Source: an uncultured Erysipelotrichaceae bacterium
Lineage (GTDB): Bacteria > Bacillota_I > Bacilli_A > RF39 > UBA660
DNA: 64,000 nt
Reading direction: 5' to 3'
Assembly: GCA_902801525.1 (NCBI GenBank)
Contig: CADCIN010000004.1
Coordinates: forward strand, 16,948 to 80,947
Positions within the stretch are counted from its first letter, which is position 1, and every line of letters begins with the position of its first letter. Below, piece after piece: positions 1-64,000 of the stretch. The notes below the pieces were generated by a model, which saw only the letters and a list, made by a program, of their open reading frames with translations, was not told the DNA's origin and did not search any database. The position numbers and the translations under genes are program-made.

Positions 1-86
1 TTAAAGACTTATCTAACTCTGAATCTCTCATAAACCATCTCCTATTATATTAATAATAATACAATAGAAAAAAAAAGGCAAATACA

Positions 87-653
87 TCATGAAACTTTTT
101 TCAAAATTTGTCTAATTTTACATAAACGACTATCCACAGTATTGACCGGAATACCTAATAAATTACTTATTTCATTATAACTAAAACCATTATATTTTAG
201 TTCAAAAACCATACTTTGCTTAAATGATAATAAATTTATAATTTTATAAAAGAAATCATGTTCATTTAAATATGAAAAAGAATCTTTACTAACAAAATAA
301 TTACTTACAAGCTCAAAATCTAAATACATAGCTAAATTTAAAACATCATTTTTATTAGTACTTAGTTTTTTACAATATGAATTAACTTGTCTTTCAATAC
401 ACAGGCAAGCAAATGAATAAAATTTGCACACAAATTTATCGTTATAATCTTTAATTGCAGAAAGTAAACCAATATATCCTTCTTGTACTAAATCATCAAA
501 ATCAGCACCCTTTTTAAAAGCAAAAGAAGTATACTTAGAAACAATCTTTTTAACAATATAATCATATTTTAAAAATAAAATATTTTTACTATAATCATCA
601 TTTTCCTTTATCATATATAAAAGTTCATAATCATTTATATCTTTATAATTCAT
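87..653 (-). CDS. sigH: Sigma-70 family RNA polymerase sigma factor, SigH-like
   Basis: Region 2 motif DLVQEGYIGLLSAIKDY and region 4 HTH FSYNEISNLLGIPVNTVDSRL. Position after cysS-mrnC-rlmB matches Bacillus synteny. Confidence 0.7.
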   Translation of the reverse strand: MNYKDINDYELLYMIKENDDYSKNILFLKYDYIVKKIVSKYTSFAFKKGADFDDLVQEGYIGLLSAIKDYNDKFVCKFYSFACLCIERQVNSYCKKLSTNKNDVLNLAMYLDFELVSNYFVSKDSFSYLNEHDFFYKIINLLSFKQSMVFELKYNGFSYNEISNLLGIPVNTVDSRLCKIRQILKKVS

Positions 654-659
654 AATATC

Positions 660-1355
660 CTACTTTCTATTACGAACTACCTCATATATCATTATTCCAC
701 TTGCAACACTAGCATTTAAACTATTTGTTTTTCCATACATAGGAATTTTAACAACAAAATCACAAGATTTTCTGACAAGTTCTGAAATACCACTACCTTC
801 ATTACCAATTACTAAAGCAATATTACCAGAATAATCAACATCTCTATAATCAACACTATTTTCAAGAGCAGTACCAACAATCCAGAAATTATTCTTTTTT
901 AAAGTTTTAATTGTATTAACAATATTTGATACAGATACAATTTTAACATTATCAAGTGTACCAACACTTGTTTTCATAACTGTTGATGTTATTTGAACCT
1001 GTCTATTCTTTGGCATAATAATAGCATCAACACCTGCTGCTTCACAAGTTCTAATTATTGCGCCTAAATTATGTGGATCTTCAATGTGATCTAAAATAAC
1101 AATAAATTGAGAAGTACTAAGAATATCATTTAATTCATAATACTTGTAGTCCTTAATGAAAAGTATTATACCTTGGTGAACCCCCTTTGACAAACGATCC
1201 ATTTCATACTTTGGCTTAAATTCATATTTAATATTGTTATTTTGTATTAAAGAAATTATATTTTTCTCATTAAAGCCTTCTTGTAAAATAATATTTTTAA
1301 TCTTATCTGGATTTTTTAACAATTCAATAGCTACATTTCTACCATAAACTAACAT
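660..1355 (-). CDS. rlmB: SpoU/TrmH-family 23S rRNA 2'-O-methyltransferase (RlmB/YacO-like)
   Basis: SpoU motifs HNLGAIIRTCEAAG, GNEGSGIS and SLNASVASGI. Overlaps mrnC by 7 nt, as in the Bacillus operon. Confidence 0.8.
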   Translation of the reverse strand: MLVYGRNVAIELLKNPDKIKNIILQEGFNEKNIISLIQNNNIKYEFKPKYEMDRLSKGVHQGIILFIKDYKYYELNDILSTSQFIVILDHIEDPHNLGAIIRTCEAAGVDAIIMPKNRQVQITSTVMKTSVGTLDNVKIVSVSNIVNTIKTLKKNNFWIVGTALENSVDYRDVDYSGNIALVIGNEGSGISELVRKSCDFVVKIPMYGKTNSLNASVASGIMIYEVVRNRK

Positions 1356-1732
1356 TTTACACCACCTAATACATAATTCATTATCTCATCAATTCTCTCT
1401 TTATCATTTTCTAAATCTAAATAACCAAGTAAAGCTTCTAGTCCAGTAGCATACTTATAAGTAATAATATCACAATTTTTAGGATGAGAAGTAGTTTTAT
1501 AATTACGAGCTCTTCTAACAATATCAAGTTCATTTTCTGACAAGAAAGAATTATCAATCATATTTTTTAAAAAAGACGCTTGTGAATTAGCACTAACATA
1601 TTTAACTGCCTCTTTTTGTAAATCATTAACATTAGCAATTCCTTTATTAACTAGAAAGTGTCTAATATAACCTTCATAGACACAATCACCAATATATGCT
1701 AGTACTAGTGAATTAATCTCAATAGTTTTCAT
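1349..1732 (-). CDS. mrnC: Mini-ribonuclease 3
   Basis: 127 aa. N-terminal LAYIGDCVYE RNase III-like signature. Lies between cysS and rlmB. Confidence 0.8.
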   Translation of the reverse strand: MKTIEINSLVLAYIGDCVYEGYIRHFLVNKGIANVNDLQKEAVKYVSANSQASFLKNMIDNSFLSENELDIVRRARNYKTTSHPKNCDIITYKYATGLEALLGYLDLENDKERIDEIMNYVLGGVKC

Positions 1733-1744
1733 AAATCCCCCTAA

Positions 1745-3145
1745 TTAAATAATTTCGTATTTTGTTCCCTCTCTAGAATCAATTAATTTAATTCCTTTTT
1801 CCAATAGTTCATCTCTAATTTTATCTGCACTACTATAATCTTTTAAAGATTTAAATTTATTTCTTTCTTCTATTTTATTAAGAACATAAGATTCAAGTTC
1901 AGAAGAGATATTAATATCAGAATCATTCTTAAATAAATCTAAAGAAAAAACTTTATCAAAAGATTTAATTAAAGAAATCTTAGTATTACCTGAAATGGAA
2001 TTATCCTTAATAACATCATATAAAACAGTTAAAGCATTGGAAGTATTTAAATCATCTTCAATTGTAGAAATAAATTTGTTATTGTAATTATCAAAATCTT
2101 CTTTTGAAAAATTACCATCATTTGAAATATTACTAATTTTAGACTTTAATTTATCTAAAATATCACTATTCTGTTTTAAAATGTCATATGAAAACATTAA
2201 TTGCTTTCTATAATGAGAATTTAAACACATAAATCTATATGAAAGAGGATTATATCCCATTTCTTTAAGTTTAGAGACTGATAAAACTGCCCCCTTACTT
2301 TTACTCATCTTACCAGAACTATCTAATAGATGTTCATTATGGAACCAATAATTACACCATTTATGACCTAAATATGCTTCACTCTGAGCTATTTCATTTG
2401 TATGATGTGGAAAAATATTATCAACTCCACCACCATGAATATCTAAATAATCTCCTAAATATTTTATTGAAATACCAGTACATTCAATATGCCAACCAGG
2501 ATAACCTCTGCCATAAGGAGAATCCCATAATAATTCATGATTAGCAAATTTAGAAGATGTAAACCATAAAACAAAATCTGCTTGATTCTTTTTATTATTA
2601 TCTTCTTCAACAGAATCTCTAGCACCAACAACCATTTCATCTTCCCTGTGATTTGTTAAACAGTAGTAATCATTAAGTTTACTAGTATCAAAATAAACAT
2701 TACCACCAGATTGATATGCATATCCTTCATCTAATAACTTAGAAATTATTTTTAAATAAAAATCAATATTATCAGTAGCTTTAGAAACAATTTCAGGAAC
2801 TTTGCAATTAATTAGTTTAAAATCTTCGAAAAAAGCTTTAGTATAAAAGTCAGCAATTTCCATTGATGTTTTATGTTCTTTTTTAGCAGCCTTTTCCATC
2901 TTATCTTCACCAGAATCAGAATCACTTGTTAAATGTCCAACATCAGTAATATTCATACATCTTGTCACGCTGAAACCTAAATATCTTAATGACTTTTCTA
3001 AAATATCATGACCAATATAATTTCTCATATTACCAATATGTGCATAACTATATACAGTAGGTCCACATGTATACATTTTGACATTCTTTCCATCAATCGG
3101 AACAAATTCCTCAATAGTTCTAGATAAAGTATTATAAATTTTCAT
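1745..3145 (-). CDS. cysS: Cysteinyl-tRNA synthetase
   Basis: HIGH-type motif AHIGNMRNY and KMSKS motif. I place the start at the ATG (MKIYNTL) preceded by AGGTGA; the ORF-track start three codons upstream is a GTG. Confidence 0.93.
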   Translation of the reverse strand: MKIYNTLSRTIEEFVPIDGKNVKMYTCGPTVYSYAHIGNMRNYIGHDILEKSLRYLGFSVTRCMNITDVGHLTSDSDSGEDKMEKAAKKEHKTSMEIADFYTKAFFEDFKLINCKVPEIVSKATDNIDFYLKIISKLLDEGYAYQSGGNVYFDTSKLNDYYCLTNHREDEMVVGARDSVEEDNNKKNQADFVLWFTSSKFANHELLWDSPYGRGYPGWHIECTGISIKYLGDYLDIHGGGVDNIFPHHTNEIAQSEAYLGHKWCNYWFHNEHLLDSSGKMSKSKGAVLSVSKLKEMGYNPLSYRFMCLNSHYRKQLMFSYDILKQNSDILDKLKSKISNISNDGNFSKEDFDNYNNKFISTIEDDLNTSNALTVLYDVIKDNSISGNTKISLIKSFDKVFSLDLFKNDSDINISSELESYVLNKIEERNKFKSLKDYSSADKIRDELLEKGIKLIDSREGTKYEII

Positions 3146-3181
3146 AAAAATCACCTATGTGTATTATAACACAAAGAATAA

Positions 3182-5398
3182 TTATTGAAAAATATTATTA
3201 TTAATATAATTATTCACCTGCTTATCTATAAAAGTTAAACCATACTTATCATAATCTAATGTTAAAAAAATTGAATTTAAAACTTTATCATTAATACTTT
3301 TATTATCAAAGTCATAAGATAATAATTTACTTTTTATAATTTTTAAAACATCTTTTTTTAAAATATCTTTAAAATTTAGAACTAAATCAAAAGATTTTAA
3401 CAATTCAACATCAAAATATTTAGATAGTAAATTAAATTCATCGAACTCTCCATTAACAAAACCAATGTTTTTATTTTTAATTTTTAAATCACAAGTAAAG
3501 AAAAAAATAATATTACTGACATCTACCTTTTCACCAATGGAATTAGTAATAAATCCTTCTTTAATACCATCAATAAAAAGATTTAATATTCTCTTATTTG
3601 ACAAATTCAAATTCTCAATTAAAACAACTGAAAAAGGATGAAATTTAATTTTATCTAAAAAAGTTTTATTGTCATTATAACCAACATATCCGGGAGCACT
3701 ACCAATAATTCTAGAAATTGACTGACTATCGGAAAATTCAGAAAAATTTAATACAAAAAAATTATCTTTTCCAAAAATACTAGTTGCAAACTCATTAACA
3801 AATTTTCTTTTTCCAACACCATTAGATCCATACAACATAAAACTGTAATTACAATTCCTAGTTAAAATATCTTTAAATGTTAAATAACTAAATATTTTAT
3901 TTATTTCTTCATCATGTCCAAAAATATGTAATTTTATGTTTTTTTTATAATAATCAGAATTAAAATTTAAAAGTGTACTTAAAGGTATATTTGTCTTATA
4001 GTAAATAACTTTATATATAGATTCAGCAGTAACTTCTTTTAATTCACTCTTTTTCTGTAAAAAATATATATTATTTAATTTACTAATTAATTGTTTCTCT
4101 TCAAAATTTAAATTAACTGCATTTTTGTAATCATTATTAATTATTAAGTCATTCTTTTTAATATTTAAAGAGTGTATTTTACTTTTTAATTCTTTAATTT
4201 TTTTATCAGTTTTATTCTCACATAGATAAGTTAAACAACAAGCTTCATCCAGTAAATCAATAGCTTTATCAGGCTGATGAGAATTTTTTATGAATCTATT
4301 ACTCAAAGTAACTATTAAATTTATTAGTTCATTTGAAATTACAACTTTATGAAATTTTTCATAATCATTTTTTAAAGAACGTAAAATCTCGACAGTTTTA
4401 TCTTTATTAGGTTCACTAACATAAATTTTTTGAAATCTTCTATCAAAAGCTTTATCATTTGCAATATATTTAAGATATTCAGCATTAGTAGTTGCACCAA
4501 TTAGTTTAATTTTACCTCTTGCTAAATAAGGTTTTAAAATATTAGAAGCATCAATAGCTCCATCGGCTCCTCCTGCCCCCATTAAAGTATGAATTTCATC
4601 AATAAATAGAATAATATCATTATTATGCTCAATTTCTGATATATATTTATTAATTCTTTCTTCAAACTCACCTCTATATTTTGTACCCGCAACTAGTGAT
4701 GCTGTAGATAGACTTAAGATTCTTTTACCTTTTAAAAACTCCGGAACATTATTTATAGAAATTCTATAAGCAAGTTCTTCAACAATAGCAGTTTTTCCAA
4801 CACCTGCATCACCAATTAACATTGGATTACTTTTGGTCTTACGAAGAAATATAGAAATAATTCTATCTATAATATCATCTCTTCCAAATGTGCAAGATGA
4901 CTTATTTTTTAAATTTAAATTATCTGCAAATTTATCTATCTCCAAGTTTTTATTAGATGAATTAATAATATAAGAAGAATCTTTAAATTTAGAAACTAAA
5001 TCTTTATAATCAACCCCCATTCCAATAAGTAATCTAATTGCAACACCTTCACCCTCATCTAATAGACATGAAAATAGTCTTTGAATTGTAACAAACTCTT
5101 CATTATTATCATGAGAAATTAAAATCGAATTAGAAATTACTTTTTTAAAAAGTGGCGTAAATAAAAACCATTTATTACTAGTCGAACCCATTCCAATTAT
5201 TTTTATGATTTCTTTTCTAAAGATATCATAGTTTATCTTATAGTTATCATAAAAAAAATTACAAATAGATAAATCTTTATTTTTTAAAATAGCAAGAAGA
5301 AAATGTTCAGATCCAACATAAGGATGTTTCAAATCATACATTTCCTTTTTTGCCATTTGAATAATTTTTTGTGTTTCTTCATCAAAATTAAATAACAC
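3182..5398 (-). CDS. clpC: ClpC-like AAA+ chaperone/unfoldase with intact D1 and degenerate D2
   Basis: Clp_N repeat (HPYVGSEHFLLAIL). D1 has Walker A GDAGVGKT and Walker B ILFIDEIH. D2 aligns to ClpC but reads GSNGVGKR and VVLIENLN. IGF loop retained. GTG start with AGGAG 8 nt upstream. Confidence 0.8.
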   Translation of the reverse strand: MLFNFDEETQKIIQMAKKEMYDLKHPYVGSEHFLLAILKNKDLSICNFFYDNYKINYDIFRKEIIKIIGMGSTSNKWFLFTPLFKKVISNSILISHDNNEEFVTIQRLFSCLLDEGEGVAIRLLIGMGVDYKDLVSKFKDSSYIINSSNKNLEIDKFADNLNLKNKSSCTFGRDDIIDRIISIFLRKTKSNPMLIGDAGVGKTAIVEELAYRISINNVPEFLKGKRILSLSTASLVAGTKYRGEFEERINKYISEIEHNNDIILFIDEIHTLMGAGGADGAIDASNILKPYLARGKIKLIGATTNAEYLKYIANDKAFDRRFQKIYVSEPNKDKTVEILRSLKNDYEKFHKVVISNELINLIVTLSNRFIKNSHQPDKAIDLLDEACCLTYLCENKTDKKIKELKSKIHSLNIKKNDLIINNDYKNAVNLNFEEKQLISKLNNIYFLQKKSELKEVTAESIYKVIYYKTNIPLSTLLNFNSDYYKKNIKLHIFGHDEEINKIFSYLTFKDILTRNCNYSFMLYGSNGVGKRKFVNEFATSIFGKDNFFVLNFSEFSDSQSISRIIGSAPGYVGYNDNKTFLDKIKFHPFSVVLIENLNLSNKRILNLFIDGIKEGFITNSIGEKVDVSNIIFFFTCDLKIKNKNIGFVNGEFDEFNLLSKYFDVELLKSFDLVLNFKDILKKDVLKIIKSKLLSYDFDNKSINDKVLNSIFLTLDYDKYGLTFIDKQVNNYINNNIFQ

Positions 5399-5473
5399 TT
5401 AATCATCTCCTATAATATTATTTTATATTAAATATTAACCAGAAAACAATCAATAACATGCCCTAAATTATGA

Positions 5474-5498
5474 CAAAAAAATAAGCCCATAAGGGCTT
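5474..5498 (-). terminator. Rho-independent terminator after the YfcC-like gene
   Basis: Minus-strand hairpin AAGCCC-TTAT-GGGCTT followed by a T-run. Confidence 0.8.
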
Positions 5499-5504
5499 AC
5501 TTAA

Positions 5505-6992
5505 TTATGCTAAAACTACAAATATGAAAACTATGATGAATGCAACAAATAATTCTAATAATAATTTCCAAACAAGTTTTAACCATTTAGTATATGGAAT
5601 ATCTAAATAAGATAATACACACATTAAGAATAAACTTGTAGGTGCAAATAACATAGTAAATCCATATAATGATTGGAACATAATTGCAATTGTTGTTTTT
5701 GCTCCTAAACCATATACACTTACTAAATAAGGAAGTAAGCTATTGAAAGCATATGTAGGATCAACATTAAATAAACTTGCAAGAATTGCAACTAATCCTG
5801 TAGTAGCAATATTAAATTTCTTAGATAAACCAAGAATTGCTTTATAAATAACTAATTGGAATGGATGATATGTAGTAATTACTAAACAAGTATAAACTAA
5901 AACAACAATAACTGCTGGTTTAATAGCTTTTTTAGCACCACTTACAGCACCATCTAATAATTCATCAATTGATAATTTATAAATTAAAGAAATTAATAAA
6001 GTAGCTAAAACTACAGCAATTGATAAATCACTAACTGTCCAAGTACCAAATTCTTTAACAGTACCTAAAAGTTTACCAAATAAAGCAAATCCAAAGATTT
6101 TAAATTCAGTAACAGCTTTAGTAGCATTAGTAAATGCTGTATTGTTAAATGAATTAGACCAAGTAATAAATGATAAAACTGTAATAATAAATAAGATAGC
6201 TAAAACAGTAACTAATGGCCAAACTAGTTTAACCTTTTTAGAACTCTTTTCAGGAACAAATTCATTTGTTTCATCATTTTTTACAGTAACAACTTCTTCT
6301 TTCTTAGCTGCTTTTGCAGAAGTTTTAGTTGTTCTTGATTTTGTAGTTTTTTTAGATTTAGTTTCTACAGTTTTAACTGTTGATTTATTATTTTTAATAT
6401 ATAACAGTGTGTTAACAATCAAAATAGCTAATCCAACAACTAAAATAGCAACTTTACCTAATAAACAAGAATCAATTTTCATACCTAAACCAGTAACGAA
6501 TAAACCAGTATTAGTATATCCATATGTAGTACCTGCAATACCAATCATTGTAGATCCAACAACAGTTAAAGCGGCAACAATCTTATCATATCCCATTAAT
6601 AAGATTAAAGAAATAACAAATGGAAAAAATAATACTAATCCAAATTGTAAACCACAAACTGAGGTAAGAACTGCAAACAAAATCATAATAGCAGAAATTA
6701 CAATTTTTTCATGACTCTTAAATTTCTTAACTAAAGAATCAAGAATCATACGGTAAGCACCAATCTTATTTAAAACACCGTAGAATGCTCCAATTACAAG
6801 AACATAAACAACAATAAATCCAAAATAAGAAATAGTTGTGAATGGATAATTGAATAAATCAAATATACCCATTTGAATGCGTCCTTGATCAACATATCCA
6901 CTTGAATAATAAGCAGCAGGTAAAATCCAAGTTAATAATGTTAATACTAAAATTGTTATAAGAACGACTTTTAATATATTATGTTTTTTCAT
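5505..6992 (-). CDS. YfcC-family (DcuC-superfamily) integral membrane transporter
   Basis: Polytopic 495 aa protein. N- and C-terminal blocks align by eye with E. coli YfcC (VIGAFYGV..., FAPTS..LM....W). Contains a Lys/Thr-rich internal loop. Confidence 0.7.
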   Translation of the reverse strand: MKKHNILKVVLITILVLTLLTWILPAAYYSSGYVDQGRIQMGIFDLFNYPFTTISYFGFIVVYVLVIGAFYGVLNKIGAYRMILDSLVKKFKSHEKIVISAIMILFAVLTSVCGLQFGLVLFFPFVISLILLMGYDKIVAALTVVGSTMIGIAGTTYGYTNTGLFVTGLGMKIDSCLLGKVAILVVGLAILIVNTLLYIKNNKSTVKTVETKSKKTTKSRTTKTSAKAAKKEEVVTVKNDETNEFVPEKSSKKVKLVWPLVTVLAILFIITVLSFITWSNSFNNTAFTNATKAVTEFKIFGFALFGKLLGTVKEFGTWTVSDLSIAVVLATLLISLIYKLSIDELLDGAVSGAKKAIKPAVIVVLVYTCLVITTYHPFQLVIYKAILGLSKKFNIATTGLVAILASLFNVDPTYAFNSLLPYLVSVYGLGAKTTIAIMFQSLYGFTMLFAPTSLFLMCVLSYLDIPYTKWLKLVWKLLLELFVAFIIVFIFVVLA

Positions 6993-7068
6993 AATTAACC
7001 TCCCATTATCATTATACTAGGATTATTTTTAATTTACAAGTAAATTAAAAAAGTAATTAAATTACTTT

Positions 7069-8961
7069 TTAATATAATTTAGATCCAGCAGGAATATTAT
7101 CATCAAGCATTAACAGATTTAATAATTCATCTTCTCCATTCTTGCAGACTGCTGATAAAAGCATTCCACAAGAATCAATTCCAATCATTTTTCTAGGAGG
7201 TAAATTAGTAATAGCAACTAATGTTTTTCCAATTAATTCCTCAGGTTCATAATATGCATGAATACCACTTAAAATAGTTCTATTTGAACCAGTACCATCA
7301 TCTAAAGTAAATTGTAACAACTTTTTACTCTTAGGTACAGATATACAATCTAATACCTTAACTACTCTAAAGTCTGACTTACTAAATGTATCAAAATCAA
7401 CATTCTCATCAAATAAAGGTTCAATAACTATATTAGATAAATCAACTTTAACAGTTTCTTTTAATGGTACATTATTTGAAACAATTTTTTTTCTCATATC
7501 ATCTGGTTTCATCATAGGGAATAATACAACATCTCTAACTGAATCAGCATTAAATAATAACATCATTAATCTATCAATACCAACACCAAGACCAGATATA
7601 GGAGGCATACCTTGTTCCATAGCTTTTAAATAATTTTCGTCTAAATCCATAGTTTCATCGTCACCTTGAGATTTTTGTTTTAATTGATCTTCAAAGTTAC
7701 TTCTCTGAATTTCTGGATTAACTAACTCAGAATAAGCGTTACATACTTCAGCTCCTGCAATAACAACTTGGAAAACATCAACAATATCATGATTAGAATC
7801 GTTACGACGAGCAAGAGGTTTTAATACAGCTGGATAATTCCAAATTACTGTAGGTTTAACTATACCTTCACGAATAGTTCTCTTATAAACATAATCAATA
7901 ATTTGAGCTAGTGACTTACATTCAATTAAATCATTTAATGTAAATAAACCAGTTTCAACAATTTTATCTTTTAATATTTCAGGTTCTTCAACACTTAAAA
8001 AATCAAAACCTAATATTTTAGTTAATTCTTCAACATAATTAATACGAGTCCACTCATCACTTAAATCAATTTCTTCACCATTTAAAGTAATAATAGTACT
8101 TCCTTTAACTGCTTTTGCACTTTCACACATAAATTTCTTAAAGAAAGAAATATTATCTTCAAAATTCCAATAAGCAGCATACCATTCAATTTGAGTAAAT
8201 TCTTGTAAATGCTGTGGATCCATTCCTTCATTTCTAAAACATTTAGCAACTTCATATACTCTATTAAATCCACCAGCAATACATTCCTTTAAATAACATT
8301 CAGGAGCAATTCTTAAATTACAATCCATATTTAAAGCATTATGATGAGTAAAAAAAGGTTTTGCAGAAGCACCAGAGACAGTAGTTTGAAGAATAGGAGT
8401 CTCTACTTCTAAAAAATTATTTTCATACATAAAATTTCTTAAGAAATAATAGAATTTACTTCTTCCTAAAAATAAATTTCTAGAATCTTCATTAGTAATT
8501 AAATCAACATATCTTTCACGATATTTCATTTCAACATCTTGTAAACCATGAAATTTTTCAGGAAGTGGTCTTAAAGCTTTACCTAAAAAAGTAATAGATT
8601 TTGCTCTAATTGTTTTCTCACCAGTTTGAGTAGTAAAAACCTCTCCATTAATTCCAACATAATCTCCAACATCAATATTAGTTTTAAAAAATGCATAATT
8701 ATCTTCACCAATTTCATCTATTTTAATCGAAACTTGAATACTACTTTCAATATCTCTTAACCTTAAGAAACTCATTTTACCCATTTTACGTAAGAATACA
8801 ATACGTCCTGCAATTGCAACATCACAAACACCATCTTCTAATTTACCAGCATCATCTAAACTATAATTTACATCAAATTTATCTGGATAAGGATTACAAA
8901 AATACTTAATATTTTCTAACTTTTCTCTTCTAACTTTTTCTTGTTCACTAAATTGTCTCAT
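7069..8961 (-). CDS. lysS: Lysyl-tRNA synthetase (class II) fused to a C-terminal Trbp111/EMAP-like tRNA-binding domain
   Basis: Class II LysRS core (FRNEG, GxGIDRL). The extra ~130 aa tail contains DFRVVKVL...KKLLQFTLDDG...LVAITNLPPRKMIGIDSCGMLLSA, typical of the OB-fold tRNA-binding domain. Confidence 0.9.
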   Translation of the reverse strand: MRQFSEQEKVRREKLENIKYFCNPYPDKFDVNYSLDDAGKLEDGVCDVAIAGRIVFLRKMGKMSFLRLRDIESSIQVSIKIDEIGEDNYAFFKTNIDVGDYVGINGEVFTTQTGEKTIRAKSITFLGKALRPLPEKFHGLQDVEMKYRERYVDLITNEDSRNLFLGRSKFYYFLRNFMYENNFLEVETPILQTTVSGASAKPFFTHHNALNMDCNLRIAPECYLKECIAGGFNRVYEVAKCFRNEGMDPQHLQEFTQIEWYAAYWNFEDNISFFKKFMCESAKAVKGSTIITLNGEEIDLSDEWTRINYVEELTKILGFDFLSVEEPEILKDKIVETGLFTLNDLIECKSLAQIIDYVYKRTIREGIVKPTVIWNYPAVLKPLARRNDSNHDIVDVFQVVIAGAEVCNAYSELVNPEIQRSNFEDQLKQKSQGDDETMDLDENYLKAMEQGMPPISGLGVGIDRLMMLLFNADSVRDVVLFPMMKPDDMRKKIVSNNVPLKETVKVDLSNIVIEPLFDENVDFDTFSKSDFRVVKVLDCISVPKSKKLLQFTLDDGTGSNRTILSGIHAYYEPEELIGKTLVAITNLPPRKMIGIDSCGMLLSAVCKNGEDELLNLLMLDDNIPAGSKLY

Positions 8962-8973
8962 ATAAACTCTCCT

Positions 8974-9582
8974 TTACTTACATCTAACGATTTTAGTATT
9001 TGAAATAAAATCGTGTATACCCCTTGAATCTTTATTAAATATAATAACAATAACTGTACCAATAAAAAATAAATATTGGAAACAAGTTATAATTAAACTT
9101 GAATAAATATAAAAATTTTTACTTGCAAATAAAATAATTGCAAATGATAAAATTTTAAAGAAAATTGAATTAATCAAAAGTGTTCTAATAACCAAATTAT
9201 TCATTTCAAGTTTATCTTCTTCATCGTTTTGAACAACTTTAATACCTAAAATTTTCTTTCCAAAAGTTTGTCCATTGTTATAAAATTGAAAAACTATAAA
9301 ATAAAAAATATAAATAAACAATTCAAAAATAATAACAAATCCATTATTTCTGTTTATATCATAACTTATATCTAATGATTGAAATAAATAATCTTTAAAT
9401 CCAATTTCTTTATTTTTATAACTTTTTTCTATTTGTATATTTTGATCTGTCAATTTATTTAAATTAGCAGTATTTATAAATGGAACAGATATTAAACTCA
9501 CAAAAATATTAACCAAAAATATATCGATTATAAAAGCAATAACAAGTTGATAAAAATAAGGTTTAAAATTACTAGTCTTCAT
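8974..9582 (-). CDS. RDD-family membrane protein
   Basis: Three or four TM helices. GQTFGKKILGIKVV and C-terminal RGIHDFISNTKIV match RDD-domain hallmarks. Confidence 0.65.
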   Translation of the reverse strand: MKTSNFKPYFYQLVIAFIIDIFLVNIFVSLISVPFINTANLNKLTDQNIQIEKSYKNKEIGFKDYLFQSLDISYDINRNNGFVIIFELFIYIFYFIVFQFYNNGQTFGKKILGIKVVQNDEEDKLEMNNLVIRTLLINSIFFKILSFAIILFASKNFYIYSSLIITCFQYLFFIGTVIVIIFNKDSRGIHDFISNTKIVRCK

Positions 9583-10558
9583 TTAATATCTCCTCCTTGA
9601 AATTATTAAGTATATTAATTATATCATGAATATCAGTTGATTTACATATTATATTTCTAATTTTTGATGAACCTTTAATACCCTTTAAATACCAACTAAT
9701 ATGACTTCTAATTTCAAGACATGCAGTTTTCTCGCTTTTAAAATCACGTAAATAATTTAAATGCTTTAAACACATATCAATTCTTTCCTGAGGTGAGATG
9801 GTATCTTGATAATTACCATTGTTTAGAAAATCAATTGATTGTTTGATAAGCCATGGATTTCCAAGAACACCTCTTCCTATCATAACAGCATCACAATTAG
9901 TTTCCGCAAGCATTCTTTCTACATCAGCAACACATTTTATATCACCATTTCCAATTACAGGAATAGATACAGCATCTTTAACTTGCTTTATAATATTCCA
10001 ATCAGCTCTTCCACTATATCCTTGTTTTCTTGTTCTAGGATGTACACAAATAGCACTTGCACCAGCTTTTTCAATTACTTTAGCAACTTCAACAGCATTT
10101 ATATGTTGCTCATCCCAGCCACTTCTTATTTTTACAGTGACAGGAATAGGAACACATTCAGAAACAGCTTTAACAATTTCATAAATTTTTTCAGGTGACT
10201 TTAATAAAGCTGAACCAGCTTGAGCACGAACAGCAACTTTAGGAACTGGACAACCCATATTAATATCAATTATATCAGGATGCATATTTTTATAAATATA
10301 TTTAGCAGCTTCAACAAATGATTCTCTATCAGATCCAAAAATTTGTTGAGAAATAGGTCTTTCATTTTCAGTCATATAAAGCATATCAATAGTTTTTTTA
10401 TTACTATATGTAATAGCTTTATCACTTACCATTTCAGCATATATTAAACCACAGCCCATTTCTTTACAAATTCTACGAAATGCAGAATTACAAATACCAG
10501 CCATAGGCGCTAATACAATTTGATTACTAATTTTAACATTACCTATATACCACTTCAT
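9572..10558 (-). CDS. dusB: tRNA-dihydrouridine synthase B
   Basis: Dus family motifs (LAPMAGI, INMGCP, HPRTR). ATG (MKWYIG) preceded by GAGGTG. The ORF-track TTG start overlaps that RBS. Confidence 0.9.
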   Translation of the reverse strand: MKWYIGNVKISNQIVLAPMAGICNSAFRRICKEMGCGLIYAEMVSDKAITYSNKKTIDMLYMTENERPISQQIFGSDRESFVEAAKYIYKNMHPDIIDINMGCPVPKVAVRAQAGSALLKSPEKIYEIVKAVSECVPIPVTVKIRSGWDEQHINAVEVAKVIEKAGASAICVHPRTRKQGYSGRADWNIIKQVKDAVSIPVIGNGDIKCVADVERMLAETNCDAVMIGRGVLGNPWLIKQSIDFLNNGNYQDTISPQERIDMCLKHLNYLRDFKSEKTACLEIRSHISWYLKGIKGSSKIRNIICKSTDIHDIINILNNFKEEILNED

Positions 10559-10626
10559 ATATAAACACCTCAAAGCAACGATATTATACTATATATATGT
10601 AAAAATATCAAATAAAAAGATAAAAT

Positions 10627-11052
10627 CTACTTTTTATCTTTTAATAAATCTCTAATTTCTTCAAGTAATATAGCTTCATCACTTCTAGATGCTTCTTCAA
10701 CAACAGGTTCTTCTTGTTTCTTAAATTTTTCAAAGATTTTAATAACAACAAAAATTGAAAAAGAAATAATGAGAAAATCAACAATAGTTTGAATAAATAA
10801 CCCATATTTAATATGTGCATTTTGAACAGTAATAGATAATTCAGAAAAATCAAGTCCTCCTAATAAAATACCTATTAATGGCATTACTACATCACTAACT
10901 AAGCTAGAAACAATTTTACCAAAAGCACCACCAATAATTACACCGACAGCCATGTCAACAACATTACCTCTCGAAATAAAAACTTTAAAATCAGAAACAC
11001 CTTTTTTTAATTTTTTTACATTTTTTTTATGATCAATTTCAACTTTTTTCAT
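10627..11052 (-). CDS. mscL: Large-conductance mechanosensitive channel
   Basis: [24 protein letters not shown] signature. 141 aa. Confidence 0.92.
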
Positions 11053-11116
11053 AAAATACCTCCTTCCTATATTATAAAGTAAAATAAATAAAAAACAATA
11101 AAAAAGAAGAAATTAA

Positions 11117-13129
11117 TTATTTCTTCTCTTCCTTAGATTCTTCTATTTTAGAATCCTTTTTTTTATAATTTAATTTATTGATTAATTCTGCTTTATTCAT
11201 TTTGGAATAATTTTTAATATTCTTCTCTTTAGCAATTTCTTTTAATCTTGTTAAGGACATTTCTTCATAACTATTAACATCTTCTGGCATATGACCATTT
11301 TTTACTAAGTAATCTATTTGTTCTTTAGTAAGAGTTTCATATTCTAATAAAGCTTCAGCAATTAATTTAAGTAAATCTTTATTTTTAGTAATAATATTTT
11401 TAGCATCTTCATGACATTGATTAATAATTTTTCTCATTTCCATATCAATTTCATTTGCTACTTCATTTGAAAAATGTTGTGGTTTATTATAATCACGTCC
11501 TAAAAATACACTACCGCTTTGCTGTTCTAATTGTAATGGACCTAAATCGCTCATACCATATTCAGTAACCATAGCTCTAACAATTTTAGTAGCTTTTTCA
11601 AAATCATTATGAGCACCTGTAGTAATTTCTCCAAAAATAATTTCTTCAGCAGTACGTCCACCAAGTAAACCAGTAATTTCTTCTAATAAATCAGTTTTAG
11701 TTGAACATAATTTTTCAACACTTGGAACCATCATATTATAACCACCAGCAGAACCTCTTGGTATAATAGTAACTTTTTGAACATCATTAGCATTTTCTAG
11801 CTTTAATCCAATAACAGCATGACCTGCTTCATGATAAGCAACCAATTTTCTATCAGCTTCACTATATTTATGAGAAGTTTTAGCAGGTCCCATAAGAACT
11901 CTATCAGTAGCTTCATCAATTTCACTCATTGTAATAACATCTTTATTTCTTCTAACTGCTAATAAAGCAGCTTCGTTTAATAAATTTTCTAAATCAGCAC
12001 CACTAAATCCAGGTGTACGTTTAGCTAAATTTTCTAAAGTAATACCATCAGCTAACTTTTTGTTTTTAGCATGAACAGCAAGAATTTCCTCACGTCCACG
12101 AACATCAGGTAGATTAACAGTAACTTGTCTATCAAATCTACCTGGTCTAAGTAACGCAGGATCCAAAACATCTGGTCTATTTGTTGCAGCTATAATTATA
12201 ATACCTTCATTAGCACCAAAACCATCCATTTCAGTTAATAATTGGTTAAGAGTTTGTTCACGTTCATCATGACCACCGCCTAAACCAGTACCTCTTTGTC
12301 TACCAACAGCATCAATTTCATCAATAAAAATTAAACAAGGAGCATTACGTTTAGCTTGTTGAAACATATCTCTAACACGACTTGCACCAACACCAACGAA
12401 TAATTCAACGAAGTCAGAACCACTTATAAAATAAAATGGTACATTAGCTTCTCCAGCAACAGCTCTAGCAAGTAAAGTTTTACCAGTACCTGGAGGACCA
12501 AATAATAATACACCCTTAGGTATTCTTGCACCTAATTTTTGGAATTTTTTGGGATTCTTTAAAAAATCAATCAACTCAGCAACTTCTTCTTTTTCTTCCT
12601 TTAAACCAGCAACATTCTTAAATGTAACTTTGTTTTTATCAGAACTTAATTTTGCTTTACTCTTACCAAAATCTAATGAATTTTTATTGCCAGCCATTTG
12701 CTTATTTAAAAATAAGAAAGCAAGACCAATTGTTAAAACAAAAGGTAAAACATTAACAATAATTAAAATTAATGATGAAGAATCAGGATCAGCTTTTGTT
12801 GTAAACTTAAAGTTTTGACTTTCACTGGCAGAAACAATCTTCTTCATTACTTCATCACTAAGAGGTACTCTAGCAAAAAAACTTTGATTATCTTTATAAT
12901 TATCTAATTTACCTCTTAATTCATAAATTACACCACTATTTCTAGGAGTTAATTCCATCTCAACAATTTCACCATTATTAAGTTTACTCATAAATTCATC
13001 ATAAGTTAAAACTTTAACATTATTATTTAATACATTAAAAATATAAAAAATTGTAAGAAAAATAACCGCTAGAAAAACATAAGGTAATAAACCCTTTTTT
13101 ATTACTTTTTTATCTACTTTTTTATTCAC
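11117..13129 (-). CDS. ftsH: ATP-dependent zinc metalloprotease FtsH with C-terminal Rho_N/SAP-like tail
   Basis: Walker [12 protein letters not shown] region and HEAGHA zinc motif. C-terminal [30 protein letters not shown]. Confidence 0.95.
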
Positions 13130-13140
13130 AGTTTTTCCTC

Positions 13141-14457
13141 CTATCTGTATTTCATTATTATATCATAACTTTCATTCTTGTTTTTGTCAAATTTAGATTT
13201 TTTAATACCTGGAATCCAAATAACTTTACCAGAAGAATCGACAACAATAGGCCAAAAATCTCTATCAGAAACTTTAATTTTTTTATCAATAAATATATCT
13301 TTAATTTTTCTAGAACCATTTAACCCTTTAACAGAAATTCTATCACCAAATTTTCTTGTTCTAATAATAAGTGGTAATTTAACATCTTTACTATTAATTC
13401 TACATATATTATTACTATTATTATCTACAGAATCAACCTTTTCAATAATATGTCCATTAGGAAGTTTAGCAAATGTATTAAATTCAATTTCATAAGATAA
13501 TATTTCATCAGAACTCTTTCTAAGCTCTAACTCATTATAATTTCTAATAGCAATAACTTCATTTGGTAAATTAATATAACCATTAACTTTTCTTCCATGA
13601 ATTAAATCGTTAATAAGTTTAACATGTCTATCATTAATTAAAATTAAATCATCACTATAAAAATCACTCATTAGATAATATAAAATTTCTTTTTGAATAA
13701 AACAATCTAATTTAAAGAACTTACTTATAAGAATTTTTTTATTAACGTAAACGTTTTTTAAAGCCTTGTTTCTCTCCTTAACAATATAATTATTAACTTC
13801 ATCTAAATTTTCACTAAATTTAACGTATTTTAAATGAATATTTTTATCTTCATTTTTAAGGAAAGGTAAAACATGTCTTCTATATCTATTTCTAGTATAA
13901 TTTTCATCAGAATTAGAAGCATCAACATAATAATATATATGATTTTTTCTATTATATTCAACTAATTGTTCTTTTGTAAAATAAATAAGTGGTCTTACAA
14001 TTTTATAATTTCCCATATCAACAACTTTATGAAATCCACCATAACCAGATAAATTGGATCCTCTAGATATTCTCATTAGAATAGTTTCAATCAAATCGTC
14101 TCCATGATGAGCAGTCATTAAATAATTAGCATTGTATTTATTAACAAGTTTTTCAAAAAAGTTATATCTAATATTTCTAGCTTCATTTTCAAAATTATCG
14201 TCACCATATTTTTCAATTGTCATAGTTTCAAATACCAAATTATTAGAATTACAATAATTTTGCATATATTCTGCCTCTTCATAACTTTGACTACGTACAT
14301 TATGATTAACATGAGCAATTACTATATATAAATTATATTTTTTACGAATTTTTAAAAGCATGTCGACTAAGGCCATGGAATCAGGTCCAGTTGAGCAACC
14401 AACAACAATAATATCATTATTATTAAAATTAAAACATTTTTCAATATTTAATTCCAT
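13141..14457 (-). CDS. tilS: tRNA(Ile)-lysidine synthetase
   Basis: PP-loop VGCSTGPDSMAL. TilS C-terminal domain. ATG (MELNIEK) preceded by GGAGG. Confidence 0.9.
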   Translation of the reverse strand: MELNIEKCFNFNNNDIIVVGCSTGPDSMALVDMLLKIRKKYNLYIVIAHVNHNVRSQSYEEAEYMQNYCNSNNLVFETMTIEKYGDDNFENEARNIRYNFFEKLVNKYNANYLMTAHHGDDLIETILMRISRGSNLSGYGGFHKVVDMGNYKIVRPLIYFTKEQLVEYNRKNHIYYYVDASNSDENYTRNRYRRHVLPFLKNEDKNIHLKYVKFSENLDEVNNYIVKERNKALKNVYVNKKILISKFFKLDCFIQKEILYYLMSDFYSDDLILINDRHVKLINDLIHGRKVNGYINLPNEVIAIRNYNELELRKSSDEILSYEIEFNTFAKLPNGHIIEKVDSVDNNSNNICRINSKDVKLPLIIRTRKFGDRISVKGLNGSRKIKDIFIDKKIKVSDRDFWPIVVDSSGKVIWIPGIKKSKFDKNKNESYDIIMKYR

Positions 14458-14499
14458 ATTTACCTCCAATTAAAAACAAAATAAAAGAGAAATTTAGAC

Positions 14500-14808
14500 C
14501 TAATCCTTTGATTCAGGCATCCTCAATATAATTTCTCCATCTTTTGAATATAAATATTTTTCTCTAGCATAACGAGCAATGTAATCTGGATCCTGTAACT
14601 TTTTTGCATCACTTTTTAATATTGCTTCTTTTTCTTTTAATTTAGTATATTTAACACTAAGATGTTTCTTTTCTTGATATTTATCATATATTTCAACCCA
14701 ATATTTTCCAATAGTGAAAGTAGTAACTGAAATAATAACTAAAGAACCCATCCACAAAAATAAAATACGTCTATGTTTTTTCTTTTTCTTGGAAACTTTA
14801 GACATCAT
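14500..14808 (-). CDS. divIC: Septum formation initiator, DivIC/FtsB family
   Basis: Basic N-terminus, single TM, coiled coil, and the DPDYIARYAREKY motif. Follows yabP-yabQ as in Bacillus. Confidence 0.7.
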   Translation of the reverse strand: MMSKVSKKKKKHRRILFLWMGSLVIISVTTFTIGKYWVEIYDKYQEKKHLSVKYTKLKEKEAILKSDAKKLQDPDYIARYAREKYLYSKDGEIILRMPESKD

Positions 14809-14884
14809 TACACCTACCCTTCTAATATATATTATATTTTTTTACGAGAATCAATCAATAAATTTATTAAAATAATAAAAAATT

Positions 14885-15151
14885 TTACACTTTTTTTGAC
14901 AATAAATAAAAAATAAGACAACCAAATATAAAAAAAGAAAAAAAATAGATATGAAAATACCCATAATTAATTATAAACAAAAATAAAAAATAAAGTAATG
15001 AAGAAAGAATAAAAAAAGCAAAGTATAAAATATATTGATATAATTTTTTTAAATAATGTTTATGTATAAACTTATAATAAACACAAAAAAAGATAAATCC
15101 AAAGAAAAAAGAATACAAAATAGACTTTAATTGATATGATAAATTAATCAT
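14885..15151 (-). CDS. yabQ: Spore cortex biosynthesis protein YabQ-like small membrane protein
   Basis: 88 aa, very hydrophobic. 4-nt overlap with yabP. Call rests on position only. Confidence 0.5.
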   Translation of the reverse strand: MINLSYQLKSILYSFFFGFIFFCVYYKFIHKHYLKKLYQYILYFAFFILSSLLYFLFLFIINYGYFHIYFFSFFIFGCLIFYLLSKKV

Positions 15152-15438
15152 TTAAAAAGTTTTCCTATAAAACCAGATGATTTATCATTTTTTTCAGACT
15201 CAATATAATTTATAGAATTAATAGTGCCAGATATTGAAATATTTCCTTGTAGAGTATCTAATTTAATAAGTTCAAGTTCTGATCCTTTAATCAATATAAA
15301 TCCCATAATAGATTCCAATAAAAACTGTTCATTATCAAAATTAACGATTTTTTTAACCCCACTAATATTTAGCTTCTTTCTTTCACATAAATTAATGCAA
15401 TGATTGTAATTATTAATACTTGAGTTTTGTATTTCCAT
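15148..15438 (-). CDS. yabP: Sporulation protein YabP
   Basis: The pattern ISGVKKI..F......E...G...I.G..L....L......I.G.I is typical of YabP. Synteny supports the call. Confidence 0.75.
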   Translation of the reverse strand: MEIQNSSINNYNHCINLCERKKLNISGVKKIVNFDNEQFLLESIMGFILIKGSELELIKLDTLQGNISISGTINSINYIESEKNDKSSGFIGKLFK

Positions 15439-15479
15439 ATAATTCCTCCTCAGTAAATTATATGAAAAAAAAAAAGCAA

Positions 15480-15749
15480 TTATGCTTCTTCTTCAGGTGC
15501 ATTTTTATATGCTTCTAAAATTGCCTCCTCAAACATTGATCTAACTTCTGGATTAATAGGATGAGCTATATCTCTATATCCTCCAGTAGCAGTCTTTCTA
15601 CTAGGCATTGCGATAAATAGACCGTTTTCTCCTTCAATAATACGAATATCGTGAACTGCAAAACTGTCATCTAAAACAACTGAAGCAATTCCTTTCATAC
15701 GAGATTCTTCTTTTTCAATCTTACGAACGTTTACTGATGTAATCTTCAT
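15480..15749 (-). CDS. spoVG: Septation/sporulation regulator SpoVG
   Basis: MKITSVNVRKI...GIASVVLDDSFAVHDIRIIEG..GLFIAMPSRK is near-canonical SpoVG. ATG preceded by GGAGG. Confidence 0.95.
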   Translation of the reverse strand: MKITSVNVRKIEKEESRMKGIASVVLDDSFAVHDIRIIEGENGLFIAMPSRKTATGGYRDIAHPINPEVRSMFEEAILEAYKNAPEEEA

Positions 15750-15833
15750 GTACAATCCTCCTTATAAAGTTTTCACTTTATAACTATATAATATAATAAT
15801 AAAAATTAAATTGCAACAAAAAAATGGAAACTA

Positions 15834-16049
15834 TTAACTAATTATTTCCAAATTTCCAATTAAAAAATCATTGTAACTAAAAGATTTTACATAATTTGAA
15901 TCTAACAATCTAATTGTAAATATAGCTGAGTATACATTATCAATTACCCCATTGAACTCCTCTACCTGATTTCTAGAACCATTAAATCTAAATTTTATTT
16001 GTTTTCCAACAAGTCTTTTAAGATTATTTCTAATATCGTTAAGCATCAT
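15834..16049 (-). CDS. veg: Veg protein (biofilm/sporulation-associated small protein)
   Basis: 71 aa. L.DI...L....GK........GSRN......G.I...Y...F matches the Veg family. Lies next to yabG as in Bacillus. Confidence 0.8.
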   Translation of the reverse strand: MMLNDIRNNLKRLVGKQIKFRFNGSRNQVEEFNGVIDNVYSAIFTIRLLDSNYVKSFSYNDFLIGNLEIIS

Positions 16050-16831
16050 CTTGGATACCCCACATACATAGTACCATTAGTAATAATACCACCAATGCCG
16101 TCTTTACCATATTTAGTTTTTTCAATAAGTTTCACAACATCAAGATTCTTATTTTTTTCAGATAAAGCAACTGATGAAGCAACTATAGCAGGATCTAAAG
16201 CATGTAAATTAATTCGCTTTGGACTAGAAGAAAAATTAGCACCAGCTTTAATTAAATCTTCATAGTCAGACTGACAAGCTCCTGCAATTATAATAAGTTT
16301 GTCTTGGTTTTTTTCATATTTTCTAGCTTCAATAACAGCATTATAAAAATTAAGAGAATTCTGATAATTATTAATATTATTCTTATCATTGCTAGATTTA
16401 TTATAGGCATCATGACCAGTAATAACCAAAATATCTGGTTTATATTCTACAAGTAAACTATATATTTTTTTTGATATTAGATCCTCATTTATATTAAAAC
16501 CATTAGCTTTAACACCGACACCATCATAAAACTTCATACATCTATTTAAATATTCAGGATCTCCATCAATATGAAGAATTCTACCTGGTAAATAAAAAAA
16601 ATTACTTCTATCAATATTTAAATCTTTAATACTTCTCTGCATAATATCTTTATCATAAATATTGTTGTTACATTCTTTTTCAAGTTTTAAGTCATCCACA
16701 GAAGAATCTGCAAATAATCTATAATCAACCCCCTTTAAAAATACTACATTATTTTCTATTTCTACTATTTTGAAAATAATATCATTATTATGAGAATTTC
16801 TTGAAACATAATTGCCAATATTAAATGTCAT
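16046..16831 (-). CDS. yabG: Sporulation-specific peptidase YabG
   Basis: Long collinear matches to B. subtilis YabG: PDILVITGHDAY, IIAGACQS, LIKAGANFSSSPKRINLHALDP. Confidence 0.9.
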   Translation of the reverse strand: MTFNIGNYVSRNSHNNDIIFKIVEIENNVVFLKGVDYRLFADSSVDDLKLEKECNNNIYDKDIMQRSIKDLNIDRSNFFYLPGRILHIDGDPEYLNRCMKFYDGVGVKANGFNINEDLISKKIYSLLVEYKPDILVITGHDAYNKSSNDKNNINNYQNSLNFYNAVIEARKYEKNQDKLIIIAGACQSDYEDLIKAGANFSSSPKRINLHALDPAIVASSVALSEKNKNLDVVKLIEKTKYGKDGIGGIITNGTMYVGYPR

Positions 16832-16879
16832 ATATTATCTCCCTCCACAAAAATTTATGCAAAAAAAAAAGAAAATATT

Positions 16880-17674
16880 CTAACTTAATGCATTAGATAT
16901 TTCCACAAAGATATTTGTATCAATTTGTTCGGCTCTACAAGATAAATCTAAATCATATTTTTTTAAAATAGATTCAATAATGTTTAAATCATATTTTTTT
17001 AAATTATTTTTGATATTCTTTCTCTTAAATTGAAAACTATCTTTTATTAATTTTTGAAAAAAATCAAAATCTTTAACTAAAGTTTGATTAACTTTGGGAG
17101 TAAGAGAAACAACTTCGCTATCCACATTAGGTTCAGGAATAAATTCTTCTCTAGGAACAAATAATTCATTTTTAATATCAAAAAAATAATTTAAAAAAAC
17201 AGTAATTGAACCATACTCCTTACAATTAGAAGAAGCTGAAAATCTATCTGCAACTTCTTTTTGAACCATCATAACAATCTTCTCAAAATGTAAACCAGTA
17301 TCGATTAGTTTTTGCAAAATTGGAGTAGTAATATAATATGGCACATTACTAACAAAATATAAATTATCATAATCATATTTACTAATATCATCTACTAAGT
17401 CAGAATATAAAAAATCTTTAAATAAAAAATCAACATTTCTATTACAAAACATATTTTCTAAACGATTTTTTAAATCTAAATCTAATTCATACGCTAAAAC
17501 TCTATCTGAAGTTAAAGATAAAGCATTAGTTAATATACCTGCTCCAGGACCTACCTCAATAACTAAAGAATTATTTTTAATTTCACTAATTTCTACAATT
17601 TTATTAACAATTCTATCATCTTTCAAAAAATTTTGTCCTAAAGACTTTTTAAATTTATGATTAATTTTCTCCAT
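16880..17674 (-). CDS. rsmA: 16S rRNA (adenine1518/1519-N6)-dimethyltransferase
   Basis: KSLGQNFL start, SAM motif EVGPGAGILT, and NVPYYITTPI. Confidence 0.92.
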   Translation of the reverse strand: MEKINHKFKKSLGQNFLKDDRIVNKIVEISEIKNNSLVIEVGPGAGILTNALSLTSDRVLAYELDLDLKNRLENMFCNRNVDFLFKDFLYSDLVDDISKYDYDNLYFVSNVPYYITTPILQKLIDTGLHFEKIVMMVQKEVADRFSASSNCKEYGSITVFLNYFFDIKNELFVPREEFIPEPNVDSEVVSLTPKVNQTLVKDFDFFQKLIKDSFQFKRKNIKNNLKKYDLNIIESILKKYDLDLSCRAEQIDTNIFVEISNALS

Positions 17675-17722
17675 AAAATCACCAAAACAAATATAACATA
17701 ATTTTAAGAATATGTAAAAAAA

Positions 17723-18361
17723 TTAAATAATTTCTAATTTATCATCACTATTATGATTTTTATTTCTTATCTTTCCTATTAAAAACATAATAAACCTATA
17801 AATATCATAAGAAGTAATAACTAAAGAAGAGAAAATTATAACTATAATCCAAAGTGAAGATTGTGATAGCAGATATTTAATAGTCCCAATTTTCGGAAAT
17901 CTAAATAATACCTTACCATAAATATCAGAATAAGAAGTTATAGATAAATCATACATCTTATTAGAATCACCTTTTGTTTTAAAAATTGTTTTTCCATGAT
18001 TATTGGTATAAATATCTACAACTCTATGTGTTATAACAAGACCAGAATATCTAGGATCATTTGAAACAAAAGTAATTATATCACCAACTTTTATTTTATC
18101 TTTGTTAACCCTTTTAATTAATACAGCATCATCTACATTTATATTTGGAACCATACTATTTGTAATTATAATATAAGTATTAAATAAAGGTGGTTTATAA
18201 GTATGATTTTTTAAATTCTTAAACATATCAAAAAAATAAAATAAATAGAGAAATAATGCCGTACTTAAAATAACAATAAAAAAATAGAAAATAGTTTTAG
18301 TCATATAATTAAAAAAACTAAGAATATTAACTTTAATCCTATTTATATTATTAACTTTCAT
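17723..18361 (-). CDS. sipW: Type I signal peptidase, SipW (ER/archaeal) subtype
   Basis: Aligns with B. subtilis SipW: TNSMVP (catalytic Ser), GDIITF, ITHRVVDI (His), FKTKGDSN. An alternative TTG start lies four codons upstream (18373). Confidence 0.75.
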   Translation of the reverse strand: MKVNNINRIKVNILSFFNYMTKTIFYFFIVILSTALFLYLFYFFDMFKNLKNHTYKPPLFNTYIIITNSMVPNINVDDAVLIKRVNKDKIKVGDIITFVSNDPRYSGLVITHRVVDIYTNNHGKTIFKTKGDSNKMYDLSITSYSDIYGKVLFRFPKIGTIKYLLSQSSLWIIVIIFSSLVITSYDIYRFIMFLIGKIRNKNHNSDDKLEII

Positions 18362-18406
18362 TTTTATCACCAACTAAAATATATTTATAAAGGAAAAAAA
18401 AGAATA

Positions 18407-18985
18407 TTAACTTTCTTTTCCACTAATCTTAACAGATAAACCAAAGTATTTACCTAAATAATCAGTAGATGTATTAGAAACCCATATTCTAAGTCTGTAT
18501 TTATCATTGCTACTTTTAATTTTAGAACTATTATAAATTACCATATTAGATGAAGATTTCTTTGAATCAAAAGTAATTGGTTTAACAACAGTTTCATAAG
18601 TACCATTTTTTTGCTTTTGTAAATATACTTTTACATCTTTATCTGCAAGTGTTGAACTTGCATCTTTTACTAAAGAAATTTTATAATCTACTTTTCTATT
18701 ACCAACTATTTTAGTAGAAATAGTAAAATCAAAATACTTATCTTTACCAGCTAAAATCATTCCATCACTATCATTTAACGGATTTTCATTATTTAACTTC
18801 AAACCATTGTAATTGCTTGAATATGTCATTGAAACTTTTCCATAACCAGAATTTTCTTCAATCATTTTATTTTGATTTTTATTAAATTTAGAAAAAGCAA
18901 ATGCAATTAATATTATAACAAATAGTGTAATTATACCAATAATAATATAAAATTTAACCCCAAAATTTTCTTTTTTTTTGCTCAT
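18407..18985 (-). CDS. Hypothetical secreted or N-terminally anchored beta-rich protein
   Basis: ATG (MSKKKENFG) preceded by GGAGG. Basic N-terminus plus hydrophobic segment ending AFAFS, followed by ~150 aa rich in alternating polar/hydrophobic residues. I recognise no family. Confidence 0.5.
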   Translation of the reverse strand: MSKKKENFGVKFYIIIGIITLFVIILIAFAFSKFNKNQNKMIEENSGYGKVSMTYSSNYNGLKLNNENPLNDSDGMILAGKDKYFDFTISTKIVGNRKVDYKISLVKDASSTLADKDVKVYLQKQKNGTYETVVKPITFDSKKSSSNMVIYNSSKIKSSNDKYRLRIWVSNTSTDYLGKYFGLSVKISGKES

Positions 18986-19041
18986 ATATGCCTCCATATT
19001 ATATATAAAATAATACAATAAAATAGAGAATAATTCAATAT

Positions 19042-19794
19042 TTAATTTATATTAAATATTTCATAGGTATTATTTAATATAGTTTTTGATAAATCCTGTA
19101 TACTAATATTTTTTATTTCCGCAACTTTTTCCGCAATAATAGGAATATATTTAGAACTATTTACTTTTTCTCTATAAGGAACAGGTGTAAGATATGGACT
19201 ATCTGTTTCCAATACAATGTTCTTAACATCTATTTTCTCAAGGGTTTCTGATAATTTACAATTTTTAAAAGTTAAAACTCCACCAATTCCAAGTTTAAAA
19301 CCCATTTTAATATAAGAACTTGCAGTTTCTAAACTGCCATTAAAGCAGTGAATCACACCTTTAACTTTAAATTTCTTTAAACAATTAATAGTATCTTGTG
19401 TTGCTTCACGACTATGAATAACAACAGGTAAATTAAGTTTTTCAGCAATAGCTAATTGTCTTTCGAAAAGCTCAATTTGCTCTTTCCTATCATCACCATA
19501 ATGATAATCAAGTCCAATTTCACCAACACCAATAATTTTTTTATTATTAGAAATTAAATTTTCCAATAAATCAAAATCAATACTATCAAGCAAATTAGCC
19601 TCACTAGGATGATAACCAATAGTAGCATATATACAATCGTATTTATCAATTAATTCTAAGCTTTCTTTAATTGAGTTATCATCACAACCAGAAACTATCA
19701 TTTTAAATACATCATGTTTATTATTTTCCAAGATTACCTCATCAATATTTTCATAATAATCAGTAGAAATATGACAATGAGTGTCTATAAACAT
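19042..19794 (-). CDS. tatD: TatD-family metal-dependent deoxyribonuclease (YabD)
   Basis: FIDTHCH start, GEIGLDY, VIHSR, and ETDSPYL. Confidence 0.9.
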   Translation of the reverse strand: MFIDTHCHISTDYYENIDEVILENNKHDVFKMIVSGCDDNSIKESLELIDKYDCIYATIGYHPSEANLLDSIDFDLLENLISNNKKIIGVGEIGLDYHYGDDRKEQIELFERQLAIAEKLNLPVVIHSREATQDTINCLKKFKVKGVIHCFNGSLETASSYIKMGFKLGIGGVLTFKNCKLSETLEKIDVKNIVLETDSPYLTPVPYREKVNSSKYIPIIAEKVAEIKNISIQDLSKTILNNTYEIFNIN

Positions 19795-20084
19795 AATATC
19801 TCCCCCTACTACAAATTAATGAAATTTTTTCCAACTATAAATTTTTATTCTAGTATAATAGACAGAAATAATAATCAAAAATAAAATATCCAAATAATTA
19901 TTTTATTTTAAAATATAAACCAAAATAAATAAAGACAAAAATATAAAAACTTTAACAATGGAAAAATCATTTATTGATTTATTAAACATAAAATCTCATT
20001 TTTTTACTACAACAAAAAAAATATATCACACAAAAAAAAGAAAAAAAATAATTATTGAAAATTATTTTTTTATTTTACGTAAAA

Positions 20085-21602
20085 CTACTTATTAACAATT
20101 CTTTGAAATAAAGCTACAGGAGTTGATAAAGAATATTCATTTTCCTCAACAAATCCAAGATTTTTAACAAAGTTATTTAATTGATCAGATATTTTTTTAC
20201 TGGTATCAGGTATAAATGGTTCTAAAAATACACCACATACTCTAATTGATTCTAATAAATTATATAAAACTGTTTCTAGTCTATCTTTACTATTGTCATC
20301 TTTTGCAAGAACCCAAGGTGTTGTAATATCAATATACTTATTACTTAATCTTAGTAAATTAAAAATTTCCGTAACAGCATCACTAACTTGTAATTTTAAC
20401 ATCTTCTCTTCTACATTTGTTTCAAGTTCATTAATATTATTAATAAATTCCAAGTCATCTTTATTATTAACTTTTTTATTAGTTATTTTACCATCAAAAT
20501 ATTTATTTCCCATTGAAATAGTTCTTAGAACTAAATTACCTAAAATATTTGCTAAATCTCCATTTATTCTTTCTTCAAGTAATTCAAAAGTAATATTACC
20601 ATCGTTGGCAAATGGAATTTCATGAATTAAATAATATCTAACTGCATCAACACCATATTTTTCTACTAGTTCATCTGCATAAATAACATTTCCTTTTGAC
20701 TTACTCATTTTATCATTGTTCATTAAAAGCCAAGAATGCCCAAATACCATTTTTGGAATTGGTAAATCCAAAGACCATAAAAAGCATGGCCAGTAAATAG
20801 TATGAAATCTAATAATGTCTTTTCCAATTAAATGTAAATCAGCAGGCCAATATTTTTCAAAAGTATCACTTTGATATTCAACATCATAACCAATATTAGT
20901 AATATAATTTGTTAAAGCATCAAGCCAAACATAAACAACATGTTTAGAATCAAAATCAACAGGTATTCCCCATGAAAATGAAGTTCTTGAAACACATAAA
21001 TCTTGTAAACCAGGTTTAATAAAATTATTTAACATTTCATTTCTTCTAGATTCAGGCTGAATAAAATCAGGATTATTTTCAATAAATGATTCTAATTTCT
21101 TTTGATATTTAGAAAGTTTAAAGAAATAAGCTTCTTCACTAGCTTCATGAACATCTCTTCCACAATCAGGACATTTTCCATCGACCAATTGAGATTCAGT
21201 CCAAAAAGATTCACAAGGTGTGCAATAAAGTCCTTTGTATTCACCTTTATAAATATCACCTTTATCATACATTTTCTTAAAAATATGTTGAACAACCTTT
21301 TCATGAACAGGATCAGTAGTTCTAACAAATTTATCATAACTGGTATTCATTAAATCCCAAATTCTTTTTATCTCACTTGAAATATTATCTACATATTCCT
21401 TAGGAGTAATTCCAGCTTCTCTAGCTTTAATTTCAATTTTTTCTCCATGCTCATCTGTACCAGTTTGAAAATAAACATCAAATCCTTTTAATCTTTTATA
21501 TCTTGCAATCGCATCAGCAAGTACTACTTCATAAGTATTACCAATATGAGGTTTACCAGAAGTATATGCAATAGCGGTACTAATATAAAACTTATTTTCC
21601 AT
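20085..21602 (-). CDS. metG: Methionyl-tRNA synthetase, short form without the C-terminal tRNA-binding domain
   Basis: HIGH (KPHIGNTY), Zn knuckle CPDCG and KMSKS. True ATG (MENKFYIS) preceded by GGAGGAAT. The 22 upstream ORF-track codons overlap the T-box leader. Confidence 0.95.
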   Translation of the reverse strand: MENKFYISTAIAYTSGKPHIGNTYEVVLADAIARYKRLKGFDVYFQTGTDEHGEKIEIKAREAGITPKEYVDNISSEIKRIWDLMNTSYDKFVRTTDPVHEKVVQHIFKKMYDKGDIYKGEYKGLYCTPCESFWTESQLVDGKCPDCGRDVHEASEEAYFFKLSKYQKKLESFIENNPDFIQPESRRNEMLNNFIKPGLQDLCVSRTSFSWGIPVDFDSKHVVYVWLDALTNYITNIGYDVEYQSDTFEKYWPADLHLIGKDIIRFHTIYWPCFLWSLDLPIPKMVFGHSWLLMNNDKMSKSKGNVIYADELVEKYGVDAVRYYLIHEIPFANDGNITFELLEERINGDLANILGNLVLRTISMGNKYFDGKITNKKVNNKDDLEFINNINELETNVEEKMLKLQVSDAVTEIFNLLRLSNKYIDITTPWVLAKDDNSKDRLETVLYNLLESIRVCGVFLEPFIPDTSKKISDQLNNFVKNLGFVEENEYSLSTPVALFQRIVNK

Positions 21603-21806
21603 AATATTCCTCCATTCATAAAATAAAAAAATATTATAAATATAAGGACGTCTAATACGCGGTACCACCTTATTTTATAATATTTCTATTATACACTCTT
21701 ATTTGTTAACGCCATCTACGTTTATGTTTACATATCAACATAACTGTTCAAAAGCCATAGTATTATATTAATAATTATCTTTTTCACCAACCAAGACTCT
21801 CTAAAA
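21603..21806 (-). promoter_or_regulatory. T-box riboswitch leader of metG
   Basis: The minus strand reads AATAAGGTGGTACCGCG (21674..21658), the conserved T-box sequence. An AGAGAG stem-I start lies at ~21802. An ATG triplet sits in the candidate specifier region (ATACTATGGC). A predicted antiterminator bulge UGGU is followed by a T7 run. Confidence 0.8.
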
Positions 21807-21866
21807 ATTATATAATATAAACCTCTTTTTCAAAACATTTATAAAGGAATTCTAACATAAAACTAA

Positions 21867-22397
21867 TTATTCTTCAAGATATTTTTCTAAAAATTGTGAT
21901 ACAATATTTGCAATTTTCTCATCTATAGTACTAATATTATCTGAACTTGATAAAATAATAAAAAGCCCCATAATATCACCATTAACATTAATAGGATAAA
22001 TAATATAAGAAAATTTATTTACTTCATTTTCAACTAATTCAATATTAGTAAGACTACTTTCAACGATTTTAGTTCGTTTTTCAATAATACTTTCTAAATA
22101 CTTAGAAATATTTTTTAACATAAAACTTTTCTTAAGAGAATTTGAACATGCAATAATTTTATCTCTATCTGTAATCAAAATATCTTTTTTAATGTTATTA
22201 TAAATAATATTAACTAACTGATCAGAAATATCTTCAATATCACCCATTTTAGAGAATTTTTTTAGAGTAATCATTTCTTTATCTACAAATATTTCTAAAT
22301 TTTCACCATCTTTAATTCTCATCGTACGTCGAATTTCTTTTGGAATAACAATTCTACCAAGATCATCAATTCTTCTGACTACACCAGTTGATTTCAT
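21867..22397 (-). CDS. spoVT: Stage V sporulation transcription factor SpoVT (AbrB N-domain plus GAF-like C-domain)
   Basis: N-terminus MKSTGVVRRIDDLGRIVIPKEIRRTMRI is a canonical SpoVT/AbrB swapped hairpin. 176 aa. Lies next to mfd. Confidence 0.85.
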   Translation of the reverse strand: MKSTGVVRRIDDLGRIVIPKEIRRTMRIKDGENLEIFVDKEMITLKKFSKMGDIEDISDQLVNIIYNNIKKDILITDRDKIIACSNSLKKSFMLKNISKYLESIIEKRTKIVESSLTNIELVENEVNKFSYIIYPINVNGDIMGLFIILSSSDNISTIDEKIANIVSQFLEKYLEE

Positions 22398-22583
22398 AAT
22401 TACTCCCTTCTTTCTACATACTAATATTCTCTACAAATAAAAAATAAATATACTTTATTATTTATTTAAAAAAAATTATAAGAAACCTTAACCATATTAT
22501 AAACAATTATTAAAAAAAATTATTTGGTAAATATTTCCATATTTAAAATGCAACAAAAAAAGAACAATTATAAAATGTTCTTT

Positions 22584-23240
22584 TTAATTAAAAATATGAG
22601 AATTTTTTTGAGTAAACATATATCTTTCACCTTGTTCTTTAATCAAGTTAATTAACGTTGTATCCTTTACTAAAACTTTAAAATCAATATTTTCAAGTAA
22701 TTGTTTTTCATAAGTACTTTTTAAATATTTTTTAATGTTTAAGCTTACCTTATTAATAACTTCTTTATCACAATCTTTTGTAAATAAATTGTTTACATTA
22801 TTTACGATTTTTTCTTCACTTAGATCTATTAATTTTGATTTAATTGATTTTTTAATCTTTGAATTTAATGAATTAAAATCCTTTTTATTAATTTTAATTA
22901 AATCAAAATCATTACTTTGTTTAAAATCATCAACAATTTTAATTAGAAAATCATTTCTCTCTTTTTTAAATTTTAAAGCAAATTTAAACAAATCTTTTCT
23001 AAAAGATTCTATTATTTTATTGTAATTTTCATCATTTAAAACAATTTTCTCTTTCTTAGCAATATCTAAAAATTTATTTTTTATTATATCCATAGAATCT
23101 AAAGGAGGTTTATTAATTAAAGAGCTAATATCTTCATCAAATAATACATTAGAATTATTCTTAATTAACTCTATAATAGCGTTTTTATAATTATTAAAAT
23201 GTTGTTTTTTTAACTCATTTAAAGTATTTTCATCGTTCAT
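22584..23240 (-). CDS. Hypothetical Lys/Asn-rich protein
   Basis: Long ORF co-oriented with its neighbours. ATG (MNDENTL) preceded by AGGAAGTG. Predicted mostly helical. No recognisable motif. Confidence 0.45.
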   Translation of the reverse strand: MNDENTLNELKKQHFNNYKNAIIELIKNNSNVLFDEDISSLINKPPLDSMDIIKNKFLDIAKKEKIVLNDENYNKIIESFRKDLFKFALKFKKERNDFLIKIVDDFKQSNDFDLIKINKKDFNSLNSKIKKSIKSKLIDLSEEKIVNNVNNLFTKDCDKEVINKVSLNIKKYLKSTYEKQLLENIDFKVLVKDTTLINLIKEQGERYMFTQKNSHIFN

Positions 23241-23282
23241 ATATACACTTCCTAGCATTGTAAGTTTAACAAGCATTAATAA

Positions 23283-26200
23283 CTAAGTCAAGTTATTGTT
23301 TATAGTTTTTTTTATATAATCTAATAAGTCAACAAGATAATAAATAGGATGTTTATCTAGCTTAATAATATCTAAAATAATAATTAAATTAGAACCTCTA
23401 CTCATGAATCTAAACATTGGAGAAATCTTAAAAGATTCAACAAAAACATCTTCAGTATTTATACATTTAACAGTTTCTTCAGGAAATACTAATTCAATAG
23501 AATTTTTATTCTGATTAACATGTCTAATTTTTAATAAATCTGCCAATTTTTCAAACCATTCTTCATACATATACACGAGCATATTATCATCAATTTTTCC
23601 AAATCTATCTTCTAATTCTTCTAATACTGAATTCAATTTTTCCTTTGAATCAATCTCATTAATTTTTCTATGAATTTCTATTTTCAAGTCATCATCTAAA
23701 ACATAACCGTCAGAAATATGAGTAGAAACACTTAGTAAAGGTTGCTTATCTACATCATTTTCTGATTTCAAATTATTATTATCAATATTTTTTCTTTTTG
23801 CAACCTCATCATTTAACATTTTCAAATATAAGTCAATTCCAACTGAATCTATAAATCCAGCCTGTTCACTTCCTAAAATATCACCAGCACCACGAATAGA
23901 TAAATCACGAGTAGCAATTGAAAAACCACTTCCAAGTTCAGTAAACTCTTTTATAACATTCAGTCTTTTAACAGCAGTTTCAGTTAAAACCTTTGACTTT
24001 TTATAGAATAAATAAGCATAAGCAAACTTATCACTTCTACCTACTCTACCTCTTATCTGATATAGCTGACTAAGTCCAAATCTATCAGCATCAATAATAA
24101 TTAAAGTATTAACATTAGGTATATCAATACCAGTTTCAATAATAGTTGTACAAATCAAAATATCAAATTTATGATTAATAAAATCATAAATAGTATTTTC
24201 TAGCTGAGTTTTAGACATTTGACCATGTGCAATAACAACACTTGCATCAGGAGCTAACTTTTGTATTTCACTTGCATATCTATCGATTGATTCAACCTTA
24301 TTATAAAGAATAAAAACTTGTCCATTTCTAGATAATTCTTTATAAATAGCATCTTTTATAATTTGATCATTTTCCTCAACAACATAAGTTTGAACAGGAT
24401 ATCTATTAACTGGCGGAGTTTCAATCAAAGACAAACTTCTTATTCCAACCATAGACATTTGTAAAGTTCTAGGAATAGGTGTAGCAGTAAGAGTCAAAAC
24501 ATCAACATTGTTTTTATAACTCTTAATCTTTTCTTTATGAGCAACGCCAAACCTTTGTTCTTCATCGATAACAAGAAGTCCAAGATTTTTAGGCATAATA
24601 TCATCACTTAAAAGTCTGTGAGTACCAAAAACAAGATCAATAGTACCATCTTTTAAGCCATTTACAATTTCAATTACTTTCCTCTTTGGAGTAAACCTAT
24701 TAAGTAATGCAATAGAAACAGGATAATTTTTAAATCTTTTTAATGCATTTTCATAATGCTGATTAGAAAGTATAGTAGTTGGACATAAAAATAGAACTTG
24801 TTTAGAATCTAAGATAGCCTTAAAAGAAGCAACAAATGCAACTTCAGTCTTACCAAAACCAACATCACCACATAATAAACGATCCATTGGAACTTGTTTT
24901 TCCATATCACCCTTAATTTGAGAAATAGCAATAGATTGATCTTTAGTTAAATCATAAGGAAATTCATTTTCAAAATCAGTCATCAATTCATTATCTTTAG
25001 AAAAGGCAAAACCCTTACTAGCTTCTCTTTTTGAATATAAATCTAATAATTTATCAGCCATATCATTGACTCTATTTCGTACCCTAGCTTTAGTTTTTTC
25101 CCAATCATTTCCACCTAACTTATTAACTTTAGGAATAGAACCATCTTTACCTGAATATTTATAAAGAATATCAATTTTTTCAACAGGAATATATAATTTA
25201 TCTTTTCCCTGATATAAAACTTCAATATAATCCTTATCTAAATTATTTAAAGAAATAGTTTTAATACCATTATAAATACCAATACCATGATTTATATGAA
25301 CAACATAGTCACCAATCTCCAATTTATTTAAATCTTTAATACTAATACCATATTTAAATTTATTATTATGCTTTTTAGGATTTTGTTTAATATCAAAAAG
25401 TTCTTTAGATGTTATTAATATTAAATCATTATAAATAAATCCATTATTAAAATCATAATCTATTAAATTAACTTGATTGAGTTCTATATTTTTAATATCA
25501 GATTCAATAACTTTCATATTCAAAAACTTATAAGCCGATTTAAATTGATATTTTTTTAAACCAATAACTATAGTCTTACCATTTGAAATTGACTTTCTAA
25601 TAAAATCATTAATAGAATCAGCATTCTCATGAAATAAAGGAACTGATTTAACATTAAAATCAACAACATCAACCCCATTATTAGAAATATTATTAATATT
25701 CATATAATAAACATAATTTTCAGGATTAATATCATTAAAATCAAACATATAATTGCCATCAAAAACAATATCTCTCTTTTCTTTATATTCAATAATTTGA
25801 TTACAAATATTTAAATAAGAAATTTTAAGTTGGTCATAATCTTTATAAAAAACATAAGGTATATTTAAATAATCATAAATTGATTGAACTCTATCGTATT
25901 TAGGAAGAAATTTTTGTTTTCCAAGATGTAATTCGTCCACATTTTTATCTAATGTAATAAATTCCCAACATGGTAAAATAGTTACTTCGTTTATACTTTT
26001 AATTGATTTTTGAGTTTCAGGATCAAAATATCTAATTGAATCAATTTCATCGTCAAAAAATTCAATTCTAACTGGATAATCCTCATCTAAAGGAAAAATA
26101 TCAATAATAAATCCTCTAACACCATACTCACCAGTTTTATCAACAAGAGTATCTTTAACATAACCTAAATTAATTAATTTATCCACAAGTACTTTATGGT

Positions 26201-26606
26201 TAATTACGTCATTATTTTTTAAATTCAAAATTGAATTTTTAAAAGTATCTTTATTAGGCAAATATCTCAAATATCCCATAATATTAGTTATAACAATATA
26301 ATTATCATTATTAATAATTGAATTTTTTAAACAATCAAGACGTTCAAATTCAAGATCTGGACTTACTGCTAAAGCTTCACTTGTTAAAAAATCATCCATA
26401 GGAAAAAGCAAACATTTATCAGTATATTTTTTTAAAGAAGAATAAATTTTATTAGCTTCATAAATACTATCAACAACCACTAAAATATCACTTTTATATT
26501 TATCAAGAAAATTAGTTAAATACAAACAAAAAAATTCATCGGTAATACCAGTTATACCCATGTTTTTTTTATAATCTATTTTTATGTAATCATTAAACAT
26601 ATTCAT
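23283..26606 (-). CDS. mfd: Transcription-repair coupling factor
   Basis: 1107 aa. CarD/TRCF RNAP-interacting domain, SF2 helicase motifs GDVGFGKTEVA and DEEQRFG, and a TRG motif region. Confidence 0.95.
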   Translation of the reverse strand: MNMFNDYIKIDYKKNMGITGITDEFFCLYLTNFLDKYKSDILVVVDSIYEANKIYSSLKKYTDKCLLFPMDDFLTSEALAVSPDLEFERLDCLKNSIINNDNYIVITNIMGYLRYLPNKDTFKNSILNLKNNDVINHKVLVDKLINLGYVKDTLVDKTGEYGVRGFIIDIFPLDEDYPVRIEFFDDEIDSIRYFDPETQKSIKSINEVTILPCWEFITLDKNVDELHLGKQKFLPKYDRVQSIYDYLNIPYVFYKDYDQLKISYLNICNQIIEYKEKRDIVFDGNYMFDFNDINPENYVYYMNINNISNNGVDVVDFNVKSVPLFHENADSINDFIRKSISNGKTIVIGLKKYQFKSAYKFLNMKVIESDIKNIELNQVNLIDYDFNNGFIYNDLILITSKELFDIKQNPKKHNNKFKYGISIKDLNKLEIGDYVVHINHGIGIYNGIKTISLNNLDKDYIEVLYQGKDKLYIPVEKIDILYKYSGKDGSIPKVNKLGGNDWEKTKARVRNRVNDMADKLLDLYSKREASKGFAFSKDNELMTDFENEFPYDLTKDQSIAISQIKGDMEKQVPMDRLLCGDVGFGKTEVAFVASFKAILDSKQVLFLCPTTILSNQHYENALKRFKNYPVSIALLNRFTPKRKVIEIVNGLKDGTIDLVFGTHRLLSDDIMPKNLGLLVIDEEQRFGVAHKEKIKSYKNNVDVLTLTATPIPRTLQMSMVGIRSLSLIETPPVNRYPVQTYVVEENDQIIKDAIYKELSRNGQVFILYNKVESIDRYASEIQKLAPDASVVIAHGQMSKTQLENTIYDFINHKFDILICTTIIETGIDIPNVNTLIIIDADRFGLSQLYQIRGRVGRSDKFAYAYLFYKKSKVLTETAVKRLNVIKEFTELGSGFSIATRDLSIRGAGDILGSEQAGFIDSVGIDLYLKMLNDEVAKRKNIDNNNLKSENDVDKQPLLSVSTHISDGYVLDDDLKIEIHRKINEIDSKEKLNSVLEELEDRFGKIDDNMLVYMYEEWFEKLADLLKIRHVNQNKNSIELVFPEETVKCINTEDVFVESFKISPMFRFMSRGSNLIIILDIIKLDKHPIYYLVDLLDYIKKTINNNLT

Positions 26607-26610
26607 AAAA

Positions 26611-27177
26611 TCACCTATTTTTTCGATTATATTTACTCATTAAATCATGAAAATTATTGTTAAAAGAATCTAAAATAATTTTACTAATAATATTATATAA
26701 TTCATTATAAATATCAATATCCGATTTAGAAAATTTACCTAAAACATAATCTTTAGTATCAATATTCTTATCATTAGAAATTCCTATCTTTATTCTTTTA
26801 TATTCTTCAGTACCTAAATGAAGTGCAATATTCTTTAAACCATTATGTCCTCCACTTGAACCTTTATCTCTTAATCTAAAATTACCAACAAATAAATCTA
26901 AATCATCAGAAATTATAAGAATATCTTCGATATTAATTTTATAAAAATCAACAAACTTTCTAACAACTTCACCACTTAAATTCATATAAGATTGAGGTTT
27001 TAAAAAAATAACTTTTTCATTATTAATTAAACAATCAACATACAAGCCATTAAATTTACTTTTCCAAATACCAAAATTATTATCTTCAACAAGTTTATCT
27101 AGCATAAAAAAACCTATATTATGTCTAGTATTTTCATATTCTTTACCAGGATTACCAAGGCCAACAACAAGTTTCAT
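26611..27177 (-). CDS. pth: Peptidyl-tRNA hydrolase
   Basis: VGLGNPG..Y..TRHNIGF and GGHNGLKNI. Confidence 0.95.
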   Translation of the reverse strand: MKLVVGLGNPGKEYENTRHNIGFFMLDKLVEDNNFGIWKSKFNGLYVDCLINNEKVIFLKPQSYMNLSGEVVRKFVDFYKINIEDILIISDDLDLFVGNFRLRDKGSSGGHNGLKNIALHLGTEEYKRIKIGISNDKNIDTKDYVLGKFSKSDIDIYNELYNIISKIILDSFNNNFHDLMSKYNRKNR

Positions 27178-27188
27178 TAAATCACTCC

Positions 27189-28025
27189 TTAAATATTATG
27201 ATATTCTTTATAAATAATTGATTTAGCAACATTTCTTTCTTTTGCAACTAACTTAATAGCTTCATTTTTATTCATACCATCGTTAACATATAAATTGACA
27301 TGATCAACAATAGATAAACTACTATAATCTACTATTTCGTTATTACCTTCAACAATAATAACCATTTCACCTTTCATGGAAGAACATAAAGGAATAATTG
27401 ATTCAATACTACCTCTATATATTTCTTCATGAATTTTAGAAAGTTCTCTACATACACAAATTTTTCTATTACCAAATATACTTAAAATATTTTTTAAAGT
27501 ATTTTCAATTCTGTGAGGTGCTTCATAAAATATCATAGTATATTTATAATTAACTAAAGACTTCAATTCTTTAATTTGTTTAGAATTTTTAGAATTTAAA
27601 AAACCATAAAAAATAAAAGGCATAGGATTTAAACCAGAACAAATTAAAGCAGGAACAAAGGCAGTAGCACCAGGGAGTCCTATAACATTAAAATTAGCTT
27701 CAATAACTGCTTTAGAAATAATAAATCCAGGATCACTAATAATAGGAGAACCTTGATCAGTAATTAACCCAATATTTTTTCCATTATCAAGTTCTTTTAT
27801 AACATAATTTTTTATTTTTTCTTCATTAAACTCATGACAACTAACAAGTCTTTTATTTATATTATATTTCTTTAATAATTTTCCACTTTCTCTAGTATCT
27901 TCACTTAAAATAAAATCAACACTTTTTAATAATTCAAGAGATCTAAAAGTAATATCATCTAAATTACCAATAGGTGTTGGAATTAAATATAAACTTGGAG
28001 AATCATCATAACTTTTCTGACTCAT
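27189..28025 (-). CDS. rsmI: 16S rRNA (cytidine1402-2'-O)-methyltransferase
   Basis: LYLIPTPIGNLDDIT, ILSEDTR, and a tetrapyrrole-methylase-like fold pattern. Confidence 0.9.
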   Translation of the reverse strand: MSQKSYDDSPSLYLIPTPIGNLDDITFRSLELLKSVDFILSEDTRESGKLLKKYNINKRLVSCHEFNEEKIKNYVIKELDNGKNIGLITDQGSPIISDPGFIISKAVIEANFNVIGLPGATAFVPALICSGLNPMPFIFYGFLNSKNSKQIKELKSLVNYKYTMIFYEAPHRIENTLKNILSIFGNRKICVCRELSKIHEEIYRGSIESIIPLCSSMKGEMVIIVEGNNEIVDYSSLSIVDHVNLYVNDGMNKNEAIKLVAKERNVAKSIIYKEYHNI

Positions 28026-28753
28026 AAATTCACCTCACTAATTAACTTATTATACATTTCAGTATAAGAACCATCATTATTATATAATATAAAAGGATTT
28101 TCAACAATTAAACCAGATTTTCCCATCTTTACTCCTTCAATAAAAAATAAAATAGATTGCTTTTTTTCTTTTTCATATATAAAAGAAATTCTTTTAGGTT
28201 CAATTTTATATTTTCTAAATAAATCAACAACTTCTAAAAAACGATCAGTTCTAAGAACCATAGCAAGTCTTCCCCCATCCTTTAATAATTTCTTAGAAAT
28301 ATCAAGAATTTCTTCAAGTTTTATACAAATCTCATGTCTAGCAATCATTTTTTCTTTTGAATTATTAACAAACTTAGAATCATTAAATTTAAAATATGGT
28401 GGATTACAAGTAATAACATCAAAACTATTAATTGTTTTATTAAAGACAAATTTTTTCATATCACAATTAATAATATTGATTTGATCATCTAACTCATTAT
28501 AATCAACAGATTCCTGTGCTAATAAAGATAACTTTTCTTGAATTTCAATTCCAATAATATTTTTCTTAGTCCTTAATGACAAAATTAGTGGAATAACACC
28601 ATTTCCAGTACCTAAATCTAAAATATTATTAATCTTTTTATTTAAAGTAACAAAATTAGCAAGTATTACACTATCAAGTGAAAAAGAAAAGCATTCGTCG
28701 TCTTGATAAATTTTTCTATTTTTATATCCTAAAATATCATTTAATGACTTCAT
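28022..28753 (-). CDS. SAM-dependent methyltransferase, YabB/TrmN6-like (tRNA m6A37)
   Basis: DLGTGNGVIPLIL SAM motif and a CNPPYF catalytic motif. Confidence 0.75.
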   Translation of the reverse strand: MKSLNDILGYKNRKIYQDDECFSFSLDSVILANFVTLNKKINNILDLGTGNGVIPLILSLRTKKNIIGIEIQEKLSLLAQESVDYNELDDQINIINCDMKKFVFNKTINSFDVITCNPPYFKFNDSKFVNNSKEKMIARHEICIKLEEILDISKKLLKDGGRLAMVLRTDRFLEVVDLFRKYKIEPKRISFIYEKEKKQSILFFIEGVKMGKSGLIVENPFILYNNDGSYTEMYNKLISEVNL

Positions 28754-29537
28754 ATTTATCCCCTAACTTAATCTCAATTTCACCATCAGAAGTATTTAAA
28801 ACAAAAGATTCAGTTAATAAATTAAAAGAAATAACATCACCAACTACATCATTAAATTTAATCTTTGTACCCATTTTAGGCATCATTTTTTTTAAAGAAG
28901 TATAAACCTCATTTTCATAAGAAAGGCAACATAATAATCTACCACAAACTCCATTTATTTTATTTGGATTTAAGGCAAAATTTTGATTTTTAGCCATATT
29001 AATAGAAACACTATTAAAACCATTTAAAAAGCTATTGCAACATAATTTCATTCCACAAGGACCTAAACCACCAATTTTTTTTGCAGCATCGCGAACTCCA
29101 ACTTGTCTAAGTTCAATTCTAGTTTTATATTTCTGAGCTAATTTTTTTGCAAATTCTCTAAAATCAATTCTATCATCAGAAATAAAATTAAAAAAAAGTT
29201 GTTTGTTATCAAGACTATAACAAGAGTCAATAATCTTAATATTTAAATTTAATTTTTTAGAAATTTTTTCAGCATATAAAACAGCATCCTTAGAAAGCAA
29301 GATATTATTATTATAAGTATTAATATCATCTAAAGTAGCAATTCTATCAACATTTATCAAAGGTAAATTCAAATTTTTATTATCCAGCTCATATACATCA
29401 GATAAAGATTTACCAGCAAAAAAAACATTATCAAAATTAACAACTATTAAATCATTCTTTTTTATATTTAAATCACCAGGAGATAAATAATAAGCCCTAG
29501 CATCATAATCAAATTTAACACAAACAACTTTTTCCAT
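28737..29537 (-). CDS. ricT: PSP1-domain protein RicT/YaaT (stage 0 sporulation)
   Basis: PSP1 C-terminal region with a Cys cluster (GGLGPCGMKLCC, GRLLCCLSYE). Follows holB as in Bacillus. Confidence 0.85.
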   Translation of the reverse strand: MEKVVCVKFDYDARAYYLSPGDLNIKKNDLIVVNFDNVFFAGKSLSDVYELDNKNLNLPLINVDRIATLDDINTYNNNILLSKDAVLYAEKISKKLNLNIKIIDSCYSLDNKQLFFNFISDDRIDFREFAKKLAQKYKTRIELRQVGVRDAAKKIGGLGPCGMKLCCNSFLNGFNSVSINMAKNQNFALNPNKINGVCGRLLCCLSYENEVYTSLKKMMPKMGTKIKFNDVVGDVISFNLLTESFVLNTSDGEIEIKLGDKYEVIK

Positions 29538-29540
29538 TAC

Positions 29541-30383
29541 CTACACCTCCAACAAAATTCTAGAGTATAAATTGTCTAACCATAATTTTAAATTAACATT
29601 ATAATCTAGTTTTTTTATTTCAGTTTCAAATATGTTAATTAATACAGAAATCTGATTTAAATTATAATTATTTAAAATATTATATAAATTAGATTCTAAA
29701 TCATCAAAACAACTATCTTCTTTTAAATACTTAATAAAATAAGTAATAAAATTATTAAATCTAATAAAAGTACTATTTTTATCAATAAAAATATTATTTA
29801 AAATAAAATTATAATTAGTAAATAAACTCTTATTAAATATGCATTCAAAAAATCTAATATCATAATCGTCTAATTTAATATCTGAAAAATTAGTATCATC
29901 AATTTTTAAAATTTGACAACGAGAAATAATGGTATCCAATAACTTATATCTATTTTTTGTTAAAAGAATTGCAATTATATCAGGTTCAGGTTCTTCAATA
30001 AATTTAAGTAAAGTATTAGAAGAAGCTAAATTTAACTTTTCTGCTTCCTTAATAACATATACTCTTTTATTATCTAATAAAGATTTATTTTTAAAATCAT
30101 CTTGCAATTGAATTATTTGTTCTTTTCTTATTGCATTAGTATCAGTTTCAACTATTTTAATATCAGGATAATTACCATTATCTATTAAATAACAAATATT
30201 ACAACTACCACAATTTAAATTATCAAATTTATTTTCTTTATTATTACATAAAATCAATTTGATAAAATCAAATACTAATTTATAATCATCATCATAATTA
30301 TTTAATTCTATAATATAAGCATGTGATAATTTATTATTACTAATAATATTATTAACAGCATTAATAAAATTTGATTTTTTCAT
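29541..30383 (-). CDS. holB: DNA polymerase III delta-prime subunit
   Basis: LSHAYII start, Cys-rich insert (CGSCNIC), and SNTLLKFIEEP. ATG preceded by AGGTGA; the ORF-track start is a GTG three codons upstream. Confidence 0.8.
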   Translation of the reverse strand: MKKSNFINAVNNIISNNKLSHAYIIELNNYDDDYKLVFDFIKLILCNNKENKFDNLNCGSCNICYLIDNGNYPDIKIVETDTNAIRKEQIIQLQDDFKNKSLLDNKRVYVIKEAEKLNLASSNTLLKFIEEPEPDIIAILLTKNRYKLLDTIISRCQILKIDDTNFSDIKLDDYDIRFFECIFNKSLFTNYNFILNNIFIDKNSTFIRFNNFITYFIKYLKEDSCFDDLESNLYNILNNYNLNQISVLINIFETEIKKLDYNVNLKLWLDNLYSRILLEV

Positions 30384-30392
30384 AATAATCAC

Positions 30393-30569
30393 CTACAAAA
30401 AAATTGTTTTAAATAAAATAAGAGCAAATAATCCTGGAGCCCCAAAAAAACAAATAAATAAAATAGAAAACAAATTAAAAGGTATAATCATATTGAAATT
30501 AACAGCAATTAAATTATAACCAAATAAAATAAAACAAGATATAAAGAGACGTTTAATAATTTTAATCAT
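30393..30569 (-). CDS. bofA: BofA-family small membrane protein (pro-sigma-K processing inhibitor-like)
   Basis: 58-aa ORF below the ORF-track cutoff, MIKIIKRLF...IIPFNLFSILFICFFGAPGLFALILFKTIFL. GGTGAT RBS. The C-terminus aligns with B. subtilis BofA (P.NL......G..G.PG..AL...K). Lies between recR and holB. Confidence 0.6.
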   Translation of the reverse strand: MIKIIKRLFISCFILFGYNLIAVNFNMIIPFNLFSILFICFFGAPGLFALILFKTIFL

Positions 30570-30606
30570 ATAATCACCTACTAATAATATGATTATATAG
30601 ATTAAA

Positions 30607-31203
30607 TTATTCTATCACTTTACGATCAGAAAGAGCTCTCTCTAAAGTCAAACTATCAATATATTCCATATCAGCACCCATAGGAACTCCATTAGCTAAT
30701 CTTGATATTTTAATATTAGAATCCTCAAGAATTTTTTTAATATATAAAGAAGTAGTTTCACCTTCTATAGTAGGCTTAAAAGCAAATATAATTTCTTTAA
30801 AATTATTATCTTTTATCATATCCAAAAGTTTTTCTAAACCAATATCTTCAGGATTAATACCATCTAAAGGTGAAATTAAATCATTTAACACGAAATATTT
30901 ACCAGTAAACATACCAAGTCTCTCGAATAAAAATACACTCTTAGAATCCTCTACAACACATAATACATCATTATTTCTATCATGACTTTTACAAATATAA
31001 CATTCGTCATCTTCTGTTAATACATTACAAATAGAGCAATTTTTTATCTTAGACTTAACATCGTTCATACTATTAGTAAATAACTCAACTTGTTCATCCT
31101 CTAAATTTAAGATAGAAAAAGCTAATCTTTCAGCAGTTTTCTCACCAATACCAGGTAAATATTTAAAAGATTCAATTAAATTTTTTAAACTATCTGGGTA
31201 CAT
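30607..31203 (-). CDS. recR: Recombination protein RecR
   Basis: HhH (LPGIGEKTAERLAF), C4 zinc finger (CSICN...CYIC), and a Toprim domain. Confidence 0.95.
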   Translation of the reverse strand: MYPDSLKNLIESFKYLPGIGEKTAERLAFSILNLEDEQVELFTNSMNDVKSKIKNCSICNVLTEDDECYICKSHDRNNDVLCVVEDSKSVFLFERLGMFTGKYFVLNDLISPLDGINPEDIGLEKLLDMIKDNNFKEIIFAFKPTIEGETTSLYIKKILEDSNIKISRLANGVPMGADMEYIDSLTLERALSDRKVIE

Positions 31204-31205
31204 TA

Positions 31206-31502
31206 TTAAAATAAACCTGGAATATTACCAAATTTTCCCATTTTTTTATTAGTTTCAGAATCAATTTTTTTATTAGCGTCATTAATAGCAATCATAATCA
31301 TATCTTGAAGCATTTCAATATCATCTTTTTCTAAAGTATTATCAGAATTAATTTCAACTTTAGTAACATTTCTATTACCTTTCATAGTAATTTTAACAAT
31401 AGAACTTTCACCAACAAATTCACTGTTATCTATTTCATTTTTTACCTTAAGCATATCTTTTTGTAATGCTTGAGCTTGTTTCATCATAGCTTGAATATTC
31501 AT
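31206..31502 (-). CDS. ebfC: Nucleoid-associated protein YbaB/EbfC
   Basis: 98 aa. MMKQAQALQKDM start and C-terminal G.PGLF. Confidence 0.9.
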   Translation of the reverse strand: MNIQAMMKQAQALQKDMLKVKNEIDNSEFVGESSIVKITMKGNRNVTKVEINSDNTLEKDDIEMLQDMIMIAINDANKKIDSETNKKMGKFGNIPGLF

Positions 31503-31516
31503 ATAAAATCCTCCTA

Positions 31517-33280
31517 TTATTCAAATTCAACAACATTTTCAAATAAATTAATTGTATCATTATTAATTATATCATTATTTTCTTGAACTTCAAATACTTC
31601 TTCAGGTTCTTCAACAAAATTATATTTAACACCTGATTTTAAATTTGAAATAAATTTATTTTTTTCTTCATTCCATTTTTCATTTGATAATATAACAAAG
31701 CTTTTATTAGAATTAGTAATTTTATTATAAATATCTGTAATATTCTTTATATTATCAAGATTTTGATTAACTGCAGATTGATACTCATAAGATAAAACTA
31801 TATTTTCATCACTAACCATACAAATTTTAGCATCTAAAAGTTCATTTATAATATATCCAATTTGCTGATCATAAATATAATCATTCAATGATTTAAATTT
31901 ATCCTGTTCCTCTATCAACAATTGTTTATTAGCCTTTGCAAATGTATTATTAAGTCTTGTAGATAATATTTCTTCAAAATTTAAAGGTAAATTAGAACTA
32001 ATAACTTTATTTTTTAACTTATCATTACTTTTCTTACTGTAACCATTATTTTCTTTTATGAGAGAGTTATCTGAATCAATATTTTTATTTTCATTATTTA
32101 TTTGAATTATCATATCGTTATTCATATCATTGTTATTAACAATCTTATTATCTTTTGAAGCTTTATAATTATCACGAACATTAGTTTGAGAGTGCTTAAT
32201 GTTATTAATATTGTCATCATTCACATTATTATTATTTGATGAACTTAAAGAATTATTAATATAATTTAATATAAGCATTTCAATATTTATTTTAACATTT
32301 TCACTTTTTCTAATATTAGATAAATTTGTATTGAATAAATTAATTAATTCAACTATTAATTTAATGTCATATTTAGGTTTAATATTATTTACATAATAAT
32401 CAACCATAACATTACGAAGATAATAAATAATTTGAACAATAATTTGAGAAAGATTTTTACCTCGATCATCAAACTCTTCAACCATTTTTAAAACTGAAGA
32501 AACATCATTATTAAAAATATAAATACAAAAATTATTTATCTCTGTTAATGTAATTAATCCATTTATTGAATAAAAATCATCAATAGTAATCTTATCAGAA
32601 GAAAAAGAACTTAATTTATCTAGCAAACCAATTGCATCTCTTAAACCACCATCTGAATTTTTAGCAATTTGATCTAGGACCTCATCATCAATATTAATTT
32701 TTTCCACATCAGTAATATATTTTAATCTATTAAATAAATTATTATTTGATATTTTTTCAAAATTAAAACATTGACATCTAGAAATTATAGTTTCAGGAAC
32801 TTTTTGATAATCGGTAGTAGCTAAAATAAAAATTACATGTTCTGGTGGTTCTTCTAAAGTTTTTAATAATGCATTAAAAGCTCCAATTGAAAGCATATGA
32901 ACTTCATCAATAATATAAATTTTGTATTTTAACATTGAAGGAACCAAAGATACTTTATTTCTTAGTTCTCTTATTTCATCTACACCATTATTTGAAGCAG
33001 CATCAATTTCAATAATATCTACACATTCTTTATCAAAAGAATGATTACACTTATCACAATTTCCACAGGCATCACCATTATTATTGTTTTCACAATTAAC
33101 AGCTCTAGCAAATATTTTAGAAATAGTTGTTTTACCTGTTCCTCTAGGTCCAAAAAATAAATAAGCATGAGAAAAACGATTATTAACAATTGAATTTTTT
33201 AAAGTTTTAATAATTGGTACTTGTCCTACAACATCTTCAAAGTTTTTAGGTCTATATTTTCTATATAAAGCTTGATACAT
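31517..33280 (-). CDS. dnaX: DNA polymerase III gamma/tau subunit
   Basis: YRKYRP, GPRGTGKTT and a Zn module (CGNCDKC). Asn-rich low-complexity middle. ATG (MYQALYRKY) preceded by GGAG. Confidence 0.9.
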   Translation of the reverse strand: MYQALYRKYRPKNFEDVVGQVPIIKTLKNSIVNNRFSHAYLFFGPRGTGKTTISKIFARAVNCENNNNGDACGNCDKCNHSFDKECVDIIEIDAASNNGVDEIRELRNKVSLVPSMLKYKIYIIDEVHMLSIGAFNALLKTLEEPPEHVIFILATTDYQKVPETIISRCQCFNFEKISNNNLFNRLKYITDVEKINIDDEVLDQIAKNSDGGLRDAIGLLDKLSSFSSDKITIDDFYSINGLITLTEINNFCIYIFNNDVSSVLKMVEEFDDRGKNLSQIIVQIIYYLRNVMVDYYVNNIKPKYDIKLIVELINLFNTNLSNIRKSENVKINIEMLILNYINNSLSSSNNNNVNDDNINNIKHSQTNVRDNYKASKDNKIVNNNDMNNDMIIQINNENKNIDSDNSLIKENNGYSKKSNDKLKNKVISSNLPLNFEEILSTRLNNTFAKANKQLLIEEQDKFKSLNDYIYDQQIGYIINELLDAKICMVSDENIVLSYEYQSAVNQNLDNIKNITDIYNKITNSNKSFVILSNEKWNEEKNKFISNLKSGVKYNFVEEPEEVFEVQENNDIINNDTINLFENVVEFE

Positions 33281-33304
33281 ACATTCCACTCCATTCAATT
33301 ATAT

Positions 33305-33313
33305 ATTATACCA
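33305..33313 (-). promoter_or_regulatory. Extended -10 promoter element for dnaX
   Basis: The minus strand reads TGGTATAAT about 25 nt upstream of the dnaX ATG. No good -35. Confidence 0.45.
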
Positions 33314-33380
33314 TATAAAGTAAAGAGTTTTTTTAGAAAATTATATTTTTTCAACAATTTATATTTTAACTAAAAAAAAT

Positions 33381-33394
33381 ATTTCCCGGGAAAT
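33381..33394. promoter_or_regulatory. Noc-binding-site (NBS) palindrome, exact core consensus
   Basis: ATTTCCCGGGAAAT is identical to the 14-bp B. subtilis NBS consensus. It matches 15/16 of the extended TATTTCCCGGGAAATA. Confidence 0.6.
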
Positions 33395-33426
33395 GTTTTA
33401 AAAAATTAAATAACAAAATATAAATT

Positions 33427-33440
33427 ATTTCCCAGGAAAT
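33427..33440. promoter_or_regulatory. NBS-like palindrome with one central mismatch
   Basis: ATTTCCCAGGAAAT. With flanks it reads TATTTCCCAGGAAATA, 15/16 to the extended NBS. It ends 6 bp before parS-1. Confidence 0.5.
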
Positions 33441-33446
33441 ATTATA

Positions 33447-33462
33447 TGTTTCACGTGAAACA
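33447..33462. promoter_or_regulatory. parS: parS site 1 (perfect palindrome)
   Basis: TGTTTCACGTGAAACA, an exact match to the parS consensus TGTTNCACGTGAAACA. Confidence 0.85.
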
Positions 33463-33551
33463 TTTTATTAATCTAATATATTCTATTCATAATGCATATA
33501 ACACAAAGTTAATCTTCAATCCAATTACTTTTCAAATAATATTTCTCTTTA

Positions 33552-33567
33552 TGTTCCACGTGAAACA
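33552..33567. promoter_or_regulatory. parS: parS site 2
   Basis: TGTTCCACGTGAAACA, identical to the canonical B. subtilis parS. Confidence 0.85.
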
Positions 33568-33656
33568 TATTTCTACATCAAGTATATTTTAATCTAAAAA
33601 CAATATTACATCATTATTCTCCGTTTTGATTATATTTCACATATTATTTCTTTTCA

Positions 33657-33672
33657 TGTTTCACGTGAAACA
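33657..33672. promoter_or_regulatory. parS: parS site 3 (perfect palindrome)
   Basis: TGTTTCACGTGAAACA. Confidence 0.85.
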
Positions 33673-33762
33673 TATTTCTATCATCAAGTATATTTTAATC
33701 TAAAAACAATATTACATCATTATTCTCCGTTTTGATTATATTTCACATATTATTTCTTTTCA

Positions 33763-33778
33763 TGTTCCACGTGAAACA
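33763..33778. promoter_or_regulatory. parS: parS site 4
   Basis: TGTTCCACGTGAAACA. Confidence 0.85.
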
Positions 33779-33868
33779 TATTTCTACATCAAATATATTT
33801 TAATCTAAAAAACATTATTACACCATTATTCTCCGTTTTGATTATATTTCACATATTATTTCTTTTCA

Positions 33869-33884
33869 TGTTCCACGTGAAACA
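33869..33884. promoter_or_regulatory. parS: parS site 5
   Basis: TGTTCCACGTGAAACA. Confidence 0.85.
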
Positions 33885-33975
33885 TATTTCTATCATCAAG
33901 TATATTTTAATCTAAAAAACAATATTACTCCATTATTCTCCGTTTTGATTATAGTTCACATATTATTTCTTTTCA

Positions 33976-33991
33976 TGTTTCACGTGAAACA
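33976..33991. promoter_or_regulatory. parS: parS site 6 (perfect palindrome)
   Basis: TGTTTCACGTGAAACA. Confidence 0.85.
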
Positions 33992-34233
33992 TATTTCTAT
34001 TTATCAAAAATATTTTATTCTAGATGATTAATAGATATAGTCTTTTTATGTATAAAATTTATATATATTTTTTTAATTCTAAATATACTTTTATAATAAT
34101 TTTGTAATTTCAATTAAATAAATTCAACAAATATTTTTTTCATTTATAACATTTCCATAAATATATTTCATTAGATAAAAATTATATATTGTTATACTCC
34201 TCTTTAATTCTATTTCAAATACTATTTCTTTTT

Positions 34234-34251
34234 ATTTTTCACGCAGAACAT
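34234..34251. other. Decayed parS remnant at the tadA-proximal end of the array
   Basis: ATTTTTCACGCAGAACAT versus ATGTTTCACGTGAAACAT (4 mismatches). The upstream flank still resembles the repeat unit (tatactcctctttaattctatttcaaatactatttcttttt). Confidence 0.5.
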
Positions 34252-34285
34252 ATTTTTTAACTAAAAAAAAAGAAGATAATTTCTA

Positions 34286-34732
34286 TCATCTTTTTAACAT
34301 GAAATATTCATTAATTATATCTTTAACTTGATATATATATTTATCAACAAAAATATAATTTATAGATGGATTATTATCATTATTACTTAAAATCATATTA
34401 TTAATAAACTTAACATTAGGATCACTATTTTCCAGGAAATAATATAAATTTCTTATTCTAGCTTGCTTTATAGCAGAAGCACACATAGCACAAGGCTCTA
34501 ATAAAACATATATATCACAATCATTTAATCTCCAATTATTATACTTCTTTTCACAGTATCTAATAGCATTTATTTCAGCATGACATGTTACATCATTATT
34601 CGATTCTTTAGTATTATGAGTAATACAAATTATTTTATTGTTTTTAACAATCGCAGCACAAACAGGCACTTCATCTTCTAAAATTGCAGTTTTTGCTTCT
34701 AAAATTAATTCGTTAAATACTTTTTCAACCAT
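34286..34732 (-). CDS. tadA: tRNA-specific adenosine deaminase
   Basis: CDA zinc motifs HAEINAI and PCAMCA. ATG (MVEKVF) preceded by AGGAG. The ORF-track N-terminal extension runs into the SRP RNA. Confidence 0.9.
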   Translation of the reverse strand: MVEKVFNELILEAKTAILEDEVPVCAAIVKNNKIICITHNTKESNNDVTCHAEINAIRYCEKKYNNWRLNDCDIYVLLEPCAMCASAIKQARIRNLYYFLENSDPNVKFINNMILSNNDNNPSINYIFVDKYIYQVKDIINEYFMLKR

Positions 34733-34762
34733 AAAATTACTCCTAATTATTAAAATAAAAAA

Positions 34763-34835
34763 GATGCACATAATTAGAGGTTCTTAAGGCTGCTATCTTC
34801 CGATTCTGACCTGGTTAAAACATAATTATTGCATC
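34763..34835 (-). ncRNA. ffs: Signal recognition particle RNA, short 4.5S type
   Basis: The minus strand reads GAUGCAAUAAUUAUGUUUUAACCAGGUCAGAAUCGGAAGAUAGCAGCCUUAAGAACCUCUAAUUAUGUGCAUC. The core ACCAGGUCAGAAUCGGAAGAUAGCAGCC matches the universal domain IV (E. coli ACCAGGUCAGGUCCGGAAGGAAGCAGCC) with a GGAA tetraloop. The ends pair (GAUGCA/UGCAUC and AUAAUUA/UAAUUAU). A U-run follows. Confidence 0.85.
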
Positions 34836-34841
34836 GAAATT

Positions 34842-34870
34842 ATTATATAAAATTTTATTTTTTTTGTAAA
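34842..34870 (-). promoter_or_regulatory. Sigma-A type promoter of ffs
   Basis: The minus strand reads TTTACA-17 nt-TATAAT. This places the predicted start at ~34835, the first base of the SRP RNA terminal helix. Confidence 0.65.
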
Positions 34871-34882
34871 CAAAAAAATAAA

Positions 34883-34891
34883 ATATCCACA
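34883..34891 (+). promoter_or_regulatory. DnaA box (1 mismatch)
   Basis: ATATCCACA versus TTATCCACA. Confidence 0.4.
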
Positions 34892-35017
34892 AGTAAAATT
34901 ATTAACAGTAAAAAAATGAGCCAATAAAATGTAAAAAGTAATTCATGAATTAATAATAAATATAAAGAAAAATCTTTAAATGTTTTACATATAATTTCTG
35001 ATGAACAAAAAAACATT

Positions 35018-35026
35018 TTATCCACA
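35018..35026 (+). promoter_or_regulatory. DnaA box (perfect consensus)
   Basis: TTATCCACA, in the gyrA-ffs spacer. Confidence 0.5.
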
Positions 35027-35072
35027 AACAAAAAATATGCAAAAAAAAGGAAATATATTCCTTTTCTTATTT

Positions 35073-37628
35073 TTATTCTTCTGACTTAGTTTCTTCAGTA
35101 TTTTCTATTATTAAATCTTTATTTTCTGATTCTTCACCATTAGAATCATCAACTTTATCAACAAGAGCAACAGTAGAAACTTTTTGATCATCTTTAAGAT
35201 TTATTAATCTTACACCTTGAGTTGCTCTTTTTAATGTAGATATTTGATTCATTGGCATTTTCATAATTACTCCATAGTTAGTAATAATCATTAGATCAAC
35301 AGATTCTTCATTTTCAACATCTATACATTTAAGAGAAACCATCATACCATTCTTTTCAGTAACATTAAGTGCTTTAACACCTTTACTACCTCTATGAGTT
35401 AATCTGTATTCATCAATTGCAGTTTTCTTTCCATAACCATTTTCAGTAACAATAAGTACTAATTCATTAAGTTTTACAACCTCAGCACCAACTACTATAC
35501 TATCACCAAGATCAATTCCTTTAACACCAGATGCTCCACGACCCATAACTCTTACTTCATCTTCAGTAAATCTAACCATACGACCATTGCTTGCACCAAT
35601 TATTATTTCATCATGACCAGAAGTCTTTCTAACACTAATTAATTCATCATTTTCTTTAAGAACTATCGCAATTTTTCCACTCTTTCTGATATTTTCAAAT
35701 TCACGAACATTTGTTCTTTTTATTAATCCTAACTTAGTCACAAACATAAGATTTTCAATAGTTTCATCGCCATCAGTATAACTGATCATAGAACTAATTT
35801 TTTCATCTTTTTCTAATTGAAGCAAATTAATAATTGGTAATCCCTTAGATTGTCGACTATATTCTGGAATTTCATAACCCTTCATTCTATATACTCTTCC
35901 TTTGTTAGAAAAGAACATAATATAATCATGAGTTTTCATTGAAATTAATTGTTCAGCAAAATCCTCTTCATTAGTAGACATACCTTTAATACCAACACCA
36001 CCTCTATTTTGAGTTCTATAAGTATCAGATTTTAATCTCTTAATATAACCATTATGAGTAAGAGTAACAATAATATCATCAATAGGTATTAGTGATTCAT
36101 CTTCAATATAATCAATTGCAGTCATATCAATAGAAGTTCTTCTTTCATCACCAAATCTATTTTTAATTTCTAACATTTCTTTCTTAATAATATCTAAAAC
36201 CATTTGTTCACTAGCTAAAATTTCTTTATAATTAGCAATTTTAATTCTTAATTCATTTAATTCATTTTCAATAGTATCCTTAGACATATGAGTAAGTCTT
36301 CTAAGTCTCATATCAAGAATAGCTTGAGTTTGAACATCATCTAAATTAAATCTTTCCATTAAAGTATTTTTAGCAGTTTCATCATCATCACTACCTCTAA
36401 TAATCTTAACAACTTCGTCAATATTATCAATAGCAATACTTAAACCTTCTAAAATATGTGCTCTTTCTTCAGCTTTCTTTAAATCAAATTGAGTTCTTCT
36501 ATAAATAACTTCCTTTTGAAAATCAACATATTTAGAAATAATTTTATTTAAACCTAAAGTTTTTGGTGTTCTATCATCAATCATCATGAAATTAATACCA
36601 TAAGTTATTTGAAAATTAGTATGTTTATATAAATTATTCAATACAACTTGTGGATTAGCATCACGTTTTAATGTAATAGTAATTTTAACACCATTTTTTA
36701 GATCAGTATGATAATCGGAAATACCTTCTATTACTTTGTTATGAACAAGTTCGGCGACCTTATTTTTTAAATCTAAAGTATTAACACCATAAGGAACTTC
36801 AGTAACAACAATAGTATGATGGTTACCATGTTCTTCAATAGTTGCACGACTTCGAATTGTAATAGAACCTTTACCAGTTTCATATGCTTTTTTAATACCA
36901 GAATTACCTAAGATAATACCACCAGTAGGGAAATCTGGTCCTTTAACATATTGCATTAGACCCATAGTATCAATCTCAGGATTATCAATATAAGCAACAC
37001 AACCATCAATAACTTCACATAAGTTATGAGGTGGAATATTTGTTGCCATACCAACAGCAATACCCATTGTTCCATTAACTAAAATATTAGGATATCTAGA
37101 TGGTAAAACAGAAGGTTCTTTAGCAGTAACATCAAAGTTGTCATCCATATCAACAGTATTTTTATTAATATCTTTTAATAATTCAAGTGATAATTTAGAT
37201 AAACGTGATTCAGTATAACGCATTGCTGCAGCACCATCACCTTCAATATTACCAAAGTTACCATGACCATCTACTAAAATATATCTTTCATTAAAACTTT
37301 GAGCCATTCTAACCATAGCTTCATAAATAGAAGAATCACCATGTGGATGGTAATGACCCATAACATATCCAACTGTTGTAGCTGATTTTCTATGAGGTTT
37401 ATCAGGAGTATAACCACTCTCATACATTGACCATAAAATTCTTCTATGAACAGGCTTTAAACCATCTCTTAAGTCAGGTAAAGCACGTGATGTAATAACA
37501 CTAATAGCATAATCTAAGAAAGAATCTCTAACTTCTTTTACAATATTATTTTCAGATAAACTATCTCTTTCATGAAATACATCTGTTTTATTTTCAATTT
37601 CTTGTTCGTTTACTTCATTATTATCCAT
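35073..37628 (-). CDS. gyrA: DNA gyrase subunit A
   Basis: [23 protein letters not shown] (active-site Tyr) and a C-terminal beta-pinwheel. 851 aa. Confidence 0.97.
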
Positions 37629-37638
37629 AATTTACCTC

Positions 37639-39570
37639 CTATATATCCAAGTTTTGTACATATACAGCATTTTCTTCAATAAATTTTCTTCTAGGTTCAA
37701 CATCATCACCCATTAATTTTTCAAAAATTTCATCAGCTGCAATACAATCATCTAAAGTTATTTTTCTTAGTGTACGCTTTTCTATATCCATTGTAGTCTC
37801 ATTTAACTCTTCAGCATCCATTTCCCCTAATCCTTTCATTCGAGCAATTTCTACACGGTTTCTGACGCTCTCAGATAGAGAATTTAAATATTTTTCTTTT
37901 TCAACTTCATCTAAAACGTATTTTCTTGTTTTACCATGAGTAATTCTAAATAGTGGAGGTTGAGCAGCATAAATATGTCCTTCCTCTACAATAGGTCTAA
38001 AGAATCTATAAAATAAAGTTAAAAGTAGTACTCTAATATGTGCACCATCAACATCGGCATCGGTCATGATTATAATTTTATGATATCTTAATTTTGATAA
38101 ATCAAACTCTTGTCCAATACCAGTACCAAATGCAGTAATAATAGTTCTTATTTCTTCATTTGATAAGGCTCTATCTAATCTAGCTTTTTCAACATTTAAA
38201 ATTTTTCCTCTAAGTGGTAATATAGCTTGAGTCATTGAATCTCTACCCTCTTTAGCAGAACCACCAGCGGAATCTCCTTCGACTATAAATATTTCAGATA
38301 TTTTTGGATCTTTACTTTTACAATCTGATAGCTTTCCATAAAAATTAGTTGTTGCTAAATCACTTTTTCTTGTTATTTCACGCGCCTTTTTAGCTGCATT
38401 TCTAGCTCTACAAGCAAGCATGGCTTTTTCAACAATTTGTTTAGCTTCATCTGGATTTTCTAACAAGAAAGTTTTAAATCCATTTGAAAATACATCATCT
38501 GCAAGTTTTCTAACTTCACTATTTCCAAGTCTTCCTTTTGTTTGTCCTTCAAATTGAGGATTAGGATGCTTACAAGAAACAATCATTGTTAATCCTTCTT
38601 TAACATCATCACCAGTTAAAGAATCATCTTTTTCTTTTAATATACCATTTTTTCTAGCATAACTATTAATAACACGAGTTAAAGCTCTTTTAACACCATC
38701 TTCATGTGTTCCACCATCATGAGTATTAATATTATTAACAAAAGAGTAAATATTTTCATTATATCCAGTTGTATATTGCATAGCAACTTCAAACATAACA
38801 CCGTTTTCTTCTCCATCTAAATGAATTATTTTTTCATGAATAGGTGTTTTTCCTTTATTAATAAACTTAACATATTCTGAAATACCGCCTTCATACACAA
38901 ATGTATCACCAGTAGTATCTTCATCATCACGATCATCTCTTAAAGTTAATCTTAATCCTTTATTTAAAAAGGCAAGTTCACGTACTCTAACAAGTAATGT
39001 ATCATAATCATATATATCAGTATCAAATATTTCTGGATCTGGTTTAAAAGTAACAGTAGTACCAGTTCTATCTTCACTACATGTACCAATTTCTGTTAAA
39101 GAATCAACAGTATGTCCACCATTTTCAAATCTAATTGAATAAATCTTTCCACCTTTATAAACTTTAACTTCTACCCATTTTGATAATGCATTAACAACAC
39201 TGGCACCAACACCATGTAATCCTCCAGATACTTTATATCCTCCACCACCAAATTTACCACCTGCATGTAATACAGTATAAACTGTTTCTACAGTACTTTT
39301 TTTAGTTTTAGGGTGAATATCAACAGGAATTCCACGACCATCATCTTTTACAGTAATAGAATTATCTTTATTAATTACAATTTCAATGTTTTTACAAAAA
39401 CCTGCAAGAGCCTCATCGATAGAGTTATCAACAATTTCCCATACAAGATGATGTAATCCCTTTACGTCAGTTGTACCAATATACATACCCGGACGTTTTC
39501 TTACAGCCTCTAACCCTTCAAGAACTTGAATAGCAGAGGAATCATAAGTTGTTTCTACTTTTTCATCCAT
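37639..39570 (-). CDS. gyrB: DNA gyrase subunit B
   Basis: GHKL ATPase motifs ([14 protein letters not shown]), Toprim EGDSAGG, and [10 protein letters not shown]. Confidence 0.97.
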
Positions 39571-39580
39571 TATATAATCC

Positions 39581-40690
39581 CTACTTTCTCTCTATTTTTC
39601 CATTTTTTACATAAAATACATAAGCATCATTTAAATATTTTTTATTAATATTTTTTAAATCAGTAGTAGTAACAATACTTTGAATATCATTATTTATTAT
39701 TTTTAATAATCTATTTCTTTTCTTTATATCAAGTTCTGAAAAGATATCATCTAGTAATAAAACAGGTTTAGTACCAGTATAATTATTAAAAATATTAATT
39801 TCTGATAATTTATAAGATAAAACAGCTACTTTTTGTTGTCCCTGAGAACCAAATAGTTTTAAGTTTATTTCATTTAAAACAAACTCAAAATCATCTCTAT
39901 GAGGTCCATATAAAGTCATTCCATAACTTTGTTCCTTTATATAATTATCTTTAAATTTCTTTAAAAGTTTTTCTTTTAATATATCATGATCAAAATCATC
40001 TATTTCAACATTTGGAACATAATTAATAAATAAATTATCTTCTCCCATAATATTTTTAAAGTAATAATTAATATTTTCGTTAATAAATTCAACATAATTA
40101 TTTCTCATATTATATATAACAATAGCTTTTTCAACGAGTTTATCAGTTATAATATCAAGATAACTTTTGTCTGCTATTGAATTATTAAACAAAACTTTTA
40201 AATATTCATTTCTTGTCTTTAAAATCTTATTGTATTCATTATATGTATTTAAATATTCTTTTGATATTTGTGATAGTTGAATATTAAGTAAATTTCTTCT
40301 AATATTAGGTGATCCCTTGATAATATCAATATCATCAGGAGTAAATACTATAATACCTAAATTAGAAATATAATCAGCAATTTTTTTTACCTTATCATTA
40401 TTAATAAATATTTGTTTTTCATTCTTAGATATACGAATTTCTAATTTTTTTATTATTTTATCATTTTTAACAACACCTTTAATTTTTGCCATATTCTTAT
40501 CAAACATTACAATATTTGGATTATTTATCGTCCTATGAGACTTAGTTAAGGCAAGAATAACGATACTCTCCAAAATATTGGTCTTTCCTTGAGCATTATC
40601 TCCGACAAAGATATTCATGTTATTATTAAATTTAAGTGATAAAGTTTCGTAATTTCTAAAATTTTTAAGTTCTAATTTAGTAATTTTCAT
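39581..40690 (-). CDS. recF: DNA replication and repair protein RecF
   Basis: LKNFRNY and Walker [10 protein letters not shown], signature SQGQQ, Walker [12 protein letters not shown]. Confidence 0.95.
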
Positions 40691-40757
40691 AAAAAGTTAA
40701 AAAATCCCTCATATAATCACCTATCCCCTACTTGAGTATTCCTATACATACGAATAT

Positions 40758-40766
40758 ATTATACCA
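40758..40766 (-). promoter_or_regulatory. Extended -10 promoter element upstream of recF
   Basis: The minus strand reads TGGTATAAT, downstream of the comK terminator. Confidence 0.45.
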
Positions 40767-40785
40767 TAAAATGAGGTTTAAATCA

Positions 40786-40812
40786 CTAAAAAATAGCTTT
40801 TACAAGCTATTT
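40786..40812 (-). terminator. Rho-independent terminator after comK (hairpin flanked by runs on both strands)
   Basis: ATAGCTT-loop-AAGCTAT hairpin. The minus strand has a U5 run, and the plus strand has T7. Confidence 0.6.
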
Positions 40813-40823
40813 TTTTACTAAAT

Positions 40824-41267
40824 CTACTTAATTTTTCTATTTCTCATAATTAAATCTAATCTTGATGATTTAGATACTTGATTTTCAAGTGATCTAAATG
40901 AAACAGGAACGTCAATTGTAACCCCATTATCAAAGATAATTTTTGAACAGTTATTCTCAGCTCTAGTAAAGTTTTTAATTCTATTTAAAAATAACCAAAT
41001 ACAATCATCTGAACTAGGTGAAGTTGTTGGAAAAACAACCAAATTAAGTCTATCTTCAACTATAATAGGTAATTTATACTCAGATCCTAAAATAGATTTA
41101 GCACCTTCCTTTCTACCTTCATACGAACTTCCAAAGTATTTACAACCATCTTCCATTATTTTAAATGGAGTTTGATTTACTACAAAAGTACTTTCATCTT
41201 CATAAATCAAACTATCGTTTCCTTTAGGTAAAATTGCTAATGTTCCGCAGTTAATTTCATAATTCAT
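40824..41267 (-). CDS. comK: ComK-family competence transcription factor homologue (short)
   Basis: Collinear with B. subtilis ComK: YFGSSYEGRKEGA (FFGSSYAGRKAGT), KLPIIVED, VFPTTSPSS..CIW, and SFRSLENQV (SYNSFENQV). Lacks the Bacillus C-terminal ~40 aa. Confidence 0.7.
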   Translation of the reverse strand: MNYEINCGTLAILPKGNDSLIYEDESTFVVNQTPFKIMEDGCKYFGSSYEGRKEGAKSILGSEYKLPIIVEDRLNLVVFPTTSPSSDDCIWLFLNRIKNFTRAENNCSKIIFDNGVTIDVPVSFRSLENQVSKSSRLDLIMRNRKIK

Positions 41268-41376
41268 TTTAATACCCCCTTACCGCTATGAAAAGGTACT
41301 ATTTTTCCCTTTTCGACATTAAAATAACACAACCTAATGTCGGAATCTGTCTAATTTTGACAAATTTTAAAAAAAT

Positions 41377-41408
41377 TTAAAAAAAAGAATAAAAACTAAT
41401 TTATTCTT
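41377..41408 (-). terminator. Rho-independent terminator after dnaN
   Basis: 9-bp stem AAGAATAAA/TTTATTCTT, followed on the minus strand by a U-run. Confidence 0.75.
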
Positions 41409-41444
41409 TAAATATATATTATATTTTTTAAATTTTAGACCCCA

Positions 41445-42572
41445 TTAATATGTTCTAATTGGTAAAACTAATTGAGTTAAAGTCTCATCTTCACTTGATT
41501 TTATAAGAATTGGTTTAACTTCTCCAACGAAATTAATATCAACAGTTTCTGTGGAAAAACTTTTTAAGGCTTCCATCATATATTTAGCACTAAATGATAT
41601 TTTAATATCCTCTTCACTACTCTTAGTAATTGGCATTTTTTCTTCAACTCTACCAATTTCAGCAGAAGAACTTCTTAAAATTAGTGTATTTCCTTTAGTT
41701 TCTAAAGTAACAACATTCTTTTCTTTATCACTTGTTAAAATACTAACGCGATCTATAACATTATAAAAATCATTTAATTTAGTAGAAACTACTAATAATG
41801 CATCGTCTGGTAATAAATTAGAAGTATTTGGATAAGTACCATTAATTAATCTAGATTCAAATTTTAAATTATTATTTTTAAATAAGATTTTATTATTAAA
41901 GATATGTAATTCTACATCACTCTCATCATCAGTAATGATTCTAGAAAATTCTAAAATATTATGACTTGGAATAACAATATTATAATTATCTTCACTACTT
42001 TTATCTAATTTAACAACTTTTCGAGCTAATCTATAAGAATCAGTAGAATTACATTCCAATATATCACCTACTATATTAAAATTTATACCAGTTAAAATTG
42101 GTTTACTTTCTTCAGTAGAAGATGCAAAGGCAGTTTGATTAACTATATTTTTAAATACAGATGCATTTAAAACAATTTTCTTTTTACTTTCATCTAAACC
42201 TATATTAGGATATTCACTTTCACTAATACCATTTAAATTAAATTCACTGTTTTCTGTGTAAATAAGTATCTTTAGTTCATCAACAACTTCAATATTAATA
42301 AACTTATCAGGTAATTTACGAACAATATCTAAAATATATTTACCTTGTATAATAATACTACCTTCACTTTCAACTTTAAAATCAACTTCATTAGCAGTTT
42401 CTATTGAAGTTTGAATAGTGATATCATTATCACTAGCAGTTAAAGTTAATTTATTCTTTTTTAATTCAAATTTTATACCAGCAAGAACTGGAATTAAGTT
42501 TTTAGTTGAGATTGCTTTTGATACTTTATTTAAAGCATCTAATAATAATTCTTTTTTTATTGTAAATTTCAT
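41445..42572 (-). CDS. dnaN: DNA polymerase III beta sliding clamp
   Basis: 375 aa, three-domain clamp pattern. MKFTIKKELLLDALNKVSKAIS start. Position after dnaA. Confidence 0.95.
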   Translation of the reverse strand: MKFTIKKELLLDALNKVSKAISTKNLIPVLAGIKFELKKNKLTLTASDNDITIQTSIETANEVDFKVESEGSIIIQGKYILDIVRKLPDKFINIEVVDELKILIYTENSEFNLNGISESEYPNIGLDESKKKIVLNASVFKNIVNQTAFASSTEESKPILTGINFNIVGDILECNSTDSYRLARKVVKLDKSSEDNYNIVIPSHNILEFSRIITDDESDVELHIFNNKILFKNNNLKFESRLINGTYPNTSNLLPDDALLVVSTKLNDFYNVIDRVSILTSDKEKNVVTLETKGNTLILRSSSAEIGRVEEKMPITKSSEEDIKISFSAKYMMEALKSFSTETVDINFVGEVKPILIKSSEDETLTQLVLPIRTY

Positions 42573-42704
42573 TTATATTCCTTCTTTCTTTTTAAGTTAT
42601 TTATATTATTACTGTGGAAAAAGATTAAAACTATATTTTTATCCGATAAAATAAAGAAAAAATCAAAATTTTACTTGTGGATAAAATGTTATTAATTAAT
42701 TTTT
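42573..42704 (-). other. oriC: oriC, dnaA-dnaN intergenic part (DnaA boxes plus candidate unwinding region)
   Basis: The minus strand reads TTATCCACA (42684..42676, perfect), TTATCGGAT-like, and TTTTCCACA (42621..42613). The last box is followed by G-TAATAATATAAATAA, which is AT-only and trio-like. Confidence 0.7.
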
Positions 42705-44102
42705 TTACACAATACCAATATCTTTTTTTAGTTTTTCTATAATATTAGATAAGTCTTTATTTACTTTTATCTCTTTTTCTATTTTTTCAACAGAATGCAT
42801 TACTGTTGAATGGTCTTTTCCACCAAATTCTGTTCCTATTTTAGGAAATGATTCACTTGTCATAGTTCTGCACAAGTACATTGCAATTTGTCTTGGAAAA
42901 GAAATATTAGAACTTCTCTTCTTACTCCTAATATCTTCCACAGATATTTGGAAGTACTCAGATACTATTTTTTGTATTCTGTGAATATCGTTCTTTTCAC
43001 TAATTCCTTTACTAATAAAGTCTTTTAAAGCTTCTATTGCAAGATCTAGTGTTATTTTTGCACCACCCATAATTGTTGAATATGCAATCAATCTAGTAAT
43101 TGATCCTTCAAGTTGTCTAACATCAGTTCCAATATTTGATGCTATATACTCTATTACATCTTCTGGAATTTCTGTTTCAAAGTTTCCAGCACTAATTTTT
43201 CTTTTTAAAATATTTGTTCTAAGTTCAAAGTCAGGTGGAAAAATATTAACTGTTAATCCCCAACAAAATCTTGTTCTTAAACGATCAGCTAGTAATTTTA
43301 AATCATCAGGTGACCTATCAGATGAAATAATAATTTGTTTACTATCATTGTATAAAGTATTAAATGTGTGGAAAAATTCTTTTTGAGTTTGTGTTGCTCC
43401 ACCTAAAAATTGAATATCATCAATAATTAATACATCAACATTTCTATATTTATTTTTAAAAAAATCAATATAATTAAAGTTATTACCTTCATCATCCTTT
43501 TTACTAGTACCTACAAAATCCTCAATAAATTGATCACTTGTAACATATAAAACACGTTTATTAGAATTATCAACAATATAATTTCCAATTGCATGCATTA
43601 AGTGAGTCTTACCTAACCCACTATTTCCAAAGATAAAAAGTGGATTATACATAGTTCCAGGATTTTCAGCAACAGATAAGGCCGCGGCCTGTGCAAACTT
43701 ATTACTACTTCCTATAATAAAGTTATCAAAATTATATTTGTTATTTAAATTAGAATTTACATACCCATCATTATTAAATAGATTACCTGGTGAAAAATTG
43801 TTATCAACAGGATTTGTGGATATTTTATTTTTTTCTTGTTCTTCTATTTCTTCACTTAACATAAAAATAAGTTCATAATTAGTATTAGTAAGATTATATA
43901 AACCGTTAATAATAAGTTCAGAATAATTATCTTCTAAATGTTTTTTATGAATCTTCATAGGAACTATTATATATGCTTTTCCGTTATCAAATTTATAAAG
44001 AGAAGTTTCTTTAAACCAAGTTTCAAAAGAAAGAGATGTTAGTTCGTCTTTTATTTGCTTTAAAAAATTAGACCAAATTATATCGACATTCAACTCCACC
44101 AT
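42705..44102 (-). CDS. dnaA: Chromosomal replication initiator protein DnaA
   Basis: Walker A GNSGLGKTHL, IIDDIQF, box VII/VIII, and a C-terminal DnaA-box binding HTH (FGGKDHSTVMHS). Confidence 0.97.
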   Translation of the reverse strand: MVELNVDIIWSNFLKQIKDELTSLSFETWFKETSLYKFDNGKAYIIVPMKIHKKHLEDNYSELIINGLYNLTNTNYELIFMLSEEIEEQEKNKISTNPVDNNFSPGNLFNNDGYVNSNLNNKYNFDNFIIGSSNKFAQAAALSVAENPGTMYNPLFIFGNSGLGKTHLMHAIGNYIVDNSNKRVLYVTSDQFIEDFVGTSKKDDEGNNFNYIDFFKNKYRNVDVLIIDDIQFLGGATQTQKEFFHTFNTLYNDSKQIIISSDRSPDDLKLLADRLRTRFCWGLTVNIFPPDFELRTNILKRKISAGNFETEIPEDVIEYIASNIGTDVRQLEGSITRLIAYSTIMGGAKITLDLAIEALKDFISKGISEKNDIHRIQKIVSEYFQISVEDIRSKKRSSNISFPRQIAMYLCRTMTSESFPKIGTEFGGKDHSTVMHSVEKIEKEIKVNKDLSNIIEKLKKDIGIV

Positions 44103-44364
44103 CTCCCCACAAGATAAATAATTTAAAAATAGTGTACATTAAATTGTGAAAAAAATAAACAAAAAAATTCAAAAAATAATAATTCACAACTATTCCACAA
44201 TTTTTTCAACAAATTAAATCTAAATATAACAACAAAAAAATAAGTTTTCCACATTTTCCACAGATTTTTTAAACACATACGTCAAAAAGTATTCCACAAG
44301 ATTGTGAATTAAGTTAAAAAAAATAAAATATAATCATTTTATATATAAATAATAAAATTTTTAA
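44103..44364. other. oriC: oriC, dnaA-upstream DnaA-box cluster
   Basis: Tandem TTTTCCACATTTTCCACA (44245..44262). TATTCCACA at 44191..44199 and 44290..44298. TAATTCACA-type boxes at 44180..44188 (+) and 44303..44311 (-), and further TTCACA variants. The strand switch of all genes occurs here. Confidence 0.8.
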
Positions 44365-44394
44365 TTGACAAATAACTGTGAATTTTATTATAAT
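44365..44394 (+). promoter_or_regulatory. Sigma-A type promoter of rpmH
   Basis: TTGACA-18 nt-TATAAT, about 30 nt upstream of the rpmH RBS GGAGGTGG. Confidence 0.65.
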
Positions 44395-44425
44395 AAGATA
44401 GATTTATGTCTGGAGGTGGAAAAAA

Positions 44426-44548
44426 ATGAAAAGAACTTATCAACCAAATAATCGTAAAAAAGCCAAAAAATTAGGTTTCTTTGCACGTAAAAAAACAAAT
44501 ATTTTAAATCGTCGTCGTCGTAAAGGACGCAAAACTCTTTGTAAATAA
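44426..44548 (+). CDS. rpmH: 50S ribosomal protein L34
   Basis: 40-aa ORF not in the track: [40 protein letters not shown]. Canonical L34 start MKRT.QP and [16 protein letters not shown]. Confidence 0.93.
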
Positions 44549-44557
44549 TAAAATAAT

Positions 44558-44586
44558 ACCGCTGATAAATTCAGTGGTTTTTTTAA
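44558..44586 (+). terminator. Rho-independent terminator after rpmH
   Basis: ACCGCTGA-TAAAT-TCAGTGGT (8 bp including one G-U), followed by T8. Confidence 0.7.
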
Positions 44587-44610
44587 ATTAATGAGAGGAA
44601 AGTGTTTTTA

Positions 44611-44967
44611 ATGAAAAAGAAATTTATTGTTAAAAATCAAAGGGATTTTACAAAAATAATAAAATCAAGAAAATTCGTAAAAAATAATGTTTTTGTAATT
44701 TATTATCTTAATAATGAAGAAAAATATGATCGATTTGGAGTATCAGTTGGTACAAAATTAGGTAATGCAGTATTTAGAAATAAATATAAAAGAAAAATAA
44801 GAGCCATTGTCGATAATTATAAGAAAACAAAAAAAGACTATGTAAATTATAAAGACTATATTATAATATTAAGAGAGAAGGGATCAAACTTATCTTACAA
44901 AGAATTAGAAGAAAATTTTGTATCCTTAATGAATATTATAAGAAAGGAAGATAAAATTGATAAATAA
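44611..44967 (+). CDS. rnpA: Ribonuclease P protein component
   Basis: Basic 118 aa. FGVSVGTKLGNAVFRNKYKRKIR (RNR-like motif). ATG after GAGAGGAAAG. Follows rpmH. Confidence 0.88.
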   Translation: MKKKFIVKNQRDFTKIIKSRKFVKNNVFVIYYLNNEEKYDRFGVSVGTKLGNAVFRNKYKRKIRAIVDNYKKTKKDYVNYKDYIIILREKGSNLSYKELEENFVSLMNIIRKEDKIDK

Positions 44968-45898
44968 AAAATTAATGAAAAAAATAAGAATAGTACTAAT
45001 TATTTTACTGTTAATTATATCAACTGGATGTACTAAGACATTAAAAGATTCAAATAAAAATCCAGTAAAGAATAAATTAACCGGTCAAAATTTGACAAAA
45101 AATATTTTATGTCAGCCAACAGATAAGAAAACAATTGAATTATACAAAAAAAACAAAGTAGAGATAAACAAATTACCAAAGTGTAGTGAATTTAAAGCAA
45201 CTACAGGAAAATATGAAGGATTGTGGACAAGTATATTTATAAAACCATTAGCATTTATATTATTATGGCTAGGTAAAATTGTAAAAAATAATGGTATATC
45301 ATTAATAATTGTTAGTTTAATTATAAGATTAATAGCATATCCAATTACTAAAAAAACTGCACTTCAATCTGAACAAATGAAAAAAGCACAACCAGAAATA
45401 AAAAAGATTCAAAATAAATATAAAGATAAACAAGATCAAGAATCAATGATGAAGCAAAGTCAAGAAATGATGATGCTTTATAAAAAATATAATATAAGTC
45501 CAATGGCAGGTTGTATTTTTTCAATGATTCAATTACCTTTATTTATAGCATTCTTAGAAGCAGTTCAAAGAACACCTGCAATATTTGAAGATAAATTAAT
45601 AGGATTACAATTAGGAACAACTCCAACAATAGGAATTACAACATCAACTTGGTTCATGTATTTTCTTATTATAATATTAGTAGGTGGAACTACATTTTAT
45701 ACATTTAAAATGAATATGGCTGGAAATAATCAAGATCCTAACATGAAAATGATGCCAATTTATATGACAATAACAATTGTAATTATGGCATTTGTAATGC
45801 CATCAGCACTTGGTATTTATTGGATAACATCAAATTTATTTACTATTGTTCAAAGTATTATTGTTAAAAGGAGTAAAGAAGCAAATGGAAAAGCATAG
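44957..45898 (+). CDS. yidC: Membrane protein insertase YidC/SpoIIIJ family (lipoprotein type)
   Basis: Lipobox LLIISTGC and the 60-kDa inner-membrane-protein core (PITKKTALQSEQMKKAQPEIKKIQ..., GIYWITSNLF). TTG start preceded by AAGGAAG. An alternative ATG lies at 44975. Confidence 0.88.
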   Translation: MINKKLMKKIRIVLIILLLIISTGCTKTLKDSNKNPVKNKLTGQNLTKNILCQPTDKKTIELYKKNKVEINKLPKCSEFKATTGKYEGLWTSIFIKPLAFILLWLGKIVKNNGISLIIVSLIIRLIAYPITKKTALQSEQMKKAQPEIKKIQNKYKDKQDQESMMKQSQEMMMLYKKYNISPMAGCIFSMIQLPLFIAFLEAVQRTPAIFEDKLIGLQLGTTPTIGITTSTWFMYFLIIILVGGTTFYTFKMNMAGNNQDPNMKMMPIYMTITIVIMAFVMPSALGIYWITSNLFTIVQSIIVKRSKEANGKA

Positions 45899-46499
45899 TT
45901 ATACCGGAAAAACAAAGGAAGAAGCTATTCAAAAAGCCATCACAGATTTACAAGAAGTAACAGAAAACTTATTTATTAGAGAATTAGAAAATGAAAAAAC
46001 TGGATTATTTAAAAGCAAAAAAGTTGAAATTGAAGTAATTGAAAAAAGAGAAGTAAGAGATAATATAAAAAGAATTTTAATTAAAATATTAAAAGATATG
46101 GGATTTGAAACAACAATAGAAATTAAAAATAAGAATGAAGTACCAACATATGAAATATATTCTGATAATGATGCTTTATTGATTGGAAAGAATGGAAAAA
46201 ATTTACAAGCTTTATCAGTTATTGTTCATCAGATAATAAAAAAAGAAATTAATCATGAATATAAATTTTTGTTAGATGTGAATTCTTATAGAGAAAAAAG
46301 AGATCATATACTTGAGAGATTAGCAAGAAAAATTGCAAAAGAAGTTGTTGATACTCAAATTGAAGTTAAATTAGATTCAATGAATTCATATGAAAGAAGA
46401 ATAATTCACAATGCTTTGGCTAATAATAAAAAAGTTTTTACAGAAAGTACTGGTGAAGAACCAAATAGGCATGTAGTAATAAAGCCAGTAGAAAAATAA
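45885..46499 (+). CDS. jag: RNA-binding protein Jag/KhpB (Jag_N, KH, R3H)
   Basis: MEKHSYTGKTKEEAIQKA (Jag_N), KH-like GKNGKNLQAL, and R3H YERRIIHNAL. ATG preceded by AAGGAG. Confidence 0.88.
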   Translation: MEKHSYTGKTKEEAIQKAITDLQEVTENLFIRELENEKTGLFKSKKVEIEVIEKREVRDNIKRILIKILKDMGFETTIEIKNKNEVPTYEIYSDNDALLIGKNGKNLQALSVIVHQIIKKEINHEYKFLLDVNSYREKRDHILERLARKIAKEVVDTQIEVKLDSMNSYERRIIHNALANNKKVFTESTGEEPNRHVVIKPVEK

Positions 46500-46763
46500 A
46501 GAGCAATAATAATTTGCTTTTTTTTTGTATATAGTTGTGTTATAATAAGCCTTGAAAAAAAGAAAATGGAGATTTATTATGAAAAAAAAATAAAAAAAGC
46601 TTAGATGTAGTTTTAAAAGAAAATAAATTAGTGAAAAATTATATAAAAAAATTAAATAATACAATGATTTACTTGATTTATATAAAAAAATTGAATAACT
46701 TACAAAAGAAATAAGTGAAGAAAAATCAAAAATAAAAGTTAAAAATTAAAAAGAGGTGATTGT

Positions 46764-48119
46764 ATGAATGATACAATAGTTGCAATTTCAACAGCAATAG
46801 GAGTAGGTGGAATTGCAATAGTTAGAGTTAGTGGTAATGATGCTATTAAAATAGTTAATGATTGTTTTAAAGGAAAAGACCTTGAAAGTGTTGAAAGTCA
46901 TACTATTAATTATGGACACATTATAGATAATAATGAAATTATAGATGAAGTATTAGTATCAATTATGAAAGCACCAAAAACATATACGACAGAAGATACA
47001 GTAGAAATTAATTGCCATGGAGGAATAATTTCTACAAATAGGGTGTTAGAAACAATATTAAATCATGGTGCTAGACTTGCTGAACCAGGAGAATTTACAA
47101 AAAGAGCTTTTTTAAATGGAAGAATTGATTTATCACAAAGTGAAGCAATAATGGATATTATTGAAAGTAAAAGTGAACAGGCAAGAAAGATTGCTATGAA
47201 ACAATTAGATGGTTCAATATCAAATATAATAAAAGATTTTAGAGAAAAATTAAAAAATCTTTTATCTTCAATTGAAGTAAATATTGATTACCCTGAGTAT
47301 AATGATATAGAAGTAGTTACAAAAGAAAAAATAAAAGATAATATTAATGTAATGAAAAAAGAATTAAATGAAATTATAGAAAATTCAAAGAACTCAAATA
47401 TCTTAAAAGAAGGAATTAAAACAGTTATAGTAGGAAGACCTAATGTGGGTAAAAGTAGTATTTTAAATCAATTACTTGAACAAGAAAAGGCAATAGTCAC
47501 AGATATCGAAGGTACTACAAGAGATATAGTTGAAGGTGATATTCTTATAAGTGGAATACCACTAAATATTATAGATACTGCAGGTATTAGAAAAACCGAT
47601 GACAAAGTAGAAAAAATAGGTGTTGAAAAAAGTTTATCAATGATAAATGAAGCAAATTTAGTAATTGTTGTCTTAAATAAAAATGAAAAATTAAAAGAAG
47701 AAGATAAAGAAATACTTGAAAAAACAAAAGATAAAACAAGAATAATAGTCTTAAATAAAAATGATTTAGAAAATAATATAGATTTAAATATTGAAGAATA
47801 TGATAATGTTATTGAAACTAATACAAAATCATTACAAGGAATAATTACCCTAAAAAATAAAATAAAAGATATGTTTAACTTAGAACAAATAAAATCTAAT
47901 GATCAAACATATTTAACCAATGCAAGACAAGTTTCTTTAGCAAAACAATCATTACAATCTTTATTAGATGCTGAAAAATCATTAGAATTAGAATTACCAA
48001 TAGATATGGTAGAAATAGATTTGAAAGAATGTTTTGAAAAACTAGGTGAAATAATTGGAGAAACTTATAGTGAAGAAATAATTGATAATTTATTTGATAA
48101 ATTTTGTGTAGGAAAATAG
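46764..48119 (+). CDS. mnmE: tRNA modification GTPase MnmE
   Basis: DTIVAISTA, G1 GRPNVGKSS, G3 DTAG, and C-terminal FCVGK. Confidence 0.95.
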   Translation: MNDTIVAISTAIGVGGIAIVRVSGNDAIKIVNDCFKGKDLESVESHTINYGHIIDNNEIIDEVLVSIMKAPKTYTTEDTVEINCHGGIISTNRVLETILNHGARLAEPGEFTKRAFLNGRIDLSQSEAIMDIIESKSEQARKIAMKQLDGSISNIIKDFREKLKNLLSSIEVNIDYPEYNDIEVVTKEKIKDNINVMKKELNEIIENSKNSNILKEGIKTVIVGRPNVGKSSILNQLLEQEKAIVTDIEGTTRDIVEGDILISGIPLNIIDTAGIRKTDDKVEKIGVEKSLSMINEANLVIVVLNKNEKLKEEDKEILEKTKDKTRIIVLNKNDLENNIDLNIEEYDNVIETNTKSLQGIITLKNKIKDMFNLEQIKSNDQTYLTNARQVSLAKQSLQSLLDAEKSLELELPIDMVEIDLKECFEKLGEIIGETYSEEIIDNLFDKFCVGK

Positions 48120-48132
48120 AAGGTGAAAAAGA

Positions 48133-50013
48133 ATGGAATATGAAATAATAGTAGTAGGTGGTGGACATGCAGGTTGTGAAGCTTCATTAGCTGCAGCAAG
48201 AAAAAATCATAAAACATTACTAGTAACAGGTAATATAAATAATATTGCAGACATGCCCTGTAATCCAGCTATAGGAGGACCAGCCAAAGGTATAGTTGTT
48301 AGAGAAATAGATGCTTTAGGAGGAGAGATGGGTAGAAATACTGATAAAGCAACTCTTCAAATAAAGATGTTAAACACAAAAAAAGGACCTGCCGTACAAG
48401 CTTTAAGAGCACAAGGAGATAAAAATATTTATCCACAAGAAATGTTAAAAACAATGCAGTCTGAAGAAAATTTAACAATCAAAGAATCAATAGTAGAAGA
48501 CTTAATTGTTGAAGATAATAAAGTAAAGGGTATCATTTTAGAAGATGGAGAAAAAATATATTCAAAAGCTGTAATATTAACAACTGGAACATATTTAAGG
48601 GGTGCTATTTTAGTAGGATCTGATAAACACTCAGGTGGTCCTCATGGTGAAAGAGAATCAAAATTTTTAAGCAATAAATTAAAAGATTATGGATTTACTA
48701 TTAAAAGATTAAAAACAGGAACACCTCCAAGAGTAGATAAAAATACAATTGATTATTCAAAAACACAATTAGAATGTGGAGATGAAGTAGAAAGAACATT
48801 CTCTTTTGATAATAAAGCATATTATGATGTCAATAATCAAATTCCATGTCATTTAATTTATACAACGCCTGAAACTCATAAGATAATTAGAGAACATTTA
48901 AAAGAATCAAGTATGTATGGTGGATATGTTGAAGGAGTAGGTCCAAGATATTGTCCATCAATAGAAGATAAATTAGTAAAATTTGCTGACAAAGAAAGAC
49001 ATCAATTGTTTTTAGAACCTGAAAGTAATGTGGCAGAAGATCCAGAATATGGAAACACAATATATATTCAAGGATTCTCAACATCTATGCCTCATTATGT
49101 TCAAGATGAAATGGTTCATTCTCTTCCAGGACTTGAACATGCTAAAATAATTAAATATGCCTATGCAATAGAATATGATGCAATTGATTCAAAACAATTA
49201 AATCCGTCATTAGAAACAAAAGTATTAGAAAATTTATTTACTGCTGGACAAATTAATGGAACATCTGGATATGAAGAAGCAGCAGGACAAGGCCTAATTG
49301 CTGGAATTAATGCTGCATTAAAAGTAGAGAAAAAAGAACCATTAATATTAAAAAGAAATGAATCATACATAGGTGTATTAATAGATGATTTAGTAACAAA
49401 AGGAGTTAAAGATCCATATAGATTATTAACATCTCGTGCAGAATATAGATTATTATTAAGAAATGATAATGCTGATTTAAGACTTAGAGATTATGGTTAC
49501 CAAGTAGGATTGATAAAAGAAGATAAATATAAAAAATTCTTAGAAAAAAAAGAAAATATTAAAAAACTAAGAAATATATTAGAAGATACAAGAATTACTC
49601 CTAAAAAAGAAGTTCAAGAATACCTAGAATCAGTAAATACATCACCATTAAGTGATGGAATATCACTATTTGATTTATTAAAAAGACCAGAAATTACATT
49701 TGATATTATAAAACATTTTATAGATATAGATTATGAAAATGAAGTATTAGAACAAGTGAATATTAATGCTAAATATGAAGGATACATTAAAAAAGCAAAT
49801 AGAGAAGTAGAAAAAATGTTAAATCTAGAAAGTAAGAAGATTCCAGATGATATAGATTATGAAAAAATACCTAATTTAGCATCAGAAGCAAGACAAAAAT
49901 TAATAGAAATAAAACCAAGAACAATTTCACAAGCAACAAGAATAAGTGGAGTAAATCCGGCAGATATTTCAATATTAATGGTTTATTTAAAAAGGAATTA
50001 TAAAAATGACTGA
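48133..50013 (+). CDS. mnmG: tRNA uridine 5-carboxymethylaminomethyl modification enzyme MnmG
   Basis: FAD motif VVGGGHAGCEA, GPRYCPSIEDK, and GQINGTSGYEEAAGQGL. Confidence 0.96.
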   Translation: MEYEIIVVGGGHAGCEASLAAARKNHKTLLVTGNINNIADMPCNPAIGGPAKGIVVREIDALGGEMGRNTDKATLQIKMLNTKKGPAVQALRAQGDKNIYPQEMLKTMQSEENLTIKESIVEDLIVEDNKVKGIILEDGEKIYSKAVILTTGTYLRGAILVGSDKHSGGPHGERESKFLSNKLKDYGFTIKRLKTGTPPRVDKNTIDYSKTQLECGDEVERTFSFDNKAYYDVNNQIPCHLIYTTPETHKIIREHLKESSMYGGYVEGVGPRYCPSIEDKLVKFADKERHQLFLEPESNVAEDPEYGNTIYIQGFSTSMPHYVQDEMVHSLPGLEHAKIIKYAYAIEYDAIDSKQLNPSLETKVLENLFTAGQINGTSGYEEAAGQGLIAGINAALKVEKKEPLILKRNESYIGVLIDDLVTKGVKDPYRLLTSRAEYRLLLRNDNADLRLRDYGYQVGLIKEDKYKKFLEKKENIKKLRNILEDTRITPKKEVQEYLESVNTSPLSDGISLFDLLKRPEITFDIIKHFIDIDYENEVLEQVNINAKYEGYIKKANREVEKMLNLESKKIPDDIDYEKIPNLASEARQKLIEIKPRTISQATRISGVNPADISILMVYLKRNYKND

Positions 50014-50641
50014 GAAAGAATTTATTGAAGAAGTTAAAAAACTTGGAATAGAAGTAACTGACGGAGAATTAAATTTACTAGATAATTTTTACAATTTATT
50101 AATAGAGTGGAATCAAAAGATAAATTTAACTAGAATAACAGAAAAAAAAGAAGTATATTTAAAACATTTTTATGATAGTTTAACAATAATAAAAATTGTG
50201 GATTTAAATAATGCATCAACACTTTGTGATGTAGGAACTGGAGCGGGTTTCCCAGGAATAGTGCTTAAAATATTTTATCCTCATTTAAAAATAACTCTTA
50301 TAGATTCTCTTCAAAAAAGAGTAAATTATTTAAATGGAATAATTAAAATAATGAAACTAGATAATATAAAAGCAATTCATATTCGTGGTGAAGAACATAA
50401 AGAAAAGTATGATATAGTGACGTCAAGAGCAGTTGCCAATATTGAAAAATTAACAAAGTATACTATGCATTTACTAAATAATAATGGTCAAATGATTGCT
50501 ATGAAAGGTGATATTGATAAAGAATTAACACCGGAAGTAGAAAGAAAATTACTCAAGAAATATAAAATAATTAAAATTGAAAAATTTTTATTACCAATAG
50601 AAAATAGTCAAAGAAGTCTAATTAAGTTAGAAAATAAATAA
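50006..50641 (+). CDS. rsmG: 16S rRNA (guanine527-N7)-methyltransferase
   Basis: KHFYDSL, DVGTGAGFPGI, and SRAVA. Confidence 0.93.
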   Translation: MTEKEFIEEVKKLGIEVTDGELNLLDNFYNLLIEWNQKINLTRITEKKEVYLKHFYDSLTIIKIVDLNNASTLCDVGTGAGFPGIVLKIFYPHLKITLIDSLQKRVNYLNGIIKIMKLDNIKAIHIRGEEHKEKYDIVTSRAVANIEKLTKYTMHLLNNNGQMIAMKGDIDKELTPEVERKLLKKYKIIKIEKFLLPIENSQRSLIKLENK

Positions 50642-50675
50642 TCTAATTTAATAGACTTTTTATTTAAATTATTTA

Positions 50676-50704
50676 TTGAAAAAAACTTGAAAATCAAGTA
50701 TAAT
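50676..50704 (+). promoter_or_regulatory. Sigma-A type promoter of noc
   Basis: TTGAAA-17 nt-TATAAT. It covers the TTG that the ORF track used as the start. Confidence 0.6.
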
Positions 50705-50749
50705 AACTATATAGGTAAAAATAAAAAGAATAAAAGTGAGGGAAATATT

Positions 50750-51967
50750 ATGATCTCAGAAGAAATAAAAAATGAAGTTGTCTATTTATATTTAGATGAT
50801 ATAATTCCAAATAGATTTCAACCAAGAGAAGTATTTGATGAAAAAGCTTTAAAAGAATTAGCAGTTTCAATTAAAGAACATGGAGTAATACAACCAATTA
50901 TTGTAAGACGTGCGAATAATAAGTATGAAATTATTGCAGGTGAAAGAAGATATAAAGCATCAGCCCTTGCAGGTGCAACTAAAATACCAGCCATTGTAAG
51001 AAATTTGGACGACAAAGAAGCTGCAAAAGTAGCACTTCTTGAAAACTTACAAAGAAAAAATCTTAATGCTATTGAAGAAGCAAGAACATATCAAAAAATA
51101 TTAGAACTTGATCAAATGACACAAGAAGAACTTGCAAAAACAATGGGTAAAAGTCAATCAGCAGTTGCTAATAAGATAAGATTGTTATCTCTTCCTATGG
51201 AAGTACAAGATGCCCTATTAAAAGAAAAAATTTCAGAAAGACACGCTAGAACACTTGTAAGTATAGATGACAGCAAATTACAACAAGATTTATTAAAGAA
51301 AATTATATCTGAAAAAATGAGTGTTAGAAAACTTGAAGAAGAAATAAAAATGTTAAAGGAAAATGATAAAAAAGGTGATGATGCAAGTATGGATAATCAG
51401 TCTATGTCAATTAATCAAGACACGATAAGTGTTAATAATGTTCAGAATCAAGTTCCACAATATATAAACTATGGAGAAGTTGATAATGATATTGATAATG
51501 AAGAAAATGATTATTTTAATAAAACACCACAAAGTTTTGGAAATATTGATTTAGAACAAATAAAATCATCTGCAAGTGATATTAAACCAAAAGATGTATC
51601 ATTCCAAACATCACTTGATAGCATGCTAAACATTGCAAGCAAACCTGTAGATAATAATAATGTTGAAAATAAAGTAGAAAAAGAAACTTCAAGTTATGAA
51701 TCTCCTGCAGAAAAGATAGATAGAGAAAGTAGTGAAAATAATTTAAGTTTGAATCAATACTTTAACAATGCACCGACAATACCTGAACAAAATAATAATG
51801 ATAATAAAAACCTTGCAGATCAAACTGTTACACCAGCTGATATTCCAAGTGCAATACAATCTCTTAGAAATACAGTAAATAACATTAAAAACCATAATAT
51901 AAATATTCAAATTGACGAAATGGATTTTAATAGTTCATATCAAATAATAATTAAGATAGAAAAATAA
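50750..51967 (+). CDS. noc: Nucleoid occlusion protein Noc (ParB paralogue) with a long low-complexity insertion
   Basis: ParB N-domain IPNRFQPR and GERRYKA. HTH GKSQSAVANKIRLL. KISERHARTL and C-terminal YQIIIKIEK match Noc rather than Spo0J. ATG preceded by AGTGAGGGAAA. About 150 aa of Asn/Asp/Ser-rich insertion (~51361..51835). Confidence 0.8.
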   Translation: MISEEIKNEVVYLYLDDIIPNRFQPREVFDEKALKELAVSIKEHGVIQPIIVRRANNKYEIIAGERRYKASALAGATKIPAIVRNLDDKEAAKVALLENLQRKNLNAIEEARTYQKILELDQMTQEELAKTMGKSQSAVANKIRLLSLPMEVQDALLKEKISERHARTLVSIDDSKLQQDLLKKIISEKMSVRKLEEEIKMLKENDKKGDDASMDNQSMSINQDTISVNNVQNQVPQYINYGEVDNDIDNEENDYFNKTPQSFGNIDLEQIKSSASDIKPKDVSFQTSLDSMLNIASKPVDNNNVENKVEKETSSYESPAEKIDRESSENNLSLNQYFNNAPTIPEQNNNDNKNLADQTVTPADIPSAIQSLRNTVNNIKNHNINIQIDEMDFNSSYQIIIKIEK

Positions 51968-51968
51968 A

Positions 51969-51992
51969 AGTAGATAAAAATCTACTTTTTTT
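51969..51992 (+). terminator. Rho-independent terminator after noc
   Basis: AGTAGAT-AAAA-ATCTACT followed by T6. Confidence 0.8.
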
Positions 51993-52022
51993 AACAAAAC
52001 AGTTTTAAAAAGCATTAAATTT

Positions 52023-52031
52023 TGGTACAAT
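52023..52031 (+). promoter_or_regulatory. Extended -10 promoter element for parA-parB
   Basis: TGGTACAAT about 30 nt upstream of the parA RBS GGGTGA. Confidence 0.45.
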
Positions 52032-52063
52032 AAATTAGTAAAAATGGAAATGGGTGATAGAAG

Positions 52064-52849
52064 ATGGGAAAGATTATTTCGTTAGTAAATCAAAAAGGTG
52101 GAGTTGGTAAAACAACTACAAGTATCAATCTTTCTGCATCATTAGCAGTATTAGGAAAAAGAGTATTATTAATTGACCTAGATCCTCAGGGAAATACAAC
52201 TACTGGTGTGGGAATAAATAAGGGTGATATAGAAAGAAGCATATATGATGTTTTAGTAGGATCATGTAAAATAACAGATGCAATGATTAAGACAAAATAT
52301 AAGAATCTTTATGTATTACCAGCAACAATTAATTTAGCAGGATTAGATATCGAATTAGTAGAAAAAAGTAAACAAGAAAAAGGATTTCAAAAAGGTGAAC
52401 AATTAAAAAACTCATTATCAGATATAAAGGATAGTTTTGACTATATAATAATTGATTGTCCTCCATCATTAGGAGTAATAACAACAAATGCTTTAACTGC
52501 ATCAAATTCAGTAATTATACCAGTTCAATGTGAATTTTTCGCATTAGAAGGAATTACACAATTACTAAAGACAGTTATGCTTGCACAAAAATCCTTAAAT
52601 CCAACTTTAGATATTGAGGGAGTTCTCCTAACAATGCTAGATTCAAGAACAAACTTAGGATTTGAAGTAGTAGAAGATATAAGAAAATTCTTCAAAGAAA
52701 AAGTTTATAATACAATTATTCCTAGATTAGTAAGATTAACAGAAGCTCCATCACATGGAGAACCAATAATAGCATATGATCCAAAAAGTAGAGGATCTGA
52801 AGCATATTTAAATTTAGCTAAGGAAGTGATTGAAAGAAATGGAGAATAA
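52064..52849 (+). CDS. parA: Chromosome partitioning ATPase ParA/Soj
   Basis: Deviant Walker A NQKGGVGKTTT, DLDPQGN, and IDCPPSLG. Confidence 0.95.
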   Translation: MGKIISLVNQKGGVGKTTTSINLSASLAVLGKRVLLIDLDPQGNTTTGVGINKGDIERSIYDVLVGSCKITDAMIKTKYKNLYVLPATINLAGLDIELVEKSKQEKGFQKGEQLKNSLSDIKDSFDYIIIDCPPSLGVITTNALTASNSVIIPVQCEFFALEGITQLLKTVMLAQKSLNPTLDIEGVLLTMLDSRTNLGFEVVEDIRKFFKEKVYNTIIPRLVRLTEAPSHGEPIIAYDPKSRGSEAYLNLAKEVIERNGE

Positions 52850-53723
52850 TAATACAAAAAGAAGAGCTCTTGGAAGAGGTCTTGAAGAATTATTTTACAA
52901 TGAACCAATAGACTATAATAAAGTAGAAGAAAAAATACTAACCGAATCAACTAAAGATGAAATTCAAAATATTAAAATATCTGAACTAAGAAGTAATCCA
53001 TATCAGCCAAGAAAAGTATTTGATGAAAATGCATTAAATGAATTAGCAGTATCAATTAAAGAACATGGTGTTTTTCAACCAATTATTGCCAAAAAAAGCG
53101 TAAAAGGTTACGAAATAATAGCAGGTGAAAGAAGAGTTAAAGCATCAGAACTTGCAGGATTAGAAGAAGTACCTGCTATAGTAAAAGATTTTACTGATGA
53201 AGAAATGATGGAAATAGCTCTTTTGGAAAATCTTCAAAGAGAAAATTTAAATGCTATTGAAGAAGCAAATGCTTATAAAAAACTACAAGAAAATCTTAAG
53301 ATAACACAAGAAGAATTAGCATCAAGACTCGGAAAAAGTAGATCACATATTACTAATATGATTGGACTATTAACTCTTCCAGAAGAAGTTCAAAAAGAAA
53401 TTTCTAACAAAAATATTACCATGGGACATGCCAGAGTATTAAGTAAATTAGAAGATAAAAATCAAATTAAAGAATTAACATATAAAATTAAAGATGAAGG
53501 ATTAAGTGTTAGAGAATTAGAAAATTTAACATCATCACCAGAAAAATTTGCAAGAACTCATAAGGTTAAAAAACAAATAAATGAAGAATATTCATATATT
53601 CAAGATGAATTATGTGAAAAATTAGGAACAAAAGTAAAAATAAAAAGTAATAAAATTGAGATTAGTTTTGTTAATGGAAATGACTTAAATCGTATTCTAG
53701 AAGTTATGAATTTAGATAAATAG
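52839..53723 (+). CDS. parB: Chromosome partitioning protein ParB/Spo0J
   Basis: N-terminal ALGRGLEELF, PYQPRK and GERRVKA. HTH GKSRSHITNMIGLL, ITMGHARVL, and C-terminal IEISFVNGNDLNRILEVM. ATG overlaps the parA stop and is preceded by AAGGAAGTG. Confidence 0.93.
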   Translation: MENNNTKRRALGRGLEELFYNEPIDYNKVEEKILTESTKDEIQNIKISELRSNPYQPRKVFDENALNELAVSIKEHGVFQPIIAKKSVKGYEIIAGERRVKASELAGLEEVPAIVKDFTDEEMMEIALLENLQRENLNAIEEANAYKKLQENLKITQEELASRLGKSRSHITNMIGLLTLPEEVQKEISNKNITMGHARVLSKLEDKNQIKELTYKIKDEGLSVRELENLTSSPEKFARTHKVKKQINEEYSYIQDELCEKLGTKVKIKSNKIEISFVNGNDLNRILEVMNLDK

Positions 53724-53730
53724 GTGAGAT

Positions 53731-54546
53731 ATGATAGGATTATTTGATAAAATAAATTTTGATGTAAAACTTATACTTTCACCAATAATATATATAGTAT
53801 TAGGAATAGTAATATATGAATTATTAAAACTAATTATTACAAAGATATTTAAGAAAACTAATTTAATATCAAGACATAAACAAAAACAAGCTGAAACATT
53901 AAAAATAGTTCTAATTAATTTATTGAAATATTTAGATATAATCGCAGTAGGATTAGCAATACTAACTATTTATGGAATAAATGTAAGATCTATTCTAGCA
54001 GGACTTGGAGTAACAGCAGTACTTATTGGACTTGCTTTTCAAGATATTGCAAAAGATATATTAGCTGGAATTTCTATTATCTTAGAAGATCAATATGAGA
54101 TAGGTGACTATGTAAAAATAGATGGATTCGAAGGAAAAGTAAATTTTATAGGGTTAAGAACAACTAGAATAGTTGATTATAAAGGTGCAACTAAAATAAT
54201 TGCAAATCACTTAGTAACAGATGTTATAAATTATAGTTTAAATAATACTTTAGCAATAGTCGATATTGGAATAGATTATGGAGAAGATTGTGAAAAAGTA
54301 AAAAAAGTGCTTGATGAAATGGCAACTAATTTAAAAAATAAAATAAAAAATGCCAAGGGAGAAATCAAAGTATTAGGAATAGAAACTCTAGCAGATTCTG
54401 CAGTTGTATATAGAGTAACGGTAGAAACAACATCTATGGAACACTATCAAGTACAAAGAGAATTAAGAAGAGAAATAAAAAAGGCTTTAGATAAAGCAAA
54501 TATTAAAATACCATTCCCACAAGTAGAGGTGCATAATGGAAAATAA
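53731..54546 (+). CDS. Small-conductance mechanosensitive channel (MscS family)
   Basis: Three TM helices followed by an MscS beta-domain pattern (GLAFQDIAKDILAGISIILEDQYEIGDYVKIDGFEGKV). Confidence 0.85.
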   Translation: MIGLFDKINFDVKLILSPIIYIVLGIVIYELLKLIITKIFKKTNLISRHKQKQAETLKIVLINLLKYLDIIAVGLAILTIYGINVRSILAGLGVTAVLIGLAFQDIAKDILAGISIILEDQYEIGDYVKIDGFEGKVNFIGLRTTRIVDYKGATKIIANHLVTDVINYSLNNTLAIVDIGIDYGEDCEKVKKVLDEMATNLKNKIKNAKGEIKVLGIETLADSAVVYRVTVETTSMEHYQVQRELRREIKKALDKANIKIPFPQVEVHNGK

Positions 54547-54736
54547 GAATTTAGAATATCAACTAGGAACAAAAGTAATAATGAAGAAACAGCATCCTTG
54601 TGGAACAAATTTATGGGAAATTACAAGATTAGGTGCTGATATCAAAATTAAGTGTATAAATTGTGGAAGAACAATTTTGATTCCTAGAATTGAATTTAAT
54701 AAAAAATTAAAGAAAATAGTACCAGATGAGGAGTGA
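54536..54736 (+). CDS. DUF951-family small protein (YyzM-like)
   Basis: 66 aa. MKKQHPCG...W.I.R.GADI...C..CGR matches the DUF951 pattern. Lies near ychF as in Bacillus. Confidence 0.7.
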   Translation: MENKNLEYQLGTKVIMKKQHPCGTNLWEITRLGADIKIKCINCGRTILIPRIEFNKKLKKIVPDEE

Positions 54737-54740
54737 TAAG

Positions 54741-56336
54741 ATGAAATCAAAGAAAAAAATGAAATTAAAAAAATATTATCTTCATCCAATTACAGTATTC
54801 CTACTATTAACAATTATAGTTGTTATATTAAGTGGAATATTATCTAACTTGCAAATGCAAGGTACATATAATTCAATAACTACAGCAGGAAAAAACTTAA
54901 ATGCAAAATTATTATCAGTTGAAAATTTATTTAGTTTTGCAGGTATGAGATATATTATTAGTAATGCTTTAAAAAACTTTATAAGTTTTTCACCATTATC
55001 AATGCTATTAATATCATTAATAGGAATATCAGTTGCAGAGTCAACAGGTTTTATTGAAGCATTTTCAAAAAGATATTTTAAAAAAATGTCAAAATGGAAA
55101 TTGACATTTATAGTTATTTTTATAGCAACCATATCATCATTAATTAATGGAATAGGTTATGCATTATTAATACCATTAGTTGCTTTAATATATTTTATTA
55201 TAGGAAGAAATCCTATACTTGGAATTGTAACAGCATTTTGTGGTGTAGCTTTCGGATATGGAGTATCAATATTTATTGGATCAACAGAAATATCTTTGAT
55301 GGATTATACAAGAAATGCAGCAATGCTAGTTGATCAATCAACACATATAGCTTTAAGTAGCAATTTGTTCTTTATTATATTATCAACAATTGTAATTTCG
55401 ATAATTGGTACAATAATAATTGAAAAATTAGTTTCACCTAAAATTGGAAAATATAAAAAAGAAGAAGAATTTTCAAAAACAGAACAATATAGAATAATTG
55501 ATTTTGAAGAAGAAGAACAAAAGAAAATAGAAAAAGAGATAAGAGAGAAAAAAGGCTTAAGAGCAGCATTAGTTACAACAATAATAGTTTTATTATTATT
55601 TGCATATATGTTAATACCTAATCTTCCATCATCTGGAATGCTTCTAGATATGAATGAAAAAATATACTTAAATCAATTATTTGGTGAAAAATCATACTTC
55701 CAAGATGGATTTTCATATATGGTAGCGATGATTCTAATATTAGCGGGATTAGCTTATGGAATTAAATCTAAATCAATAAAAAGTGATAAAGAATTAATAA
55801 AAAATATAGATGAAAAATTTAGTACAATAGGAAGTGTAATATTATTATTATTTGTAATATCAACATTCCTATCAGTATGGAAACAAACAAATATAGGTTC
55901 AATATTAACTATATGGTTAGTTAATTTATTAGAACAATTAAAATTATCAGGAATACCATTAATTATAATTACATTATTATTAATAGCAGTATCAAATATA
56001 TTCTTAACAGGAACTGAAGCAAAATGGTCAATATTTGCACCAGTAGTTGTACCAATGTTTATGCAATCAAATATTTCACCACAATTTGCACAAATTGTAA
56101 TGAGAGTTGGAGATAGTATGACAAATGGAATAACTCCATTCTTAGCATCTTTCGCAATATATTTAGGATATTTAAATCTGTATAATTTGAATAAGAAAAG
56201 ACCATATACTATTAGAAAATCAATTAAAATATTAATGCCATATTTTATTATTATTAATTTAGTATGGATAGTTCTAGTAGTTGGATGGTATATTATAGGA
56301 CTACCAATCGGACCAGGAGTATTTCCAACAATATAA
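54741..56336 (+). CDS. AbgT-family transporter (p-aminobenzoyl-glutamate/antimetabolite efflux type)
   Basis: Polytopic ~530 aa protein. N-terminal basic segment followed by HPITVFLLL. Overall AbgT/YdaH-like topology. ATG preceded by GAGGAG. Confidence 0.65.
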   Translation: MKSKKKMKLKKYYLHPITVFLLLTIIVVILSGILSNLQMQGTYNSITTAGKNLNAKLLSVENLFSFAGMRYIISNALKNFISFSPLSMLLISLIGISVAESTGFIEAFSKRYFKKMSKWKLTFIVIFIATISSLINGIGYALLIPLVALIYFIIGRNPILGIVTAFCGVAFGYGVSIFIGSTEISLMDYTRNAAMLVDQSTHIALSSNLFFIILSTIVISIIGTIIIEKLVSPKIGKYKKEEEFSKTEQYRIIDFEEEEQKKIEKEIREKKGLRAALVTTIIVLLLFAYMLIPNLPSSGMLLDMNEKIYLNQLFGEKSYFQDGFSYMVAMILILAGLAYGIKSKSIKSDKELIKNIDEKFSTIGSVILLLFVISTFLSVWKQTNIGSILTIWLVNLLEQLKLSGIPLIIITLLLIAVSNIFLTGTEAKWSIFAPVVVPMFMQSNISPQFAQIVMRVGDSMTNGITPFLASFAIYLGYLNLYNLNKKRPYTIRKSIKILMPYFIIINLVWIVLVVGWYIIGLPIGPGVFPTI

Positions 56337-56344
56337 AATAAATG

Positions 56345-56372
56345 GACATTTCAACTTGAAAATGTCTTTTTT
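56345..56372 (+). terminator. Rho-independent terminator after the AbgT-family gene
   Basis: GACATTT-loop-AAATGTC followed by T6. Confidence 0.75.
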
Positions 56373-56373
56373 A

Positions 56374-56401
56374 TTGACTTTTAATATAAATAAAATATAA
56401 T
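56374..56401 (+). promoter_or_regulatory. Sigma-A type promoter of ychF
   Basis: TTGACT-16 nt-TATAAT. Confidence 0.5.
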
Positions 56402-56459
56402 AGGAAAGTGGAAAAAGAATATATATATGATATAATAAGAAAAGAAATGAGGTAATGAT

Positions 56460-57560
56460 ATGAGTTTAAGAGCAGGAATAGTAGGCTTACCTAATGTTGG
56501 AAAATCGACATTATTTAATGCCATTACAAATCAAAAAATATTAGCAGAAAATTATCCTTTTGCAACAATAGAACCAAATGTTGGAGTAGTTACTGTGCCA
56601 GATGAAAGAATGGATAAATTAAAAGAAATGTATGAACCTAATAAATTTATTCCAACAGCATATGAATTTACTGATATAGCAGGACTAGTTAAAGGAGCAT
56701 CTAAAGGAGAAGGTTTAGGAAATAAATTTTTATCACACATTAGAGAAGTAGATGCAATCGTTGAAGTAGTAAGATGCTTTGATAATGGAAAAATTATTCA
56801 CGTAGACGGAAATGTAGACCCTATAAGAGATATTGAAACAATTAATTTGGAATTATCTATCGCAGATTTAGATATAGTTAATAATAGATTAGATAAAGTA
56901 TCAAAAAAAGCAAGAACTACAAAAAATAAAGAAGATTTATTAGAATTAGAAGCATTAGATAAGGCAAAAGAAGCATTAGAAAAAAATATAGCGTTAAGAG
57001 ATGTTGATTATAGTGAAGAAGAGTTACTTGCTATTAAATCATTTAGTTTCTTAACATTAAAACCAATTATATATGTTGCAAATATATCAGAAGATGAATT
57101 AGCAATGGAAGATAATGAATATGTTACAAAACTAAAAGAATATGCTAAAAAAGATAACTCAAGAGTTGTTAAATTATCAGCTAAGACTGAAGAAGATTTA
57201 AGTGAATTAACAAAAGAAGAAAAAAATGAAATGTTAGATGCATTTGGACTAAATAATTCAGGATTAGATGATTTAATACTTGCAACTTATGATATTTTAG
57301 GATTGGCAACTTATTTCACAGTTGGAAAAGATGAAGTAAGAGCATGGACATTTAAAAAAGGTATGAATGCTAAAAAATGTGCAGGAATAATACATACTGA
57401 CTTTGAAAAAGGCTTTATTAGAGCAGAAGTTATGTCATATAACGATTTAATTGAATGTGGAAGCGAGTTAAAAGTAAAAGAAGCAGGAAAAGCAAGACTA
57501 GAAGGAAAAGAATACCTAATGCAAGACGGTGACATTTGTCATTTTAGATTTAATGTATAA
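56460..57560 (+). CDS. ychF: Ribosome-binding ATPase YchF
   Basis: GIVGLPNVGKSTLFNA, DIAGLVKGAS, and a C-terminal TGS-like domain ending HFRFNV. Confidence 0.96.
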   Translation: MSLRAGIVGLPNVGKSTLFNAITNQKILAENYPFATIEPNVGVVTVPDERMDKLKEMYEPNKFIPTAYEFTDIAGLVKGASKGEGLGNKFLSHIREVDAIVEVVRCFDNGKIIHVDGNVDPIRDIETINLELSIADLDIVNNRLDKVSKKARTTKNKEDLLELEALDKAKEALEKNIALRDVDYSEEELLAIKSFSFLTLKPIIYVANISEDELAMEDNEYVTKLKEYAKKDNSRVVKLSAKTEEDLSELTKEEKNEMLDAFGLNNSGLDDLILATYDILGLATYFTVGKDEVRAWTFKKGMNAKKCAGIIHTDFEKGFIRAEVMSYNDLIECGSELKVKEAGKARLEGKEYLMQDGDICHFRFNV

Positions 57561-57565
57561 AATTG

Positions 57566-57594
57566 TTTACAAAAAAAAACTAATATGATACAAT
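57566..57594 (+). promoter_or_regulatory. Sigma-A type promoter of the rpsF-ssb-rpsR operon
   Basis: TTTACA-17 nt-(TGa)TACAAT, with the extended -10 TG. Confidence 0.6.
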
Positions 57595-57600
57595 ACAAAC

Positions 57601-57650
57601 GAGTATTTAAAATACTCCTTACTCGGTATACCGGGTCATAAGTCCAAAAG
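57601..57650 (+). promoter_or_regulatory. Structured 5' leader of rpsF (candidate S6:S18 autoregulatory element)
   Basis: Two adjacent hairpins. The first is GAGTAT-TTAAA-ATACTC (57601..57617). The second is CTTA-CTCGG-TATA-CCGGG-(TCA bulge)-TAAG (57618..57642). They lie immediately 5' of the SD AAAGGAGG. Confidence 0.4.
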
Positions 57651-57662
57651 GAGGTGCAAAAA

Positions 57663-57950
57663 ATGAACAAATATGAATTAATGTTTATTGTAAAACCAGA
57701 TATGGAAGAAGCAGAAATTAAAAAAGTTGCTGAAGAATTAAAAAAGGTTTTAACAGATAACAAAGCAAAAGTTATTGAAGAAAAAGCAATGGGACAAAGA
57801 GAATTAGCTTATGAAATCAATAAGTTCAATAATGGATATTATTACTTATTCGTAGTTGAAGCAAATTCAGAAGCTATTAATGAATTTGACCGTGTTGTAA
57901 GAATCAACGAAAATTTATTACGTCATTTAATAGTAAAAGTAGAAGACTAA
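57663..57950 (+). CDS. rpsF: 30S ribosomal protein S6
   Basis: MNKYELMFIVKP start. ATG preceded by AGGAGG. Confidence 0.95.
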   Translation: MNKYELMFIVKPDMEEAEIKKVAEELKKVLTDNKAKVIEEKAMGQRELAYEINKFNNGYYYLFVVEANSEAINEFDRVVRINENLLRHLIVKVED

Positions 57951-57963
57951 TAAGAGGTAAAAT

Positions 57964-58437
57964 ATGAATAAAGTATTTTTAATTGGAAGATTAACAAGAG
58001 ACCCAGAATTACGTTATACTGGAAGCAATACAGCAGTTGCAACATTTTCAATAGCTGTTAATAGAAATTTTTCTAATCAAAATGGTGAAAGAGAAGCTGA
58101 TTTTATAAACATAGTAGTTTGGAGAAAACAAGCAGAAAATGTTAAAAATTATCTTTCTCAAGGTAGTCAAGTTGCTATCGATGGAAGAATTCAAACAAGA
58201 AGTTATGATGACCAACAAGGTCAAAAAAGATATGTTACAGAAGTTGTTGCTGACAACGTCGAATTCCTTGGATCAAAAAATTCATCAAGTGCATCAAGTT
58301 CTAGTTCAAGTTCAAAAGAACCAACACCATATGATTTTGCAGAAAATGGTTCTCCAAAAGGAACTGATGTAGAAAGCAATCCATTTGCTGACTTTGGATC
58401 AAATATTGAAATTAGTGATGATGAATTACCATTCTAA
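57964..58437 (+). CDS. ssb: Single-stranded DNA-binding protein
   Basis: OB-fold [19 protein letters not shown], Ser-rich linker, and acidic tip DDELPF. Confidence 0.96.
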
Positions 58438-58453
58438 AAAAGGAGGAGTTAAC

Positions 58454-58672
58454 ATGGCAGAATTTTATAGAAAAAAAAGAAAAATATGTTTAATGTGCGC
58501 TGGAAAAGCAAATATTGATTATAAAGATCCAGAAACATTAAAAAGATATATAAATGAAAAAGGTAAAATTGTACCAAGACGTGTAACAGGAAACTGTGCT
58601 CGTCATCAAAGATATATAGCAACTCAAGTTAAAAGATCACGTGCTATAGCTTTAATGCCTTATACAAGATAA
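58454..58672 (+). CDS. rpsR: 30S ribosomal protein S18
   Basis: [34 protein letters not shown] (MAEFYRKK) preceded by AGGAGG. The ORF-track extension overlaps ssb. Confidence 0.95.
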
Positions 58673-58697
58673 TAGGATATTCCTATTATTTTTTTTA
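58672..58697 (+). terminator. Rho-independent terminator after rpsR
   Basis: ATAGGA-TAT-TCCTAT hairpin followed by a long T-run. Confidence 0.7.
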
Positions 58698-58761
58698 TGG
58701 ACTATTTATTAGACAAATACACTAAATTATTATATAATAAATGAGAAACATGGGAGGAAAT

Positions 58762-59742
58762 ATGGGCAATATATTAAATAAAAAAAAGATAAAAAGAATT
58801 TTTAGAAAATCAAAGAAAATTTATTTAATGGCACATACTAATTTGGACTTAGATGCACTTGGCAGTTGTATAGGTTTATATAATATATTAAATAGAAAAA
58901 AAGAATGCTTTATTATTATAGATGATAAAGAACACGAACTAGGAGTTAAGAAAGTTCTAAAAGAATTAGATGGTTGTTTAAATATAATAGAAAGTAAACA
59001 AATAGATAAAGAAAAGATTGGAAAGAAAAATTTATTAGTAATATTAGATACTAATGATCAATCAATGGTACAAAATTCAAAAATAATTGACTTTTTTGAT
59101 AAAAAACTAGTAATTGATCATCATGAAGTAAGTAAAAAAACAATTAAAGATGCTGAATTATTTATTAAAACAGATGCATCAAGCACATGTGAAATCATTA
59201 CTGATTTAATAGAATACTACGATATAGATACTGATTCATATTATGCAACACTATTACTAGCGGGTATAGTATTAGATACTAATAATTTTACTTTAAAAAC
59301 ATCACCTAATACATATTATTCAGCATATTATCTATCATGTCTTGGAGCAAGTGCAAAGAAAGTTCAATATTTACTAAAACAAGATATTAACGAATATGCA
59401 GAAAGTCAGAAACTATTAACTAATATTGAAATGTATAATAGTTCAATAGCAATATCAAAAGGAAATGCTAAAACAATATACAGAAAAGAAGAATTAGCTA
59501 GAACCGCTTCTACACTTTTATATTTTAATGATGTTGAATCATCTTTTGTAATAGGAAAAGTTGATAAAGATAAAGTAGGAGTAAGTGCAAGAAGTTTTGG
59601 AAATAAAAATATTGAAAAAATAATTGAAAAACTTGGTGGTGGTGGAGATGATTATCACTGTGCTACAGTTATAAATAAAAAAACAATTAATGAAGTAGAA
59701 AAAATGATTAAAGATGAAATAAAAAAACAAGAAGGTGAATAA
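58762..59742 (+). CDS. DHH/DHHA1 phosphoesterase at the GdpP locus, lacking TM, PAS and GGDEF-like domains
   Basis: MAHTNLDLDALGS (DHH motif I/II), DTN, VIDHHE, and a DHHA1 glycine motif LGGGGDDYH. Lies between rpsR and rplI, where Bacillus has gdpP. ATG preceded by GGGAGGAAA. Confidence 0.8.
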   Translation: MGNILNKKKIKRIFRKSKKIYLMAHTNLDLDALGSCIGLYNILNRKKECFIIIDDKEHELGVKKVLKELDGCLNIIESKQIDKEKIGKKNLLVILDTNDQSMVQNSKIIDFFDKKLVIDHHEVSKKTIKDAELFIKTDASSTCEIITDLIEYYDIDTDSYYATLLLAGIVLDTNNFTLKTSPNTYYSAYYLSCLGASAKKVQYLLKQDINEYAESQKLLTNIEMYNSSIAISKGNAKTIYRKEELARTASTLLYFNDVESSFVIGKVDKDKVGVSARSFGNKNIEKIIEKLGGGGDDYHCATVINKKTINEVEKMIKDEIKKQEGE

Positions 59743-59743
59743 G

Positions 59744-60184
59744 ATGGAAGTTATTTTTATTAAAGATTTAAAAAATCAAGGTAAAAAGGGTGAAATAAAA
59801 ACTGTTAAAGATGGATACGGAGAAAACTTTTTAATAAAAAATGGATATGCAATATTAAAAAATGATCAAAATATGAAAAAATTAAAAAGTGAACAAGCTA
59901 AAAAAGCCAAAGAAAATGAAGAAAATAAGAAAAATGCAGAAGAAATCAAAAAACAGTTAGACAAAATAACTATTGAATTTAAAGTAAAAACTGGAGTAGG
60001 AGATAGAGTATTTGGGAGTATTAGTTTAAAACAAATTAAAGAAGAACTTAATAAAAAAAATATTTCTATTGATAAGAAAATGATTGAAATTACGAATCCA
60101 ATTGCATCATTAGGATTTCACAACGTAAATATTAATTTATATCCAGGAGTAATAGCAAAATTAAAAGTACATGTAATAAAGTAG
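59744..60184 (+). CDS. rplI: 50S ribosomal protein L9
   Basis: MEVIFIKDLKNQGKKGEIKTVKDGYGENFLI is canonical L9. ATG preceded by AGGTGAA. Confidence 0.95.
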   Translation: MEVIFIKDLKNQGKKGEIKTVKDGYGENFLIKNGYAILKNDQNMKKLKSEQAKKAKENEENKKNAEEIKKQLDKITIEFKVKTGVGDRVFGSISLKQIKEELNKKNISIDKKMIEITNPIASLGFHNVNINLYPGVIAKLKVHVIK

Positions 60185-60194
60185 AGGTGAGATT

Positions 60195-61550
60195 ATGCCA
60201 GCAAGAACATTGCCAAATAATTTAGAAGCGGAAGAGTCAGTATTAGGAGCTTGTTTCCTATCAAAATATGCTCTTCAAAAGGCTTGTGAAAATTTAACAC
60301 AAGACTCTTTTTATGATGAGAAAAATGGTAAAATTTTTGCAACTATGTCATCACTTCTTGAAGAAAAAACACCAATAGATTTAACAACAGTTACAAGTAG
60401 CTTAAAAAATAAGAATGAATTAACTGAAGTTGGTGGTGTTGAATACTTAACAGAAGTAGTTAACTTTGTACCAACAGCATCAAATGTAGACTATTATATA
60501 AAAACTGTTGAAGATGCAGCAATATTAAGAAATTTAATTGAAACAGCAACATCTATAGCAACAGAAGGATATTCAACAGATGAATCAGTAAACGAAATAT
60601 TAGATAATTCTGAAAAGAAAATTTTAAATATTGTTAAAAATAGAAAATCAAGTGAATTTAGAACAATTAAAGATGTCTTAATAAAAACACAAGAAGATCT
60701 TGAAACTTTAGCTCAAACAAGAGGAGAAATTACAGGTCTTGCAACTGGATGGTATGACTTAGATAAAATAACAGCAGGATTACATCCTAATGAATTTATT
60801 ATTATTGCAGCTCGTCCTGCCATGGGTAAAACAGCTTTTGCCCTAAACTTAGCAACACATGCAGCCATGACACAAGATAAAGCAGTTGCAGTATTTAACT
60901 TAGAAATGAATGCAGAACAATTAGCAATGAGAATAATCTCTTCACTAGGTCAAATAGAAGGTTTTAAATTAAAAACAGGTAACTTAATGAATAATGATTG
61001 GAAAAGAATAAATGAAGCAATATCTCAATTATCAGGCACAAACATGGTAATAGATGATACACCAGGTATAACAATAGGAGAAATAAGAGCAAAATGTAGA
61101 AGACTTGCAAGTAGTGAAAAAGGTTTATCATTAGTTGTAATTGACTACTTACAGTTAATATCAGGTGGAAAAAATTATGGTACAAATAGACAGCAAGAAG
61201 TATCAGATATTTCAAGAAGTCTAAAAACACTAGCTATGGAGTTAAATGTACCAATAATTGCACTATCACAGTTATCACGTAGTGTAGAATCCCGTGAAGA
61301 TAAAAGACCAATAATGAGTGACTTACGTGAGTCAGGATCAATCGAACAAGATGCAGATATTGTATCGTTCTTATATAGAGATGATTATTATAACAAAGAA
61401 GCAAAAAATGAAGAAAATACAAGTATCAGTGAATTGATAATTGGAAAACATCGTAATGGACCTACAACAACTATTGAATTACTATTTAAAAAAGATACAT
61501 CTTCATTCTTAAATCTTAGAAAAGATAACTCACAAAGGGAGGAAAAATAA
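60195..61550 (+). CDS. dnaB: Replicative DNA helicase (DnaB family; DnaC in Bacillus nomenclature)
   Basis: PNNLEAEESVLGA, Walker A ARPAMGKTAFALN, VIDYLQLI, and LSQLSR. Confidence 0.96.
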   Translation: MPARTLPNNLEAEESVLGACFLSKYALQKACENLTQDSFYDEKNGKIFATMSSLLEEKTPIDLTTVTSSLKNKNELTEVGGVEYLTEVVNFVPTASNVDYYIKTVEDAAILRNLIETATSIATEGYSTDESVNEILDNSEKKILNIVKNRKSSEFRTIKDVLIKTQEDLETLAQTRGEITGLATGWYDLDKITAGLHPNEFIIIAARPAMGKTAFALNLATHAAMTQDKAVAVFNLEMNAEQLAMRIISSLGQIEGFKLKTGNLMNNDWKRINEAISQLSGTNMVIDDTPGITIGEIRAKCRRLASSEKGLSLVVIDYLQLISGGKNYGTNRQQEVSDISRSLKTLAMELNVPIIALSQLSRSVESREDKRPIMSDLRESGSIEQDADIVSFLYRDDYYNKEAKNEENTSISELIIGKHRNGPTTTIELLFKKDTSSFLNLRKDNSQREEK

Positions 61551-63053
61551 ATGCCTAATAAACCATTTAAAATATTATTAAATGTAATTTTAATTTCAAA
61601 TATATTTTTTACAGCAGGATTTGCATCAGTTAATAAAACACCCCAAACTTTATACAGAGTATATATAGGTGGAAAATCACTTGGATTAATAAAATCTAAA
61701 AGTTCACTAGAAAAATATATTGATAAAAGACAAGAAAAAATTAAAAAGAAATATAATGTATCAAAAGTATATGTACCAGATAATCTTGATATAGAAAAAG
61801 AAATCACATATTCAAATAATATTTTATCAAATGAAAAAATTTATAATAAAATAAAGGATGAATCTCCATTTACCATAGATGGATATACAATTAAAATAAA
61901 AAAAGTTTCATCTAATAACGAGAAAAAGAAAAAAGATGAATATATAACACTTTATGTATTAGATGAAAAAGTATTCACAAAGTCTGTGGATAAAACAGTT
62001 AGATCATTTGTAACGCCAGATGAATATAATGCTTATAAAAATAATACTCAAAAGAAAATAAAAGATACGGGAAAATATATAGAAAATATTTATATTCAAA
62101 ATGATATAACGGTAAAAAAATCACATATTCCATCAAATGCTAAAATATATACTAATAAAGAAGATTTAAGTAAATATTTATTATTTGGAACAACAGATAA
62201 ACAACAGCAATATACAGTTCAAGAAGGAGATACTATATCAGATGTAGCCTTTGCAAATAAAATATCTGATGAAGAATTCTTAATTGCAAATCCATCATTT
62301 ACAAGTGCTGATAGTTTATTATATCCAGGTCAGACAGTTACGCTTGGTATCATAAAACCACAGTTTAATGTTGTTGAAGAAGACCATACAGTTATCAAAG
62401 AAGAAAAAAATTATGAAACAGAAACAAGATATGATAATGAAAAAGAAGTGGGAACAACTGAAACACTTCAAGCTGGTGTAAAAGGTGAAAATAAAGTAAC
62501 TCAAAAAATCCAAAAAATAAATGGTGAGACTGTAAATATTGTTACAGTAAACACAGAAGTACTTAAAGAGCCAGTAAAAGAAATAATTGTAAAAGGTGGT
62601 AAACAATCTAGCTACTCAAGAGGTAGAGGAGGAGTTACATCTGGATATGGAAATGCTATTGCAACAAAAGGAGAATGGGGATGGCCTGCAACATGTTCAT
62701 CAGTATCAAGTCCATTCGGGTATCGCTGGGGAGTACTTCACGATGGAACAGATATTGCAGGATGCGGTTATGGATCAAATATTTTTGCAGCACAATCAGG
62801 AACCGTAGTTAAAGTCGCAAGTAAATTTGATAATGGTAATTATATAATTATTCAACATCCGAATGGATTCTATTCATTATATTGTCACCTATCTGGATTT
62901 AATGTTAAGACAGGCGATTATGTGGAAAAAGGTCAAGTAATTGGATTTATGGGTCAAACAGGATATGCAACAGGTGTACACTTACACTTTGCAATTTGGT
63001 ATGGATATCCCTATTATGGAGGACATGCATACAATGCAATGTCATTCTACTAA
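61551..63053 (+). CDS. Secreted M23 peptidase with LysM and G5 domains
   Basis: N-terminal hydrophobic signal/anchor. LysM (YTVQEGDTISDVAF...YPGQTVTL). G5-like (ETLQAGVKGENKVTQKIQKINGE). M23 motifs HDGTDIA and GVHLHFAI. The start abuts the dnaB stop. Confidence 0.85.
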   Translation: MPNKPFKILLNVILISNIFFTAGFASVNKTPQTLYRVYIGGKSLGLIKSKSSLEKYIDKRQEKIKKKYNVSKVYVPDNLDIEKEITYSNNILSNEKIYNKIKDESPFTIDGYTIKIKKVSSNNEKKKKDEYITLYVLDEKVFTKSVDKTVRSFVTPDEYNAYKNNTQKKIKDTGKYIENIYIQNDITVKKSHIPSNAKIYTNKEDLSKYLLFGTTDKQQQYTVQEGDTISDVAFANKISDEEFLIANPSFTSADSLLYPGQTVTLGIIKPQFNVVEEDHTVIKEEKNYETETRYDNEKEVGTTETLQAGVKGENKVTQKIQKINGETVNIVTVNTEVLKEPVKEIIVKGGKQSSYSRGRGGVTSGYGNAIATKGEWGWPATCSSVSSPFGYRWGVLHDGTDIAGCGYGSNIFAAQSGTVVKVASKFDNGNYIIIQHPNGFYSLYCHLSGFNVKTGDYVEKGQVIGFMGQTGYATGVHLHFAIWYGYPYYGGHAYNAMSFY

Positions 63054-63054
63054 A

Positions 63055-63810
63055 ATGAAAGTAAAGACAATTTCAAGTGGCTCAAAAGGAAATTGTGCAA
63101 TAGTAATTTGTGATAATATAAAAATAATAATAGACATGGGAATTTCTTATCTAAGTTTAAAAAAAAGCTTAGAAGATAATTCCCTTTCTATTGATGATTT
63201 TTCAGGAATATTTATAACCCATAGCCATAAAGACCATATTAAAGGATTAGCATCTTTAATAAAGAATACAAATATCCAAGTATTTATTCCAGAAAAAATG
63301 TATAAAGAACTAAAAGATTTTGTACCTGAAGATAGATGTAAATTTATAGATGATAAATTTAATATTGAAGATGTAGAAATAGAATTAATACATACTTCAC
63401 ATGATGTACCTACATCTGTAGGCTACATAATAAATTATCAAGGAAAAAGTATGATATATGTAACTGATACTGGTTATATAAATAGAAAATTTTTAAGTAA
63501 AATGACTGAAAAAGATATCTATGTTATTGAAAGTAATCATGATGAAAAAATGTTAATGGATGGACCATATCCAAGATTCTTAAAAGAAAGAGTAATAAGT
63601 GATAAAGGCCATTTATCTAATTACACAACAGCTAAATATCTACAAAAAATAGTAGGTAAAAATACTAAATATATTATACTTGCCCATATAAGCGAAACAA
63701 ATAATACAAAAGAATTGGCACTTAATACAACTAAAGATTTATTAAATAGAGACGATATAGAAATAATTGTCGCAAAACAGGATGAAGAAAGTAAATTTGT
63801 AGAGGTTTAA
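63055..63810 (+). CDS. walJ: MBL-fold metallo-hydrolase, YycJ/WalJ-like
   Basis: SGSKGNC, THSHKDHIKGL, VTDTGY, ESNHD, and SDKGHLSN are collinear with B. subtilis YycJ. The ORF-track 5' extension overlaps the M23 gene. Confidence 0.85.
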   Translation: MKVKTISSGSKGNCAIVICDNIKIIIDMGISYLSLKKSLEDNSLSIDDFSGIFITHSHKDHIKGLASLIKNTNIQVFIPEKMYKELKDFVPEDRCKFIDDKFNIEDVEIELIHTSHDVPTSVGYIINYQGKSMIYVTDTGYINRKFLSKMTEKDIYVIESNHDEKMLMDGPYPRFLKERVISDKGHLSNYTTAKYLQKIVGKNTKYIILAHISETNNTKELALNTTKDLLNRDDIEIIVAKQDEESKFVEV

Positions 63811-63811
63811 T

Positions 63812-64000
63812 ATGATTAAAATAATATGTGTTGGAAAAATAAAAGAAAAGTATTTTGTAGATGCAATAAAAGAATATCAAAAAAGATTAAGTAAATATAC
63901 AAATCTAGAAATTATTGAACTACAAGATGAAGCATATCAAGATATTAATAAAGTTAAACAAGTTGAAGGTGAAAAAATATTAAAAAACATAAGTAATAAA
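63812..64000 (+). CDS. rlmH: 23S rRNA (pseudouridine1915-N3)-methyltransferase RlmH, 5' part (runs off the window)
   Basis: MIKIICVGKIKEKYFVDAIKEYQKRLSKYTNLEIIEL is a canonical RlmH N-terminus. Not in the ORF track because it is truncated. Confidence 0.85.
   Translation, partial: MIKIICVGKIKEKYFVDAIKEYQKRLSKYTNLEIIELQDEAYQDINKVKQVEGEKILKNISNK

Follow-up and report, generated by a model that had tools for sequence, protein, structure and literature searches.

What is a gene-free gap filled with binding sites for ParB-family proteins doing between tadA and dnaX, close to a chromosomal origin? The question was raised by a preliminary description of the 64-kb stretch of DNA analysed here (the window), from an uncultured low-GC bacterium of the gut or rumen, which reported six parS sites in the gap, flanked on the dnaX side by two Noc-binding sites (NBS). 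In what follows the sites, their cognate proteins and their counterparts in related genomes are taken in turn, and the explanations for their arrangement are weighed against each other.

Sites in the tadA-dnaX gap

According to the gene calls of an independent assembly the gap runs from 33281 to 34285 (1005 bp), and with a longest internal ORF of 48 aa it is indeed gene-free. Nothing in it reached the gathering threshold in Rfam, and a scan of the gap for promoters and terminators gave chance-level results, with 20 promoter-like matches compared to 20.1 expected. Rfam placed the small SRP RNA gene upstream of tadA, where the preliminary description had put it. A longer tadA ORF of 161 aa had no exact protein match; the real start gives 148 aa. 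The gene order dnaA-dnaN-recF-gyrB-gyrA-ffs-tadA-[array]-dnaX-ybaB-recR is chromosomal synteny. The position of the array near oriC was borne out, as it lies about 10 kb from the dnaA-proximal switch in GC skew (approximately 44.2-44.6 kb, dnaA itself occupying 42705-44102) and from a pair of adjacent DnaA boxes at 44245-44262, inside the probable oriC. No DnaA boxes were found inside the window's parS array. The genes noc, parA and parB are 17-20 kb from the array on the other side of oriC, as claimed.

Table 1. Features of the array and its surroundings (window coordinates;. = no strand assigned).
Feature	Position	Strand	Sequence or description	Basis
dnaX	31517..33280	-	downstream flank of gap	gene calls
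NBS1	33381..33394	.	ATTTCCCGGGAAAT, perfect 14-bp Noc-binding core	motif search
NBS2	33427..33440	.	ATTTCCCAGGAAAT, one central mismatch	motif search
parS1	33447..33462	.	TGTTTCACGTGAAACA, perfect palindrome	motif search
tandem repeat	33530..34022	.	106-bp unit, 4.6 copies, 94% match	TRF
parS2	33552..33567	.	TGTTCCACGTGAAACA	motif search
parS3	33657..33672	.	TGTTTCACGTGAAACA	motif search
parS4	33763..33778	.	TGTTCCACGTGAAACA	motif search
parS5	33869..33884	.	TGTTCCACGTGAAACA	motif search
parS6	33976..33991	.	TGTTTCACGTGAAACA	motif search
decayed seventh parS unit	34236..34251	.	TTTTTCACGCAGAACA, 4 mismatches vs parS	
tadA	34286..34732	-	upstream flank of gap	gene calls
small SRP RNA (ffs)	34750..34845	-	60.1 bits vs gathering score 40	Rfam
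probable oriC	44103..44601	.	intergenic, beside dnaA, GC skew sign change	
noc	50687..51967	+	ParB paralogue, Noc-type specificity residues	
parA (soj)	52064..52849	+		gene annotation
parB (spo0J)	52830..53723	+	parS-type specificity residues	

A motif search of the whole window recovered all six TGTTYCACGTGAAACA sites at the starts originally reported, ie six exact matches to the 16-bp palindrome TGTTNCACGTGAAACA. The division into three perfect palindromes (parS1, parS3 and parS6) and three copies of the C variant (parS2, parS4 and parS5) was reproduced, as were the start-to-start intervals of 105, 105, 106, 106 and 107 bp on recomputation, and the consensus identities assigned to both motif types hold. 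With up to two mismatches allowed, 12 strand-matches were obtained where shuffled sequences led us to expect 0.05, and no parS beyond the six was found anywhere in the 64 kb. The repeat detected by TRF consists of one parS and a 90-bp spacer, and it is the whole unit, not the 16-mer alone, that has been repeated; the regular spacing in the window is thus due to recent tandem duplication of a 106-bp unit. The spacer 3' of parS1 has no relation to this unit. The flanks of the decayed seventh unit resemble those of the repeat unit in a by-eye alignment against the TRF unit consensus. A strain variant of parS1, present in L002, reads TGTTTCACGTAAAACA.

The positions reported for the two NBS were likewise correct. 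When the ATTTCCCGGGAAAT core is used as the yardstick, the window has one perfect core and one core with a single central mismatch. Three matches were found in the window at up to two mismatches (0.19 expected), the third being at 34427 within tadA, with none further in the 64 kb. Each of the two gap sites is one base off the 16-bp consensus, which counts against the explanation we favour: NBS1 (16-mer TATTTCCCGGGAAATG) departs only at its final, outermost base, and NBS2 departs centrally. The NBS2 mismatch is of the type most commonly tolerated in related clusters, where 33 of the 42 variants with one mismatch are of the CCCAGG form. Across the clade, among the related loci listed, the bases that extend the core to a 16-mer are T..A in all but one of 303 sites (302). 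NBS2 ends 6 bp before parS1 starts.

Cognate proteins

The residue criteria that separate parS-type ParB from Noc were taken from PMC7383237. The window encodes one protein of each type. ParB contains GKSRS...MGHAR (GKSRSHITNMIGLLTLP..MGHAR), giving R173 and G201, together with ENLQR and the CTP motif GERRVK. Noc contains GKSQSAVANK...ERHAR (GKSQSAVANKIRLLSLP..ERHAR), giving Q173, K179 and R201, and its CTP motif is GERRYK; it also has a linker of low complexity, about 170 aa long, in which N, Q, D and S are abundant. Its residue 184 is S and not K, a point against the favoured explanation, though K179 is present and K at either 179 or 184 alone is sufficient for Noc specificity (PMC7383237). 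The best PDB matches of Noc are the Noc structures 7nfu, 7ng0 and 7ol9, and the NCBIfam noc model scored 300.5 bits, slightly under its cut-off of 315. With translation from the TTG at 50687 the protein would begin MKIKYNNYIG, similar to MKHSFSRFFG of B. subtilis Noc; the alignment to 7ol9 begins at residue 1.

Mixed clusters in related genomes

Clusters of parS at the same gyrA-(tadA)-dnaX position were found at 16 loci from distinct low-GC species, with proteins 40-87% identical to those of the window. Neighbouring genomes are labelled uncultured Bacilli, Mycoplasmatota or Candidatus Onthocola. The cluster occupies either the gyrA-tadA or the tadA-dnaX gap. These 16 loci were chosen without regard to NBS and were used as the set for an enrichment test. 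Up to 300 bp from a parS there were 10 perfect NBS in 19.2 kb, and beyond that distance 7 in 92.7 kb, ie an approximately 7-fold enrichment (Fisher p = 1.3e-4, an optimistic value because the related loci are not phylogenetically independent). About 6 of the 16 had no NBS in the stretch examined, and Noc co-loading is therefore not obligatory for a parS cluster. The flanks away from the clusters, 649 kb in all, contained 34 NBS, or about 1 per 19 kb, and a site within dnaX recurs among them; co-location could reflect descent or a permissive site and not functional coupling.

A scan of metagenomes for NBS within 30 bp of a parS gave at least 120 loci. Among the metagenome matches listed, 116 of 120 share the gyrA-tadA-dnaX synteny, and GC is 0.19-0.38 in all 120. 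The largest arrangement among them, L241, has nine parS alternating with nine NBS. The pairing of parS and NBS is thus non-random, since it recurs in many related genomes. The preliminary description also saw the two NBS as a one-sided cap or boundary; this was not supported by the comparison, as the NBS of relatives flank the parS on either side or alternate with them. They may lie towards gyrA, to both sides, or in each interval between consecutive parS, and alternation is strict in many species.

parS and NBS differ at just two positions per half-site (four substitutions in total). The sites fall into discrete classes. Among the related loci listed, 778 sites in the shared frame comprised 466 pure parS, 304 pure NBS and 8 hybrids (about 1%), a distribution that fits two discriminating proteins under purifying selection. 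The distances between the centres of neighbouring NBS and parS in the same loci are also restricted: only 2 of 158 unique pairs were closer than 21 bp, compared to 31 expected under uniform distances, and there are modes at about 26 bp and about 36-37 bp. Such spacing would fit simultaneous occupancy by ParB and Noc. The NBS2-parS1 pair of the window, at 21 bp, lies at the short extreme of the clade distribution, so that co-occupancy of this pair may be sterically tight. Between species the spacers could not be aligned, including those of the window and L241, yet the sites are still perfect palindromes. With the spacers diverged to this extent, no decayed NBS could be demonstrated within the window's 106-bp unit, nor could it be shown that the 106-bp periods of the window and L241 share an ancestor. 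No similarity to the window locus was found in plasmid or phage records, and the composite pattern was absent from 2.9 million viral contigs; a plasmid, phage or viral origin was rejected on these results.

Alternative explanations

It might be asked whether the six-copy array is genuine, as a repeat of this kind can be collapsed or expanded in short-read metagenome assembly. Two further short-read assemblies of the same species have a contig end or an N-gap within the array, and on that account the exact copy number rests on short-read assemblies. A contig from another metagenome sample, however, has 8 mismatches in 16.6 kb relative to the window and the identical six-copy structure; the copies, at 94% identity, are told apart by diagnostic substitutions; NBS1, NBS2 and parS1-3 are seen independently in L003; and comparable arrays exist in related species. 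An artefact is on this evidence scarcely credible. The regularity of the array was originally interpreted as helical phasing, ie a selected architecture in which a period of about 105 bp would present every ParB dimer on the same side of the helix. The intervals in the window do correspond to approximately 10.0-10.2 turns, a 106-bp unit recurs in L241, an unrelated species whose spacers are not alignable with those of the window, and across the loci there is a mild surplus of 105-119 bp spacings with a weak 10.5-bp periodicity (Rayleigh nR^2 = 4.0; Fourier and Rayleigh tests of spacing are weak here, the loci being related and the range of distances bounded). Phasing as a designed property could not be upheld, however, because the period follows directly from duplication of the 106-bp unit and the periods of relatives vary. 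Other parS arrays have periods of 38, 46-47, 48, 52, 55, 57, 61-62, 99 and 106 bp, and parS-parS spacings across the clade are spread broadly over 38-260 bp and do not keep to whole multiples of about 10.5 bp from one homologous locus to the next. Sliding-clamp models as they now stand, moreover, have ParB leave parS after loading, and the helix face should matter little. We consider selected phasing improbable.

It may be that the parS array alone has a functional link with the locus and that the NBS belong to an ordinary genome-wide set, present here by descent (for example as parS duplicates altered by four substitutions) or because a large gap tolerates them, with no interplay of ParB and Noc. 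The NBS in the flanks, the recurrent site in dnaX and the relatives whose clusters have none all agree with this, and tandem duplication yields spare copies of a site only two positions per half-site away from an NBS. It does not readily account for the 7-fold enrichment beside parS in the unbiased set, the strict alternation in many species, the avoidance of distances below 21 bp with two modes about 10 bp apart, or palindromes kept perfect while the spacers diverged beyond alignment, and we judge it rather unlikely. A different proposal would make the NBS pair a one-sided roadblock keeping ParB clamps out of the dnaX promoter and gene. Tightly bound proteins are reported to block the sliding of ParB clamps, both NBS in the window are on the dnaX side, and NBS1 lies 12 bp upstream of a promoter-like TTAAAA-18-TATAAT facing dnaX. 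Promoter-like matches in the gap are at chance level, however, and the variable placement of the NBS in relatives, with the cluster itself in either gap, is not what a one-sided barrier would give; we think this role very unlikely.

Proposed function

The explanation we prefer to these is a composite centromere on which the CTP-dependent clamps ParB and Noc would load side by side. It draws on motifs in statistical excess, cognate genes with the appropriate residues and mixed clusters conserved across a broad clade. From the sequence, the tadA-dnaX gap is probably the main centromere-like locus of the chromosome and a loading site for Noc. Binding to the sites, closure of the clamps, attachment to the membrane and loading of SMC would proceed as they do for ParB and Noc of B. 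subtilis and Caulobacter. ParB dimers would nucleate at the six parS, close as CTP-bound clamps and slide to flanking DNA, building a partition complex on which ParA would act and to which SMC would be recruited. Noc dimers would nucleate at the two adjacent NBS, likewise close as CTP-bound clamps and attach this same stretch near the origin to the membrane. A single locus of about 0.6 kb, some 10 kb from oriC, could in this way assemble both ParB-family complexes, and the six-fold array born of the recent duplication may provide redundancy and a higher loading rate.

The new point is a comparative one, drawn from hundreds of public sequences: mixed parS/NBS clusters are conserved in low-GC, uncultured, Bacilli-like genomes and are apparently undescribed. 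No description of a mixed cluster was found in the searchable literature, in agreement with the preliminary description. ParB/parS and Noc/NBS are the classic example of how a DNA-binding protein, once duplicated, acquired a new site and a new task, and the two sets of sites, described as spatially separate in model organisms, are here systematically interleaved at one origin-proximal locus. The clade is a natural system in which to learn whether two sliding clamps that depend on CTP help, hinder or compete with one another on shared DNA, and its clusters suggest a possible mechanism for membrane anchoring of the origin region as well as a possible route to the NBS, in which a parS duplicated in tandem would go on to acquire four substitutions. 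More tentatively, and with the balance somewhat against it, Noc may have been built into the centromere throughout a large clade of these bacteria, as stereospecific parS/NBS modules (centres about 26 or 36 bp apart, never overlapping) at a single conserved position next to gyrA, tadA and dnaX, joined in some species by a DnaA-box-like motif. The ParB and Noc clamps would then form a membrane-tethered, kinetochore-like hub coupling origin segregation to division control and perhaps to replication initiation, and the clade may still show how matters stood when the first NBS emerged from duplicated parS. Since the locus measures no more than about 0.6-1 kb and both proteins are known, these proposals are open to direct tests in vitro or in E. 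coli, with no need to grow the organism itself.

Comparison with known systems

Chromosomal parS sites had been assumed at the outset to be dispersed single copies. That premise proved wrong, as clusters are on record (PMC7083940, PMC5815017) and public genomes commonly contain arrays that are dense and periodic; among the species-genome matches listed there are many dense tandem chromosomal arrays, across several phyla. Corynebacterium glutamicum has 10 parS sites in 35 kb (PMC7083940) and Caulobacter crescentus has 5-7 in a stretch of about 5 kb that lies 8 kb from ori (PMC5815017); about 22 are given for Streptomyces coelicolor and Listeria innocua, as cited in PMC5815017. The window shares with these origin-proximal clusters the 16-bp consensus, several redundant sites by oriC, cognate ParAB genes near oriC and a presumed role as the place where ParB nucleates, spreads and recruits SMC. 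Known clusters extend over kilobases of unrelated sequence, whereas the six sites of the window lie in 0.55 kb of one gene-free gap, arose by recent 106-bp duplication and are accompanied by NBS.

The Noc-NBS system of Bacillus subtilis and Staphylococcus aureus (PMC7383237, PMC5540599, PMC4331003) has in common with that of the window the 14-bp core, a Noc paralogue beside parAB with Q173, K179 and R201, and possibly an N-terminal amphipathic helix of the membrane-targeting kind. Its sites are scattered across the chromosome, the region near ter excepted, and no pairing with parS is described for it; in the window and related genomes, by contrast, NBS lie tens of bp from parS and often alternate with them. 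The window Noc also differs in its S184 and in its long low-complexity linker.

In the sopC centromere of the F plasmid a 43-bp unit is repeated twelve times in tandem, and each copy is bound by SopB, a member of the ParB family. The array in the window is similarly made of tandem direct repeats with one inverted-repeat site for a ParB-family protein in each. A plasmid centromere is carried on a plasmid or phage and adjoins its own parAB; unlike sopC, the present array is chromosomal, syntenic across its clade and 17-20 kb from parAB, and is built from the universal chromosomal parS sequence.

The parS array and its genomic setting

Six copies of TGTTYCACGTGAAACA were found in the dnaX-tadA gap, with no further match in 64 kb at up to two mismatches (12 strand-matches, against 0.05 expected from shuffles). 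Two Noc-binding sites, NBS1 and NBS2, lie on the dnaX side, giving the order NN then PPPPPP (N = NBS, P = parS). The only other NBS match in 64 kb, at up to two mismatches, is within tadA. No ORF in the gap exceeds 48 aa. All eight sites, and the absence of genes around them, are thus as the preliminary description had them. The NBS2-parS1 separation, 21 bp, is at the short extreme of the clade distribution. Tandem Repeats Finder (TRF) identified the entire 106-bp unit as the repeat, not the 16-mer alone (4.6 copies, 94% identical); the spacer that follows parS1 is unrelated to the remaining spacers. A decayed seventh unit with unit-like flanks is located 245 bp past parS6, adjoining a probable tadA terminator.

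To the left of approximately 44.3 kb every gene is on the minus strand; the order is dnaA, dnaN, recF, gyrB, gyrA, SRP RNA, tadA, the gap, dnaX, ybaB, recR and bofA. The GC skew switches sign at about 44-46 kb which, with two mutually adjacent DnaA boxes, places the array about 10 kb from oriC. The claims that the array is near oriC, that it occupies the tadA-dnaX slot with ffs upstream of tadA, and that noc, parA and parB are on the far side of oriC (where they follow rsmG) were all borne out. The GC content of the window is 24%. Between gyrA and ffs, in a short intergenic stretch roughly 1 kb away from the array, there is a perfect DnaA box; a T-box leader (Rfam, 97.4 bits) was also seen upstream of a 527-aa ORF.

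Positions of features in the window
Feature	Position	Strand	Remark
527-aa ORF	20085-21668		
T-box leader	21641-21842	-	
dnaX	31517-33280	-	
NBS1	33381-33394		ATTTCCCGGGAAAT, motif search
NBS2	33427-33440		ATTTCCCAGGAAAT, motif search
parS1-parS6	starts 33447, 33552, 33657, 33763, 33869, 33976		
TRF repeat	33530-34022		
Decayed seventh parS unit	34236-34251		TTTTTCACGCAGAACA, 4 mismatches
Probable tadA terminator	~34262-34295		hairpin + T-run
tadA	34286-34732	-	
Third NBS match	34427		
SRP RNA	34750-34845	-	
DnaA box	35018-35026		TTATCCACA
gyrA	35073-37628	-	
dnaA	42705-44102	-	
DnaA boxes (two)	44245-44262		
noc-like gene	50687-51967		
parA	52064-52849		
parB	52830-53723		

The window's recR is present in several metagenome assemblies, and three contigs of the same species were compared. 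L001, from a different sample, has 8 mismatches to the window in 16.6 kb and carries the same two NBS and six parS. L002, another strain, stops after parS2, and its parS1 (~139-154, ie window 33447-33462) has a G-to-A change and reads TGTTTCACGTAAAACA, a within-array polymorphism that fits site redundancy. L003 has an N-gap after parS3. From these comparisons the array structure is reproducible. Short reads handle this region poorly, and the six-copy number rests on short-read assemblies.

Mixed parS/NBS clusters in related genomes

One genome per species was scanned for pairs of parS 91-121 bp apart, which gave at least 119 loci, spanning many phyla among the matches listed. In 16 low-GC loci among them, a parS cluster lies between gyrA and tadA or dnaX, as in the window. 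These are labelled uncultured Bacilli, Mycoplasmatota or Candidatus Onthocola, or are mis-binned; identity between their proteins and those of the window is 40-87%, and no similarity to the window was detectable in their spacers. This set was chosen by parS pairs only, without regard to NBS. Perfect NBS cores occur in about 10 of the 16, inside or adjoining the parS cluster in about eight, and in L076 six parS alternate with six NBS. In these related samples there were 10 perfect NBS in the 19.2 kb lying no further than 300 bp from a parS, versus 7 in 92.7 kb elsewhere (Fisher p = 1.3e-4). Among the 119 loci listed (845 kb), NBS with at most one mismatch were limited to the low-GC loci and one other Bacillota locus. 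Three loci (L034, L068, L076) labelled 'uncultured Muribaculaceae' have a GC content of 22-37%, Bacilli-type gyrA-tadA-dnaX-ybaB-recR synteny and parS/NBS clusters, and are probably mis-binned or mis-labelled.

Metagenomes were scanned for NBS cores no more than 30 bp away from a parS, which gave at least 120 loci. All 120 matches listed have a GC content of 0.19-0.38, and homologues of gyrA, tadA, dnaX, ybaB or recR adjoin the cluster in 116 of them. The cluster occupies the gyrA-tadA gap, the tadA-dnaX gap, or both. Where both flanks were present (60 clusters) the median was 4 parS (range 1-11) and 2 NBS (range 0-9). The orders vary: L241 (NPNPNPNPNPNPNPNPNP) has nine parS and nine NBS, with a repeat unit of 106 bp, L221 has 8 parS and 9 NBS, and L158 reads NPNNPNN... 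The window order is one variant of this family of mixed clusters, and the proposal that the NBS pair forms a one-sided cap is a misfit with relatives whose NBS are interleaved. In several related species a perfect NBS core was also seen within the coding region of dnaX or directly next to it, at a distance of 1-2 kb from the parS cluster (L126 7172, L128 7115, L206 3083, L165 2677, L110 2701, L108 4860; just outside dnaX, L193 3216 and L225 281). The window dnaX has none at up to two mismatches.

Because the samples are related, the site-class and spacing statistics are indicative only: of 778 sites in the frame TxTTYCzC-GzGRAAxA, 466 are pure parS, 304 pure NBS and only 8 hybrids. With the same reservation, the NBS 16-mer is flanked by T..A in 302/303 cases, and the CCCAGG form, as in NBS2 of the window, makes up 33 of the 42 one-mismatch variants. 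Judged from these sequences, both types show signs of selection. Likewise indicative, NBS-parS centre-to-centre distances below 21 bp were found in 2 of 158 unique pairs, versus 31 expected if uniform over the allowed 15-45 bp, with peaks at about 26 and about 36-37 bp and a trough at 31. This distribution suggests that the two dimers have to sit next to each other, with one rotational setting preferred.

Tandem arrays and helical phasing

Re-scanning the parS-pair loci revealed strictly periodic chromosomal arrays of 4-10 sites with periods of 38-99 bp in Bacteroidota, Lachnospiraceae, Bdellovibrionales, Patescibacteria, Acidobacteriota and others among the matches listed: seven parS at 99 bp (L044, Bacteroidetes), eight at 46-47 bp (L052, Lachnospiraceae), ten at 55 bp (L085, uncultured Bacilli), five at 38 bp (L057, Bdellovibrionales), four at 52 bp (L036, Acidobacteriota) and four at 48 bp (L099, Bacillota), with further examples in L083 and L038. 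Clusters of parS over kilobases were already known (PMC7083940, PMC5815017). Tandem arrays are therefore not exceptional, and the earlier statement that chromosomal parS are dispersed single copies was too strong. The varied periods also speak against helical phasing, which had been proposed for the window, being a general design; in the window the spacing is even because a 106-bp unit was duplicated. Within the clade adjacent parS are 38-260 bp apart. Spacings of 105-119 bp are mildly over-represented and there is a weak signal at 10.5 bp, again only indicative in related samples.

ParB and Noc proteins

Four positions (Caulobacter numbering) define ParB/Noc specificity: R173 and G201 in ParB; Q173, K179, K184 and R201 in Noc, where a lysine at 179 or 184 alone is enough (PMC7383237). 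The window ParB (GKSRSHITNMIGLLTLP...MGHAR) has R and G, and the noc-like protein (GKSQSAVANKIRLLSLP...ERHAR) has Q, K, S and R, ie S instead of K at 184. Both retain the GERRxK and ENLQR motifs. The closest solved structures to the noc-like protein are of Noc (7nfu, 2.9e-62; 7ng0; 7ol9), ranking above those of ParB/Spo0J. By sequence, the two proteins fit the parS and NBS sites, respectively. An N/Q/D/S-rich low-complexity linker of about 170 residues separates the Noc DNA-binding and C-terminal dimerisation domains. If TTG at 50687 starts translation, an uncertain assignment, the N-terminus is MKIKYNNYIG, resembling MKHSFSRFFG, the membrane-targeting helix of B. subtilis Noc. This annotated TTG overlaps a promoter-like TTGAAA...TATAAT, so that neither the start codon actually used nor the N-terminal helix is certain.

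Interpretation

The evidence best supports reading the locus as a composite one close to the origin: ParB would load at the parS array and Noc at the adjoining NBS. By comparison with model systems, the ParB complex would serve partition, ParA control and SMC recruitment, and the Noc complex membrane tethering and division occlusion (PMC7383237, PMC4331003, PMC5540599, PMC7083940). Functional coupling of the two clamps and mere co-location by descent appear about equally probable. A mobile-element origin was considered and rejected: the gap has no similarity to records in plasmid or phage collections, and the composite NBS-parS pattern is missing from 2.9 million viral contigs.

In the usual picture parS are close to oriC and NBS are widely spread (PMC7383237), whereas in the window and many of its relatives NBS are mixed with parS. 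No published account of mixed clusters was found in searchable full text, which leaves out most subscription journals; within that scope the preliminary description, which knew of no fused parS/NBS locus, holds. Mixed clusters are apparently an undescribed variant of the known ParB/parS and Noc/NBS systems.

The window's array has no TTWTCCACA beside parS. This DnaA-box-like motif lies 0-3 bp from a parS in 21 of 136 related loci (eg L216 8538-8562, L076 6050-7200), and such abutting copies make up 49 of the 65 boxes that lie no more than 150 bp from a parS. Near parS it is 4.8 times as dense as in the flanks. Since it also resembles a parS half-site, it could be either. In L129 (209-252, 5 repeats) and L195 (2526-2569) a parS-box-NBS module of about 45 bp is repeated.
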